Shown here: positions 1-64,000 of the stretch, in pieces | How the letters are laid out: the number at the start of each line of letters is the position of its first letter | Position numbering within the stretch: the stretch's first letter is position 1 | Assembly (NCBI GenBank): GCA_951406725.2 | Contig: OX597834.1 | Coordinates: 7,750,001-7,814,000 of the forward strand | DNA length: 64,000 nt | Direction: 5' to 3' | Source: Octopus vulgaris | Lineage: Eukaryota | Notes under the pieces: model-generated | Database searches by the model: none | Seen by the model: only the letters and a program-made list of their open reading frames with translations | Told to the model about the DNA's origin: nothing | Position numbers and translations under genes: made by a program

Positions 1-156
1 TTCTTTCAGTTTCCGTCTACCAAATCCACTCACAAGGCTTTGGTCGGCCCGAGGCTATAGTAGAAGACACTTGCCCAAGGTGCCACGCAGTGGGACTGAA
101 CCTGGAGCCATGTGATTGGTAAACAAGCTACTTACCACACAGCCACTCCTGCGCCT
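1..156 (-). mobile_element. SINE family A (tRNA-derived, internal (TA)n), 5' part cut by window edge
   Basis: Reverse complement reads aggcgcaggagtggctgtgtggtaag...gttcagtccc...ccttgggcaagtgtcttc...gacggaaactgaaagaa, matching full copies at 30352 and 33781. Confidence 0.9.
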
Positions 157-166
157 ATATATATAT

Positions 167-233
<67 letters not shown>

Positions 234-240
234 AAAATGC

Positions 241-548
241 GGAAAATGCACAAAGTTTATATAATTTTAACATATTATAAATGAAAGGGTATTGTGCTTG
301 TCGACCGGTTTCGCTTTGGCTAATCATGATATTGAAATTGTTGTAATTTCATATTTTCTTGTGAAAATTTTAATCCATGTTCTTGTATGCTCATTCTCAT
401 GTCCATGTTCTTGTACGTTCATTCACACCCTTTCATATAAGAACATGAACTAATCAATATCATGATTAGCGAAAGCAAAACCGCCCGACAACCACAATAC
501 TCTTTTATTTAAAATATATTAAAACCATGTGAACTGTATTCATTTTCC
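241..548. repeat. ~95-bp imperfect inverted repeat (241-335 / 454-548) adjoining (TA)n; probable Penelope-type pLTR relic
   Basis: Reverse complement of 241-335 (tcaatatcatgattagccaaagcgaaaccggtcgacaagcac...cattttcc) aligns to 454-548 along its length. Confidence 0.75.
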
Positions 549-629
549 TTCTTTTATTTTATACATATTTTTTACATTGCAACTCAGCAGATGGGGGATA
601 ATCGAAATTCGCTTCCTCCCATTTCTTAC

Positions 630-687
<58 letters not shown>

Positions 688-880
688 ATTATTGAAGTAG
701 ATAAATGAATTATCTTATTACGGATCATTCAAATGATAACCGATACCTGGGTAGCAAAAACCACAACAGAAAAATCACGGTTGAGGTTACGTGCCTTAGT
801 GCTGAAATTTGAAGTTTTATATATTTAGTGTAGGGAGAAATGGAGCTGAATGAAGATTTAACAAAATTCCTTTTTATTAT

Positions 881-963
881 TTTCTACATATGTTTTAAAG
901 GCTGCAAAGTCCCTAATTCGGATTGAATAAGGAGTCCATTTTGCAGCCTTCTCTTCAGGAAAA
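881..963 (-). ncRNA. Type I hammerhead ribozyme motif of PLE1 (GAAA mutated to AAAA)
   Basis: Minus strand: ttttc CTGAAGA gaaggctgcaaa...tttgcagccttt AAAAC atat GTA gaaaa; 5-bp stem I, 11-bp stem II, palindromic stem III. Confidence 0.7.
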
Positions 964-1545
964 TCCAGGAATTTAATTCTCCAACAAAATGCACAGCAAG
1001 CTTTTCGACAAACGCTCACGAGGAGCCCATGGGATAAATGGCACAAAACTGTCTATCAATATGCGTTGACGCCAGGCTGGGTGAAAGCCGACGAAAAAGT
1101 CCGTTGAGATAATTCAAGGTCAAAATCCGGTTAAGAGGGGGGGGTAACAGGAAAATCAAAGAGTGTGAATGTATTCTGTATGACTGGTGTTAATATTCGA
1201 ATTGTTTTAAGAATGAGTGCTATAGTGTTTGAGTGTGAGAAATTGCTTTCATGTATGTGTGTGTGCGTCTATGTATGTGTTGCAGTGTGTTTAGAAGGCT
1301 GCAAGGGAGAGATATATAGCAGATATTAATGGTTAAGCAACAGAAAAGACTGTGTCTGTGTGTTCGTCTGTAACCAGTTGATAGAGAGATGGGGTGTCAA
1401 CAATGGCAGGATACAGTGACATCCCTGACAGCAGTTCTAGATAAGTAGCAGTTCTTACACTAACAGGGGAGTGATTTCCTCTTACAAATTTAATTCAAAA
1501 TTTTTTTCTTATCTTAGGAAATCAAAGGGTTAACTATCTTAGACT

Positions 1546-1761
1546 TCATTGGAATGAAGGAAATGTGTGCCGTTTCCAGTGTGGGCATCTAAAAGAATTT
1601 TGCACAATAGAGTTAACAAGTTGCCCTCGGGCGAACAGAATATGAAAGAGTTCCGAGTTGCAAAGATCACAGATTCTGTTGCCTCTATCAAACGGTAAAG
1701 ACACCGATAAAATTGACCATTCCAGTCTAAAGGTTGAATTCGCGTTCTTCAAACGCCAGGT
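1546..1761 (-). pseudogene. Penelope-like GIY-YIG endonuclease C-terminal fragment
   Basis: Non-repetitive tail of ORF 1546..2052; CxxC plus CxH motif; homologous to 7245-7394. Confidence 0.75.
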
Positions 1762-1798
1762 GCATTTTGTTGGAGAATTAAATTCCTGGATTTTCCTG

Positions 1799-1930
1799 TG
1801 TCCCTTTCTGTAGAAGAGCATAGGCTTGAAACGTAAAATAGTTTTTCTATTCCTCAGCGTTATACTAATACATCTGTTTGTTTTGTAGACCACCTGTCTT
1901 CGTCTTTTGTGTTTTTCGTAAACTCTCCCT
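1799..1930 (+). mobile_element. Family D (TA)n-associated short repeat with HHR-like core
   Basis: ctttctgtagaagagcataggcttgaaacgtaaa...aaactctccc then (TA)n; homologues at 6352-6540, 11846-12050, 28611-28812 and 29200-29385. Confidence 0.75.
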
Positions 1931-2106
<176 letters not shown>

Positions 2107-2519
2107 TTGACCTCCACATGTATGAAAGGCTACGACATAGGATGATTTCAGTACAGAACATGAAATCTAGCCGCATAATTCTACATTCAGCAATCTTCAT
2201 GTTGGTTGATGATATCAATATTCATTCTGACTTTTATTTTTCACATTTTTAATAGCATAAACCACATTTTTTCCATATTGGATCAAGGCTTCAAATTGGA
2301 AGGGTGTTGAACAGTTAATTAGAATGAGTCAAGTTCGCAAATGCTAATTATTTTATTGGTCTCCGGGCTATCAAAGGCAAATTCAACTCTAAGGTTTGGA
2401 ATCCAGAAAATTTAGTGATAAAATGATAATTGTGAGGGAGACAGTGTGAGGTGTTCCACCTTTTAAGACAATTTATTGGACTTAATATCGTTGTAGCTGT
2501 TTGTGTATGTTTTTTGCTG

Positions 2520-2620
2520 TTCAATTATTATTATTTTTATTATTGTTGTTATTGCTGTTGTTTTAATTATTATTATTATTGTACTTTTTGCTATTATTAC
2601 TGTTGTTTTGATTATTATTA

Positions 2621-2691
<71 letters not shown>

Positions 2692-2725
2692 AATAATAAT
2701 AATAATAAAAAAAATTATGATGATG

Positions 2726-2797
<72 letters not shown>
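2520..2797. repeat. (ATT)n switching to (AAT)n microsatellite
   Basis: Direct reading. Confidence 0.9.
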
Positions 2798-3129
2798 TGA
2801 TTGTTTTGATTCTTATTTTAGAAGTCATAAAAATTTGGGGAAGGAAAATCGATTTAGCTGATTAAACTTTTGGGGTCGGTGTAACTAATTAAATGAAACC
2901 TAGTCCCTGGCAAATTTGTATTTTATAGCCCTCGGAAAGATGAAAGACTGAATGTGACTCACGCAACATTGTTTCAGAGAATGTAAAGTGCCTCGACAAA
3001 AATACAGTTTGGCATTCGCCCTGGACTCTATTAAACGTGTCATAATATTTCTGACATCAAATCCCGGACATGTGTTGATTAGAAAGTAGATTTTATTTAA
3101 CAGCAGGAAACGACTGGTTGTTATATACC

Positions 3130-3571
3130 CTTTTACTCTCTTTTACTCTTTTACTTGTTTCAGTCATTTGACTGCGACCATGCTGGAGCACCGCATTTTT
3201 AATCGAGCAACTCGACCCCGGGACTTATTCCTTTTTTGTAAGCCCTGTACTTATTCCTTTTTTGTAAGCCCGGTACTTATTATATCGGTCTCTTTTGCCG
3301 AACCGCTAAGTAACGAGGACATAAACGCATCAGCATCGGTTGTCAAGCAATGCTAGGGGGACAAACACAGACACACAAACACAAACACACACACGCGCAT
3401 ATATATACGACGGGCTTCTTTCAGTTTCCATCTACCAAATCCACTCACAAGGCATTGGTCGGCCCGAGGCTATAGTAGAAGACACTTGCCCAAGGTGCCA
3501 CGCAGTGGGACTGAACCCGCAACCATGTGGTTGGTTAGCAAGCTACTTACCATACAGCCACTCCTGCGCCT
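3130..3571 (-). mobile_element. SINE family A, full length
   Basis: Head aggcgcaggagtggctg through tail gactgaaacaagtaaaagag on the minus strand; small internal duplication near 3224-3271. Confidence 0.9.
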
Positions 3572-4751
3572 TTTTTTTTTAGTTGAGGGAGATAATCAAA
3601 AGTACCGATATTTCACATAAAACCTGGGGAGATAACCCAATTTCCTTAATGGGGGTGAGATAATCATAAAATACCGAGAGTCCTTCAAAACTAAAGTTAT
3701 TTTTTCCCGGAAAATTTCAGTCAGGGCATATTTCACCGGGATATAGCCCTGATTACCACCACTACGATAATAAACGTTGCAGTTGTGCTTGCTATTTACC
3801 AAAGTCGTAGTCGTATTAGAAGGACAGTGGTCAGTTACTTGAGGCAGTAATGTAGTTTGGCTGCAAGGCATTATGGAATCTGTTGGAACGTCGCTAACTG
3901 CAAAATCATCTTGTGGTCTTTCATAATTCACATTATCGTTTTTGTTTATAGAGTAGGGAAGAAGGTAAATTTTCGATTTCTTAATAAAGTTAAAGTTACT
4001 AACCTTTCTCCTATATTCTACAAATGTTGCTTATTGGCGTAGTTGATTCGTAGAAAAATGATTTAATTCTCGATGCAGATCGTCCAAATATAATTTTAGT
4101 CGATTCATATAGCTTAGAGCGGGGCTTTCTTTCGCATATTTTGTAGCATTTAAATAGATCAGTTGGATCGAAAATCACTATAATCGTAAATAAAAGGCTC
4201 CCTCAGTTAATTAGTCTGAAGATTAACCAGTTATTTAACAAGGCTGATAATTGTGGGTCCAGAATTGGAGATAGTATTCATCGTATTTTCGCTAAATAAT
4301 CTTCCACGCCAAATACGCGACTTGTCACTTCGAGATATGTATTATATAGGTTAGTATGTATATATGTATGTACTGCTATATATGCACAAATATATGTGTT
4401 TGTGTGAGCATATGTGTCTGTGAGCTTGTGTGCATTATAGACGGGATAGCAGAAAGACACAACTGTTTCAAAATATATGTGTGAGTTCTGGAAGTAAATG
4501 AAGAACGCTAAATTATAGAAGATGCCCTGCCGCTTGCATTTTTAATTCTGCCATTAGCAAACCTATCAGTTATAAATCATATGAACTGTTGAACTGCATC
4601 AAGGTCACTGTTTCTTAAAGAAATAGATTATCGATCAAATTCGTGACTGGTATGACAGATGATTCAGAGAATTTTGAACTTGGGAGTAAAATGAATATAA
4701 AATTAGTCACAGGTACATTAAAGACTGAGAGAATTCATCAAAAGACTATAT

Positions 4752-4814
<63 letters not shown>

Positions 4815-4841
4815 TACACATATATATACATACATGCATAC

Positions 4842-4909
<68 letters not shown>

Positions 4910-5085
4910 TTATTATAATTATGAGTATATTTATAATTAGGGTTAGGCCAAAAATTTGCTTCACCACACACCGAACTTTAGGAACAGCAGCCAAATAATG
5001 CAGCTATTTCTTCTACTGTAAGAAACAACTCCCAGACAATATATACTCAAAAACAATTCCCATAGGCAGAGAGGAAATATAAGAT

Positions 5086-5160
<75 letters not shown>

Positions 5161-5171
5161 ATATATATGTA

Positions 5172-5221
<50 letters not shown>

Positions 5222-5224
<3 letters not shown>

Positions 5225-5381
5225 GAGTGGCTGTGTGGTAAGTAGCTTGCTAACCAACCACATGGTTCCGGGTTCAGTCCACTGCGTGGCATCTTGGGCA
5301 AGTTTCTTCTGCTATAGCCCCGGGCCGACCAATGCCTTGTGAGTGGATTTGGTAGACGGAAACTGAAAGAAGCCTGTCGTA

Positions 5382-5436
<55 letters not shown>

Positions 5437-5660
5437 TTGTGTGTCTGTGTTTGTCCCCCTAGCATTGCTTGACAACCGATGCTGGTGTGTTTACGTCCCC
5501 GTCACTTAGCGATTCGGCAAAAGAGACCGATAGAATAAGTACTGGGCTTACAAAGAATAAGTCCCGGGGTCGATTTGCTCGACTAAAGGCGGTGCTCCAG
5601 CATGGCCGCAGTCAAATGACTGAAACAAGTAAAAGAGAGTAAAGAGAAAGAGAAAGAGAT
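5222..5660 (+). mobile_element. SINE family A, near full length
   Basis: A-box-like tggctgtgtgg, B-box-like ggttcagtcc, internal (TA)n/(TG)n, purine-rich repeat tail. Confidence 0.92.
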
Positions 5661-5892
5661 ATATATGTGTTTGTGTGTATATATATGGGGAGTGTAAAAG
5701 TAGGTAAACAGTAAGTATCACATGAATGTCATAAAGCTCAATTCATTAACTTAGCCTCATTTCTGGTATTTTCAGTGTCATTAATCATAATGTTACATTT
5801 CTTATAACTATGATAAAGCATTGGTCGTTAATTCTAATCTGTTTCACAAAAATAAATGAGTATTTTCATAATTTTATGTATACTTTTGCTCC

Positions 5893-5941
<49 letters not shown>

Positions 5942-5946
<5 letters not shown>

Positions 5947-6250
5947 ATTTTATAGAAATCAATACATAAAATTTTATTGGAGTATTGATTAAGTCTTTCT
6001 ACAATAGTGGTTTTCTCTAATAATATTTTATAATATTTTACTATAAAATTGGATTTAATCCTAGAACTGTTTTTTTCAAATTTGGATTTATTCAATATTT
6101 ATTATTAATCATCAGGAGCTTCCTGATGATTTCTTCTTGAATGAAACAGTTCTAGTCCTGTAGAAGCTCCTTCTATAAAATAAATTAATTTACTCTGCTA
6201 TGTATTGAGTACCTTATTTACTGTGGTTAACCCCGACTCAACCCGGGACC

Positions 6251-6252
<2 letters not shown>
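5942..6252 (+). mobile_element. (TA)n-embedded HHR-bearing element (PLE pLTR-like)
   Basis: Flanked by (TA)n on both sides; contains a complete HHR; 5965-6025 resembles the reverse complement of 61690-61770. Confidence 0.65.
6114..6171 (+). ncRNA. Type I hammerhead ribozyme with intact core
   Basis: aggagcttc CTGATGA tttcttcttgaat GAAAC ag ttctagtc ct GTA gaagctcct; 9-bp stem I, stem III acag/ctgt, GUA cleavage triplet. Confidence 0.8.
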
Positions 6253-6300
<48 letters not shown>

Positions 6301-6301
<1 letters not shown>

Positions 6302-6344
6302 TCTTTTACTCTTTTACTTGTTTCAGCCATCCGGCTGAGGCCAT
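6301..6344 (-). mobile_element. SINE A-type 3' tail fragment with variant hairpin
   Basis: Minus strand: atggcctcagccggatggctgaaacaagtaaaagagtaaaagag. Confidence 0.65.
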
Positions 6345-6351
6345 ATATATA

Positions 6352-6540
6352 TCGCCGAGATAGATCGTTAGCCACTACACACATTTTTTTCTCTTCTTTT
6401 TTTTTCTGTGTCCCTTTCTGTAGAAGAGCGAAGGATCGAAACGTAAAAGACTTTTTTCTATTCCTGAGCGCTATACTAATACATCTGTTTGTTTAGTACA
6501 CTACCTGTCTTTGTCGTTTGTTTTTTCGGAAAATTTCCAT
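6352..6540 (+). mobile_element. Family D (TA)n-associated repeat
   Basis: gatagatcgttagccactacacac...ctgtagaagagcgaaggatcgaaacgtaaaag... Confidence 0.75.
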
Positions 6541-6680
6541 ATATATATATATAAATATACATATTTATATATACATACACACATAAATATATATATATAC
6601 ACATATATATATGTACATATTTATATATGTATATATATATATTTATATATACATATATATATATACATACACACACACAC

Positions 6681-6774
<94 letters not shown>

Positions 6775-6816
6775 ATGAAAGAATGGAGTCGAACGACGAT
6801 TTAACAAAATTCCTTT

Positions 6817-6899
6817 ATTCTCTACACATGTTTCGAAGACTGCATATTCTTAATTCCAAAGGAATAAAGGGTGCATTATGCCGTCTTCTCATCAGGAAT
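6817..6899 (-). ncRNA. Type I hammerhead ribozyme motif in PLE2 inverted pLTR, core intact
   Basis: Minus strand: attc CTGATGA gaagacggcat...atgcagtcttc GAAAC atgt GTA gagaat. Confidence 0.75.
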
Positions 6900-7244
6900 G
6901 ACAAGGAACTTATGTCAGCATCATGACGAACAAAAACTTTTAGATGACTGCCCACACGGAGCCCATAGTGATAATGAGTGTTTCTTTAAAATATTCCGTT
7001 ATAAGCAGTGACGTCAAAATTGTTTGGATGGATAAGATTCTAAAAAGTTAAAGAGTTCAAAAATGGTTGGAAGGGGCAAGTTCTAAGAATAGGAGGGTGA
7101 CAGAGTGCAAGACGTATGTATGGTGATGCGTTGTTGTTTGCTTTTGCCAATGAGATTGAGTGCCTATGTGTGTGTATGTATATAACTGCATTCGTGTCTA
7201 TGTGTGTGTATATGTGTGCGTGATAAGGGCAGAAAATATTCTGC

Positions 7245-7394
7245 CCTTTTGATAAGGGCAGAAAATATTGTGCCGTCTGTAATTCCGAGCTTTTCTATAT
7301 ACTCTTCGCCAAATTCCCTTTGGTAAACACAATGGTAGAAAAATCCTATAGGTGCATGCACTGGCAGAAACACACCTTCCACTCATATGAATGA
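7245..7394 (+). pseudogene. Penelope-like GIY-YIG endonuclease C-terminal fragment (missing from ORF track, under 60 aa)
   Basis: Hand translation aligns without gaps to the PLE1 peptide: PFD.G...C..CNSELF.ILFA...LVN..V..S.RC.HW..HTF.S. Confidence 0.8.
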
Positions 7395-8004
7395 TGATTA
7401 ATATAGATAACCTCCTTGAATTTAATAATTTGGTTCCACATCTACAACAACACCATAGACAAAACTTTTTTTATACTCCGTTACTTGAAGGCCTACTACC
7501 AAATTCGTTGGGGTATGTTCTACCTTTGTCTCTCTACCTCTCCCCCTCTCTCTCTCTACCTCTCCCCCTCTCTCTCTCTCTCTCTCCCTCTCTCTATTAT
7601 AAGCACAATCAAACACACAGAAACAAACCTGTCACTTCACCACTAGTTGTGTTTGGCATTTATCCCCCCCCCACCCAAACAATCACGCACACATATACAC
7701 ACACAGACACGAATGCAGTTATATACATACACACACATAGGCACTCAATCTCATTGGCAAAAGCATACAACAACGCATCACCATACATACGACTTGCACT
7801 CTGTCATCCCCCTATTCTTAGAACTTTCCCCTTCCAACCATTTTTGAACTCTTTAACTTTTTAGAATCTTATCCATCCATACAAGTTTGACGTCACTGCT
7901 TATAACGGAATATTTTAAAGAAACACTAATTATCGCTATGGGCTCCGTGTGGGCAGACATCTAAATGTTTTTGTTCATCATGATGCTGACATAAGTTTCT
8001 TGTC

Positions 8005-8087
8005 TTTCGTGATGAGAAGACGGCATAATGCACCCTTTATTCCTTCGGAATTAAGAATATGCAGTCTTCGAAACATGTGTCGAGAAT
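8005..8087 (+). ncRNA. Type I hammerhead ribozyme motif in PLE2 3' pLTR (C3 mutated to G)
   Basis: tttc GTGATGA gaagac...gtcttc GAAAC atgt GTC gagaa. Confidence 0.65.
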
Positions 8088-8279
8088 AAAGGAATTTTGT
8101 TAAATCGTCGTTCGACTCCATTCTTTCATTTATCTATAGTAAAAAAACACACACATTTCCACACGAAAGCACGTGATTTCTGCCCTTGGCATGTAGCTTC
8201 AACCGTGCTTTCTGACGTAAATTTGCTACCCGAGTATCGGTTAACCGAATTATCCATACTAGGATAATTCATTCAACTA

Positions 8280-8349
<70 letters not shown>

Positions 8350-8466
8350 TAGTTGAATATATATATATATCTGTAAATGTAATATGTGACAATTATTCGG
8401 TAGCCATGATAAAAGTCCGAGTTTCGGATGTCGAGGTGGAAATCCACGCCGCCATATCTTAAATTA

Positions 8467-8706
8467 ACCAATCGATATCAGAAATGTTCGGTGAAATAAC
8501 TCATGAACACTACGATAGCTTCTACCAAAATATGCTTCAACATATTTACGTCGTCGACCGGTCTGAAAAAGGGGAGATCATAAACGAATGATTCTTTTCC
8601 TATTGTCTCCCCTTGTTCAGACCGGTTCAGAACGGAGGATCTTTTGGTAGAAGCTATCGCCAGTGTTCATGAGTTATTTCATCGAACTTTTCAGATATCA
8701 ATTGGT
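8467..8706. mobile_element. Fold-back / MITE-like palindromic element
   Basis: accaatcgatatcagaaatgttcggtgaaataactcatgaacac...agcttctaccaaaa pairs with ttttggtagaagct...gtgttcatgagttatttcatcgaac...gatatcaattggt; inner arms accggtctgaa..aggggaga / tctccccttgttcagaccggt. Confidence 0.7.
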
Positions 8707-9249
8707 GGGCTCTACTGGACGAGTTAGATAAAATAGACATGTATTCCCTTACGGCTGATGTAGTTTAACTCTCTTTTTTTTCAAGGCTTGAGCACCAATT
8801 GAAAAATTCAAATTCATTGCAAAGAATTCAAATTTGATTGCAAAGAATTCAAATTTGATGTCAAAAAGCTAAATTAGATCGAAAACATCTATAATATATA
8901 TGTGTGTATGCATGTATGTATATAAGTAAACAAATTGGGTGCGTTGCGCTGGAATGAATATTTCAAACGTTGGAGGAAGAAACAAAAAGAATGGATGAAA
9001 CTGGTCGAAAAAATGATGGGCCGAAAAGGGAGATAAAAACACGGTACAAGGAATATTAGCACGGTGAGAAAATTTCTAGCCGTTTCTTCAGTAGACTTTT
9101 GTTGAACGATTGTTTGAAGTGTATTTAATACAATGTCCCCGAAAGATGTATTAAGAACTTAATGTTATTAGGGATTTAATATCTTTCTCAAGGGAAATTG
9201 TATTCTGAATATAGGTTTTATTAAGCAACGAAATAAGTATATATTTGTG

Positions 9250-9727
9250 TCGCAACAAATATTTGCCATATTCTGAACGCCTTACTTCCCTGGGCCTGGA
9301 CACATTGAAACTCCAACGTTTGGCAGCTGACTTGGCAGCCACCATGAAATTAGTAACCATCTTACAAACAATAGCTCTGAACACCTTTTCAAACTGCACC
9401 TGTCTAACACCCGTGGACATAATTACAAAATCAGAAAACAACACAGCTCCCATGACTTTCGGAAACATTTTTTCACGCTAAGAGTTGCTGAAGAATGGAA
9501 CAGACTGCCGGCATCTGTTGTTAGTTGTCGGAGCACTGCATCCTTCAAAACTTCCATGCTTTCTGAGATTCGCCATCACTACACCTGATTTTCTTCCCTC
9601 CATACACACGCAAGCAAGTATCTGACTCATACACTGTTCGCTTTCCAGACATTTGTACATTACTGCATATACTTTATACGCACTTTTTGACAAGTTGTGG
9701 TTCACCTGAGCACTGTATACAATAATT

Positions 9728-9813
<86 letters not shown>
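9250..9813 (+). mobile_element. CR1-group LINE 3' fragment with (ATT)n tail
   Basis: LPYSERLTSLGLDTL...(frameshift) NTRGHNYKIRKQHSSHDFRKHFFTLRVAEEWNRLPASVVSCRSTASFK, a typical CR1 ORF2 end, then short 3' UTR and (ATT)n. Confidence 0.85.
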
Positions 9814-9815
<2 letters not shown>

Positions 9816-10234
9816 ACTGGGACACAACAGAATTGTTCCTGCGCCGGATTTAGGATGGTAGAATTCTTGCAAGTGACAGCTTCTTACAAATAGGAATGAA
9901 ATGTCGTTGAATATTTCCATTTCTTCACGTTGCTGCCGCTATAAGTAGAAAATTTCTTTATGTTGTTAAATGTGATTTATTATCAAATGAATTTTTAATC
10001 AGTTATTTCATCTTCAACATTGATACCTTCGTATATTGTGAGTTTTGCAAAAGAAGGTTCAGGGAGGAATTGTTGTTTGGTTGAACTTAAGACACTTAAG
10101 GTTGTGCTAGGCCTTAAATCTGCATTACAATCATCATTACACAAATGTGGATCTAACAAACGAACGTCTCAGATTCGCAAATGAGTTGGATCACAATTAT
10201 ATTCAGGATAAACTACCAGTAAAAAAAAAAGTAT

Positions 10235-10648
10235 CTTGCTAACCAGCCACATGGTTCCGGGTTCAGTCCCCCTGCGTGGCATCTTGGGCAAGTGTCTTCT
10301 GCTATAGCCCCGGGCCGACCAATGCCTTGTGAGTGGATTTGGTAGACGGAAACTGAAAGAAGCCTGTCGTATATATGTATATATATATATATATGTGTGT
10401 ATATGTTTGTGTGTCTGTGCTTGTCCCGGTAGCATTGCTTGACAACCGATGCTGGTGTGTTTACGTCCCAGTCACTTAGCGGTTCGGCAAAAGAGACCGA
10501 TAGAATAAGTAATGGGCTTACAAAGAATAAGTCCCGGGGTCGATTTGCTCGACTAAAGGCGGTGCTCCAGCATGGCCGCAGTCAAATGACTGAAACAAGT
10601 AAAAGAGTAAAGAGTAAAGAGTAAAGAGTAAAGAGTAAAGAGTAAGAG
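10235..10648 (+). mobile_element. SINE family A, 5'-truncated, (AAAGAGT)n tail
   Basis: Near-identical to 5222-5660. Confidence 0.9.
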
Positions 10649-11730
10649 TATGAGTTACCATTCAAAAAACTTCTTTTGAGTTGATATTGAATGTGAAAAA
10701 AAATTTTACGATCACAAAATGAACATTATTGACATCATGGAAGTTTAGTGAATAACAGAAGCAATATAGGTATTGGAACTTGAGTAACACATGTATGTGG
10801 ATGTTTATGCATGCATGTATATATATCTCTCCCCACGCATATGTCGGTGAAAGAGGGCCTAAGATCAGCGAAAAGCAGGTTCTTTTCGAACTATGTCCTT
10901 TATAGAAACGAAGGCCTTTACTCCGACTTGCTCTTTGCCACACTTAACTTCAAGAATATAGCAAACCTCGATTGTCTTATTGGAAATATTTACCTAAGGG
11001 CATTATAGTTTGAAATTATGTTAATGATATATGAAAGACTAATCAAAGCTAGCGAAAAATAAAAAGAGAAATCTCTTACAAACATAGAAAGATAAATGTT
11101 TTGACTCTAAACACATTCTCCAGTTTATGCATTCTTAAATATTGGATAAACTATATTCCTAAATAATCTGACATCAATATCGAAGCAGTAAATCAACTAG
11201 GTTGTGTCAAAACATAAAAATAAGTAAATAATTATGTCTCTTGAGAAAGCGAATTGTTTTTAAATAGATCGTATCAAAAGTAAAATAATTTTGGTAAGAA
11301 TCTATTACATTTGTGTTTAGCCATAACTAAATTCACAAAGCAGCTGAATAAAATCGCCATTGACTATAAAGGATATCGACATGTTACAAATCATTAATTT
11401 TATATCTGTGATATGAAAATTCTATAATACAAATGTCGAAAATTAAGCGAGAAAAAAACACTTTCATGGATTTTGCTAGTCGTTGCTGATCTTGTCGTCG
11501 TCATCCCCCTCCTCCTCCTCCTCCTCATCATCATCTTTGTCGTCGTCGTTGTCGTCGTTATTGTTTTCGATCTCCGCAAATTCATCTTTAATTTATCCAT
11601 ACGTGCGTCTATCTCATCACTTACCACACTCCTCTGTTATCTCTGCTCATTTCATCACTTGAGGATAGGTTTTACCAATTCTTTGCAGAGTTTCCTACAC
11701 TTTGATTTTTGCAGGATTGCCCCATGCAGA

Positions 11731-11829
<99 letters not shown>

Positions 11830-11845
11830 CTATGTATATATATAT

Positions 11846-12050
11846 AAAGTTAATCCAAACATGAAAACACAAAGAGAAAACACAACAACGAGAGGACGTG
11901 GAACAAATATGGTATTATTGGACGCTCAGGAAGGAAGAGAAGAAGGAGAGTTTAACGTTTCGAGCGGAGCTCTTCGTCGGAAACATAGGAAAAGGAAAGA
12001 TGCAGAGAAGGGAAGACAGAAGAAAAAAAATCGCCAACGGTACACACGCA
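11846..12050 (-). mobile_element. Family D-related (TA)n-associated repeat
   Basis: Minus strand: tttccgacgaagagctccgctcgaaacgttaaac...cctgagcgtccaataatac. Confidence 0.65.
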
Positions 12051-13261
12051 GTCGAGTGTGTATGTGTATTTCAGTGTGTGTGCGCGCTTGCCTGCCTGTG
12101 TATCTATCGGAACAATGTTGTTCCAGGCAGGATTTTGTACGGCTTTCGCGACTTAGAAGTGATGAAATCCGTGCAAAAGCCAAGTTGTATTTGAAGTGTT
12201 CCCAATGCCAGATTTAGCGGTAAAAATAGATCATGTTTACCCTCGAAACTGTCAAATAAATACATATCCCGAAGCCGCCGTTGTTTCACATATCACCTAG
12301 TGACATCAGTAGTCGTTATTGTTATTCTTGGTCGTCTGTACCTCTGACAAAGTTTTCTGCCTGTCGAAGAATAAAAATTACTCCCGCAGATTATAAATCC
12401 ATACGGAATTTGAAATATTCTGAGAAAGAAATAAAGAGTAGTGTTAAAGGCAAAATCGCCTACAACTTTATAAAGTATGAAATACGAAGTTCAAAATATA
12501 CTGCAATAAATTGATAAACTAATTCGATCGATTGACACTCCGTTTGGTTCCTTGGGCCTGCGTTTGTTAATATAGACGCACGATGAAAAAAAAAACTAAA
12601 ACCTAAAAAATCAATGCTATAAACTTTCACTACTATGAAATATTTCACAAAACACGCGAAGCAATAAAACAAGGAATCCTCCAGAGAATAAATCAGCACC
12701 AACAGCAATCACGCTAAAAACAGTTTTTTCTCATTCGATCGCTGAAGTAAATCAACGTCAAGCCTACGTAACACGTAGACAGTTGATCGCTGTTTGCTGT
12801 TGCAATCTGTTAAAATAGCTGTTCCAGTTACTTGAGAATGGATGAAAAATTAAATAAGACGGTCCTACATACACTATAATGGAAAAAAATGCAGGGTTTA
12901 TTTGCAGTTGGAAACCCGGAGATCATAAAAACGGTTTAAATTTGTACCAACCCCAAACAACCAATGCCCGTGAACACACGGTAACTATAAATTAGTCGTA
13001 ATCTAAATATTAATCAGTTAAAAATAAATAGAATAGTACAGGCATCGGCATAAAGTAGATCAATGTATATCTAGTGGAACAGCAATAGGTTACAAGAGAA
13101 ATCGAAAGTTATCATAAACTCTACTAAATGCTATAAAGAGTAACATTTTACGATAATGTAGGTGAGAAACATATATAACTCATAAGGACTTGTAAATGAA
13201 GGAGAAGCTGCGCAGTCACATGACCTACAAGAAAGAACACCGGGGCTTCCTTCATATCACG

Positions 13262-13385
13262 AACCACATGGTTCCGGGTTCACTCTCAGTGCATGGCAGC
13301 TTGGGAAAGTGCCTTCTTCTGTAGTCTCGAGCCGACCAAAGCCCTCTGACTGGATTTGGTAGACAGAAATTAAAGGAAGTGCGTC

Positions 13386-13463
<78 letters not shown>

Positions 13464-13681
13464 ATAAATGTATGTGTGTATATTTCTGTGTGTATTTGTC
13501 TCTGCATCATCGCTTGACAACCGATGCTGGTATGTTTACGTCCCAGTAACTAGCAAAAGAGAGCGATAGAATAAGTACTAGGCTTACAAAGAATAAGTTC
13601 AGGGATCGATTTGCTCGACAAAAGGCGGTGCTCCAGCATCGCCACAGCCAAATGTCTGAAACAAGCAAAAGAATAAAAGAA
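13262..13681 (+). mobile_element. SINE family A, diverged, 5'-truncated
   Basis: Alignable to other copies; expanded internal (TA)n. Confidence 0.85.
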
Positions 13682-14427
13682 CATTAGGTTATATAACGGT
13701 AAATGTCGTTAATCGAAGGGATGGTCATTATGACATGAAGGTCTGCTAGATTAATGCCGAACTATAACTAAACATTAGTCGCAACAGCATCGACCATAGA
13801 ATATTGGGCAGTGAATACAAAGATACAATTGATATCGATGTCCCCGAGTTTATATTACTATACAAATTAGAATGCACACAAAGGCTTTAATTGAGACATT
13901 ATAAAGAGATAAAAGAATGCAAAAATTATTTGAAAACTCAAAAATATCATTAATGCGCACACAATACAAAAAAATTTATACATATATACACGACGTTTTG
14001 TTTGGATTTCTTAATTCAATACTGCATACATAAGATACTAAGAAACATTTGTATAGTGTGTTGATGCTGTAGGATAAAAACACTTTCACATAACATTAAG
14101 AGTTAGTACATGAAGATATATTATATAAACTGACATAGAAAAATGGAATACATGTTTTTCAGAATGTAGCTGAAAAGGTAAGAATGTACACAAACATATG
14201 TATTGAATTAAAAAATATAGCTTCAAAGAAATGTATTAAATAACATATTTTAATTGGTACACAACAGAAAGGATATGCAATTGTTTCCTAAGGAACATCG
14301 ACATTAATAATATTTGAATATATATTATTCACAAACCTTGAAAATTTCATGTGTCCAATGTCAATATAAATCCTCTTGAAGAAAGAAAAAAAGTCTTGAT
14401 ATATTTCTATTAATGAGACACAAGCCT

Positions 14428-14890
14428 CAAAATATAATGGTTTCAAATTTTGGCATACGGTCAGCAATTCCGGGGAAGGGTAAGAGTGTCATACTACTGA
14501 TTATAGACAATTGCTTCTAAGAATTGTCCCTTCAGAAATTCGCTACTGCTGTCGCTGACGTGTTTGATCTCTGAGAAAGTCGTGTTAAGCAACATTTACG
14601 GGGTCCCTAATATCTGTAATATTAATGTTTCAGAACTCTGATGTCAGAGTTCCTATTCAAAATATAATGGTTTCAAATTTTGGCGCACGTTCAGCAATTC
14701 CGGGGGAGGGTTACACCGTCTTACTACTCATTATAGACAATTGCTTCTACGAATTGTCCCTTAAGAAATTCGCTACTTCTGTCTCTGACTTGTTTGATCT
14801 CTGAGAAAGTCGTGTTAAGCAACAGTTACGGGGTCCCTAATATGTGTAATATTATCGTATCAGAACTCTTGTGTCAGAGTTCCTATCCAA
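14428..14890. repeat. Tandem duplication, ~230-bp unit x2
   Basis: caaaatataatggtttcaaattttggc... starts at 14428 and again at 14658; the units align throughout. Confidence 0.9.
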
Positions 14891-15920
14891 CTCGCGGTCC
14901 GGACCGAACTCAGCACCAAATTTATTTTACCTGGTTAGACACTCATGATGTTGAAGACGAATTATTAGCATTTCTACTATTATGTAAAGTCGAGCTTCTT
15001 GAAACAGCTGTCGAGATAAATGATTATGTATTATCTTAGTAACTTTATGCGTGTTGTACATAAATTCATATATATATATATAAACGTGTTTATGTTTCTG
15101 AATATATGTTGAGAAATGTGTCTATGAGTGTGCATAGATATACATATATGCATACACGCACACACGCATATACACACAGACACACACACATATATGTATA
15201 TACATATATATATATAGGGTATAATAAATATATAATAGTGTACACATCGATTATTATATATATATATATATATATATTGTGTGTGTGTCTGTGTATGTGT
15301 GTTCGTATCTGTAATCTTTATACTACTCAAGATGTTTTACAATCATTTCTGCTTAACTGTGTTCGGAACGTAGCCTGAATATTATGAATAAGATTTCTCT
15401 ACAGAGAATTTTATCATTTAGATTTGTTAGAATATTAAACACTTTCAAAATATAACAGATTCTTCACCACAAATCGAAAAAAAAATGTAGAAGTGACAAG
15501 TAATTATACGAATATGTACATCTAAAGGAACCGTGTAATATCATACGTATGTATATATACGTAGACATACTAAGTATATATAAATATATAAATATATATA
15601 TATATGTATATGCATATGTATATATATATATATATGTATATATATCTATATATATATATATATACATATACACACACATATATATATATATATACATATA
15701 TATGTATATATATATACATATATATATATATATACACTTATACATGTTTTTGTCTAGTTATATATATACGAATGTTTTATATATTTGTAAATATTAATTG
15801 CTATAGAAAACATGCAGAGATATCCTTAGAAAGTGATATCAGAACATATATTATAAATATCTACACGCACACACGGACACATACCCAACTATATATACAC
15901 ACACACTCACACACACACAG

Positions 15921-16286
<366 letters not shown>

Positions 16287-16527
16287 ATGTATATATATAT
16301 ATATATATATATAATAATAATATAATATTATAATAATAACAATATTAGGGAGTATATCCAAACTTAGAGGGAAAAATTAGATTTAGGATTAAATCAAATT
16401 TTACAGTATAAATATAAATTAAATTAGAGATAAAACCACTATTAGGCAAATAAAACAGTGAAAGATATATATATATATATATATATGCGTGTGTATGTGT
16501 GTTTTTGTGTCTATGTGTCTGTGTCAA

Positions 16528-16790
16528 GGTGCCCGGCGTAGACGTAAGGGTATAAGGCTCACGTTATAAACGTTGTGAGTTCGATAACTGCCTTTATTTC
16601 ACGTTACTCCAGTTCACACAGCAGGCAGACATGATTTGTAGCTGTAATTCTAAGCTCCTGCCTCACTTCATTCTCTGTAAGGATAGATATTCCCGAAAAC
16701 TACACTCAAGCTATGCTCACTCATTTGTACGAGCACGTTGCTCCGTGCATTGGGTCGAGCTGAACACTCATCACCTTAGTCGACAGACTG
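16528..16790 (+). mobile_element. Old degenerate tRNA-SINE with family C-like tail
   Basis: B-box-like gagttcgata; tail cccgaaaactac...cgagcacgttgctccg resembles 41880-41990. Confidence 0.45.
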
Positions 16791-16894
16791 CCAGTTATGT
16801 TGTTATAACTATCATCATAAATACATACATACACATATATATAAATATATATATATATAGATATATATGTATATATATATATATATATGTATAT

Positions 16895-17198
16895 ATCACC
16901 GTGATCACCGTGACCGACCAGGCTATCAGATGTTGCTACACATCGCTGGTCACAATTCGCTTCGCATTGTTTTAGCCTTCAAATGACGCCACCCCGCTGG
17001 CTAAGCGAGCAGGCCAACAGAAGAATGAGTGAGAGAATGTTGTGGCGAAAGAGTACAGCAGGGATCGCCACTATCTCCTGCCGGAGCCTCGTGGAGCTTT
17101 AGGTGTTTTCGCTCAATATACACTCACACTCTGGGAATCGAAACCGCGATCCTACAACCGCGAGACCGCTGCCCTAACCACTGGGCTATTGCGCCTCC
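16895..17198 (-). mobile_element. SINE family C (tRNA-Arg-like head), tail type 2
   Basis: Head ggaggcgcaatagcccagtggttagggcagc... and body aaagctccacgaggctccggcagg are shared with 38560 and 41626; the distinct tail ends gtcacggtgatcacggtgat. Confidence 0.85.
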
Positions 17199-17419
17199 AC
17201 ATATGTATATATATATATATATACACATATATATACACACATATACATATACCCATACATACATATATATATATATATTATATACATATATGTATCGACG
17301 TACATAAATATATATATATATATGCATATATACATATATATATATGGGTGTTTGTGTGTGCATGTATTTATGTATGTATATGTATGTATATATGTATATA
17401 TCTATATGTATATATATGA

Positions 17420-17480
<61 letters not shown>

Positions 17481-17573
17481 GTGTTTTTGTGTGTATGTAT
17501 TTATGTATATATACATATATATATATGTATGTATTTATGTATATATATATATTTATATATATGTCTATATATA

Positions 17574-17649
<76 letters not shown>

Positions 17650-18067
17650 AGTATATGTATTAGCTGAATATGTTGTTCTCTCTCAAAAACTATCGTTCCT
17701 GTATTCGCATACAAAATAAAGTTTATCTATTAAGATATGTCTTCAATTTCACTGATTTCCTTTTTCTATGTATCTAAATGTTGTCAATAAGATTGGTCAA
17801 TATAGCATTCATGCATCTTATAAATATTATATCACATATTTCCATATGTTTCAATGTATTTCTGTGCCATGTGTATTATGTCTGTGCAATTGCATTATCC
17901 TTGAGATTGCTTCTTCCAAATCTATTCGGTAAAATTACGATTTCGAATATATAAACCGGCTGAAAAGTTCTAGACAGCAGGAAATGATTTTGAGTCGACA
18001 TGCAAAGAACGTCACCGATAATAAATTACCTGATTTGTGATATCATTAGTATCTACGTTTAAGTATA

Positions 18068-18123
18068 ACATCATCATCATCATCATCATCATCGCCATCA
18101 TCATCGTCACCATCATCATCGTC

Positions 18124-18183
<60 letters not shown>

Positions 18184-18272
18184 GTCATCATCATCATCAT
18201 CATCATCGTCATCATCATCACCATCATCACCATCATCATTATCATCATCACCATCATCATCACCATCATCAC

Positions 18273-18313
<41 letters not shown>

Positions 18314-18521
18314 CCACCACCACCACCACCATCATCACCATCATTACCAATATCATCAATACCATCACCGCCATCATCATCACGGTCATTATAATCATCA
18401 ACATTATCATCATCATCACCATCATCATCATCACCATCATTTATCACCATCAGCATCACCAACACCACGACTACTACCACCACCATCATCATCATTATCA
18501 TCATCATTAATACCATCACCG

Positions 18522-18591
<70 letters not shown>

Positions 18592-18655
18592 GATCCTCCT
18601 CCTCCTCCTCCTCCACATCATTATCATTACCATCATCGTTATCCTCGTCGTCGTC
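18068..18655. repeat. (ATC)n/(ACC)n microsatellite
   Basis: Direct reading. Confidence 0.95.
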
Positions 18656-18892
18656 GTGTTTTATTGTACTTTATAAGTTGTATTATATAAACTGGAATGT
18701 TTTGAAGATGTGTAATGAGAGCGTGTGTAACGGTTTTAGATAAATACAAATGCATAGACATACATATATATTTATATCTGTGTGCATATACGTGTTCTGT
18801 GTATGTGTGTATGTGCATGTGTGTAAATTGTTATAAACGAAAATATAAAAGCATCAATATGAGTATACATATATGTACATTTTCATATAGAC

Positions 18893-18951
<59 letters not shown>

Positions 18952-18960
18952 ATGTATATA

Positions 18961-19003
<43 letters not shown>

Positions 19004-19373
19004 TTCTATAGAAGTGTAAATGCATCGACATACATGTATGCAGATATATGTAACTGTATATTTATATGTATTTATATATATATATGTTTTGTGTGTGTGT
19101 GCGTGGGAGGGTTGTGTATGTTTTCGGATTGTCCTTGCACAGGGGCCCATCCAGACCCTCGTCTCACCGTGAACACGGATTAAGCTTTCTTCGCTCCTTT
19201 GCACCACACGGGCTGAACTCTCCTCCCCTCTTCATCTAACTCGTGAGAAGGAAAAGATGGACTATTCTTTGATTCCACACTGATTCTATATGTTTTTCTT
19301 CGTGGCGAAGAATTCCATCACTGAAGAATCCACCTCCCTTTTGTTGATGGCGTGTGATAAGCGAAGGAAGTAA

Positions 19374-19640
19374 GCCATGGATTATTACGTGTGCAAGTCC
19401 ATGGTTCAGTTCTTGCGCTCGCAATTCTTCATCAACCAAGAGAAAATAGAAGCTGCAGTAAAGATTTATTTGCCTCGAAGGAAAAGAACTGGCATCAGCG
19501 TTGGATCGAAGAACTGGCGGACAGGTGTGTTCAAAAGGAGCGACACGTTGGCCTCTGCGTCGAAGGATATTTTCTTTTAACTTGACGAATGAAGTAATTA
19601 ATTTAGCAAAACATTGCAAAACATTTGACACGGCGCAGTA
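19374..19640 (+). mobile_element. Degenerate mariner transposase C-terminus and probable right end
   Basis: PMDYYVCKSMVQFLRSQFF..(frameshift)..FASKEKNWHQRWIEELADR matches the mariner pattern PSDYHLFRSM...FFASK...Y..GI..L..RW. Confidence 0.7.
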
Positions 19641-20473
19641 TTACAACCGTACACGGTAATATATAACTGATACTTAATTATAAATTCCGTAATTATGAAC
19701 AAGCTTAGTCAATCTGCACTCACAATATTGGAGTAGAAATTTAATGTGTTTAAGCTTGTAATCCAGTGATCTTCCACGTTATACATAAAACCCTTGACAT
19801 TTAATGAAATAAATTGAATTATCTCTTAACACACCTTCTGTGATTATTAGCAGCAAATCTACAGCAGTTAGCGGAATGACTACACGTTAATTAACTTTCG
19901 TAGTTGTCTGCAGCTGATGACATCTTTCCTTAACTCATGAAAGGCATGGATGAGCAAACGAATGATAATAAGAGCGTGCTATCCTTGACGTTCATTTTTT
20001 TCTCTCCATACTTAACACTATTTTATCGAAAGTGCTATTTCTTTTTAAAACAAGTTGTGTATTATTTGAAACAAAATGGCTGTTAGTGGTGAAGGTTAAG
20101 AAGCTTCTCTTGATTTCTTTCTTCATTTTTTTTTTTGTTTTCTTTCTTTTTTGTAAATGTACAAGAAACAGAAGGGAGTGTCAAACGGATATGTATTATT
20201 TGGTAGTTTCATTTGCTAATTCCATAAACTGGTCAAGAATTTAAATGCATAGAGGATTCCACACGCAAAAATGTCGTTCATTTTCAGTGACTACTCAAAT
20301 ATAAGAAATTATCTATATCTAAGAAACTAGCAAGTAATTTCTGTGAAAGAAACATATGACTGCTATTTCTTTTAAGTAGAACAGCCATGTTGGTAGATAT
20401 TCTTTTCGTTCAAATGTTGTATTTTGTTGTATTTTGTTACAACAAAATGTCTTTTGTTACAAGCAGGAATAAA

Positions 20474-20692
20474 CCTTTCTACTAATGGCACAAAGCCTGA
20501 AATTGGTGGGGGGTGGGGGCTAGTCGATATCATCGACTCTAGTGTCTTACTGGTGCTTAATTTATTGACTCCGAAAAGATGAAACGCAAATTTTCCCTCG
20601 GCAGAATCTGAAGTCAGAACGTAGAGCGACGGGTCAAGAATTTCGCTAAGCATTTCGTTCAGAACGCTATCGATTCTACCAGATCGACACCT
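20474..20692 (-). mobile_element. SINE family B variant, diverged
   Basis: actccgaaaagatgaaacgcaaat...cggcagaatctgaagtcagaacg resembles the reverse complement of the family B core. Confidence 0.65.
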
Positions 20693-21699
20693 TTATAAGC
20701 AAGAATAACTATATATGTTTAAGTCGCGTTTACACCCCCCTCTCCGCCTTCTGCTTTATTTAATCTAGTGCCATTAAATAGACCCTGGACAAATTTCACA
20801 ATGAATTGCAGAATCGTTAGAACGTCGAAATGAATGCTTCGGAATGTTAGCACCGACTCTGGGTGCTCTGAGTTCAGGTTCCATTTAGATCAAATATGAG
20901 TTTCATCATTTTGGAGGTCCGTAAAAATGCACGAATATAATGCGCTGGATTGGTGGAAGCGTGAAAACGTCAACTAGTTGCCTTGCAAATTCTGTTTCAG
21001 TTACTTTGCCTTTCATCGTTTCAGAGTCGATAGAATAAATACCAGTTGATCAATTGGGGGAGGGAGCGATGCAGTGGATTTACCCACTCCCTTGAACTTT
21101 CTGACTTTGTGCCAACATTTGACACCAATATTTGTTTCAGTTATTTTCCTTCATTGTTCATATCCTGCTATAGACTACTTGTCTCCTATACTTCAGTCGT
21201 CCTCAGTTTTAAAACCACAATCACGTAACTTCGTTCCCTTTAGCGGAGGTCACTACGATGCAAGGATTCGCATCTGATATCCAGTTTGAAGATAACTTTC
21301 TATATCTCTCATACTAATCTCAGGGGCCCTATAATGAGTCCAGATCTAAAGAGAAAAAAGACAAATTTATCTCAGGGAAGATAAATCTTAATAATGCAAA
21401 AGTGTGTTACAAATATTGTAAATTGCATCACACTGCAGCACTTCCTGAATGTCGGGCAGATTAGGTCTATATTCATATCGCTACGGGTGCCATTGTCATG
21501 TTTAGCTGACAGGGGTAAATGTACGATATATTTGCAAAGTTATTATTTTTAGCTTTCAGTAGAGAAGTCATATTTTAATATCTTGAACAAGGTAATAGAA
21601 AATTACCTCAGTTCTCAGCTCCATACTAAACTCCACCGAATAGTCTCTTCGACAGCGTATACATGTATACTTTCTGATTTTCATATGTACGTTTCCGGA

Positions 21700-21905
21700 A
21701 GTCAGTGAGCTGACAGAAGCTTTTATACTCTGGACAAAATGTTTAGCAGCATTTAGTCCGTCTTTACAATTTGAGTTCAAATTCCGCCAGGGTCGACTTG
21801 GTCTTTCATCCTTTTGGGGACGATTGCATAATAATCAATCAATTACTGGGATCATGTAATCGACTTGCCCCTGTCCCAAAGTTTCAAGTCTTGTGTCTAC
21901 AGTAG
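21700..21905 (+). mobile_element. SINE family B variant, diverged
   Basis: gagttcaaattccgccagggtcgacttggtctttcatcc. Confidence 0.65.
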
Positions 21906-22175
21906 AGAGGAGATACATGTCTTCGGTTCTGGCATGGCTTTATGGTTTCAGAATTTATCTGTTTCACGATATCACTTTCAATTCAATCCTAATAACACTT
22001 CTACAATGTCTATTGGCCTATCAATGCTTTTCATTTTCAGCTTTGTAGAAGTGTATGGAACCTGTAGAGATCGTTCTTGTTTCGTCTTAATCTGCTGCCC
22101 GTTTCAATGCCGATATTTGTCCGTTCAGTGACATTGGAAGAAACCACTCTGCTACAAGCATTCTGGTTAGATACC

Positions 22176-22407
22176 TATTTCTTTACTACCCACAAGGGGC
22201 TAAACACAGAGGAGACAAGCAAGGAGAGACAGACGGATTAAGTCGATTATATCGACCCCAATGCGTAACTGGTGCTTAATTTATCGACCCCGAAAGGATG
22301 AAAGGCAAAGTCGACCTCGGGGGAGATTAAACTCAGAACGTAACGGCAGACGAAATACCGCTAAGCATTTCGCCCGGCGTACTAACGTTTCTGCCAGCTC
22401 GTCGCCT
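22176..22407 (-). mobile_element. SINE family B, full length, 16-bp TSD
   Basis: attctggttagatacc at 22160-22175 and 22414-22429, with an extra tggttag stutter at 22407-22413. Confidence 0.9.
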
Positions 22408-23519
22408 GGTTAGATTCTGGTTAGATACCGTCTCTGATTATAACTTCCTATATTTCTTCCACAATTCACTTTGCAGGGGTCGTGGAGGAAACTATTTTAA
22501 CACTGGACACATCGTTTCTTCTCTGACTAAGAAATTTAAATAATGCGAAAAAAAATTACACAACAGACCACCTCAGACAGTTTAATTGCATTGAACATTA
22601 ATATTCACCGTCAGTGAACATTGTTTTGTCAACTACGAGATATATACTGCAAAATATTATGAAAACCAATTACAATACATTAACTTTTGTTGCAATTTTC
22701 AGAGTAATAATAAATTAGGTTCATAGAAATCACTGGGATATCAATGGTGATCTGAAGATTTTTAAATCCGCAACTAACATCAGAAAATAGCTTCGTTTAT
22801 CCTTTTCTTTCTCTGTAGCTTTTCCTTTCACTTGCTCAGGATATTTTAATTGAAACCTGCTTCAATAATCTTCAACTCAATGCCTAATAGAATTGTACCA
22901 ATACTGTAGTAAAGTCTTTTGTGCCAAGGAAGTGATAAGACTGTAATTGTTGAATTTCAAATTATATATCAGCAAAGGCCACGTCAATAACGCTGCAAAA
23001 ATCGAATCAAGTCTTATCTTATTTGTATTCCTGATAACATTTATACACGATTTCCTTGCGCCTATAATGCATTGAATTCGAAATATACGCATAATTTGCT
23101 GACGAGAATAAATATTTGAAATAAGGTGAGGCTTTTGTGTCACATGTTTAATACGTAACCCTATCTGAAAGATCCATTCAGCATTTCACACTAGGTTGTA
23201 TGATTTAGGGGTTAAAGGGTGAAATTTAATAGACTACGTTAGCGGAATTCAGATAATAGTTGTTGAAACTGTAACCTTTATCCACTGCGTTGCAATATTT
23301 AAGAATATTCGGTTAACGGTTAGTTTGTCAACAGGAATTCTTGAAGTAGGTGTATACCACATGGAGACCTCTATGCAGTAATGAAAATATATTTTCGCGT
23401 TTTAGGTATAAGTGGATGCGTATAAATGGTACTGGGTGCTAGTGCAGCGAAGTATATAGCACTTAAAGTATTCCAGAGATATATTTATTCCATTGTTCGC
23501 TGAGCACGTTAAGCATGTA

Positions 23520-23812
<293 letters not shown>

Positions 23813-23863
23813 AAAAGCAGTTTGAAAAGGAACTATATAAGACAAATTTTAATTCTCGTAGAA

Positions 23864-23911
23864 ATTTTACATGTTTCGGTTCTTCATGAAAAAACGAACC
23901 TTATCAAAAAT
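23864..23911 (-). ncRNA. Degenerate HHR relic
   Basis: Minus strand: attt TTGATAA ggttc...gaacc GAAAC at GTA aaat; two core substitutions. Confidence 0.45.
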
Positions 23912-24046
23912 ATTTTTAAAAGTTAAGTGTAATAAAATATTACATAATCGTTTCTTACTAGTCTTAACAGAATCCATGTGAGGGGGAGCATAGTAGCTGT
24001 CTTGTGTGTTGACTAACGTTGGGGAAAAACTGTCTACATGTGACTA

Positions 24047-24158
<112 letters not shown>

Positions 24159-24445
24159 TACCGAAGCGTTAGCGCGAGGCAATGTTTACATACGGGCAGA
24201 ATTCAGACTGGTTCAAATATGTTTGTAAAATATTTCAACAGCAGTTACCGTCGAAAATATGTCTTTCTTATAGTAAAAAAGTGTGAAAGCACCCTGTTCG
24301 TTCAGTGTCTCCATCTGTTGGGAATCTCGTACTTAGATGTTTCGTGCTATTTCGTCTCTCGTCAATGAGATGTACCAAAGAAATATTTCAGATTTATTCA
24401 TTTCATTGTTTGGAGAGCACGCTCAACAAACATATGTATATGAAT

Positions 24446-24478
<33 letters not shown>

Positions 24479-24708
24479 AACACACGCATAAACACACACA
24501 CACATATATATATATATATACATATATACACACATATATATATATGTATGTATGTATATCTATATATCTATATATATATATCTACATATACATACATATA
24601 TAAATACACGCACGTATAAATATATATATATATATATATATATACATACATACATATATACATATATATATATGTGTGTGTGTGTGTGTATATATATGTA
24701 CGTATATA

Positions 24709-24746
<38 letters not shown>

Positions 24747-24748
<2 letters not shown>

Positions 24749-25070
24749 GACTCCAAATTTGCCATCAAGATGTAGGACAAGATACTGTGATAGCCTGGGC
24801 TTCCGAGGCCCACAGCTCTTCAATATCCTCCCGAAGAACCTAAGAGACCTGCATGGGGTGGATGCAGATGTCTTTAAAATGAAACTGGATCTCTTCCTGT
24901 CAGGTGTCCCAGATGAACCAACTTCACGGCAGGAGGTGCAGATGAGGGCTGCTGCATCGAACTCTCTCATGCACCAAATGGCAGTTGCTAAAAAGCTTTC
25001 GTGAAGTAAAACCACGTAGCAACACCAAATGGCGGTGCCCCAGCATGGCCACAGCTCATGAGCTGAAACT

Positions 25071-25103
<33 letters not shown>
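24747..25103 (+). mobile_element. CR1-group LINE 3' fragment with (CAAT)n tail; candidate partner of SINE A
   Basis: [15 protein letters not shown]...[16 protein letters not shown]...RAAASNSL, stop at 25004; the 3' UTR ends ggcggtgccccagcatggccacagctcatgagctgaaac. Confidence 0.8.
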
Positions 25104-25104
<1 letters not shown>

Positions 25105-25644
25105 TATATACAGAAACACACACACACAACATACACATGAATATGTTTTAAATTTGTTTACTGGAAACGTTCTGAATATACAAATAAAGCTCTTATTACA
25201 TTATGCAAACTAAAGTCTTCTAATGTTGCTCACTGGTGAACCTGTTTTTGATTTTGCATCTAGCTGTAACGATATAATACAGGATAAACGTAAAAATAAT
25301 AACAATATTCTGTATATAAAGTTCATAAAAAATTAATGCTTCACTACGCACGTTTCCTTAAATCTCTTGTCACATTTTGACAAAAACCATCCAACCTTCG
25401 CATTGATAAAAATGGATGAACATCCCTTTGGTAAGCATGCCTTAATGCTCTATCGCCTGAAGAAATGAATCCACGTGGATGATTAGCCCACGGATACTAC
25501 ATACTTCACTGTAATCATCCTTGGAATATGGACTATCGTTTTAAGAAACGTAATTTATGGAAACGCGCGGGCGAGTCATTAAATATTTATAAATGCCATA
25601 CCAGGATTATTATCATTATTACTATAAATATGAATATATGTGCA

Positions 25645-25812
25645 TGACATGGCTTAGGCGGAGCGGTGTAGTAAGAAGCTTACTTTCCAGCCACATAGTT
25701 CGGGGTTCAGTCCCAATGAGTGGCAGCTTGGGAAAGTGTCTTCTCCTATAGCCTCGGGCCGATCACAGCCTTGTGGGTGTATTTGGTAGACGGAAAATGA
25801 AAGAAGCCCGTC

Positions 25813-25855
<43 letters not shown>

Positions 25856-26325
25856 TGAATGATTATCCTAGTATGGATAATTCGGTTAACCGATACCCGG
25901 GTAGCAAATTCACGTCAGAAAAACACGGTTGAAGCTACATGCCAAGGGCAGAGATCACGTGCTTTCGTGTGGAAATTTGTGTGTTTTTTTAATACAAATA
26001 AATGAAAGAATATATGTCGAGAATAAAGGAATTTTGTTAAATCGTCGTTCAACTCCATTCTTTCATTTATATATATATATATATATATACACATATGTGT
26101 GTGTGTGTGTCTTTGTGTCTGTGTTTGTCCCACCATCATCGGTTGACAACCAATGTTGAAGTGTTCACGTCCCCGTAACTTAACGATTCGTCAAATTAGA
26201 CAGCTTAAGTACAAGACCTATAGAGAATAAGTACTTGGGTCTATTCCTTCAAATAAAAAACATTCATGGCGGTGCCCAAGAATGGCCATTGTCGAATGTC
26301 TAAAACAAGTAAAAGAATAAAAGAA
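25645..26325 (+). mobile_element. SINE family A split by an insertion in its internal (TA)n
   Basis: 5' half 25645-25813, 3' half about 26095-26325. Confidence 0.8.
25852..26070 (-). mobile_element. Miniature PLE2-family insertion (3' tail plus inverted pLTR piece)
   Basis: 25852-26011 is the reverse complement of about 8120-8276; 26012-26070 is a direct copy of about 8075-8133. Confidence 0.85.
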
Positions 26326-27790
26326 TATTGCGTGCGTGTTCGTATGCGTGCGTGTGCGTATGCGTGCATGTGTTTGTGTATGTGTGCGTGTATGTACGTA
26401 TGAATGTGCTTGTGTGTGTACCTGCATGTTTATGTGTCTCCGTTTATGTGTCTCTGTGTGCATTGGAATATGTAATATTTATTTTCAATCATGTCGTTGA
26501 AAAGCTGATATATTTCCTGATATATTTCCTGATGATGCTATTCTAAACACTCTACACGATTTTCATATTAACGATTAGGCCCGGATGTCAGTTTTAACCC
26601 TAAATGGTATATTTAACTAAAGGGATGTCGAGGCCGTAAGGCCAGTAAGCCTACCTCTACGATTTGAATTACAATATTGAATATCTATAGCCTATAGCAT
26701 TCTCAGATATATCTAAATTAAACTCAGAGTAGAAAGTTTAAGTTGTTATTGTAATATTAAGAGATTGCGATTCTAAATGTTAGTGTCAATCACCAAGTAT
26801 CATCTAGACATTACTTACCATATATCTCTTCATTTTCGAGTACTAATTGTTTAAATTTTCTCCAGCAATTGCGCTGGTCTTGCGTAAGAGCGTCAGGCTC
26901 CTCTAGAAGTGAAGTTTTTATGAGGGGACTGTATATGTGAACCAAAAATATCGTCGTGTGAATATGTGTCGGGTACAGTAATTTATTTCCTAAATATCTT
27001 CAGGGTCCATCGGGGCTCTGAGTACTACGTATGCACCTGAAATGATAGATCGTTACTAATTACAACTCTCAAGTATTTTACCTGATCTGACTCTTAAACG
27101 CCTACTAGTTATGCTTTTGTGTCGCCAGGCGGGAGAACGGGAGAGTAGTTGAAGGGGTGCACTTCAAAATTTTGCAGTATTCGGTGCCTATTAATTCTGT
27201 ATTCAACAATGTTTGCTTTAGAAGCCAGATATTCCGGTCAGTTGATGGCTTCATTGGAGACCCTATCATGGCTTTATGTCAAAAAGACGCCTTATGACAG
27301 TGGTGTAGTGTAAGGACAGGGTGAATGAATGATTGCGTTTATTAGTTTATTTGTCGCAGTGTGTGGTGGAAGGAAACTTCTTTTAGAACAAAACTCGTAT
27401 ATGAAAAATATCTCTGTCCATTTAAACATGAAACCGTAAGTTTTCTCGTGTGTCGGGATGATTGTCACATGTCATGTGATTAATGAGTTAGTAGAAATTC
27501 TCCGGAAAACTACGTTTCACAAATTGAATGGATGCTTCAATAACCACTATAAAAATGCTTTAGGCTTTATTTCTCTACTAGAAAGGATCGCGTGTAGAAC
27601 TTCAGTTAACAAGTAATTGTTTCTATGGACGCATTCAGTTTTTCTCCGATGTTATCCATAATTCGAGAAGCCAGATAGATATGTCTACGTATCAGTGAGG
27701 GTCACCACGACGGAAATTGAAATACATATAATTCGGGACTGTCTGGGAGAAAGATTTATCTCAAAATCATTGTGCATCCCAATGTATGAC

Positions 27791-28099
27791 TGAATGAATG
27801 TTCCTTCTCGAGCCATACCTGGCTCATAAGGGCCGGTTACCCGGTTTCTTGGCGTATAGGTTCCCCACCTGGACGGGACGCCGATCCGTCGCAGGTGAGC
27901 TGCAAGATGCAGGAGGAAAGAGTGAGAGAAAGTTGTGGTGAAAGAGTCAGCAGAAGTTCACCATTACCTTCTGCTGGAGCCGCGTGGAGCTTAGGTGTTT
28001 CGCTCATAAACACACACATCGGCCCGGTCTGAGATTCGAACCCACTATCCCTCGACCGACCGCGATTCCGCTGTTCTTACCACTTGGCCATGTGCCTCC
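27791..28099 (-). mobile_element. SINE family C, tail type 3
   Basis: Same head and body; tail cctgcgacggatcggcgtcccgtccagg...gaaaccggg...atgagccaggtatggctcgagaaggaa. Confidence 0.85.
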
Positions 28100-28473
28100 A
28101 GATTTCAATGAATCCCAAGTGACATGAGAAGACTACCAGACGTATGATTTTACCTCTTGAGTGGCTGATAATACCTCGATCTCGTTCATTTGGAGGTAAG
28201 ACAAAAGTTTTGCTGAGACATGCAGGAAACAGTGAACGGAAAATGTGTTGGGGTATGTTGAAGCTTGCCGAACAGGAATTAATATAATACAAGCACAAGG
28301 AGTAATAAGGGCTGATAATTGTGTCTATAAAATCTAACAAATTTCTGTACACAAAAACGAAGGAAAAATAACTGCTACATTTGATGTGTTCAACTAAACT
28401 TTTCCCGGCTCTGCTCCAGAATGACTGCAGACCAGTTACTGAAACAAGTATGAGAGGCAACATGTACATATAG

Positions 28474-28578
28474 GTGTAGGGAGATATTGTGTGGTAAGCA
28501 GTTTGCTTCCCAGCCACATGGTTCCGGGTTCAATTCCACTGCGTGGCACCTTGGGCAAGTGTGGTATATGTGTGTGTG

Positions 28579-28609
<31 letters not shown>

Positions 28610-28809
28610 AGGGAGAGTTTACGGAAAAAAAACAAAAGACGAAGACGGGTGGTGTATAAAACAAACAGATGTATTAGTATAACGTTCAGGAATAGAAAAA
28701 AGTCTTTTACCTTACGAGCCTACGCTCTTCTACAGAAAAGGACAGAAAAAACAAGGAGAAAAACACGGAAAGAAAAACTGTGTGTAATGGCTAACGATCT
28801 ATCATGGCG

Positions 28810-28865
<56 letters not shown>

Positions 28866-29425
28866 AAACATTATATATAAAAAAAATACAAAATGGGACA
28901 AGAACGCAAAATATACAAAGAGACGACACAAAAAACGGACGGGTCATTCGAAGCCTCTAATCTTCAGTCAGGAACCGGATCATCCTAGCAAATTTCGGCT
29001 GATTAATCCTGATATAACTCCGATTCGGCCAGCCCCAAGGAAAAACTAAGCTGTGAGCATCGGAATTCTTGGAAAAAGGATCGAATGTATACGGAACGAG
29101 GACAGAAAAAGGGACGATGCCACACGAATATAAATACAAAAAACAAAAATAAAATTAAAGGAAGAATGGTAATAACAGGACAAAAACAGCATGCCATGTT
29201 GAATCGCTAGCTTCTGCACGCATTTTTTCTCTCCTTGCTTTTCTGTGTATCTTTCTGTTGAAGAGCGTAGGCTCGAAACGTAAAATACTTGTTTTATTTA
29301 TATTCCTGAGCGCCATACTAATACAATTGTTTCTTTGTACTTCACCTGCCTTCGTCTTTTGTTTATTTTCATAAAGCTTCCCGTTATATATATATGTATA
29401 TATATATATGACCATTCCGAAATAT

Positions 29426-29486
<61 letters not shown>

Positions 29487-29712
29487 CATGTATATATATA
29501 CATATATATATATATATATGTCCCCCCCTAGCATTGCTTGACATCCGCTGGTGTGTTTATGTCCCCGTCACTTAGCGGTTCGGCAAAAGTGACCGATAGA
29601 ATAAGTACTGGGCTTACAAAGAATAAGTCCCGCGGTCGATTTGCTCGACTAAAGGCGGTGCTCCAGCATGGCCGCAGTCAAATGACTGAAACAACTAAAA
29701 GACTAAAAGAGT
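28474..29712 (+). mobile_element. SINE A halves (28474-28562; 29519-29712) enclosing stacked (TA)n-associated inserts
   Basis: Between the halves lie family D (-) 28611-28812, family E (-) 28865-29190 and family D (+) 29200-29385. Confidence 0.7.
28865..29190 (-). mobile_element. Family E (TA)n-associated repeat
   Basis: Homologous to 61350-61622 (tttccttggggctggcc...cagccgaaatt...gttcttgtcccattttgtattttt). Confidence 0.75.
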
Positions 29713-30351
29713 GAAGAGTATATACACCCCATACACACGTATCTCTTTTTCTCTCTCTCCCTGTGTGTGTGTTTGTGTGTGTGTCTGTGTGTATGTGTGT
29801 ATGTGTGTATGTGTGTCTGTGTGTGGTACAAGAATGGATGTACGTATGTGTTTTTTCGCGCTAGCGTTCTATTTCTTTTGCGGATTAGTTACTGCAGAAA
29901 ATTTATTTCATGAAAATAGAGCACGGTACCGGCAAAAGAATTACTAAATATTTATGAAAAATGGAAATCAATGTAATTGATTGATTTTATCATAATTTTT
30001 TTAAAGACCATCTTGTAAAAAAAAGTACAAGTGAACTGCACTAAACGAGAAATATATTTACAAATTATACGATTACTTTTGTACTTTCTTTTTAATCGCA
30101 AACTTATGTCAGCTGGTGGAATCAATATCGTAACCTATTTACCCACTTGGAGAAGAAATAGGTTTTCACAGCACCGGGCGTAGGCGAGACTGCTACGGTA
30201 AAAGATCGGTTTCAGTTTTAGGTGGTTCTGGGTTCTATGTAATCACATGACAAGTTCAATGAGTGCATCCTACTGGTGAGTTCAGTTATCTAAATCATAA
30301 ACACACACATACACTCGCATTTATATAAATATATACTTGTTATATATAAAC

Positions 30352-30738
30352 AGGCGCAGGAGTGGCTGTGTGGTAAGTAGCTTGCTAACCAACCACATGG
30401 TTCCGGGTTCAGTCCCACTGCGTGGCATCTTGGGCATGTGTCTTCTGCTATAGCCCCGGGCCGACCAATGCTTTGTGAGTGGATTTGGTAGACGGAAACT
30501 GAAAGAAGCCTGTCGTATATATGTATATGTATATATATATGTATGTGTGTGTTTGTGTGTCTGTGTTTGTCCCCCTAGCATTGCTTGCCAACCGATGCTG
30601 GTGTGTTTACATCCCCGTCACTAAGCGGTTCGGCAAAAAAGACCGATAGAATAAGTACTGGGCTTACAAAGAATAAGTCCCGGGGTCGATTAGCTCGACT
30701 AAAGGCGGTGCTCCAGCATGGCCGCAGTCAAATGACTG
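30352..30738 (+). mobile_element. SINE family A
   Basis: Full head aggcgcaggagtggctgtgtgg through cagtcaaatgactg. Confidence 0.92.
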
Positions 30739-31890
30739 CCGGGATATGACTGCCGGGTACCTATATTCAAGAACGAGAGGTTAGCTATCATGTATGCATG
30801 GAATGTATGTAGTAATTTGTTGATAGCATGGGCGACAAATTCTACGAATATTTCATTCATCAATTAGTATTTTTTCTTATGTATGATGTCTTTGAAAGCA
30901 CTGATGACTCTAAAACATTAACTATGCTAATGTGACTCACGTGCATCAGCACATTTTATGAGAGAAAGTTACAGGAGAAGATCAACAATCCATGAACGAA
31001 GTACATTTTAATAATAGTTGAGTCATGGTTCCTTTTGGGTATCGGGAATAAAAGTGATTATTCTTATGTTGGTATCACGTGAAATGTATGCCACAGAAAT
31101 CATTTAAAATCGACATACATACATTCGTTCGTTAACAGAATCATATCCCAGGGATATTGTAGTAAACGCGTGTCTTGGAAGCTTCTGGCATATGACAAAA
31201 GAGAGAAAATGACTTAGAAATGTGTAATAAGCTATATTATTGTTGTATAGTAATTTATGTGGCTTGTCAGTTAGGGAAGCCACAGAAATTACTTTGTAAT
31301 ATAGCAATATCCCGGTGAAAGAAAGAGATTGAACTTGCAGGCTGTGGAATATGGACACATGAATATTTCTAATCATCATAAAACGTTTGAGAATTTTGAG
31401 AGAAAAGTACGAAAGAAGATACCTAAAATGTGACAAGCGAGATCATCTATAGATATACAGAGAAAAAAAGACCCACAGGAAGTGTTTATATATTGTGGAA
31501 AGCACCACGTATGCAATGAAAAATATAAACATCTACAATAGAGTCAATAACACTTCAGATTTGCAGAAATAATAACTGTTAATATGCGATCTCTGGCTGT
31601 GAACTGAATTCTCATTTATGTGTAAAGTAACACGAAATCAATGTTAGGATATTGTTAGATATAGAGAATGAATTCCAAGTGTGAAGATAAACGGAAGGAA
31701 TTCTAAAATATAGCCAGCACATGCAAAAGCACAAATGAATGCCTACACATATTCGTATTATTAAAACACGGATTACATAGATAAGCCACTGAAATGCTGT
31801 TTACTCCTACATTTACCTTCGTATTTATGATAGCATATTACATTATAAAGGGTCAATCTAAAACGAATACAAAACAACACAATATGTGCG

Positions 31891-31958
<68 letters not shown>

Positions 31959-32719
31959 ACCTTGTATATATATACTGTAATTTCAGTTTTGTACATTATA
32001 CATTGTAAAAAAACCCAAAAACAATGAAAGTATTAAATCCTTCTATTCATTCTACATTCTACAGGTGTGCTTTACATATACTAAGTGAAAGCATGAGATA
32101 TCGGTAGCAATTAAGTGGGACCAGGTAGAGAACAAACGCCTTCAGATCAGCATCAGAAATTACTACAAAAGAAATAAATTGCAATTCTGTTGATCGAAAA
32201 AAAGTTTCATTTTGCTGTGTAGTATAATGATATCGATAATAATATTACGGCTGTCAAGATTGAGAAAGTTAAGAAGGATGAAAGTAGAGTAGTCTAGTTT
32301 CTACGCAACCTTTTCTCAGAATCCTGATACGAGGTCAAAGCCCGAAATACTAAAATGCCAAGTAAAATTATTAATCATCGATTCTATGATTAATATTTTT
32401 AAATCGTACATAAAACGTGTGCGTGAGTCGTGTGTGTGAGTCTGTGTGTGTGTGCGTGAGTCATGTGTGTGAGTCTGTGTGTGTGTGTGTGTGCTAGTGT
32501 GTGTGCGTGCTTGTGTGCATGTTTGTATGTATATATTTATATATTTTTTTTATATATTTGTATGCTTATATGAAACTGCTATGATGACTAGTCTGCTATG
32601 CTATTTTTCAATTTCAAAACAATCACGTCAGACCAGTTAGCAGACTATTGCAACTCTAACAAACACACACAAATACATACGTATATATATATATACATGC
32701 GTAAATATATGCATGCATA

Positions 32720-32774
<55 letters not shown>

Positions 32775-33780
32775 GTATGAAAAGAGGTATGTTTGTTTGT
32801 TAGAAACAGCTTCTACTTCAGCCATCTATATATTTCCGAGAGTTTTATAAACGTTTTTTTTTATCCACTTTATTATTAGTCCTCGTGTTGTTTTCTTCTT
32901 TTATAAGTCAATTCTTTGGTTCCGCCCATGTTTCAAGACATTTCCCGTGTTATCTTCTGGCGAGATGAAACGATATTAGCGCCAACTATTATTGCCTTTT
33001 TTCTTTTCTTTTACAGTAGACATTTTTTTAATAGTTTGTTTCTCATTCGTTATCATTGATGTATGTTTCTTATTCAAATTGTTGACATCATCTGTCTTTC
33101 GGCAATCACGGAATAATGCTGACGTGATGTTTGTTCTTATTTTCTTGCTAAGATTAACTTCCATAATAAATCTTCAAGTTTTTACTTTCTGCTCGACAAA
33201 ATATAGTTGTTTTATCAACTGATGTTTGATTGATATTGTATGATATACTGCGTTACAATGTCTTCTTTCTGAATGAGTAATATATTAAGAGAAATGTACA
33301 ATTAAATCTAATCTTGCTTGCAAGCCATACTATAAAGCATACAAGATCAACGACCTTTAGTTTACCAATTCAGATATAAACTAGGATCATTACACTTCAT
33401 GTTATTAATTCATACAATGGCGACATACCTTACGACACTTTTTTTTATAATATACTAATCAGTACTGAAGGAAACCTCAGCAGACAATACCCGATTATCT
33501 CTGATGAATTTTATGTCGACTAATCCACTCTAAGTAATTATGTATTCGACTGTGTCATCTTCAGGCGATTATCTCCAGATTTTGTTATCGTGGTGGAATT
33601 TGCACAAAACGCGTGGAGTAAATACTGGAAACCAACATGTCCGATGTTGCAAAAATGTCGGCAGTTCATCGCTTTAGACTAGTATTTTATTTAGCGTTCC
33701 AGAACGAATACAAAATAAGTAAAAGACGTCTTTAATGTAGTTTTCGTGAAATGAATCGGTGTCAAAACTGCATGTGTTAT

Positions 33781-34186
33781 AGGCGCAGGAGTGGCTGTAG
33801 TAAGTAGCTTGTTTACCAACCACATGGTTCCGGGTTCAGTCCCACTGCGTGGCACCTTGGGCAAGTGTCTTCTACTATAGCCTCGGGCTGACCAAAGCCT
33901 TGTGAGTGGATTTGGTAGACGGAAACTGAAAGAAGCCCGTAGTATATATATATATGTATGTGTATGTGTGTGTGTGTTTGTGTGTCTGTGTTTGTCCCCT
34001 AGGATTACTTGACAACCGATGCTGGTGTGTTTATGTCCCCGTCACTTAGCGGTTCGGCAAAAGAGACCGATAGAATAAGTACTGGGCTTACAAAGAATAA
34101 GTCCCGGTGTCAAGTTGCTCGATTAAAGGCGGTGCTCCAGCATGGCCGCAGTCAAATGACTGAAACAAGTAAAAGAGTAAAAAGAG
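33781..34186 (+). mobile_element. SINE family A, full length
   Basis: Head-to-tail match with other copies. Confidence 0.92.
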
Positions 34187-35525
34187 AGAGTGTGTTTATC
34201 CGACCTTCTAATGATTCAGAGTTCGGACACTGTGAAGAGATGACATAAGCCATAATAATGCATTAACTCACATAATGTAGACATTTGATGATGATACGTT
34301 CTGTTCAGACAAAGCGTAAATCTATTCTGGTTAAAATAGAAAGATCTGAAGAAATACATCACAAAATAAATGAACGGATTTCTAAAGACGTTCGTAAATT
34401 GTCAGGTTTTGTTTCAAAAGTTTCACTAACTTTTTACAATTTGTTACAAAGAAAAACTCTTATGTCGAGGAAAGGGTCCTGTTGTTAGCAATGAGTAAAG
34501 TACATTGAATAGTGCTGTTCTACGAACGTAACTTAACCTGACTTGCTCCTCTTCTTCTAACGCTCTTGGAGGTCTTGTGGTAAAAATCGTGATCGATATT
34601 TTTTCTTATTCTGTAGATAGTGCATTCTAGCTTTGCCAAATTTTCGATTAGAAAGCGGAGACGAGTTTTTCATTGTTGCATTTAATTTGTTGCTAATAGT
34701 ATCTGCCACTCGTATCTGAAGGAATTTGACTTGGTTTACACAATGTTTACAATACAAATGTTAATATATGCTATTTTCTTTTATAGTTCCAGTGCTTATA
34801 GAGAAGATCTATGATAGAAGTCATTCCAGTTGTGACATAGTTGATCTTCACGCTGCCATAAAATTTCCTCGGACATAATTATCCAGTAGATATTTTTTTG
34901 TTTTTAAGGGACCAAATATTGAGTTAAAGCGGGGCGATTACATAGACTTTACTTCGCTAGCGACAGAAGTGTTTAATCAAACTGGCATCAAACCTGAAAT
35001 ATAAGAAAAAGAAGGCAAGAATTGTCAAAATCTATTAATTTTACAATTTGGTTCCATCTAAGCAACTCACTAAAACGAAGATATGACGAGCCGATGAGGG
35101 AGCATAAAATCCCTGCAAAAACGAAAAAGGGAAGGTTCCTGAAAATAATCTCTCTTATGTAAAAAAAACGCAGAAGAAACTCAATATTGTGGTTACAGAT
35201 AATGGAAAAGTTGAGGTGAACACAGCTGTAAAGTTTTTATTTATGCCTCATAGAGCTGATCTGATCCTAAATACAAACAGGGTCAATAACACATATTCAA
35301 AACAATTCACACGTTCATCTTTCCACTAAAATTCCACAATCCGTGAAACCTGATTGTTCTCTTTACTATTGTTCATATTTTTCATTATTTTATTTCTATA
35401 CTGATGCACGCTTTTGAGGTGAGGAATGTGATAGTTACCTGTCCCTCTCAAAATGTAGATTTATCAGCTACAGTAGCAACAGCAGCAGTAGCAGCAATAG
35501 CAGCAGTAGCAGCAGCAGCGGAATG

Positions 35526-35775
35526 CTTTTATTCTCTAACATGTTTCAGTCATTTAACTGCGGCGATGCTGGAGCACCACCTTTTTAGTCAAAACATTCG
35601 ATCCCTGGACTTAATCTTTGTAAGCCTGGTACTGATTTTATCGGTGTCTTTTGCCGAAACGCTAATTTAGTAGTAGAATCTTTTATCTGATATCTTTTAC
35701 ATCAGACAGTAATCTGACTACGTTAGAGAGACATAAACAAAGCAGCATCGGTTGTAAAACACAAAGACACACACC
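35526..35775 (-). mobile_element. SINE family A 3' half, interrupted near 35667-35722
   Basis: tgtttcagtcatttaactgcggcgatgctggagcacc...tcttttgccgaaacgctaa. Confidence 0.7.
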
Positions 35776-35796
35776 CATGTATATACATATATATAC

Positions 35797-36345
35797 ATAA
35801 AAATATACGAAGTATAAACAAAAAATACGAAGTACGAGGACATGGAATATACACTTCTTCTTTGCGAGCAACGAAAGAAACAAATGGAAAACAACACAAA
35901 CAACACAAAGAATGATCCTTCATCAGTTGTCGGCTGTTTTTTGAGCATTTCACCACAAGATACGCATTCGATAAAACATATGCTCCCGCAAAGCAAATTA
36001 AATCAAATTTAGGATTTTGCGGAGGATCGAAATTGGTGATAAAAAAAAGGTTAGTGAAAACAAACAGGAAGGGCTGCTAAGCCTAAACGATGTTGGGGTG
36101 GCGAACGCGAGCAAACAAGCTTGGACAGGAGGCAGACAAAAATACGTCGTCTTCGTTGTCCAGCTGCAACAGGATGAAAGAAACACAAGTTAGAAGATGA
36201 AAGAAAATGCACGATGGTTACGTGGCAGCCAAGGGAGCAAATGACAAAGAGTAAGGGGGAGAGAGTGAGAGACAGAGAACTATTAAGGGGAGAGGAAAAG
36301 AATTGGAGAAATAAAAGAGAAAAAAGAAGGGGAGATGGGGAGGTT
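35797..36345 (-). mobile_element. (TA)n-flanked repeat resembling families D and E
   Basis: The pyrimidine-rich minus strand ends ccatgtcctcgt...ttttttgtttatac, like 11846-11900; contains ctgatga but no complete HHR. Confidence 0.4.
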
Positions 36346-36364
36346 ATATATACATACATATGTA

Positions 36365-36418
<54 letters not shown>

Positions 36419-36772
36419 CATATGTCTTCTAGAAACTCTGATCTAGTTAATGCTGCTGTTGACCTTAAATCCTGCATTAGCCTTGACTCTGTAGACCCCT
36501 AATAAAGGCACCTGGTGTGCATGTGTTGTCTTTGTGAGGTGACACTATGTTGTGAAGATTAACGGTTCGAGAAGTGGTTATCGATGAAATATATACCAGA
36601 ATGAAATAAAGAATTGTGTTTATATACTCGATTATACATACCAGAAAGTGGTATTTAGAATAGTTGAAATCCAGCGACAGAAAATCTATAAAGTCTAAAT
36701 GTGTAAGTGTATTATCAAATTCTCCAAGTACAACACACAAACAAATATATGCTTACATATATACATATATAG

Positions 36773-36830
<58 letters not shown>

Positions 36831-36846
36831 ATATATATATGTATCG

Positions 36847-36880
<34 letters not shown>

Positions 36881-36957
36881 TTATATATATATATATGCAT
36901 GTATGTATTTATATATGTGCGTATGTGTATGTGCATAAATATATATATACACGTATG

Positions 36958-37073
<116 letters not shown>

Positions 37074-37652
37074 GTGCATATGTGTACCGTCACAAAATAT
37101 TCGCATGGATATGTTCCTACATAATCACATATATAGACGAAAGACAGCTAAATACTAAAAATAAAAATAAAAAATATTTCATCAAATTTATTGTTGAGGC
37201 ATTTTGTCCTTTTTTTTTTTCTTTCATTCAAATCTCATATTTGTGATGCACTTCGCATTCTTACTGTCAGCAAGAATTAGGATGATTTCTAAAGAGAAAA
37301 TGATGAAAAGCAGACGGAGGGAAGGAAAGAAAAAAAAAAATTAGGAAAGGCAGGCGAAAAAAAAAAATAATTAAAAAATTAAATAAAAATAAAATATGAA
37401 AAACTCGTTATAAAAAATCAGAAAATGTAATAAAATAATAAAAAGAACTTAGGAAAATGACAGTTGAAAAGTTTACGTTCGTTTCACACATACAATGAAG
37501 CACATGGAGAAAGATATGCCTATAGACTTTAGTAAATACGCTTTATATATATGTATACATGAATGCCGGTTTGCCTACCTGACTGTCAATATAGCTGTCT
37601 GCTTACAAATCTCTTAGCTACTCTCTCTTTATCCCTGTCGCTTTTCGAATTA

Positions 37653-37692
<40 letters not shown>

Positions 37693-38138
37693 TTTATTTA
37701 AAGGCAGCAGAAATGTAACAAAAGCTGTTACGCGGAGTTTCACGTTCCCGTTCGTCGGGCAGATATTTTCTTCAAACTTGGCATGAAGGAAGGAAAGACT
37801 ATTTGGTTTCTCAAGAAGTTTTTTTTTTTTTTTTGCTTAACTTCGTTTAACAAAACCATAAATTTTATTGAAATAAAGTCATGCTTAATTATTTTTTAAT
37901 GAAAAGAAAACACTGATTGCTTTTGATTCAGTACTGTCCATTGGACAGGGGGCGTTTTGCTCTTGTATATATATATGTAAATACATATGAGTGTGTGTGT
38001 GTGAGTATTCTTTACATGGCAATATAAATGATATACCGTCACACCTACACACATCTAATTGTATATATCATTACAAATACCGAAACACCCGTTAAATGAG
38101 TGTAAGAAAATTTCTTGCATACAAATACTTATATACTA

Positions 38139-38520
38139 AGGCGGTGAGCTGGCACGCCGGGCGAAATAGCGGTATTTCGTCAGCCGCTAAATTCAGAGTT
38201 CAAATTCCGCCGAGGTCGACTTTGCCTTTCATCCTTTCGGGGTCGATTAATTAAGTACCAGTTACGGACTGGGGTCGATATAATGGACTTAATCTGTTTG
38301 TCTGTCCTTGTTTGTCCCCTGTGTGTTTATCCCCTTGTGGGTAGTAAACAAATAGGTATTTCGTCTGTCTTCATGTTCTGAGTTCAAATTCCGCGGAGGT
38401 CGACTTCGGCGTTCATCCTTTCGGGGCTAATAAATAAAGCATTAGTAGCGTACTGGGGTCGATCTAATCGACTGGCCCTCTTCCCCCAAAATTTCGAGCC
38501 TTATGCCTAGAGTAGAAAAG
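38139..38520 (+). mobile_element. SINE family B monomer fused to a second 5'-truncated B-variant monomer
   Basis: Core gagttcaaattccgc.gaggtcgact occurs at about 38196 and 38380, with different tails. Confidence 0.8.
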
Positions 38521-38559
38521 AAAAAAAAATCTTATATACTACTTAAAGTTCACTCTTGT

Positions 38560-38943
38560 CGGAAGCACTCCGTCGGTTACGACGATGAGGGTTCCGGTTG
38601 ATCCGAATCGACGGAATAGCCTGCTCGTGAAATTAACGTGTAAGTGGCTGAGCATTCCACAGACACGTGTACCCTTAACGTAGTTCTCGGGGATATTCAG
38701 CGTGACACAGAGAGTGACAAGGCCGGCCCCTTGAAATACAGGTACAACAGAAACAGGAAGTAAGAGTGAGAGAAAGTTGTGGTGAAAGAGTACAGCAGGT
38801 ATCACCACCATCCCCTGTCGGAGCCTCGTGGAGCTTTTAGGTGTTTTTCCTCAATAAACACTCACAACGCCCGGTCTGGGAATCGAAACTGCGATCCTAT
38901 GACCGCGAGTCCGCTGCCCTAACCACTGGGCCATTGCGCCTCC
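38560..38943 (-). mobile_element. SINE family C, tail type 1, 10-bp TSD
   Basis: TSD tcactcttgt at 38550-38559 and 38944-38953. Confidence 0.92.
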
Positions 38944-39295
38944 TCACTCTTGTATGTATATGAACGCATAAAAATATGACTGTGTGCAGAAACGTGGTTT
39001 AATAGTTAAGTATTTTGCAACCCAAAGATTGTGGTTTCAATTCCTGTACCGATACACTGTGTTCTTCAAAAAAAAACCCCACTTCATTTTGCGTTGCTGT
39101 ATTCCACTCAGTCGGCCAAAACGAGTAATACTACGAAACATCGGCGTCTTCTCTAATCAGGGTATACACATACTACAGAATCTTGATCACTGCCCTTAGG
39201 AGCATTATGGCTTTAGAAGAACATATGTTCTGTTTGATGTATGTATGTGTAACACACTCGCAAACAAAATTTGTTCGTTTCGAACTCCACTCTTT

Positions 39296-39722
39296 GGATC
39301 TCTTCGGTTTGAACGGCAGTTTTTAACATAATTTCTAGGTAACTAAAAAATTTCTAACTTCGTATACTGGTAGAATGTGTTTATAAAACATCTTTTTCTC
39401 TTGGCTTTATTGAGAAAATTCTATAGTTTGTAAGATATTTGTTGTTGTTTTTCTTCAGGTTCTACAATTTAAACCAATCACTGACGTCTATTGAGGTAAA
39501 AAAAACATCTGTGCCGTATGAATATGTCTCTCGTTTAAGAAACAGACTGGGTTTATTTACACTTGTGAACAAAAAAAGATACCCTTCCCCCACCCCTAAC
39601 CATAACTAACCCTAACCCTAAAACAGATTGAAATGCAATAGATCGATACTAGGGTCAAAATTATGGGTGACAATTCCATATGACACCGCTAGAAAAAACT
39701 GCCGTTCGAACCGAAAAGATCC
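39296..39722. mobile_element. MITE with ~29-bp TIRs and 8-bp TSD (Merlin-like)
   Basis: TIRs ggatctcttcggtttgaacggcagttttt / aaaaactgccgttcgaaccgaaaagatcc; TSD cactcttt at 39288-39295 and 39723-39730. Confidence 0.9.
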
Positions 39723-40010
39723 CACTCTTTTTCTCATAGATTAACCGACTGCTCCGTTTTCTCCTAAATATCATCTTCAACGAGAGTAAACGTTTACCTT
39801 TTTTCACCTACGCAATCAATCACAATCAATACCATTCCCTATACTAGCCTCATTAATCACTTCCAATTTTTTTCCTTTCATTTGTAATGGCAACTTTAAC
39901 CGACATTATTACCAAAATAACTACTCGTAAAACCATTCACTATTACCTTATTTGCTTGATCATTACCGCCATCGTACTCAAAACGAAAACGACCACCAAC
40001 CAACACCGAC

Positions 40011-41018
40011 ATATGATAGATGATGACGATGTAATGATGGTGACAGTGGTGGTGTTGGCGGTGGCGGTAGTGGCAGTAGTGGTGGTAGTGGTGGTGGCGG
40101 TGGTGTTGGTGGTAGTGGTATTAGTGGTGGTGGTGGTGGTTTTAGCGGTGGTGGTGGTGGTGGTGGTGGTGGTGGCGGTGGTGGTATGGTGGTATTGGTA
40201 GAGGCGGTGAGATGGCAGAAACGTTAGCACGCCGGACAAAATGCTACCACCACCACCACTACCACCAACACCACTACCACCAACACCACCGCCACCACCA
40301 CTACCACCACTACTACCATTACCGCCACCGCCAACACCACCACTGTCACCATCATTACATCGTCATCATCTATCATATCATCTCCATCACCGTCGTCGTC
40401 GTCGCCGCCATCATCATCATCATCGTCGTCCTCATCACCATCATCATCATCGACGTCAATGTGTCATCTTTCTGTTAATTTTCAACACATATTCAATCAT
40501 CTTGGGTATGATGAGCGGAGATAAAATTTGTTACAACTACCACCAGGACTACGAACACCACCAGAATCACAACCACCACCACCACCACCACCACCACCAA
40601 ATATCAATACCACTATCACCGTACTGCCGCTACCACCACTACCAGCACCTATTTCTTTACTACCCACAAGGGGCTAAACGCAGAGGGGACAAACAAGGAC
40701 AGACGAACGGATTAAGTCGATTATATCGACCCCAGTCCGTAACTGTTACTTATTTAATCGACCCCGAGAGGATGAAAGGCAAAGTCGACCTTGGCGGAAT
40801 TTGAACTCAGAACGTAGCGGCGGACAAAATTCCACAAAGCATTTAGCCCGGCGTGCTAACGTTTCTGCCATCTCGCCGCCTCTACCAATACCACCATACC
40901 ACCACCACCAACACCTCCGCCACCACCACCGCCATCACCACTACCGCCACTACCACCACTACCGCCACCGCCAACACCACCACTGCCACCACCATTACAT
41001 CGTGATCATCTATCATAT
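40011..41018. repeat. Local inverted triplication of a (GGT/CAC)-rich segment including a SINE B head
   Basis: 40011-40245 is the reverse complement of 40838-41018; 40011-40140 is the reverse complement of 40246-40378. Confidence 0.75.
40648..40882 (-). mobile_element. SINE family B, full length
   Basis: cctatttctttactacccacaaggggctaaac...ctgccatctcgccgcct. Confidence 0.9.
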
Positions 41019-41625
41019 ATCGTAGACATCGGAGTAGATTTCCTTTGAAACTATGTTTGAAAGTACTCTTCAACCTATCGCTTTACTTTCCGAAATCCAC
41101 CGACCAAATCTTAATGTGGCTTTCGGTAGAAGTTAATATTGCTATTATTTTAGCAGCAGAATATTGTTAATTGAGCAAACCTAATGAAATATTTAAGAGA
41201 TATCGCTGTGCACGTTATCTAATGCGTCATCATATTTCTAAGACAGCAGGGTGTAAGTTGTTGGGGAGTAGGTAACTATTTTGTCGTAATTATAGTGGTG
41301 TTGAAGAAACTAGCATTGCTTCTATCGTTGCAGATGGAATGCAGTTTTGGGATGTATTCCTATTTCCCTAAAGAAGAATTAATTAGAAAAATATGTTAAA
41401 TCAACAGGTGTCACCTTATCCAAGAGTGAGTGAAGAATTCAATAACATTCCTGTGCTTCGAGAAGAATGGCGTAGGTGTCTAAGTTTCGACGAAAGAAGC
41501 ACGACAAGAATTTTCCAGACAAGTTCTATGAAAAAATATGGGGGTACATTATGGACCACCCCAAGAAATAAGACTCAGTCAAAATACAGGTATATTTTAG
41601 TTAACACAGCCATACGTGATGCTGT

Positions 41626-42009
41626 TGTGGAGGCGCAATGGCCGAATGGTTAGTGCAGCGGACTCGCGGTCGTAGGATCGCAGTTTCGATTCCCAGACCG
41701 GGCGATGTGAGTGTTTATTGAGCGAAAACACATAAAGCTCCACGCGGCTCCAGCAGGGATGGTGGTGATCCCTGCTGTACTCTTTCACCACAACTTACTC
41801 TCACTCTTACTTCCTGTTTCTGTTGTACCTGTATTTCAAAGGGCCGGCCTTGTCACTCTCTGTGTCACGCTGAATATTCCCGAGAACTACGTTAAGGGTA
41901 CACGTGTCTGTGGAGTGCTCAGCCACTTACACGTTAATTTCACGAGCAGGCTGTTCCGTTGATCGGATCAAACGGAACCCTCATCGTCGTAACCGACGGA
42001 GTGCTTCCC
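41626..42009 (+). mobile_element. SINE family C, tail type 1, 11-bp TSD
   Basis: TSD cgtgatgctgt at 41615-41625 and 42010-42020; A box tggccgaatgg, B box gtttcgattcc. Confidence 0.92.
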
Positions 42010-42435
42010 CGTGATGCTGTAGAAATCTCGGAGATGTAAAAACCAGTGGCGTGTAGTGAAAATTTCCTTGTAAAAGCAATACGAAGATATTGCAAAGAAG
42101 TGAAAATATGGGCTGTAGTCTGTCTCATGCGACTCAAGAAAAATTATTAACGGACACTTATGTGTACAACAGAGGGTAGTACGGGTGAATGGTTTTCCGA
42201 TATTGGAGGTGAAGTACTTTAACCTATTCTAAACAATGGAGAGCAGAAAATAATATTTTTACTGATGTTTAATTAAATTTAATTCAGTATTTTGCGCTTC
42301 GTTTAGAATAATTTAACTTTTTTTTTCGTTTCAGTTCTATAATAGCTTCAAAACGCTTATCGTCTTTGTATGGCCTTTGTTTAAAGTTCATTGTGTTTTC
42401 GTATGAATTTGATTCCTTGTGGCTAATGAGATTTT

Positions 42436-42436
<1 letters not shown>

Positions 42437-42519
<83 letters not shown>

Positions 42520-42598
42520 TATAACAATAATATTTATAATAATAATAATAATAATGACAATAAAAATAATAACAATGATAATGATAATAATAATTATA
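42437..42598. repeat. (TAA)n microsatellite
   Basis: Direct reading. Confidence 0.95.
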
Positions 42599-42604
42599 GT
42601 CCCT

Positions 42605-43207
42605 AAATATTATTCTCTCGGGATATTGGAAATGGATAAATTGATGGAAAAAGAAATGACAGAGAAATTTAAGGTGGAGTACTTGCGGAGACTGAGAACC
42701 TAAAGTCGAAGTTCAACGAACGGAACAAGTTTGAAGCTATCAACACCTGGGTAGTTCCACACCTTAGATATGGAGCAGGGTTAATCGCATGGGCAGAAGA
42801 CGAATTAAACAGCTTAGACAGAAAGACAAGGAAGTTGCTAACTAGATATGGGATACTCGACCCAAAAAGTGACACAGAAAGTCTGCATGTACCAAGGAAA
42901 AGAGGGGCAAGAGGACTTATTGGATGCGAACATCGTTAGAACAGTAGAAAACAAGATAGCATGGTATGTAAAAATTCCCCAGAACCACTATTATTGGAAT
43001 TAAGAAGGTGAGGCTTGCGTAGGATGGAAGATTGCAAAGATAAAGCACTGTACAAGCACTTGGGAATGAATGAAACTGAAAATAGGTGGATAAAGAAAAG
43101 AATGCATGGTCATTTTCATAGCGATGTTGAAGATTAGACAGAGAGAGAAGAAAGATGGCTATGGATGACTAAAAGTGATTTAAAACCGGAAACAGAAGCT
43201 CTAATAC
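42605..43207 (+). mobile_element. R4/Dong-clade LINE internal fragment (frameshifted)
   Basis: NKFEAINTWVVPHLRYGAGLIAWAEDELNSLDRKTRKLL...PKSD...PRKRGARGL; W..KRMHGHF; WLWMTKSDLKPETEALI. Confidence 0.85.
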
Positions 43208-43354
43208 TTCAAGTCACACGCGTTGTTTGTTTATAGCATCTGTACATCTTACTGAAATATGCTTGTTAATTAAGTCATGGTTAATCAAAATAGTAATAGA
43301 GACAAAGAGTCAATTGGAAGGTACTTTTAAGACTGGGGTATTGGTCTTTCTTGT

Positions 43355-43861
43355 ATGGCCTGGTCAGCCTGTAATGACATGCATAAGATCTGGTCATCAA
43401 ATCTAAGTAGAGACTTCAAACTTGAAATCTTCAAAGCCACAGTCGAACCAATTCTACTATATGGCTCAGAAACCTGGACGTTATCAAAGAAGCTTGAGAG
43501 GCGGTTGGATGGAACCTACACTTGCCTCCTTATGAGAGCTAAAAAATCTTTCGTGGAAGCGCCATCCAACCAAAATGCAAATATATGGGAAACTACCACC
43601 TGTGTCATCTCTTGTGAAAGGTAGGAGAGTCCAGTTTGCTGGACATTGTTGTAGAGTTGAAAACGAGGTAATTTCTACTCTTCTCCTCTGGAAGCCATCT
43701 ATTCGCAATACCAGAGGGCGCACACTCTCCTACCCTGATGTTATCTCCAGGGATACAGGCATCCAGCAACAGGACCTCCGTAATGCTATGCTGGACCGTG
43801 AAGTCTGGCGTAACATAGGAAATTCCATTGTCTTGACCACGGTCGAACAATGATGATGATG
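43355..43861 (+). mobile_element. RTE-clade LINE 3' fragment with (TGA)n tail
   Basis: FKATVEPILLYGSETWTL...RRVQFAGHCCR...LLWKP...AMLDREVWR; one frameshift; ends tgatgatgatg. Confidence 0.85.
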
Positions 43862-44536
43862 GCTTGTATGCTTTTGATTTTTAATGGAATTATTGTTCCA
43901 GATTTCATAACGTTTAATGAATTCCATTTGTGTTGTAGCAGCAGTTATCTACTGGTGTCTTCAATATCCATATAAGTTAAATATTGTCAAATACCTTTCT
44001 GTTTTAAAAGAAGGCTTTCTTCTTTTCCCTGCTTCATGTGATCATCAGCGGTTGCTTCTTTCATTCTTACATACCTTTCCAGTATCCATTGTTTGCTGGT
44101 AATATGTCTTTGTTGATCACGTGTATAACTCCTTTGCTACATCGAACGAACCAGAAGATTTTATATGTTGCTTATAAGCATGGAAGATTTGTATAATTTT
44201 CTGGGTCTTGGGTATAATTACTTGTGAAAGGATTAGAATGACTTTCACAAGAACAATAACGTGAGCTGTTCATTCTGTCTTGTGTAGGATTTCATTGAAT
44301 GCTGCTGTCATACGATACTGGAGACCGGTCAAGTGCTGTAGTCAAGAATTGGGGAGTCTGTTAATGTCATGTATAGGAATTGATTACAGATGCAACTAAA
44401 TAACATGCAACAACAGCATGAACAGTACGAATGTGAAATTTTGCCTATCATCACATTGCAATCTATAAATACCAACTGAGCACGAGGGTCGACGTTTAGA
44501 ACTCTGCCTCTCCTCCAAACCTCCAGCTCTTTTGCC

Positions 44537-45000
<464 letters not shown>

Positions 45001-45001
45001 G

Positions 45002-45016
45002 TTATTATTATTATTA

Positions 45017-45060
<44 letters not shown>

Positions 45061-45080
45061 AATGTTATTATTATTATTAA

Positions 45081-45122
<42 letters not shown>

Positions 45123-45252
45123 TATTATTATTATTAGTTTAATGGAGGCATTAGCAGAAGTAGAAGCAGAGGCAGTAGCAGCAGCGGTGATGGTGGTGGT
45201 GGTGGTAGTAGTAGTCGTAGCCGTAGTCGTAGTAGTAGTCGTAGTCGTAGTC

Positions 45253-45305
<53 letters not shown>
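45002..45305. repeat. (ATT)n then (GTA)n microsatellites
   Basis: Direct reading. Confidence 0.9.
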
Positions 45306-45306
<1 letters not shown>

Positions 45307-46449
45307 TTTGAAATTCTATAAAATAAGTACTAGTTGAGCACTGGGTTTATTGTAACGGACACATCATCTCCCCCCAAATTGCTGGACTTGTGCCAAAATT
45401 TGAAACCGTTATCATCAGTATTATTATTTAGAACATCTTTGTAGAAATCAAAAACAAAAAAAAAATGTGAACGAATAATAGCCAACAACCCAACCAGCCG
45501 ACATGCCAGCAATTTAGGTAACCAACAAACCACCAAGCTAAAATTAAATGAACTCTGGATATAATTTAATTCTACAGTTCCTGTCAACAAGTTATAAAAA
45601 TCGTCTATTTGCAAATATCATAAATCATTGAAGGACAGGAGAATGGAAAATAACAATAACAGCAGCAAGAACAGGAAGTGGAAAACAGAAGCAAGAAATA
45701 GGAATGGTGGAAGAATAACAACAATACGGTGTTGAAGTATGAAAGACAAGAAAATTTACTTTAATTATACACTTTTATTGTCTCATTTATCAATATTTTC
45801 TTGCAGACATTATGTATGTTGAATACAATTGAATTCTGAATATGTAATATGTTTCACTACATTCTTATTTGTGTTTCGTTTGTGTTGTATGCTTATTCAA
45901 CTGTTTGGCTGCCTCTGTTTCTTTAATAATTTATATATACACATATAGGCATATACACATTATATGTGTATTTGTGAGTATGCTGATTTTCGTTTTTAAG
46001 GGCTATTTAAGAGGTTACTTTTCTTGTTTTGTATTTCGGTTATTTTCGAGCTTTATAAAATTTTGCATAATTTTTCTATAAATTTTATATATTTTTAAGT
46101 TAATTCCGTATATGCCTGGACTGTTTCTTTCTATTATTTTAGCTTCGTTTATAACGCCAATCTGTAAATAAGTACAAGTAGAAAATGTCATATAATATAC
46201 AAATATATAACAGAAAAATTGACTCTCTCAAGCTTTTTTATGTATGTCTCTAGCTGTGTAACTATGTGCGTATGCGTGTGTGTGTGTATATATATACACA
46301 CACACACGCATAAATATATGTGTGTGTGTATATATATACACACATATATTTATATATGCAAATATATATACATGTATACGTACATGTATACAGGTAAATA
46401 TATATATGCATATATATATATGTAAATGTATATATATATATATATGTAT

Positions 46450-46482
<33 letters not shown>

Positions 46483-46500
46483 CATGTGTATATATGTATA

Positions 46501-46560
<60 letters not shown>

Positions 46561-46863
46561 ATACATAGCTGTATGTGTGAGTGTGGCTTTGTGTATACAA
46601 GACGTGGTTAATACAAGTAAACATACGGTTTAACATTTTTTGTTTCCTTGTTTGGCGAATTTTTTTCTTCATAAACAAGAAGTGAAAAATAACAGAGGCT
46701 AGACAATATTCATTTAGTTCTCTCTCGCCCTGTGTTTTTCACTCTGTCAGTTTTATATATGTGCATACGTGAATACACAAACGCACGCACGCACATGCAC
46801 ACGCACTTATATGTATGTATAAATGTGTTTGGGTACACACAAGCATAACTACATAGATATATT

Positions 46864-47002
<139 letters not shown>

Positions 47003-47006
47003 TATG

Positions 47007-47045
<39 letters not shown>

Positions 47046-47634
47046 AATGTTCCTGTTCTATTTATCATTCCATAGAAATGGTTCGTTTCATTGATAAAAA
47101 TGAATTAAACAATGAGATGTCATTTTTAATCTTTTCTTTGTGTCTAGTATTTTAGAAAACAACAACGACAACAACAGTAAAACTAAAAATGATGATGATG
47201 ATGATGATGATAATGATGATGACGACGGGATGACAACGGTAATGGTGATGATGATGATGTGTGTTGCGCTGGTAATGATAACTATGGCTGCCACGAAAAG
47301 GAATGATAATAATCATGTTGATATAAATGACAACATCGTATCAACAAATATTTTCTACTAAAGAAAACAAAACACACACACACACACACGCACATACACA
47401 CGCACACACACATACTAATACACACTCATTCATACACACACAAACACATGGGACAGCAACAATAACAACTATCACTTGCGTACTTGAGTGGCATTTTTAA
47501 GCATTGGAATTAATTCAGTTTCATTGTGAAATAATTAACCCGATTCTTGGAAATTTGCAAGTTGTGACGTTTTGAATAAAGTTTAGTCACAGACTCCGTT
47601 TTTACAGTTCTGGGTGAAACCGAATTGAACAATA

Positions 47635-50262
<2,628 letters not shown>

Positions 50263-51519
50263 GACGACTGTCTCGTAAAAGGGACTCCTAATAACAAATT
50301 GTTGTTTTGGGGGTGATGACGACGACGACGACGACAACGATCACAATGATGACGCAATGACAAGGCGTTAATAACGATGAAGATGATTATGATGTTAATA
50401 ACGATAACATCAAAAAAACATCTCCGTTACCCTGTGATAGTAACGAACAGAAACATGACGACCAAAACCGAAAGAAAAAAAATGATGAATTACTAGGTGG
50501 ACCAAATATGCGCTAGGCTTTATTTTGGCGTGCATACAATCTTGTGGGAGCTTTTCTGGCCCAGGGAGTCAATTAAAATATTGATGAGATGATTATGTAA
50601 CAAGAACAAAATCACAGTACATAATTCCATTATTCAACATCGAAGCTATTGCAACATGTCTTGGTATTTTTTTCTGTTGGTGAAATATTTTCTGTTTTAT
50701 TCCTCGTTGGGTTGGTTATTTAGTGGCTGGGTGCTATTGAGACGAGTATTAGGAAAGTGTTTTGTTTTCATTTGTTCAAAATAATTGAGAAGCAGGAATA
50801 CAGCTTAGTTTAACCCTTATCAAAATATTTATGAATATGCATGGATAGTCAGAATAATATTTCAATTTAGAATATTTCTCTTATCGAAGAGTATCATCTG
50901 TGTGTGTGCGTATGTGTATATATATGTATTATTTTTAGTTGTTCTTTTTCAATTATATTCTTTTTATTTTTTTAGTTTTATATATCTGCATATTTTGAAG
51001 AATGCATCATAACGGTTTTTCATACAGTAGAGCAACGCAAACATTCACAGATCTTTTTTTTTTTACTGAAACAGGTTCGCGTCTACGTTGAGCTGTTGTG
51101 CTTCACTTACACTTTGCAATTGAAGATAAAATTTTTGATTTCATTGGCAATAATCATTGTGCATGTAGATGTATAACAATAGGTGATCTTCCTATCTCTG
51201 CTTGCTCATTGCTTCGGCAAACTGATGTACAAATGTTTTATTTTTTTCCCGTCCATTATTTGCCAGGAACATTATACATCTAACCAAATTTATTCAACTT
51301 CTTTCTTTTTATAAATTATTATTGCGCGATATTTTGGGAGAGGTTTCGCCGATATTTCTAACTGACAAAGTCCCAAACTTAGTAAATATGAAAAACCATT
51401 AATGAGGGATAATTTTCGCACACAATTAATTTTTAAACAATTTGTTGCTGAAATATCTGTTACACTTGAAAAGTAGAATGTTTGATGTCCTTTGACCGTC
51501 GCAAGCGTAGTTCTTTGAT

Positions 51520-51830
51520 AAGAAGCTTGCTTCACAACCACATGGCACCTCCGGAAAGTGTCTTCTACTATAGCCCCGGGCCGACAAAATCTTTCTGAGT
51601 GGATTTGGTGGACGAAAACTACTTGTGTGTCTGTATTTGGCACCCACCATTGCTTGACAACCACGTCTGGTGTGTTTACGTCCCCGTAACTTGGTGGTTC
51701 AGTTAAAGATACCGATAAAATAAGTACTAGGCTTAAAAGGAATAAGTGTTGAGGTCGATTTGTTCGACTAAAAGCGGTGCTCCAACATGGCCGCAGTCAA
51801 ATTACTAGAGCAAGTAAAAGAATAAAAGAA
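51520..51830 (+). mobile_element. SINE family A, diverged and internally deleted
   Basis: gtgtcttctactatagccccgggccgac...ggtgctccaacatggccgcagtcaa. Confidence 0.8.
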
Positions 51831-52683
51831 ATTAGAAGCTCGGAAATTGTTCACTAATTCCTTGTGGACCATCCACGAGCATTTCAAGTAATTTAATCCT
51901 AAGAGTTAAATCGCCATTTGAAACTCTGCTTTTTCGGTGCAGAATTTCAGTTTGAGTTCCAGTGTAACGTAAGATGACTAACAGAGAATAAATCTACCAT
52001 TTCTGTAATAAGTTTCTCGAAGACCGGTTTACTCTGATGTATAACATACTGACGTGAATAAGGCAGAGATGTTGCTTCTTATTATTTTTGTGCCTGTTGT
52101 ACTTGGTTATGAGTGTTGTTGAGGTTGAGTACAATCTGTCCTTGACTTAAATTTTGCATCGTCAAAGCTGGTTCGGGTATAAAAAAAATGTATCGTTTTA
52201 TTACTAATGTACCAGTTGTGAGCCTCAACTGGTAGCTATTTATATGGGTAGAGCTGCTCACCCAGTTTCATAAAAATCATCGTAAAGTATACACGACCTA
52301 AAAGAATTTTATGTATGCATTCATAAATAAAACAACTGTCTTGTAAAAAAAAGAAAAAAGAAAAAAAGAATTAGAAAAAGATGAAAACAAATGGAAATGG
52401 ATTCAGAATGGTATTAGTACGACAATAAAAAATGGACTCAAGAAATCAATCATAACAATAAAAGTACAAACGGATGGTATCAACACTCGGAGATTTTATA
52501 AAATTTCATATGTTGCTTACAAAATTAATTTTCCAATCTCTACCATCGCCTTTGTTATTTGATCCAACTTTCCCTGTTTGGAATTACATTACTAAACGTT
52601 CTCTTTAATTCAAGCTTTGAAAATACGCCTTATTTTTCATCCTCTTTGTTTTAGGCCAGTACACATAGACACACACTCACAAG

Positions 52684-52727
<44 letters not shown>

Positions 52728-53513
52728 CTCTCTCTCTCATACATATACACACGCAAACAAGCACACACAAACATTAGTTTAAAGTCTCCTTTTCATCTGA
52801 TATTTGTTGATTTGGCTTCCATTTTTCTCTAGTCATCATAATTCCATTTCCCTCACATTCTGTTCTAGTCTTTTCTACAACGCCATATTACCCCTGAATA
52901 TCAAGTATTTTAACCGAATACTATATATTATTTTCAATTTACAAGTTATCTAACTGCTTAAATATTTCCTCTAGATTCCTGATAACAATTTGTCTCGAGA
53001 TATATTTTTTCTTGACAAACGATCTGAGAGCAAATATTTTGACTGTCATGGTGTAAAAAATTTACTTTCAGTAAAATAAAATTCCATTTTTTAATTTTAG
53101 GATTTATTATATTTTTCCGTTTCCACAAAAACGGTTTAAAAATACAAGCACGCATACACTTAGTCACTCGCAGACACGCACACATAAACATAGATACAAA
53201 TCATACACACACATACACAAAATATATATGTGTGTATCTATAAATATATGAAAAGATGAAGACGCATGTGCACATACGCACACATTTACACATAACCATA
53301 TATACTCGTATAAGGATATAAAAAGAGGTATATGTGTGTGCTTATGTAAACATATATCTTATATCGCTTATTATTTGTTTCAGTCATGAGACTGCGGTCA
53401 TGTTGGGACACCGGCTTGGATTTTTTTTTCTATTTTGGATTGTTTAATATTTCTGATAATATACTCCTTGATACAACATGCTTGACAAGATGCGATATTT
53501 AGGGAGAGAAGAC

Positions 53514-53949
53514 GGATCTTTTCAGTTTGAACGGTAGTTTTTTTCTAGTGGTGTCATATGAAATTGTCACCCATAATTATGACCCTAGTATCGATCTATT
53601 GCATTTCAATGTCTTTTAGGGCTAGGGTTAGTTAGGGTTAGGGTTAGGGGTGGTGGAAGGGTATCTTTTTTTTCTTCCCAAATGTAAATAAACCCAATCT
53701 GTTTCTTAAACGAGGGACATATTCATATGGCACAGAATGCTTTTTAACGCAATAGACGTCACTGATTGGTTGAAATTGCAGAAATTGAAGAACAAAAAAC
53801 AACAAAATATCTTACAAACTATAGAATTTTCTCAATAAAGCCAAGAGAAAAAGTTGTTTTCTAAACACATTCTACCAGTATATGAAGTTTAACATTTTTT
53901 AGTTACCTAGAAATTATGTTAAAAACTGCCGTTCAAACTGAAAAGATCC
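53514..53949. mobile_element. Second Merlin-like MITE copy, opposite orientation to 39296
   Basis: TIRs ggatcttttcagtttgaacgg / ccgttcaaactgaaaagatcc; TSD gagaagac / gagaggac (7 of 8 match). Confidence 0.9.
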
Positions 53950-54261
53950 GAGAGGACTTCTGATTTTAATATTTACTCGAGCACCGCAACAAAACGCTAC
54001 AACTAAAAACAGGAATCTGTGGACCCCGATTAATGTTTGTTGAAAATTTGGAGGAAAACGACTGGGTACTCTTCAAGTCGCGAGCCTTAACCCTGCGAAA
54101 ATACTTTTAATATGTGATTTATCTGCCCTTGGACCTGCATTAGGGAAGAAGTTGAAAATTGTTTTGGCCCACGACACTCCATGTGTAAAATTTCACTGAA
54201 ATCGGTTGGGTGGATCGCGAGTTATAGCGACATGACAAATACACACACGACACACATTCTG

Positions 54262-54323
<62 letters not shown>

Positions 54324-54327
54324 ATAC

Positions 54328-54377
<50 letters not shown>

Positions 54378-54557
54378 ATATATATACACATATGTATATA
54401 TGTGTGTGTGTGTATAATATATGTATATAAATTAGAAAAAATTGAATATACAATAAAACATACACCTATAAGTATTTAAAGTACAAAATAATAAATAAAT
54501 AGTATATAATTGGTATACCTATCTTTCTATCTATATCTATCTATCTATCTATCTATC

Positions 54558-54592
<35 letters not shown>

Positions 54593-54754
54593 AATATAAG
54601 AGAGTGGTCACTATATTGCTCACTCTAGCACCAGTTAATCAATAAAATATTATAATAAAATATTATAATAATCCAGGTTTCTCGTAGCACTAGGCCACTT
54701 GGTGTTGAATAAATATACTATTAAATTAGTATCTAATTCTCTCACCCTTATTAA

Positions 54755-54807
<53 letters not shown>

Positions 54808-55736
54808 TATATAGATTAATATATATTTTGTGACTCGTTAGCACAATTGGTAAAATACCTAATATTATGTAATCCGCCTACATTACTGTAGGCAATATAT
54901 CTTTTGTTAGTGGTTAATTTTCATCGTAACATACGCATAAACTGTGTGTTCATGTGTACTGATGGTGCACTGTATTCTACATTCCCTAATCAGTTCATTT
55001 AAGAATTATCTTATGAATGATCAGCAAACGTCCATGAAAAACATTACTCTTTCATTCATTCCAACACATATGTGTTAAGACTACTAATATACCAATAAAT
55101 ATATAATTAATGCATCGATACATAATTAATACACTCAGCAGTAATTTACAGATATGGCATTTAGAGAAAATTGTACACCTAAAAATTGTTTAAACAAATA
55201 TATATTCATCTGTGATTAGAAGTGAAAATGAAGCGCTCTTTTAAAAGCTTTTATATCTATCCACGTTTATTAGTGCAGAATTTGTACGGTAATTCCTGAA
55301 AGTAGAATATTCTATGGCGTAAATAATTGGAAATATACTTTATGGATTTCTATAGTTCCTTTTTAATTAGAACATCACTTCTAAGTTAAATTAATTATGT
55401 TTGACATTATTTTTGACCCGGTTACATTGCTTTGAAGATGTTAATCAGATATGTTTCAATATTGATTTGTGTGACTTAGAAAAATATTACTTTAGCAATC
55501 GAATGCGGATATTCTGCTAAAATTAGTCCAAAAGTATCACTGTTATTTTTATCAGTCGTAGTATCATTTGGTATCTTTAATATAAGTGTATAAAGGATTT
55601 AATAATGAACAGTTCGTGAAACACTATGCCTTTATTTCACTTCTGCTATGTCTATTTTAATATGAGAGTAAGATGCGTTATAAAAGTATTATACAGTACA
55701 GTATTATAAGGAGTTATCCCTTAAGATTATCATGTT

Positions 55737-55950
55737 GGTTTCAAATTATGGCACAAAAGCCAGCAATTTCGGGGAAGGGGCCAATTTCATTACGTCGTCC
55801 CTACTGCTCGACTGATACTTGTTTTATCCACCCCAGAAAGATGAAAGGTAAATCGTCCCCGGCGGAATTTGAACTCAGAATGTAAGGGAGGACGAAATGC
55901 CGCAAAGCATTTTGGCTGGCGTGCTAACGATACGTCCAACTCGCTGCCGT
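55737..55950 (-). mobile_element. SINE family B variant, diverged
   Basis: gatgaaaggtaaatcg...ggcggaatttgaactcagaa...ggcgtgctaacg. Confidence 0.75.
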
Positions 55951-57614
55951 TTTATTACATCTTATTAACAGAAAAATGTTAGTCCCGAAAACGTTACAAA
56001 CTTTCTGAGAGAGATTTGGAGAAAGGATGAATGGAAGTCAACTCATGTTGATGCAGCATGGAGCAGCTTCACTCAGATTGATTTTTAAATGGAGCCTTAA
56101 TCTTAGAGTTTTATCGTTGGGTTTGGAAACGGAAACCGTTGGAATGGTTTACGATTTGTGTCACACATCTTATTAAAATACTAATTCCACTACTGTTCTG
56201 TTTTTAACTCCAACTGATCTGAGATCAAGATGCATTATGAGCAATATGCTTCCAATGTCGTCCATGTAGCTTTGTCCAACCAAACTTTTCTTATGCCTAT
56301 CGAATGTGACTTTCTTTTCTCAGAGGGTTAAAATAACACAAGTGAAATTTGGCGGCTCTCTACAATAATTCACGCAAATTCCCAGAGATTCCCCTGTTGA
56401 TGCCGTTATTGCTGCGCTGTGTTATTTATTGGAGTTCAAGGCGGCAATATTTCTTACACTCTCTGACATATATACTTGTGGAGCCTATTTCCTTTTCCCA
56501 TTCCGTAACCGTTATTACAGCTTTCTTCAGTCTCTTGCCAAATGATGATTGCAATAGAAATAAACGTCCCACAAACAAAAACCCAAAAGAAAAAAAAAAA
56601 CAAATGCTAAAACGAAGAAATGTCGAACATTGTTAAATTTGAAAGAGTTATATTGAGAATTAAAACTTAATATTCTTAATCTAATTAGTAATACCATATT
56701 TTATACCTCGAGCGTACAGAAGTTAGGTAAATGCAATTATATGGCGATAAATACAAAATATATTAGTCAATGATAAATGTAATTTAAATTATTTAGACAA
56801 ATGTGGCAAGCGTGTTTTAGCTTTATTATACCTAACCCTGTAGAGCGTACATCATTTTACGTGAAGAGAAGCGTTACACATTTAGAATTTGGAGTTTAGC
56901 AAATTGAAAGTAGACGGAAATTGGAAATCAGCCATGGCTGTCCGCTGATTTCTTTAAATACTGAAGAAAGAAAATATATTGCCCCATCATATGAGGAACT
57001 GGCTGAGCTTTGATAGTGTTTCATGAAATACTTAGCCGTAATTCTGCCGACCTTTTCTGTTCAGCGTGCAATTTCAGTCAAAGATGAATTTATTTTCCGA
57101 CTTTACGGGATCGATAGATAAATTAGCGATTAAGGTGGCGATCGACTTGTGGTGATATTATCATTTGTGATGATATTTATTTGAGCTCTTTGAGTTCAAA
57201 TCAAATCGTAACGTATAAAATTTCCTCACCAGAATTAACACTTGAATTATAGTCGAAGTCTTTTCTGCCTAGATCTCCAGAGTTCCTTTCCACTAGTTTC
57301 AGAGAGTATGGCAAGGGTCACGGGCATTCTGCCTTCTCCAAACTAAATACAAGGTGTGTTCGGTGCTTATCTATATAAAAGAGAGAACAAAATTTATAAA
57401 CGAAAATTAAAAACGTGATGAAGAGAAATAATCCTTCGAACATTAGATCAAACCTACTCCACAGAGGAGATAAAGCACACATTCTAATTAATCAGAACTA
57501 ACTAAAAGAAGAATATAGTCAATAGAGTGAGGGGTGTGTCTTATCTAAGCTGTATAATGAGATCTGGATCAAAACGGGGTCTTATTTCTTCACTGTATAT
57601 ATATATATATTTCC

Positions 57615-58324
57615 TTCCGTTAAATGTATGTTGATTCTAGTTGGAAAAATCTTTTTTCTGTGCCTTTACTATCGGAGCTATTTTTAGCACTAGAGTTATC
57701 CACATAGTGGTTAACTCTCTAATAATTTATGTATAAATTTGTATTTTCTCCGTAGTTTTTTGTGCTAAGCCACTCGGTGTTAAATTAATGGTATTATTAA
57801 ATTAATATCAATTTTTCACCCTCATTTATAAATTTATAAATTTAACTATGCGGCAGTAAATATTTTATTTGATGCGGCATACGTTTCCAATTGAGTCTTG
57901 GCATGCTTTTGGCGCGGAATTTGAGGCATAACTAAAAATGCAATTCGTTAAACCGCTCGTGTTTTTGACGCTCGGGTCGGTCTAATTAATTGTATTTAAG
58001 ACAAACCTCTGCTGAAGATTTATAGATGTGTATGTAAGTAAAACTACATATTACATTAGTAATGAAACAATTTGTTCAGGGTCAATCTATTTATTCGTTA
58101 TATTTCACTTTCTTTCCGTTAAATGTATGTTGATTCTAGTTGGAAACATCTTTTTTCTGTGGCTTTACTATCGGAGCTATTTTTAGCACTAGAGTTATCC
58201 ACATAGTGGTTAACTCTCTAATAATTTATGTATAAATTTGTATTTTCTCCGTAGTTTTTTGTGCTAAGCCACTCGGTGTTAAATTAATTGTATTATTAAA
58301 TTAATATCAATTTTTCACCCTCAT

Positions 58325-58330
<6 letters not shown>
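57615..58330 (+). mobile_element. Retrozyme/PLE-like partial tandem: ~499-bp unit x1.4 with HHR, embedded in (TA)n
   Basis: 57615-57831 is repeated almost exactly at 58114-58330; HHR in the spacer; (TA)n on both sides. Confidence 0.75.
58007..58081 (+). ncRNA. Type I hammerhead ribozyme motif with long stem II
   Basis: ctctg CTGAAGA ttta..tatgta agtaaaac tacata..taat GAAAC aattt GTT caggg; GUU triplet. Confidence 0.65.
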
Positions 58331-58394
<64 letters not shown>

Positions 58395-59105
58395 TGCATT
58401 TTCAGTCTCATTCGTTTTCAATTTCTTGTATATTGCTTTATCTTTGTAATCCTCCATCCTACACAAGCCTGAACTTACTTGTAGTAATAGCGGTTCTCTC
58501 GTATGTTTTATATACCATGATATCTCGTTTTCTTCTGATCCAGTGCAGTGTTCGCATTCAGTAAGTCCTCTTTCCCCACTTTTCTTTGGTTCATATAGTC
58601 TGTCTGTGTCACTTTTTGGGCGGAGTATCTCATATCTATTTAGCAACATCCTTGTCTTTCTGTCTAAGCTGTTTAGTTCGTCTTCTGATCACACAAGTAC
58701 CCCTGCTCCATATCCAAGGAGTGAAACCGCCCAGGTGTTGATAGTTTCAATCTGATTCCGGCCAATTACTTTCGACTTAAGTGTCAGTCTCAGTCTGCGC
58801 AAGTACTCCATCTTAAAATTTTCTGTTATTTCTTTCTCCATCAATTTATCCATTTCCAAAACCCCCAATCACATATGACCCGTCTCTTCTATCTTCCTCA
58901 TGATCTTTCCCGACAGTATCGATAGCCCGTCCACACATTTAATTTTGCCTCCTTCCAAGACTAACTCACCACAGTTTCTCAGTCCAAACTACATTCCGAT
59001 ATCAGTACTGAAAGTATACACTGTATCAACGAGGGAACTGACTTACGCTTCATCTTTACCATAAAGTTTGAGATCATCCTTGAATTTAAAAAATGGTTGA
59101 TTTTT
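58395..59105 (-). mobile_element. R4/Dong-clade LINE RT fragment, decayed
   Basis: FKDDLKLYGK..SLVDTVYTFSTDIGM*FGLRNCG ... LDRKTRMLL...RPKSDTDRLYEPKKSGERGL; homologous to 42605-43207; 5' side lies near the (TAA)n-type tract at 59148. Confidence 0.85.
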
Positions 59106-59147
59106 GTTGGCGGTTCTTGAAAACATACTTAGCTTTTGCCTTCCCCT

Positions 59148-59150
59148 ATT

Positions 59151-59191
<41 letters not shown>

Positions 59192-59359
59192 TATTATTGT
59201 TGTTGTTATTATTATTATTATTATTATTGTTATTATTATTATTATTATCATTATTATTATTATTATTATTATTTTTACTATTATTATTATTATTATTATC
59301 ATTATTATTGTTGTTGTTGTTGTTATTATTATTATTATTTTTTTTTATTACTATTATTA

Positions 59360-59394
<35 letters not shown>

Positions 59395-59429
59395 GTTGTT
59401 GTGGTTGTTGTTATTATTATTATTATTAG

Positions 59430-59498
<69 letters not shown>

Positions 59499-59508
59499 TA
59501 CTACTACT
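59148..59508. repeat. (ATC)n/(ATT)n microsatellite
   Basis: Direct reading. Confidence 0.95.
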
Positions 59509-59829
59509 AAAGAGATCGGACTAAGTAATTATTTAGATTATCATAAATTTGATATAACTCCAACACCAAAAGCTAAATCCTGTTAGTCGCCATCGTTTTG
59601 TGGTTTTTGAATTCTCCTCGGCATTCCACAGCAGTTACATTGTGGGCGGTGTTGGGCAACTCGTTAAGTTGTGACTAGTAATATGATCAATCTATCGGGA
59701 AGAGAAGATTTAGAAATTGAAACTTAGATGTAAGAGTAACATTTGACGTTGCCTTATTAAAACGATTACAAGAGGGGGGATCACACGAACAATTGGCGGC
59801 TTTGTAGATGATGCAGAAGTTGACGATAT

Positions 59830-60260
59830 CAGACTATCAAGAACAGGATTTGCTTCAACGTGATAATTTTCATAATCAGGAATTGAAGAAATTGTGCTTT
59901 TTTATAAATGTTGCTAATTGTGCTTTCTCTGGGGCCAAGACTAAGATAATGAAGAGCAGTTATGCCGAAGGGAGGATATTTAGAATCTATTTGTTCAATT
60001 GTCTCTAACTGAACCTCTTTCAAATACACGTTTAATCCCAGCAGTGCTTCTGCCAGCATTAATCAGATAACATGCATCTGCAGGAAATTTTATTATTTTG
60101 CTCTTGAATAGACTATTTGTGCTTCCACACGAGAAGGGTTTACAGTGACATTTTATTGTCTTCAGAGGAATTATCTATTTTCAGATAACATGCGTGTACC
60201 AGTGTCACAAAATGGTTGAATATCACTTTTAGCAAATGCCTTTCATATTGTAGTAATTTA
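59830..60260 (-). mobile_element. Possible ancient RTE-type LINE remnant
   Basis: Weak pattern match only (LETIEQ...LHYL...TISN..KKAQ...IITLKQI resembles the RTE thumb region). Confidence 0.25.
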
Positions 60261-60481
60261 ATGCAGTCGTGATTGTTTGCAGAATCTTTTCCGTGACACA
60301 AATAGATTTTGAACCGTAGCTAAGATTTGCGGTCTTCTTGCAGTTATTCAGTTTGACAATTTTAATCAAATCAAATATGTATCAATAACACAAGAACAGC
60401 AATTGAAAACTTACGGCCCAAATATATATTTCCTCATTTTTAAAGCTTTTGCTTGAATGTAATGAACCTTGGATCTATATG

Positions 60482-60516
<35 letters not shown>

Positions 60517-60659
60517 CTTATAAATAAGGGCAAACGAAAAAATTTCTAATGCCAAATATGCCGAAATTGAACATATTGTCCATAACCATATAATTTTTCA
60601 CAATGCGCACGCTACTCGAAAAGAAAGCCGACAGACATTTCTAAAAAAATTCCATTATT

Positions 60660-60714
60660 ACCATATCGGACCGATTTTAGGGTTAGTTCATAAGAACCCT
60701 CCCTTCGTCAGTGA
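60660..60714 (-). ncRNA. Degenerate HHR inside a (TA)n-flanked insert (60515-60840)
   Basis: Minus strand: tca CTGACGA aggg..gttc ttat gaac..ccct AAAA tcgg t ccga TA tgg; GAAA mutated to AAAA. Confidence 0.55.
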
Positions 60715-60846
60715 AAAATGTGGCAAAGAAATAAATGAGATACTTACTCATACCCATGGAAGCAAAACACTAAGTCATGAGAACAATTAGGTACCCCAAA
60801 TACATCCAAAATAGAAATACTCCAGCCCATTCAAGACACGTATATA

Positions 60847-60900
<54 letters not shown>

Positions 60901-60901
<1 letters not shown>

Positions 60902-61622
60902 CGGCGTACGTATACTTTGGTTCCTTATATTTAAGTGTATATTTATCTAACACTTCTAGAACTCTATTCATTTATTTCTTTTTTCCCTTCCTTCTATCAG
61001 CCCTTTCACGCTTACTTCGTTCATTCCACTCTTCGTTCTTTCGTTCTCCCTCTCCCACATTTCATTGACTTCTCTTCATGCTCACTTTTCCTCCTCACTT
61101 CACTGTGTCCCTGTCATTTTTTCTCGCCCCTCCTTATTTCTTCTGTCCCTCTGCCTCTACCTCTCTCTCTTCTCACCGTACGTGATCGGTGTTCGGCCAA
61201 CACTGACCTTTCTTTCTGGGTTTCGACGCTGGTCATGCAACATCTGTATTCTTCCCTGTACCTGTGAAATCTGTATCCCTGCCGTAAGGCTTTACTTCCG
61301 CACATGCCAGCTTAATTTAATTCTTCCTTAGTCGAAAGGCACCTCTTGTTATGTCATGTTATTTGTATTTGTGTAATATTCTCCGTTTTTCTCCGTCCTT
61401 GTTTTCGTATACATTCGCTCCTTTCTTCCAAGGAATCTAATGCTCCTAGTTTAGTTTTTCCTTGGGGCTGGCCAGATTGGGGCAATCTCGAGTATAACCA
61501 GCCGAAATTGCAAAGATGATCTGAAACTCGACTGAGGAAAGACAACTCCGCATGCCCCGACCTTGTTTTCTTTGTATCCTCTATCTGGATGTTTTCGTTC
61601 TTGTCCCATTTTGTATTTTTTT
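60901..61622 (+). mobile_element. Family E (TA)n-associated repeat, longer copy
   Basis: Last ~270 bp homologous to 28865-29150; (TA)n flanks. Confidence 0.65.
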
Positions 61623-61689
61623 ATATATGCATATACATACACGTACACACATATACACACGCACGCACAAACATATATAAGTATATATA

Positions 61690-62220
61690 TATAATATTAA
61701 TTAGAGACAAAACCACTATTTTGCAAAACAAACAAGGAAAGACTTAATCAATACATAAAATTTTAATAAAAAGTAAAAAAAACCGCCACTACAATTGTTT
61801 CATGTCTTGATCGACAATCTTCAGGTGGATTTCCGATCTGCTGTATCTTTGGAGACAATTAAATAATGCTGTCCAGGATTTAAACCAGAGTCTCCAGTTA
61901 ACACTTTCATATCTTCCTTTAATACATCACTCTGATTGTTACCATCATGTAAAGTGGTGTCAGATTTGCCACCATCACCATTTTCAATGGACTGGTCAAA
62001 TGCAGAAATTGGTAGTGAGTTCTGTATTTGTGAAAACTGCTGAAGCCAAACAGCATCAAAATCACAGTCAGTATCAGATGACATAATGAATGAGCATTCT
62101 TTGCATCACTGCAAGATGACTTGTGATGTTATTCTCGTGCGTGTGATTCGTGAAGAACCAGGATGAGTAGAGACCAGGATGGAAAAGAAGCCTGCTACAG
62201 GGCAAATTCGTAGAGAACAT
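61690..62220 (-). mobile_element. (TA)n-flanked HHR element carrying an unrecognised 87-aa ORF
   Basis: ORF 62084-61821 stops in the HHR core; terminus attagagacaaaaccactatt is shared with about 16423-16445. Confidence 0.6.
61786..61828 (-). ncRNA. Minimal type I hammerhead ribozyme with intact core
   Basis: Minus strand: ccac CTGAAGA t tgtc gatcaa gaca t GAAAC aatt GTA gtgg; palindromic stem III. Confidence 0.8.
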
Positions 62221-62346
62221 GTATATATATATATATACTTGGCAATAAATATTTAGGAGCAATTTTAGTTTATCTTTTAACATAGCATACTGCTGTCTAT
62301 ATTAATTTTCTATGCGTGCTTGTGTGTGTGTGTGTTTGTGTGTATT

Positions 62347-62377
<31 letters not shown>

Positions 62378-62673
62378 GGTGCGTATCTGTGCGTTTGTGT
62401 ATATGAATCCATATATCTGTGTATTTGTGTGCTTCCGCGTGCAGTTGTTTGTGCGTGTACATATTGGCCGCTGATGTTATTGTCAAATGTAGCTTTAATG
62501 AGCGCAATACGGGGATAGTTGCATCTATAGACATTATTGTCTTCTGAATCAGAAAAAAATTATTAAAAGGTTCAAACTTAACCCCGTATTTGTGACTTTG
62601 AGCTTATAAACTACTTGGACATCATATCTTAGAACGAATTATGCGTTATCAAGTGTTACATTTTATAAAACAA

Positions 62674-63058
62674 CTAGCAGTATCGCCCGGCGTTGCTCGG
62701 GTTTGTAAGGGAAATAACTATATAAGCATTTTTAGAGATGTAAAGTATAATAGCCATCTCAATATGGCTAACCACATTACTGTAGCTTTTTACGTTCTGA
62801 GATTTAATAATAAATTTTTAGAGATTTACTTCCCTTGTATATGCAAAAAATGCATTAAAAATGGGAAAAATTGATTGTAATTCTTTTTAAAACTCGTAGA
62901 CTCATCGTAGACGCTCGCTAATACCCAGAAGGGCTCGATATGAATCACGACTATAAGATACCCGATTTTGGTTAAACTGCACCGCAAAATGTGGGAGTAG
63001 TTAGGAATCTAAATCGTAGGAGACAGACAGCACACAACCTTACTTTTATATATAAGGA
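62674..63058 (-). mobile_element. Non-autonomous Helitron
   Basis: Minus strand: A|TCcttatatataaaag ... hairpin cccgagcaacgccggg ... gatactgCTAG|T; canonical TC and CTAG ends, A-T target, no TSD. Confidence 0.85.
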
Positions 63059-64000
63059 TTACCAAAAATAACATTACATTTTAGAAGCTGTTAGATATCT
63101 GTTTTTCCCTGTATCCATTTAAGGCAACGTTTCCAAATATCTAAAATCTGTATGCTGCATCCATCATATACACTGCAGGCAATGCCTCTTGCGTGTCATC
63201 CTTTGATAATCTGACTCATTTGCTTACGCTGTACCGGCGTCTATGATTCATCAACGAATATAAAATCTTATTATACTACATTCATGGAAAGCTTCACATG
63301 AAAACTAAACGTTGAAAAATTTTGTTGAACATGTCTGCTCTATTATTTCAATGCATGTGTGATAAATATAATATGCATCTTAGTTATTGCTACTTAATTT
63401 GTTGTGTGATAATTTTATATATTTCATAGGCCACCACTAACAGTTTTCTCATACATTCATTAAAATACCGATATTATAAATTCTAAAATGACATAATAAT
63501 AAATTGAAAACAAAGGAAATTTAATAAACTGTAATATATTAAACATTCTTGGAGGGCGCTCGAATTCTAAGTAATTCTAAAGTAGAGTTTCAAGGTGTAA
63601 TACGTTAATAGAGTAACGTTGGAAATTTTCATTTATTTTTGGCAATTTCTTTAGGTTTTTATTTAAAACGAGTAAGATTATGATTCTCTACACAAATTGT
63701 TACTCCTTCACCATTTGAACACTAAACCTGAACCTTAAACACTAGTCCTAAACCGAAGCTCTAAGTCTCACTCTAAACTGTGGCCTTATACCTTAACCCT
63801 AAACATGCCATTAAAACCATAAACCGTAAGCAGCCATCCTTAAGTTACAATTCACTGCATACTCTAAGACACAAAAGAGTGACTGGAGGAAAAAAAGGAA
63901 AAACTTGTATGCATAATTATGATCTCTGCTGTTTAAAACATATAATTCTAAAATAATTTTAATGAGAAAAGTTAAAAAGGGAAAAGTTACGCCCGGTTGT

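Follow-up and report, generated by a model that had tools for sequence, protein, structure and literature searches.

A probable Hydra-type Penelope-like retrotransposon copy with a mutated hammerhead motif and a perfect inverted cap in Octopus vulgaris

Main

In a 64,000-nucleotide stretch of Octopus vulgaris DNA (contig OX597834.1; hereafter the window), a long open reading frame (ORF) runs through a microsatellite and ends in what resembles the tail of a retrotransposon endonuclease. At the upstream limit of this tail lies a short inverted copy of the element's own 3' untranslated region (UTR), here called the cap, which is fused to a different short repeat, family D. Which element left the tail, and how did its cap come to be joined to another repeat? 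We consider it probable that the element, copy A of a family termed A, is a truncated Hydra-type Penelope-like element (PLE) with a hammerhead ribozyme (HHR) motif mutated at G12, and that the cap is the remnant of a longer inverted arm that was joined to D by a microhomology deletion.

Results

The end of a spurious ORF encodes an endonuclease tail

The frame extends from stop to stop over 1546..2166(-), and its PLE coding part occupies 1549-1758(-), that is 70 aa plus one base at 1759. An earlier note on this DNA had placed a PLE tail at the end of an ORF at 1546..2052. The last 70 aa are indeed of PLE origin, whereas the rest joins, by chance, the cap, family D and a (CA)n(TA)n microsatellite; most of the spurious length comes from the (TA)n(CA)n(TA)n microsatellite that adjoins D on its 3' side (1930..2104). 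The ORF of 169-206 aa was rejected as a gene. A phmmer search against 1.84 billion representatives returned 57 matches to the peptide at E ≤ 0.001 (best E 1.5e-8), which bears out its reading as the C terminus of a PLE GIY-YIG endonuclease (1546..1759, minus strand, truncated at 1759). The arrangement CxxC..E..N..CxH, present in 48 of the 57 matches, appears in the peptide as C30, C33, E36, N49, C58 and H60, and the same set of motifs is found in copy B, a sister-family copy elsewhere in the window. The stop codon lies 10 residues past CxH and the UTR follows. That the element at 690-1759(-) is a Penelope-like retrotransposon is, in our assessment, nearly certain.

Longer relatives place a reverse transcriptase (RT) upstream of this tail. 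A profile of 17 sequences found 1,477 proteins at E ≤ 1e-10 among 8,000 scored, and of the 121 proteins that we examined, made up of P0058, P0023 and 119 new ones, 15 are at least 580 aa long. In each of these 15, an upstream YxDD is accompanied by both C-terminal motifs and a CxC linker; DK[TS] occurs in 13 and RW[KR] in 11, DKG in none, and a DKA further on also in 4. The earlier note had named the lack of an upstream RT in longer copies as grounds for giving up its reading, and the YxDD in 15 of 15 speaks for it, these RT motifs being read in relatives, as the searches recovered no full-length family A element. A hidden Markov model of the 15 long relatives, themselves found starting from the peptide, recovered the peptide (E 1.3e-10) and copy B (E 2.5e-4) from the six-frame translated window, with the next match at 0.17. 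A structural model of relative P0078 (88-row alignment, pLDDT 86.9) matched I-TevI best (Z 10.0, rmsd 2.4, 90 aligned), followed by T4 EndoII and UvrC.

Other searches returned less. Pfam gave no GIY-YIG match for the peptide and found this domain in 3 of 8 relatives, only at E 0.001-0.017; its KDM6 GATA-like match to the peptide (E 0.03) was dismissed as chance. Neither a PDB sequence search nor a metagenome scan for the peptide gave a match. Foldseek returned none at E ≤ 0.001, although GIY-YIG nucleases ranked 1-7. Queried with the peptide, a word-index search of longer proteins yielded 7 candidates, 0 of them at E ≤ 0.01, and alignment A3 gave 0 matches in 3,473 proteins of 1,153-3,290 aa.

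Copy A is a 5'-truncated member of a multicopy family

Copy A (690-1759, minus strand) is a 5'-truncated PLE without an RT. Its 3' end adjoins a (TA)n(CA)n(TA)n microsatellite (630..689), the likely insertion target, and its 3' UTR or pseudo-LTR of ~860 nt (690..1545, minus strand) can be aligned to the 3' end of sister family B and is covered in four of four public runs. The contigs of these runs that align on 700-1860 number 5,672, 5,925, 4,410 and 611, are mostly 90-95% alike and give a depth that is not a copy number. All 30 bins of this interval are covered in all four runs, indicating that family A is multicopy. Copy A differs from nearly all other contigs at ~10 of the 40 positions listed. 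Loose contig ends at 1759 (4 contigs, X4) and 1758 (3 contigs, X2) extend the family A frame upstream, and by hand translation the extension reads GLS-x-L-(V/I)-W, a motif that precedes the tryptophan in Hydra proteins (one translation has a stop). Since other copies run past 1759, the cap is foreign to family A and 1759 is the truncation point, in agreement with the 5' truncation proposed earlier.

Protein and UTR features point to the Hydra clade

Family A very probably belongs to the Hydra clade of PLEs, judging by its sequence features. In the sections of Craig et al. 2021 available to us (PMC8557442), Hydra elements are C-terminal EN+ PLEs without CCHH, with DKT, RWK and a CxCX5C linker, with CxxC and CxH around conserved E and N, with canonical HHRs and (TA)n targets, and with a length under 3 kb; CxxC and CxH are labelled Hydra-specific there, and the Nematis, Neptune and Penelope/Poseidon rows of Fig. 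S7 are without both. At our locus the endonuclease is likewise C-terminal, ending the ORF here and following the RT in long relatives. The Hydra ending CxxC-E-N-CxH is present in the peptide and in copy B, and the 3' ends of copies A, B and C (a short family B copy) all adjoin (TA)n. Two cysteines between GIY and YIG occur in 0 of 135 relatives with the full stretch, a part that is truncated in copy A. Relative P0156 aligns with the peptide (28% over 61 aa, E 6e-9) and is, by eye, nearly identical to Hydra-2_Amil in the published excerpt at hand.

The earlier note had leaned, from recall, towards a Naiad or Nematis element. Naiads are indeed known from Octopus and target (TA)n according to the available literature, but in the accessible part of PMC8557442 their endonuclease is N-terminal and canonical HHRs are absent, whereas here the endonuclease forms the end of the ORF and the UTR after it contains an HHR motif. 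The CxxC plus CxH ending is Hydra-specific in the part of Fig. S7 consulted, and the relatives carry DK[TS] and no CCHH cysteines, making a Naiad or Nematis identity extremely improbable. Nematis, Neptune and Penelope-Poseidon were set aside on the same published rows, which lack the CxxC and CxH of the peptide. A check for in-frame UGA and SECIS (selenocysteine) is a Naiad matter and does not apply to a Hydra-type element.

A minimal hammerhead motif has lost G12 in copy A

The HHR core begins at C3 (958, minus strand), 588 nt after the stop codon, and so confirms the same-strand HHR that had been placed ~590 nt downstream, with a change at G12 that had gone unmentioned. The motif spans 881..962 (minus strand), with a predicted cleavage site at 885 (N17). 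A minimal type I HHR can be fitted to copy A and to two B copies, with a stem I of 4 bp, a stem II of 12 bp and a palindromic stem III of 3 bp with a 2-nt loop. Across these three sequences 94.7% of stem cells pair, with 2 compensatory pairs, against 33-49% in slid controls, a count whose score was reached by 56 of 500 shuffles. We thus predict a canonical HHR near the 3' end, from the motif at 881-962 in copy A and the intact core in the inverted arm of copy B; the core of B's sense copy has G at position 3. Rfam reported no hammerhead in 700-1925 or 6770-8280, nor among the window matches listed, which were microsatellite-driven microRNA matches below gathering scores, and free folding of copy A formed stem II but not the full HHR (z -2.5).

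In copy A, G12 (position 896) is A, with U at 11.1, and the other letter (G) holds essentially all depth at 896 in four of four runs (57, 28, 47 and 6 contigs). The combination of A at G12 with U at 11.1 looks like CpG decay. G12 is a proposed catalytic base of the hammerhead; with this base changed and the RT absent, copy A is likely inert.

A sister family shows full inverted arms and two 3' ends

Family B provides a larger head-to-head structure in the same window. Copy B (6767..8282, plus strand) consists of a 458-bp inverted arm (6767-7224), 95.9% identical to 7682-8137, and a sense part (7245-8282) in which the endonuclease tail and the HHR motif recur; each arm carries one HHR motif. 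The joint of copy B (7222-7270) holds a 19-nt duplication next to a short palindrome, and its 3' end (8271-8358) has a short fold-back beyond the (TA)n, forming an 88-nt perfect palindrome that includes the tract. Copy C (25816..26089) is a short head-to-head family B copy flanked by (TA)n, in which the minus part is 3' extension and the plus part runs from HHR stem III to the short end; this plus arm begins inside stem III, only a few bases short of where cleavage would occur.

The inverted arms of B and C end at the equivalent of ~839, and the sense copies are ~145 nt longer, reaching (TA)n. In copy A the extension past the short 3' end is 690..838 (minus strand), and loose contig ends at 839 comprise 44 and 21 contigs. 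Two 3' ends ~145 nt apart are found in both A and B (690-838, 8138-8282 and 25850-26011); the PLE tail is described as 30-40 bp in the literature excerpts at hand, shorter than the ~145 nt of A and B.

The cap is an exact inverted copy placed like a PLE arm

As the earlier note had observed, the cap (1760..1798, plus strand) is a perfect 39-bp inverted copy of UTR positions 956-994 (minus strand): the two are exact reverse complements (39/39), for which the chance expectation in 1.2 kb is roughly 2e-16. Both share T at 972, where C makes up 70-99% of the depth in the four runs. The place and orientation of the cap are those of the known PLE inverted arm, making it a candidate head-to-head arm stub. 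Inverted 5'-truncated copies adjoining PLE 5' ends are the rule in the published material consulted, and one is listed for the Hydra-clade element Penelope-13_HM in the portion of PMC8557442 seen.

The perfect identity, which extends to the rarer T at 972 of a copy unlike most contigs, would also suit a later templated repair insert copied from the UTR 800 bp away, with D captured through microhomology. Homology at the cap-D joint and its absence at the ORF-cap joint fit such an event too. Against it, the cap sits and points exactly as the known inverted arm does, and 39 bp of identity at a few per cent divergence is not rare (roughly 10%, by our estimate). Templated repair inserts are usually copied from nearer the break. 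We accordingly hold a repair insert to be unlikely, and the cap as a remnant of an inverted arm is the reading that we carry forward.

The cap includes the HHR core CTG (958-956) and is directly followed by family D. That it ends at this CTG, as first described, is correct; a special ribozyme meaning of the stop is weak, since CTG is common to the cap and to D's native upstream sequence. We rejected an origin of this end by HHR cleavage, since cleavage would fall at 885, well away from 956 where the cap stops. Over 1784..1798 (plus strand), the end of the cap shows imperfect microhomology with D's native upstream, with 12/15, 10/15 and 10/15 ungapped identities to the three other D copies, and family D contigs align from 1784 onward.

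Among the 32 contig pieces listed of 16,670, none bridges the ORF-cap or the cap-D joint, and PLE inverted structures are known to trouble assemblies, as the available literature has it; both points would suit an assembly chimera between repeats at the cap-D joint. We nevertheless rate a chimera as improbable, because the ORF-cap joint offers no common sequence for a mis-join, 15 imperfect bases would be short for one, and a comparably complex joint exists in copy B.

Family D carries a variant hammerhead-like motif

Family D is represented in the 64-kb window by four copies of ~190 bp that end in (TA)n. The one at our locus (1799..1929, plus strand) is without its first 50-60 nt and has an HHR-like motif at ~1803-1838 (core 1808); the others lie at 6343-6540, 28610-28823 (where GAAA is lost from the motif, at 28736) and 29195-29390. 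Core position 6 is U in 4/4 copies, a departure from the consensus CUGANGA ... GAAA. In three copies the motif takes an HHR-like form, in which an unpaired A follows A9, stem II has 4 bp and stem III is palindromic; the copy at 29255 best displays the unpaired base after A9, G10.1-C11.1, palindromic 15.2-16.2 and helix I. Taken on its sequence, the motif is at most minimal-HHR-like. A relaxed motif scan hit the window 3 times, twice in D and once in B, and 20 shuffles gave 2 hits in total; free folding of the D motif was no better than shuffles (z -1.5, -1.3 and +2.1), and a metagenome scan for the motif found none. In the available text of Perreault et al. 2011 (PMC3088659), A6C is mentioned once and A6U is absent. 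Loose contig ends fall at the motif borders, at 1803 (46 and 43 contigs) and 1838 (61, 49, 70 and 14), from which related repeats likely share the D motif and not its flanks.

Other repeats in the window include family E (28860-29195 and 61360-61640), whose 3' end adjoins (TA)n and is preceded by a stretch resembling a hammerhead core. At 29195 it meets D in a head-to-head joint from which (TA)n is absent. A SINE-like repeat of ~440 bp that contains an internal (TA)n is abundant and occurs at 1-230, 3122-3575, 5143-5665, 10229-10628, 30319-30738 and 33778-34191, among others, and a (CAT)n-type trinucleotide array at 47636-50262 covers 2.6 kb with ~870 units.

How the cap-D joint could have formed

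Following the PLE literature, the GIY-YIG nickase would cut the (TA)n tract, the RT would copy the RNA from its 3' end and stop at 1759, and a second cDNA of the same template, starting at 994, would be joined head-to-head. The inverted arm may once have extended across the HHR as far as the short 3' end near 839, and may later have lost ~120 nt to a deletion that also took the (TA)n tract and 50-60 nt of D. A full inverted arm of this kind is seen in sister copy B. Head-to-head arms, microhomology joints, microhomology deletions and template jumps are all described for PLEs in the available parts of Arkhipova et al. 2013 (PMC3846280). Considering the cap-D joint by itself, we give its origin in a later microhomology deletion of a longer arm about an even chance. 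The perfect identity of the cap with its rarer T at 972, set against the 4% between the arms of copy B, may indicate that the cap arose later or separately.

Alternatively, the cap-D joint could have been made at insertion. The RT would have copied D RNA, jumped at the common 15 nt to Hydra RNA, landed beside the HHR core, copied 39 nt and been joined to the other cDNA, and D would be a non-autonomous passenger. Such a switch would place both outer ends in (TA)n, as found, and D's minimal-HHR-like core lies 10 nt past the joint; the joint at 1796-1798 and the start of the D core at 1808 are, however, non-homologous HHR positions. A second D copy, at 29195, likewise meets a truncated repeat of another kind head-to-head, without intervening (TA)n, yet the case at hand is one locus only, and D is common (4 copies in 64 kb) and occupies the same (TA)n niche, so that the adjacency of A and D is to be expected. 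In the sections of Arkhipova et al. 2013 available to us (PMC3846280), template jumps are proposed for PLEs and cross-mobilisation between PLE types was not seen. On balance an insertion-time origin appears unlikely, though slightly less so than a repair insert. The fuller proposal, that D is an abundant non-autonomous PLE passenger with an active position-6-U hammerhead and that the joint records an RT switch between two ribozyme-bearing RNAs, is unlikely; if true, it would allow the origin of inverted ends in PLEs, which is still unexplained, to be tested at thousands of loci.

Discussion

For repeat annotation, the analysis contributes two related families of Hydra type, A and B, each having a long 3' UTR and an HHR motif; the available parts of Craig et al. 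2021 (PMC8557442) list a single cephalopod family in this clade. The wider leads are the 3' ends ~145 nt apart, the head-to-head joints between families and the position-6 variant motif of D, and genome-wide counts of joints could bear on the making of PLE inverted ends. In the literature on Octopus hammerheads, Hydra-clade PLEs and A6U hammerheads we found no published account of A, B or D. Five short motifs of A/B, D and E are absent from the supplement of PMC8557442 in the form available, in which line breaks may hide matches.

Compared with the Hydra clade as presented in the accessible parts of PMC8557442, family A has the same C-terminal GIY-YIG endonuclease with CxxC and CxH around E and N, a 3'-end HHR with the same core and a short palindromic stem III (File S2), a (TA)n target and, as in Penelope-13_HM, a 5'-truncated inverted copy at the 5' end. 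It differs from Hydra-1_Obim of Octopus bimaculoides in its tail (by eye, the final 70 aa are ~30% identical), in its 3' UTR (~860 nt versus ~205 nt) and in a longer and different HHR stem II; its 3' extension is ~145 nt where the PLE tails described in the excerpts consulted have 30-40 nt. Because Hydra-1_Obim differs in tail, UTR and HHR, A and B look like new families within Hydra when set against those in the available part of PMC8557442.

The HHR motifs resemble the minimal type I HHRs of metazoan PLEs in the available portion of Cervera and de la Pena 2014 (PMC4209133) in their short helix I, long helix II and palindromic helix III, which would need a dimer, and G10.1-C11.1 is matched in family B; the same portion reports opposite-strand HHR motif pairs 100-700 bp apart. 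Copy A departs from these HHRs in its A at G12, its U at 11.1 and its 12-bp helix II with an inner hairpin. Family D is like the non-LTR retrozymes (Cervera and de la Pena 2020, PMC7229834; Li, Clavereau and Pollet 2026 preprint) in its small size, its lack of coding sequence, its type I HHR-like motif and, possibly, its derivation from PLEs. Unlike these retrozymes, the D copies in the window are single rather than tandem, and their motif is minimal with U at core position 6. Set beside the PLE literature available to us, each structural trait of the element is already known from PLEs.

Follow-up and report, generated by a model that had tools for sequence, protein, structure and literature searches.

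The 64-kb stretch of Octopus vulgaris DNA analysed here (the window) holds, at 57610-58330, an insertion that is probably a copy of a multi-copy, non-autonomous Penelope-like element, a non-LTR retrozyme that uses the borrowed enzyme of an autonomous partner. With retrozymes, this element shares a non-coding unit of low GC content, one type I hammerhead motif, many copies, head-to-tail junctions, and a unit predicted to pair with itself. With non-autonomous Penelope-like elements, it shares a partial tandem (a pseudo-LTR), a fixed 3' end combined with variable 5' ends, and insertion into (TA)n. A first-pass annotation, made from the letters alone, had proposed a non-coding, hammerhead-bearing unit of this kind with a Penelope-like footprint. 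The depth of the unit in public sequencing runs, its junctions, its 5' ends, and the 3' end that it has in common with a second copy at 54.7 kb bear that proposal out.

Retrozymes and their link to Penelope-like elements are, of course, already in print, and the octopus element adds one more such element; in itself, therefore, it is unsurprising. Our search of the open-access literature (with subscription papers, Repbase and Dfam outside its scope) found no report of a retrozyme or hammerhead family from an octopus or any other cephalopod. The broader interest lies in the step in which a circle serves as template, which is still treated as hypothetical in the texts of PMC7229834 and bioRxiv 10.64898/2026.07.22.740005. 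Here, the family is useful in being young, in having many copies and a sharp 3' end, and in including insertions of more than one turn: a census of its copies can tell a circle from a tandem transcript.

The insertion and its flanks

The insertion is organized around a direct repeat with a period of 499 bp (Table 1). The first-pass annotation had seen 217 near-identical base pairs, and the two segments (57615-57831 and 58114-58330) do differ at only 3 of 217 positions. The repeat in fact reaches farther. At 58113, all of the contig depth, in 4 of 4 public runs, carries the letter that stands at 57614. The fourth mismatch, 57614/58113, is therefore a change in the second copy, and the start of the repeat moves to approximately 57610. 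Thus extended, the repeat is 222 bp long with 4 mismatches, and the insertion comprises 1.44 turns of the unit (721/499).

The same annotation had reported no long reading frame across the unit and (TA)n at both sides, and each observation stands. The longest stop-free frame has 56 codons, whether one reads the element or three joined units, and a frame scan of the element found no ORF encoding a telomerase-like reverse transcriptase with a GIY-YIG endonuclease. As called from the sequence, the TA run on the right extends over 58326-58391. Because TA runs lie at both sides, a target-site duplication cannot be read. The window as a whole is AT-rich and dense in microsatellites.

Table 1. Positions in the window of the insertion, its predicted structural parts and the related fragment.
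Feature	Position	Strand	Remarks
Diverged (~80%) 3' fragment of related element	54681..54758	+	3' end as in the insertion; (TA)n run 54760-54826
Left (TA)n flank	57596..57609		7 units; part of likely target microsatellite
5'-truncated upstream turn, pseudo-LTR-like	57610..57831	+	222 bp; copies 58109-58330; 4 mismatches
AU-rich junction hairpin (predicted)	57824..57841	+	7 pairs, mean probability 0.85; forms only across unit junction
Single full 499-nt non-coding unit	57832..58330	+	31% GC; predicted branched rod, ~67% of bases paired
Predicted type I hammerhead	58000..58083	+	descriptor match and fold prediction
Hammerhead stem I	58007-58011/58077-58081	+	5 bp
Hammerhead core	58012-58018	+	descriptor
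Hammerhead stem II, long	58020-58062	+	opens with U-U mismatch 58019/58063
Hammerhead GAAA	58064-58067	+	descriptor
Hammerhead stem III	within 58000..58083	+	2 bp; 5-nt near-palindromic loop
Predicted cleavage site, GUU triplet	58076/58077	+	descriptor
Long predicted helix arm closing ribozyme domain	58097..58147 with 57883-57932	+	mean pair probability 0.94-0.99 per helix
3'-terminal hairpin (predicted)	58275..58319	+	kept in diverged 54.7-kb copy
Right (TA)n flank	58331..58391		~30 units

Copies of the unit

Parts of the stretch were found in 20 of the 24 public sequencing runs listed, which carry four coded organism labels; none of them held half of its words. Four runs (including X1, X5 and X8) were aligned to the locus at 80% likeness, with X1 and X5 being DNA runs. 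To the left of the (TA)n flank, contig depth is approximately 47 (47.2 in X1, 45.7 in X5). Over the 15 bins of 57646-58305, summed contig depth, which is not a copy number, runs from 8,931 to 107,382 in X1 and from 13,059 to 193,542 in X5. The lowest bin of the unit stands at about 190 times the depth of the flank.

The bins that cover the two unit junctions (57822-57865 and 58086-58129) have depths of 30,983-59,612 in the two DNA runs, and a single 420-nt contig from X8, running from 57780 to 58205, spans both. Because both junctions are deep and one contig crosses the two of them, the ORF-free unit is taken to be the common form.

This bears directly on the alternative that fares best, in which the unit belongs to a coding Penelope-like element as its pseudo-LTR or 5' UTR, truncation or rearrangement has left the locus as a remnant, and no ORF-free family spreads alone. 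Hammerheads do reside in pseudo-LTRs (PMC4209133), and most Penelope-like insertions are 5'-truncated. Further, 24 of the 283 loose-end rows are listed, and exits into an ORF could be hidden among the other 259. Against a coding parent, however, stand the two deep junctions with the contig that joins them, the lack of any frame longer than 56 codons, and the long predicted helices in which the sequences flanking the ribozyme pair with each other inside a single 499-nt unit. On balance, we consider it improbable.

Of the 283 loose-end rows, the 24 listed include other 5' ends, which follow TA-rich letters at 57705 (found again as 58204), 57771 and 57777. In the run alignments, which skip the TA run on the right, the readable ends are those on the left. 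A contig from X1 matches the left junction of the insertion itself (57250-57701, with 1 other letter and 11 gaps), and X1 may be the sample from which the window came; a flank contig from organism C ends at 57577, short of that junction. The 3' end recurs in the fragment at 54.7 kb (blastn E 8e-11; nhmmer E 8e-4; an alignment scoring 79.5, where the highest of 300 shuffles reached 44); the fixed 3' end is thus a property of two copies, both in the window.

Around that fragment (54590-54760), the first hairpin, at about 54601-54626, resembles the hairpin at 58191-58217, and by eye the fit is better when it is inverted. An inversion of this kind would, to the eye, resemble the inversions known from the 5' ends of Penelope-like elements. 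A metagenome scan with the 3'-end motif returned 2 loci in GC-rich DNA of bacterial type; with only 22 bases matched, these were set aside as chance.

Contigs over the unit also come from X8 and X15, runs guessed to be RNA, one of them lying across an uncut hammerhead site. No expression is read from these, because high-copy DNA gives the same result and contigs show neither ends, nor strand, nor circles. Besides one strand switch, X8 and X15 gave no splice-like or back-joint rows, in contigs that drop rare forms.

The neighboring reverse-transcriptase-like fragment

Adjoining the right TA run, on the minus strand at 58394-59150, is a broken reverse-transcriptase-like frame with several stops, which we take to be of the Dong/R4 type. 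Dong/R4-like elements may favor microsatellites as well. A Pfam search of the frame gave no family, and its first matches in the Atlas are eukaryote clusters at 0.97. Contig depth is 44,000-82,000 over 58394-58481 and only 400-1,300 in the next bins; this end is possibly a very abundant short derivative.

The presence of this fragment directly beside the TA run favors a second alternative, a hammerhead-bearing, SINE-like element mobilized by a LINE, for example by the neighboring Dong/R4-like family. Dong-R4 is reported to be active in Octopus vulgaris (PMC13282606), and LINEs are kept among the possible mobilizers in the text of PMC7229834. The partial head-to-tail layout, however, is the footprint of Penelope-like elements (PMC8557442, PMC8969392). 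Further, neither blastn nor nhmmer found any likeness between the unit and the neighboring fragment, and ARAGORN found no tRNA gene in the window. A SINE-like element is likewise improbable, and we rank it behind the coding parent.

The predicted hammerhead

A descriptor search of both strands of the 64 kb found a single type I hammerhead motif, where 30 shuffles of the window averaged 0.07 each; the descriptor was composed after the motif had been seen. The first-pass annotation had given one hammerhead to each unit; the type I motif is there, but there is one in all, and it lies outside the repeated part.

Every part of the type I core as defined in PMC3088659 is present: C3 U4 G5 A6 N7 G8 A9, then G12 A13 A14, the pair A15.1-U16.1, and H17. 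Three stems can be drawn, with stem I open. Position 10.1-11.1, however, is U-U, stem III has a pair probability of 0.20-0.26 in the unit, two pairs of stem I have probabilities of 0.04-0.05 in the folded unit, and the ribozyme region folded alone does no better than its shuffles (z -0.8). U10.1-U11.1 is found in natural hammerheads (PMC3088659). Rfam at its gathering score gave no match of any family in the whole window. With E up to 10, it gave 8 matches in 57500-58450 (7 to the TA run and 1 to a weak snoRNA), none of them a hammerhead. The missing Rfam match counts against a hammerhead, though it is no defining biochemical feature.

Loop III has a predicted self-pairing energy of -4.1 kcal/mol, and a short palindromic helix III is described as a mark of hammerheads active as dimers (PMC4209133). 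A variant found in one contig each of X1 and X5 has a GUA triplet and a perfect 4-nt palindromic loop III. Its two stem I changes still pair with the 5' strand of the 57610-58330 copy, the variant's own 5' strand being outside the contigs. As modeled, the hammerhead is atypical and likely weak as a monomer; efficient cutting would likely require a dimer, and thus loci of at least two units.

The position of the single hammerhead in the unrepeated part has a simple consequence: the insertion locus cannot itself release a 499-nt monomer or circle running from cut to cut. A source locus would have consecutive units with two complete hammerheads, and 57610-58330 does not, with one hammerhead in the window. 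The search for two-hammerhead loci elsewhere covered short contigs, and none was seen among the pieces listed. Scans of viral and prokaryote contigs for the hammerhead motif found none.

Hammerhead loop II contains, at 58035-58040, what we take to be a perfect 5' splice donor consensus, and at 58238-58255, 220 nt farther downstream, there is a tract of pyrimidines that ends in AG. The contigs of the four aligned public runs, which drop rare forms, held no spliced form of the unit. Penelope-like elements have 5' UTR introns near the hammerhead (PMC4209133, PMC8557442).

Fold of the 499-nt unit

Folded as a circle, the unit has a predicted energy of -127.1 kcal/mol, compared to -89.0 ± 6.0 for 60 dinucleotide shuffles, none of which came so low (z -6.4). 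For the opposite strand, z is -3.5. In the long helix arm that closes the ribozyme domain, the majority letters of other copies at 57926 and 58113 convert G-U pairs into standard pairs.

The 3'-terminal hairpin has 15 pairs. In a comparison of three sequences only, 1 of these pairs is changed on both sides, 2 are changed on one side, and 3 are broken in one of the three sequences; we infer that the hairpin is a candidate recognition signal for a reverse transcriptase. A distance of 254 nt separates the predicted cut from the 3' end of the element (58330, equivalent to 57831), which lies farther downstream, inside the loop of the junction hairpin. On this model, the loop is likely to be the start of reverse transcription.

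The other copies also allow the fold to be compared within the family. Of the 117 difference rows, 40 are listed, and 11 of these are deep rows in the unit; they supply the majority letters, with 57975 dropped as a majority in one DNA run only. Jointly, the ten others lower the predicted energy by 10.2 kcal/mol. Random sets of changes matched in type raise it by 7.5 ± 5.3 kcal/mol, and 0 of 150 such sets was as good. Singly, 6 stabilize, 2 destabilize, and 2 are near neutral, the gain coming mostly from 57951 and 57946. Where the two turns disagree (four positions), the letter that folds better, by 1.9-5.4 kcal/mol, has survived in one of them every time; each copy has undergone two of the changes. 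This pattern of mismatches and majority letters would fit a structured unit that decays after insertion, and the plus-strand fold is predicted to be stabler in the family than in the 57610-58330 copy. The regained self-complementarity is, of course, that of a more palindromic founder and alone is no proof of selection on RNA.

When the unit is opened at 50 points, the linear energies run from -124 to -134 kcal/mol, and the ribozyme cut is not a preferred opening. Folding therefore cannot separate a circle from a tandem template.

Upstream of the ribozyme, we take 57887-57891 to be a CCAAT box, about 57907-57916 to be an E2F-like GC motif, and 57943-57947 to be an inverted CCAAT (majority letters of other copies). 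With these motifs, 57885-57950 would be a possible polymerase II promoter of the cell-cycle type; the same bases lie in predicted helices, and chance is the alternative. A sigma-70 scan, which applies a bacterial promoter model unsuited to animal DNA, gave 4 sites where 4.8 were expected.

Both the fold and the ends of the copies bear on a third alternative, a satellite-like unit multiplied as DNA by unequal crossing-over or extrachromosomal circles, its hammerhead being an idle inherited relic. The several weak features of the hammerhead would suit this, and unequal crossover has been proposed for the tandem growth of retrozyme arrays (bioRxiv 10.64898/2026.07.22.740005). However, copies that share a 3' end while beginning at various points in TA-rich flanks suit reverse transcription instead, and it is the ribozyme strand that is predicted to fold more stably. 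We judge the satellite to be very improbable. Last, a single local duplication that carries a hammerhead-like motif by chance, to which the absent Rfam match could be credited (the first-pass annotation had itself named local duplication as a rival), is ruled out by a unit depth at least ~190 times that of the flank, as well as being opposed by a motif expected 0.07 times per shuffled window and by the related second copy at 54.7 kb.

Proposed mechanism of insertion and the template question

For the preferred reading, a non-autonomous Penelope-like element, the following steps are proposed. A master locus with at least two units would be transcribed. The GIY-YIG endonuclease of the presumed autonomous partner would nick (TA)n, and the reverse transcriptase of that partner would bind near the 3'-terminal hairpin and start internally, in the AU-rich loop of the junction hairpin. 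Copying would then proceed backward over a complete unit, continue for 222 nt into the adjoining one, and stop there, leaving a pseudo-LTR. After insertion, the locus would decay.

Apart from the missing ORF, the anatomy of the insertion corresponds at every step to that of a Poseidon insertion. Penelope-like elements in general display 5' truncation, partial tandems (pseudo-LTRs), and a bias toward microsatellites, including (TA)n (PMC8557442, PMC8969392). In the reconstituted Poseidon of Anolis, nicks are AT-rich and priming is internal, in a stem-loop downstream of the hammerhead; ribozyme mutants inserted like the wild type, and cleavage was not needed (PMC11167929).

What kind of RNA was copied is a separate question. 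The first-pass annotation had inferred a circular or multimeric RNA, with reverse transcription going around it more than once. The 1.4 turns favor neither a circle nor a linear tandem transcript. A partial tandem is no proof of a circle, because it is the usual Penelope-like footprint and is made also by hammerhead-free elements (PMC8557442). Retrozymes of coral, mussel and axolotl form circles (PMC7229834); in Xenopus, 1 of 9 predicted retrozyme dimers was cleaved (bioRxiv 10.64898/2026.07.22.740005). The ranking that follows is the author's estimate, for options that the data do not separate. An uncut tandem transcript is a more likely template than either a circle or a monomer with a jump, its own chance being not quite even. 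The ligated 499-nt circle comes second as a serious possibility, and a monomer with a template jump is unlikely.

A bolder reading, which we consider doubtful, is that this is the first cephalopod retrozyme family, dispersed in hundreds to thousands of copies, and that these are the record of a 499-nt RNA circle around which a Penelope-like reverse transcriptase rolled, always starting from the same hairpin loop. Were the circle real, private changes common to both turns would mean that the same RNA base had been read twice, and genome data alone would settle whether retrozymes move via circles. Double-stranded RNA in octopus is, as background to such a census, heavily edited from A to I.

Comparison with known systems

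The pDo500 family of Dolichopoda crickets has, as its name implies, a unit of about 500 bp. Like the octopus element, it is an animal repeat family with a hammerhead; unlike the short dispersed insertion in (TA)n, it is satellite DNA (PMC2837043, PMC2808323).

The metazoan non-LTR retrozymes described by Cervera and de la Peña (2020; PMC7229834) are closer. They too have a non-coding, low-GC, highly self-paired unit with one type I hammerhead and many copies, and there also Penelope-like elements are proposed as mobilizers. Their units, however, are ~170-400 nt, compared to 499 nt, and they occur as dimers and multimers, where the octopus element has 1.44 turns and one ribozyme. Circular RNA was demonstrated for them, whereas the octopus element is known from sequence alone. 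The long stem II that opens with U-U is a feature of the octopus element.

In the wider set of animal retrozymes from Li, Clavereau and Pollet (2026; bioRxiv 10.64898/2026.07.22.740005), sampled from vertebrates, insects and a coral, sizes of 51-972 bp include the 499-nt unit. Dispersed copies of the monomer type are common there, an origin from pseudo-LTRs is described, and animal retrozymes are argued to be non-autonomous Penelope-like elements. The class called 'active' in that work has two consecutive units with complete hammerheads, and the octopus locus falls outside it.

Poseidon PAc of Anolis carolinensis (Frangieh et al., 2024; PMC11167929) resembles the octopus element in ending at an internal stem-loop past the hammerhead, in its AT-rich targets, and in its partial tandems. 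It differs in being autonomous, with an RT/GIY-YIG ORF. Its priming falls ~85-92 nt past the cut (cut at +26, start at +111 to +118) in AC-rich sequence; the corresponding distance in the octopus element is 254 nt, and the sequence is AU-rich. Also ORF-free are MRC1 and other non-autonomous elements of the Chlamys type (Craig et al., 2021; PMC8557442), with pseudo-LTRs, head-to-tail insertions, and a microsatellite bias. These come from green algae, however, and as described there mostly have no canonical hammerheads.

Age of the insertion

The two turns differ at 4 of 222 positions (1.8%), or 0.9% per copy (95% range 0.25-2.3%), which agrees with the fairly young insertion first suggested by the high identity of the repeat. 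For octopus, a distance of 0.09 corresponds to 25 million years (PMC13282606). On this scale, and assuming no gene conversion, the age of the insertion would be ~2.5 (0.7-6.4) million years.

Other features of the window

Other repeats were noted in passing. On the plus strand, 24750-25001 is a C-terminal fragment of a LINE ORF, with 3 protein matches at 67-87% identity to reverse transcriptase (PF00078) domains. An interspersed repeat with similar spurious translations, presumably an octopus SINE family, has several copies (~5220-5380, 10213-10581, 33691-34041 and 51290-51796). At 14427-14890, a 230-bp unit forms two tandem copies with 90% identity, and the descriptor gave no hammerhead in it. 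Finally, a (CAT)n array of ~870 units occupies 2.6 kb at 47636-50262.
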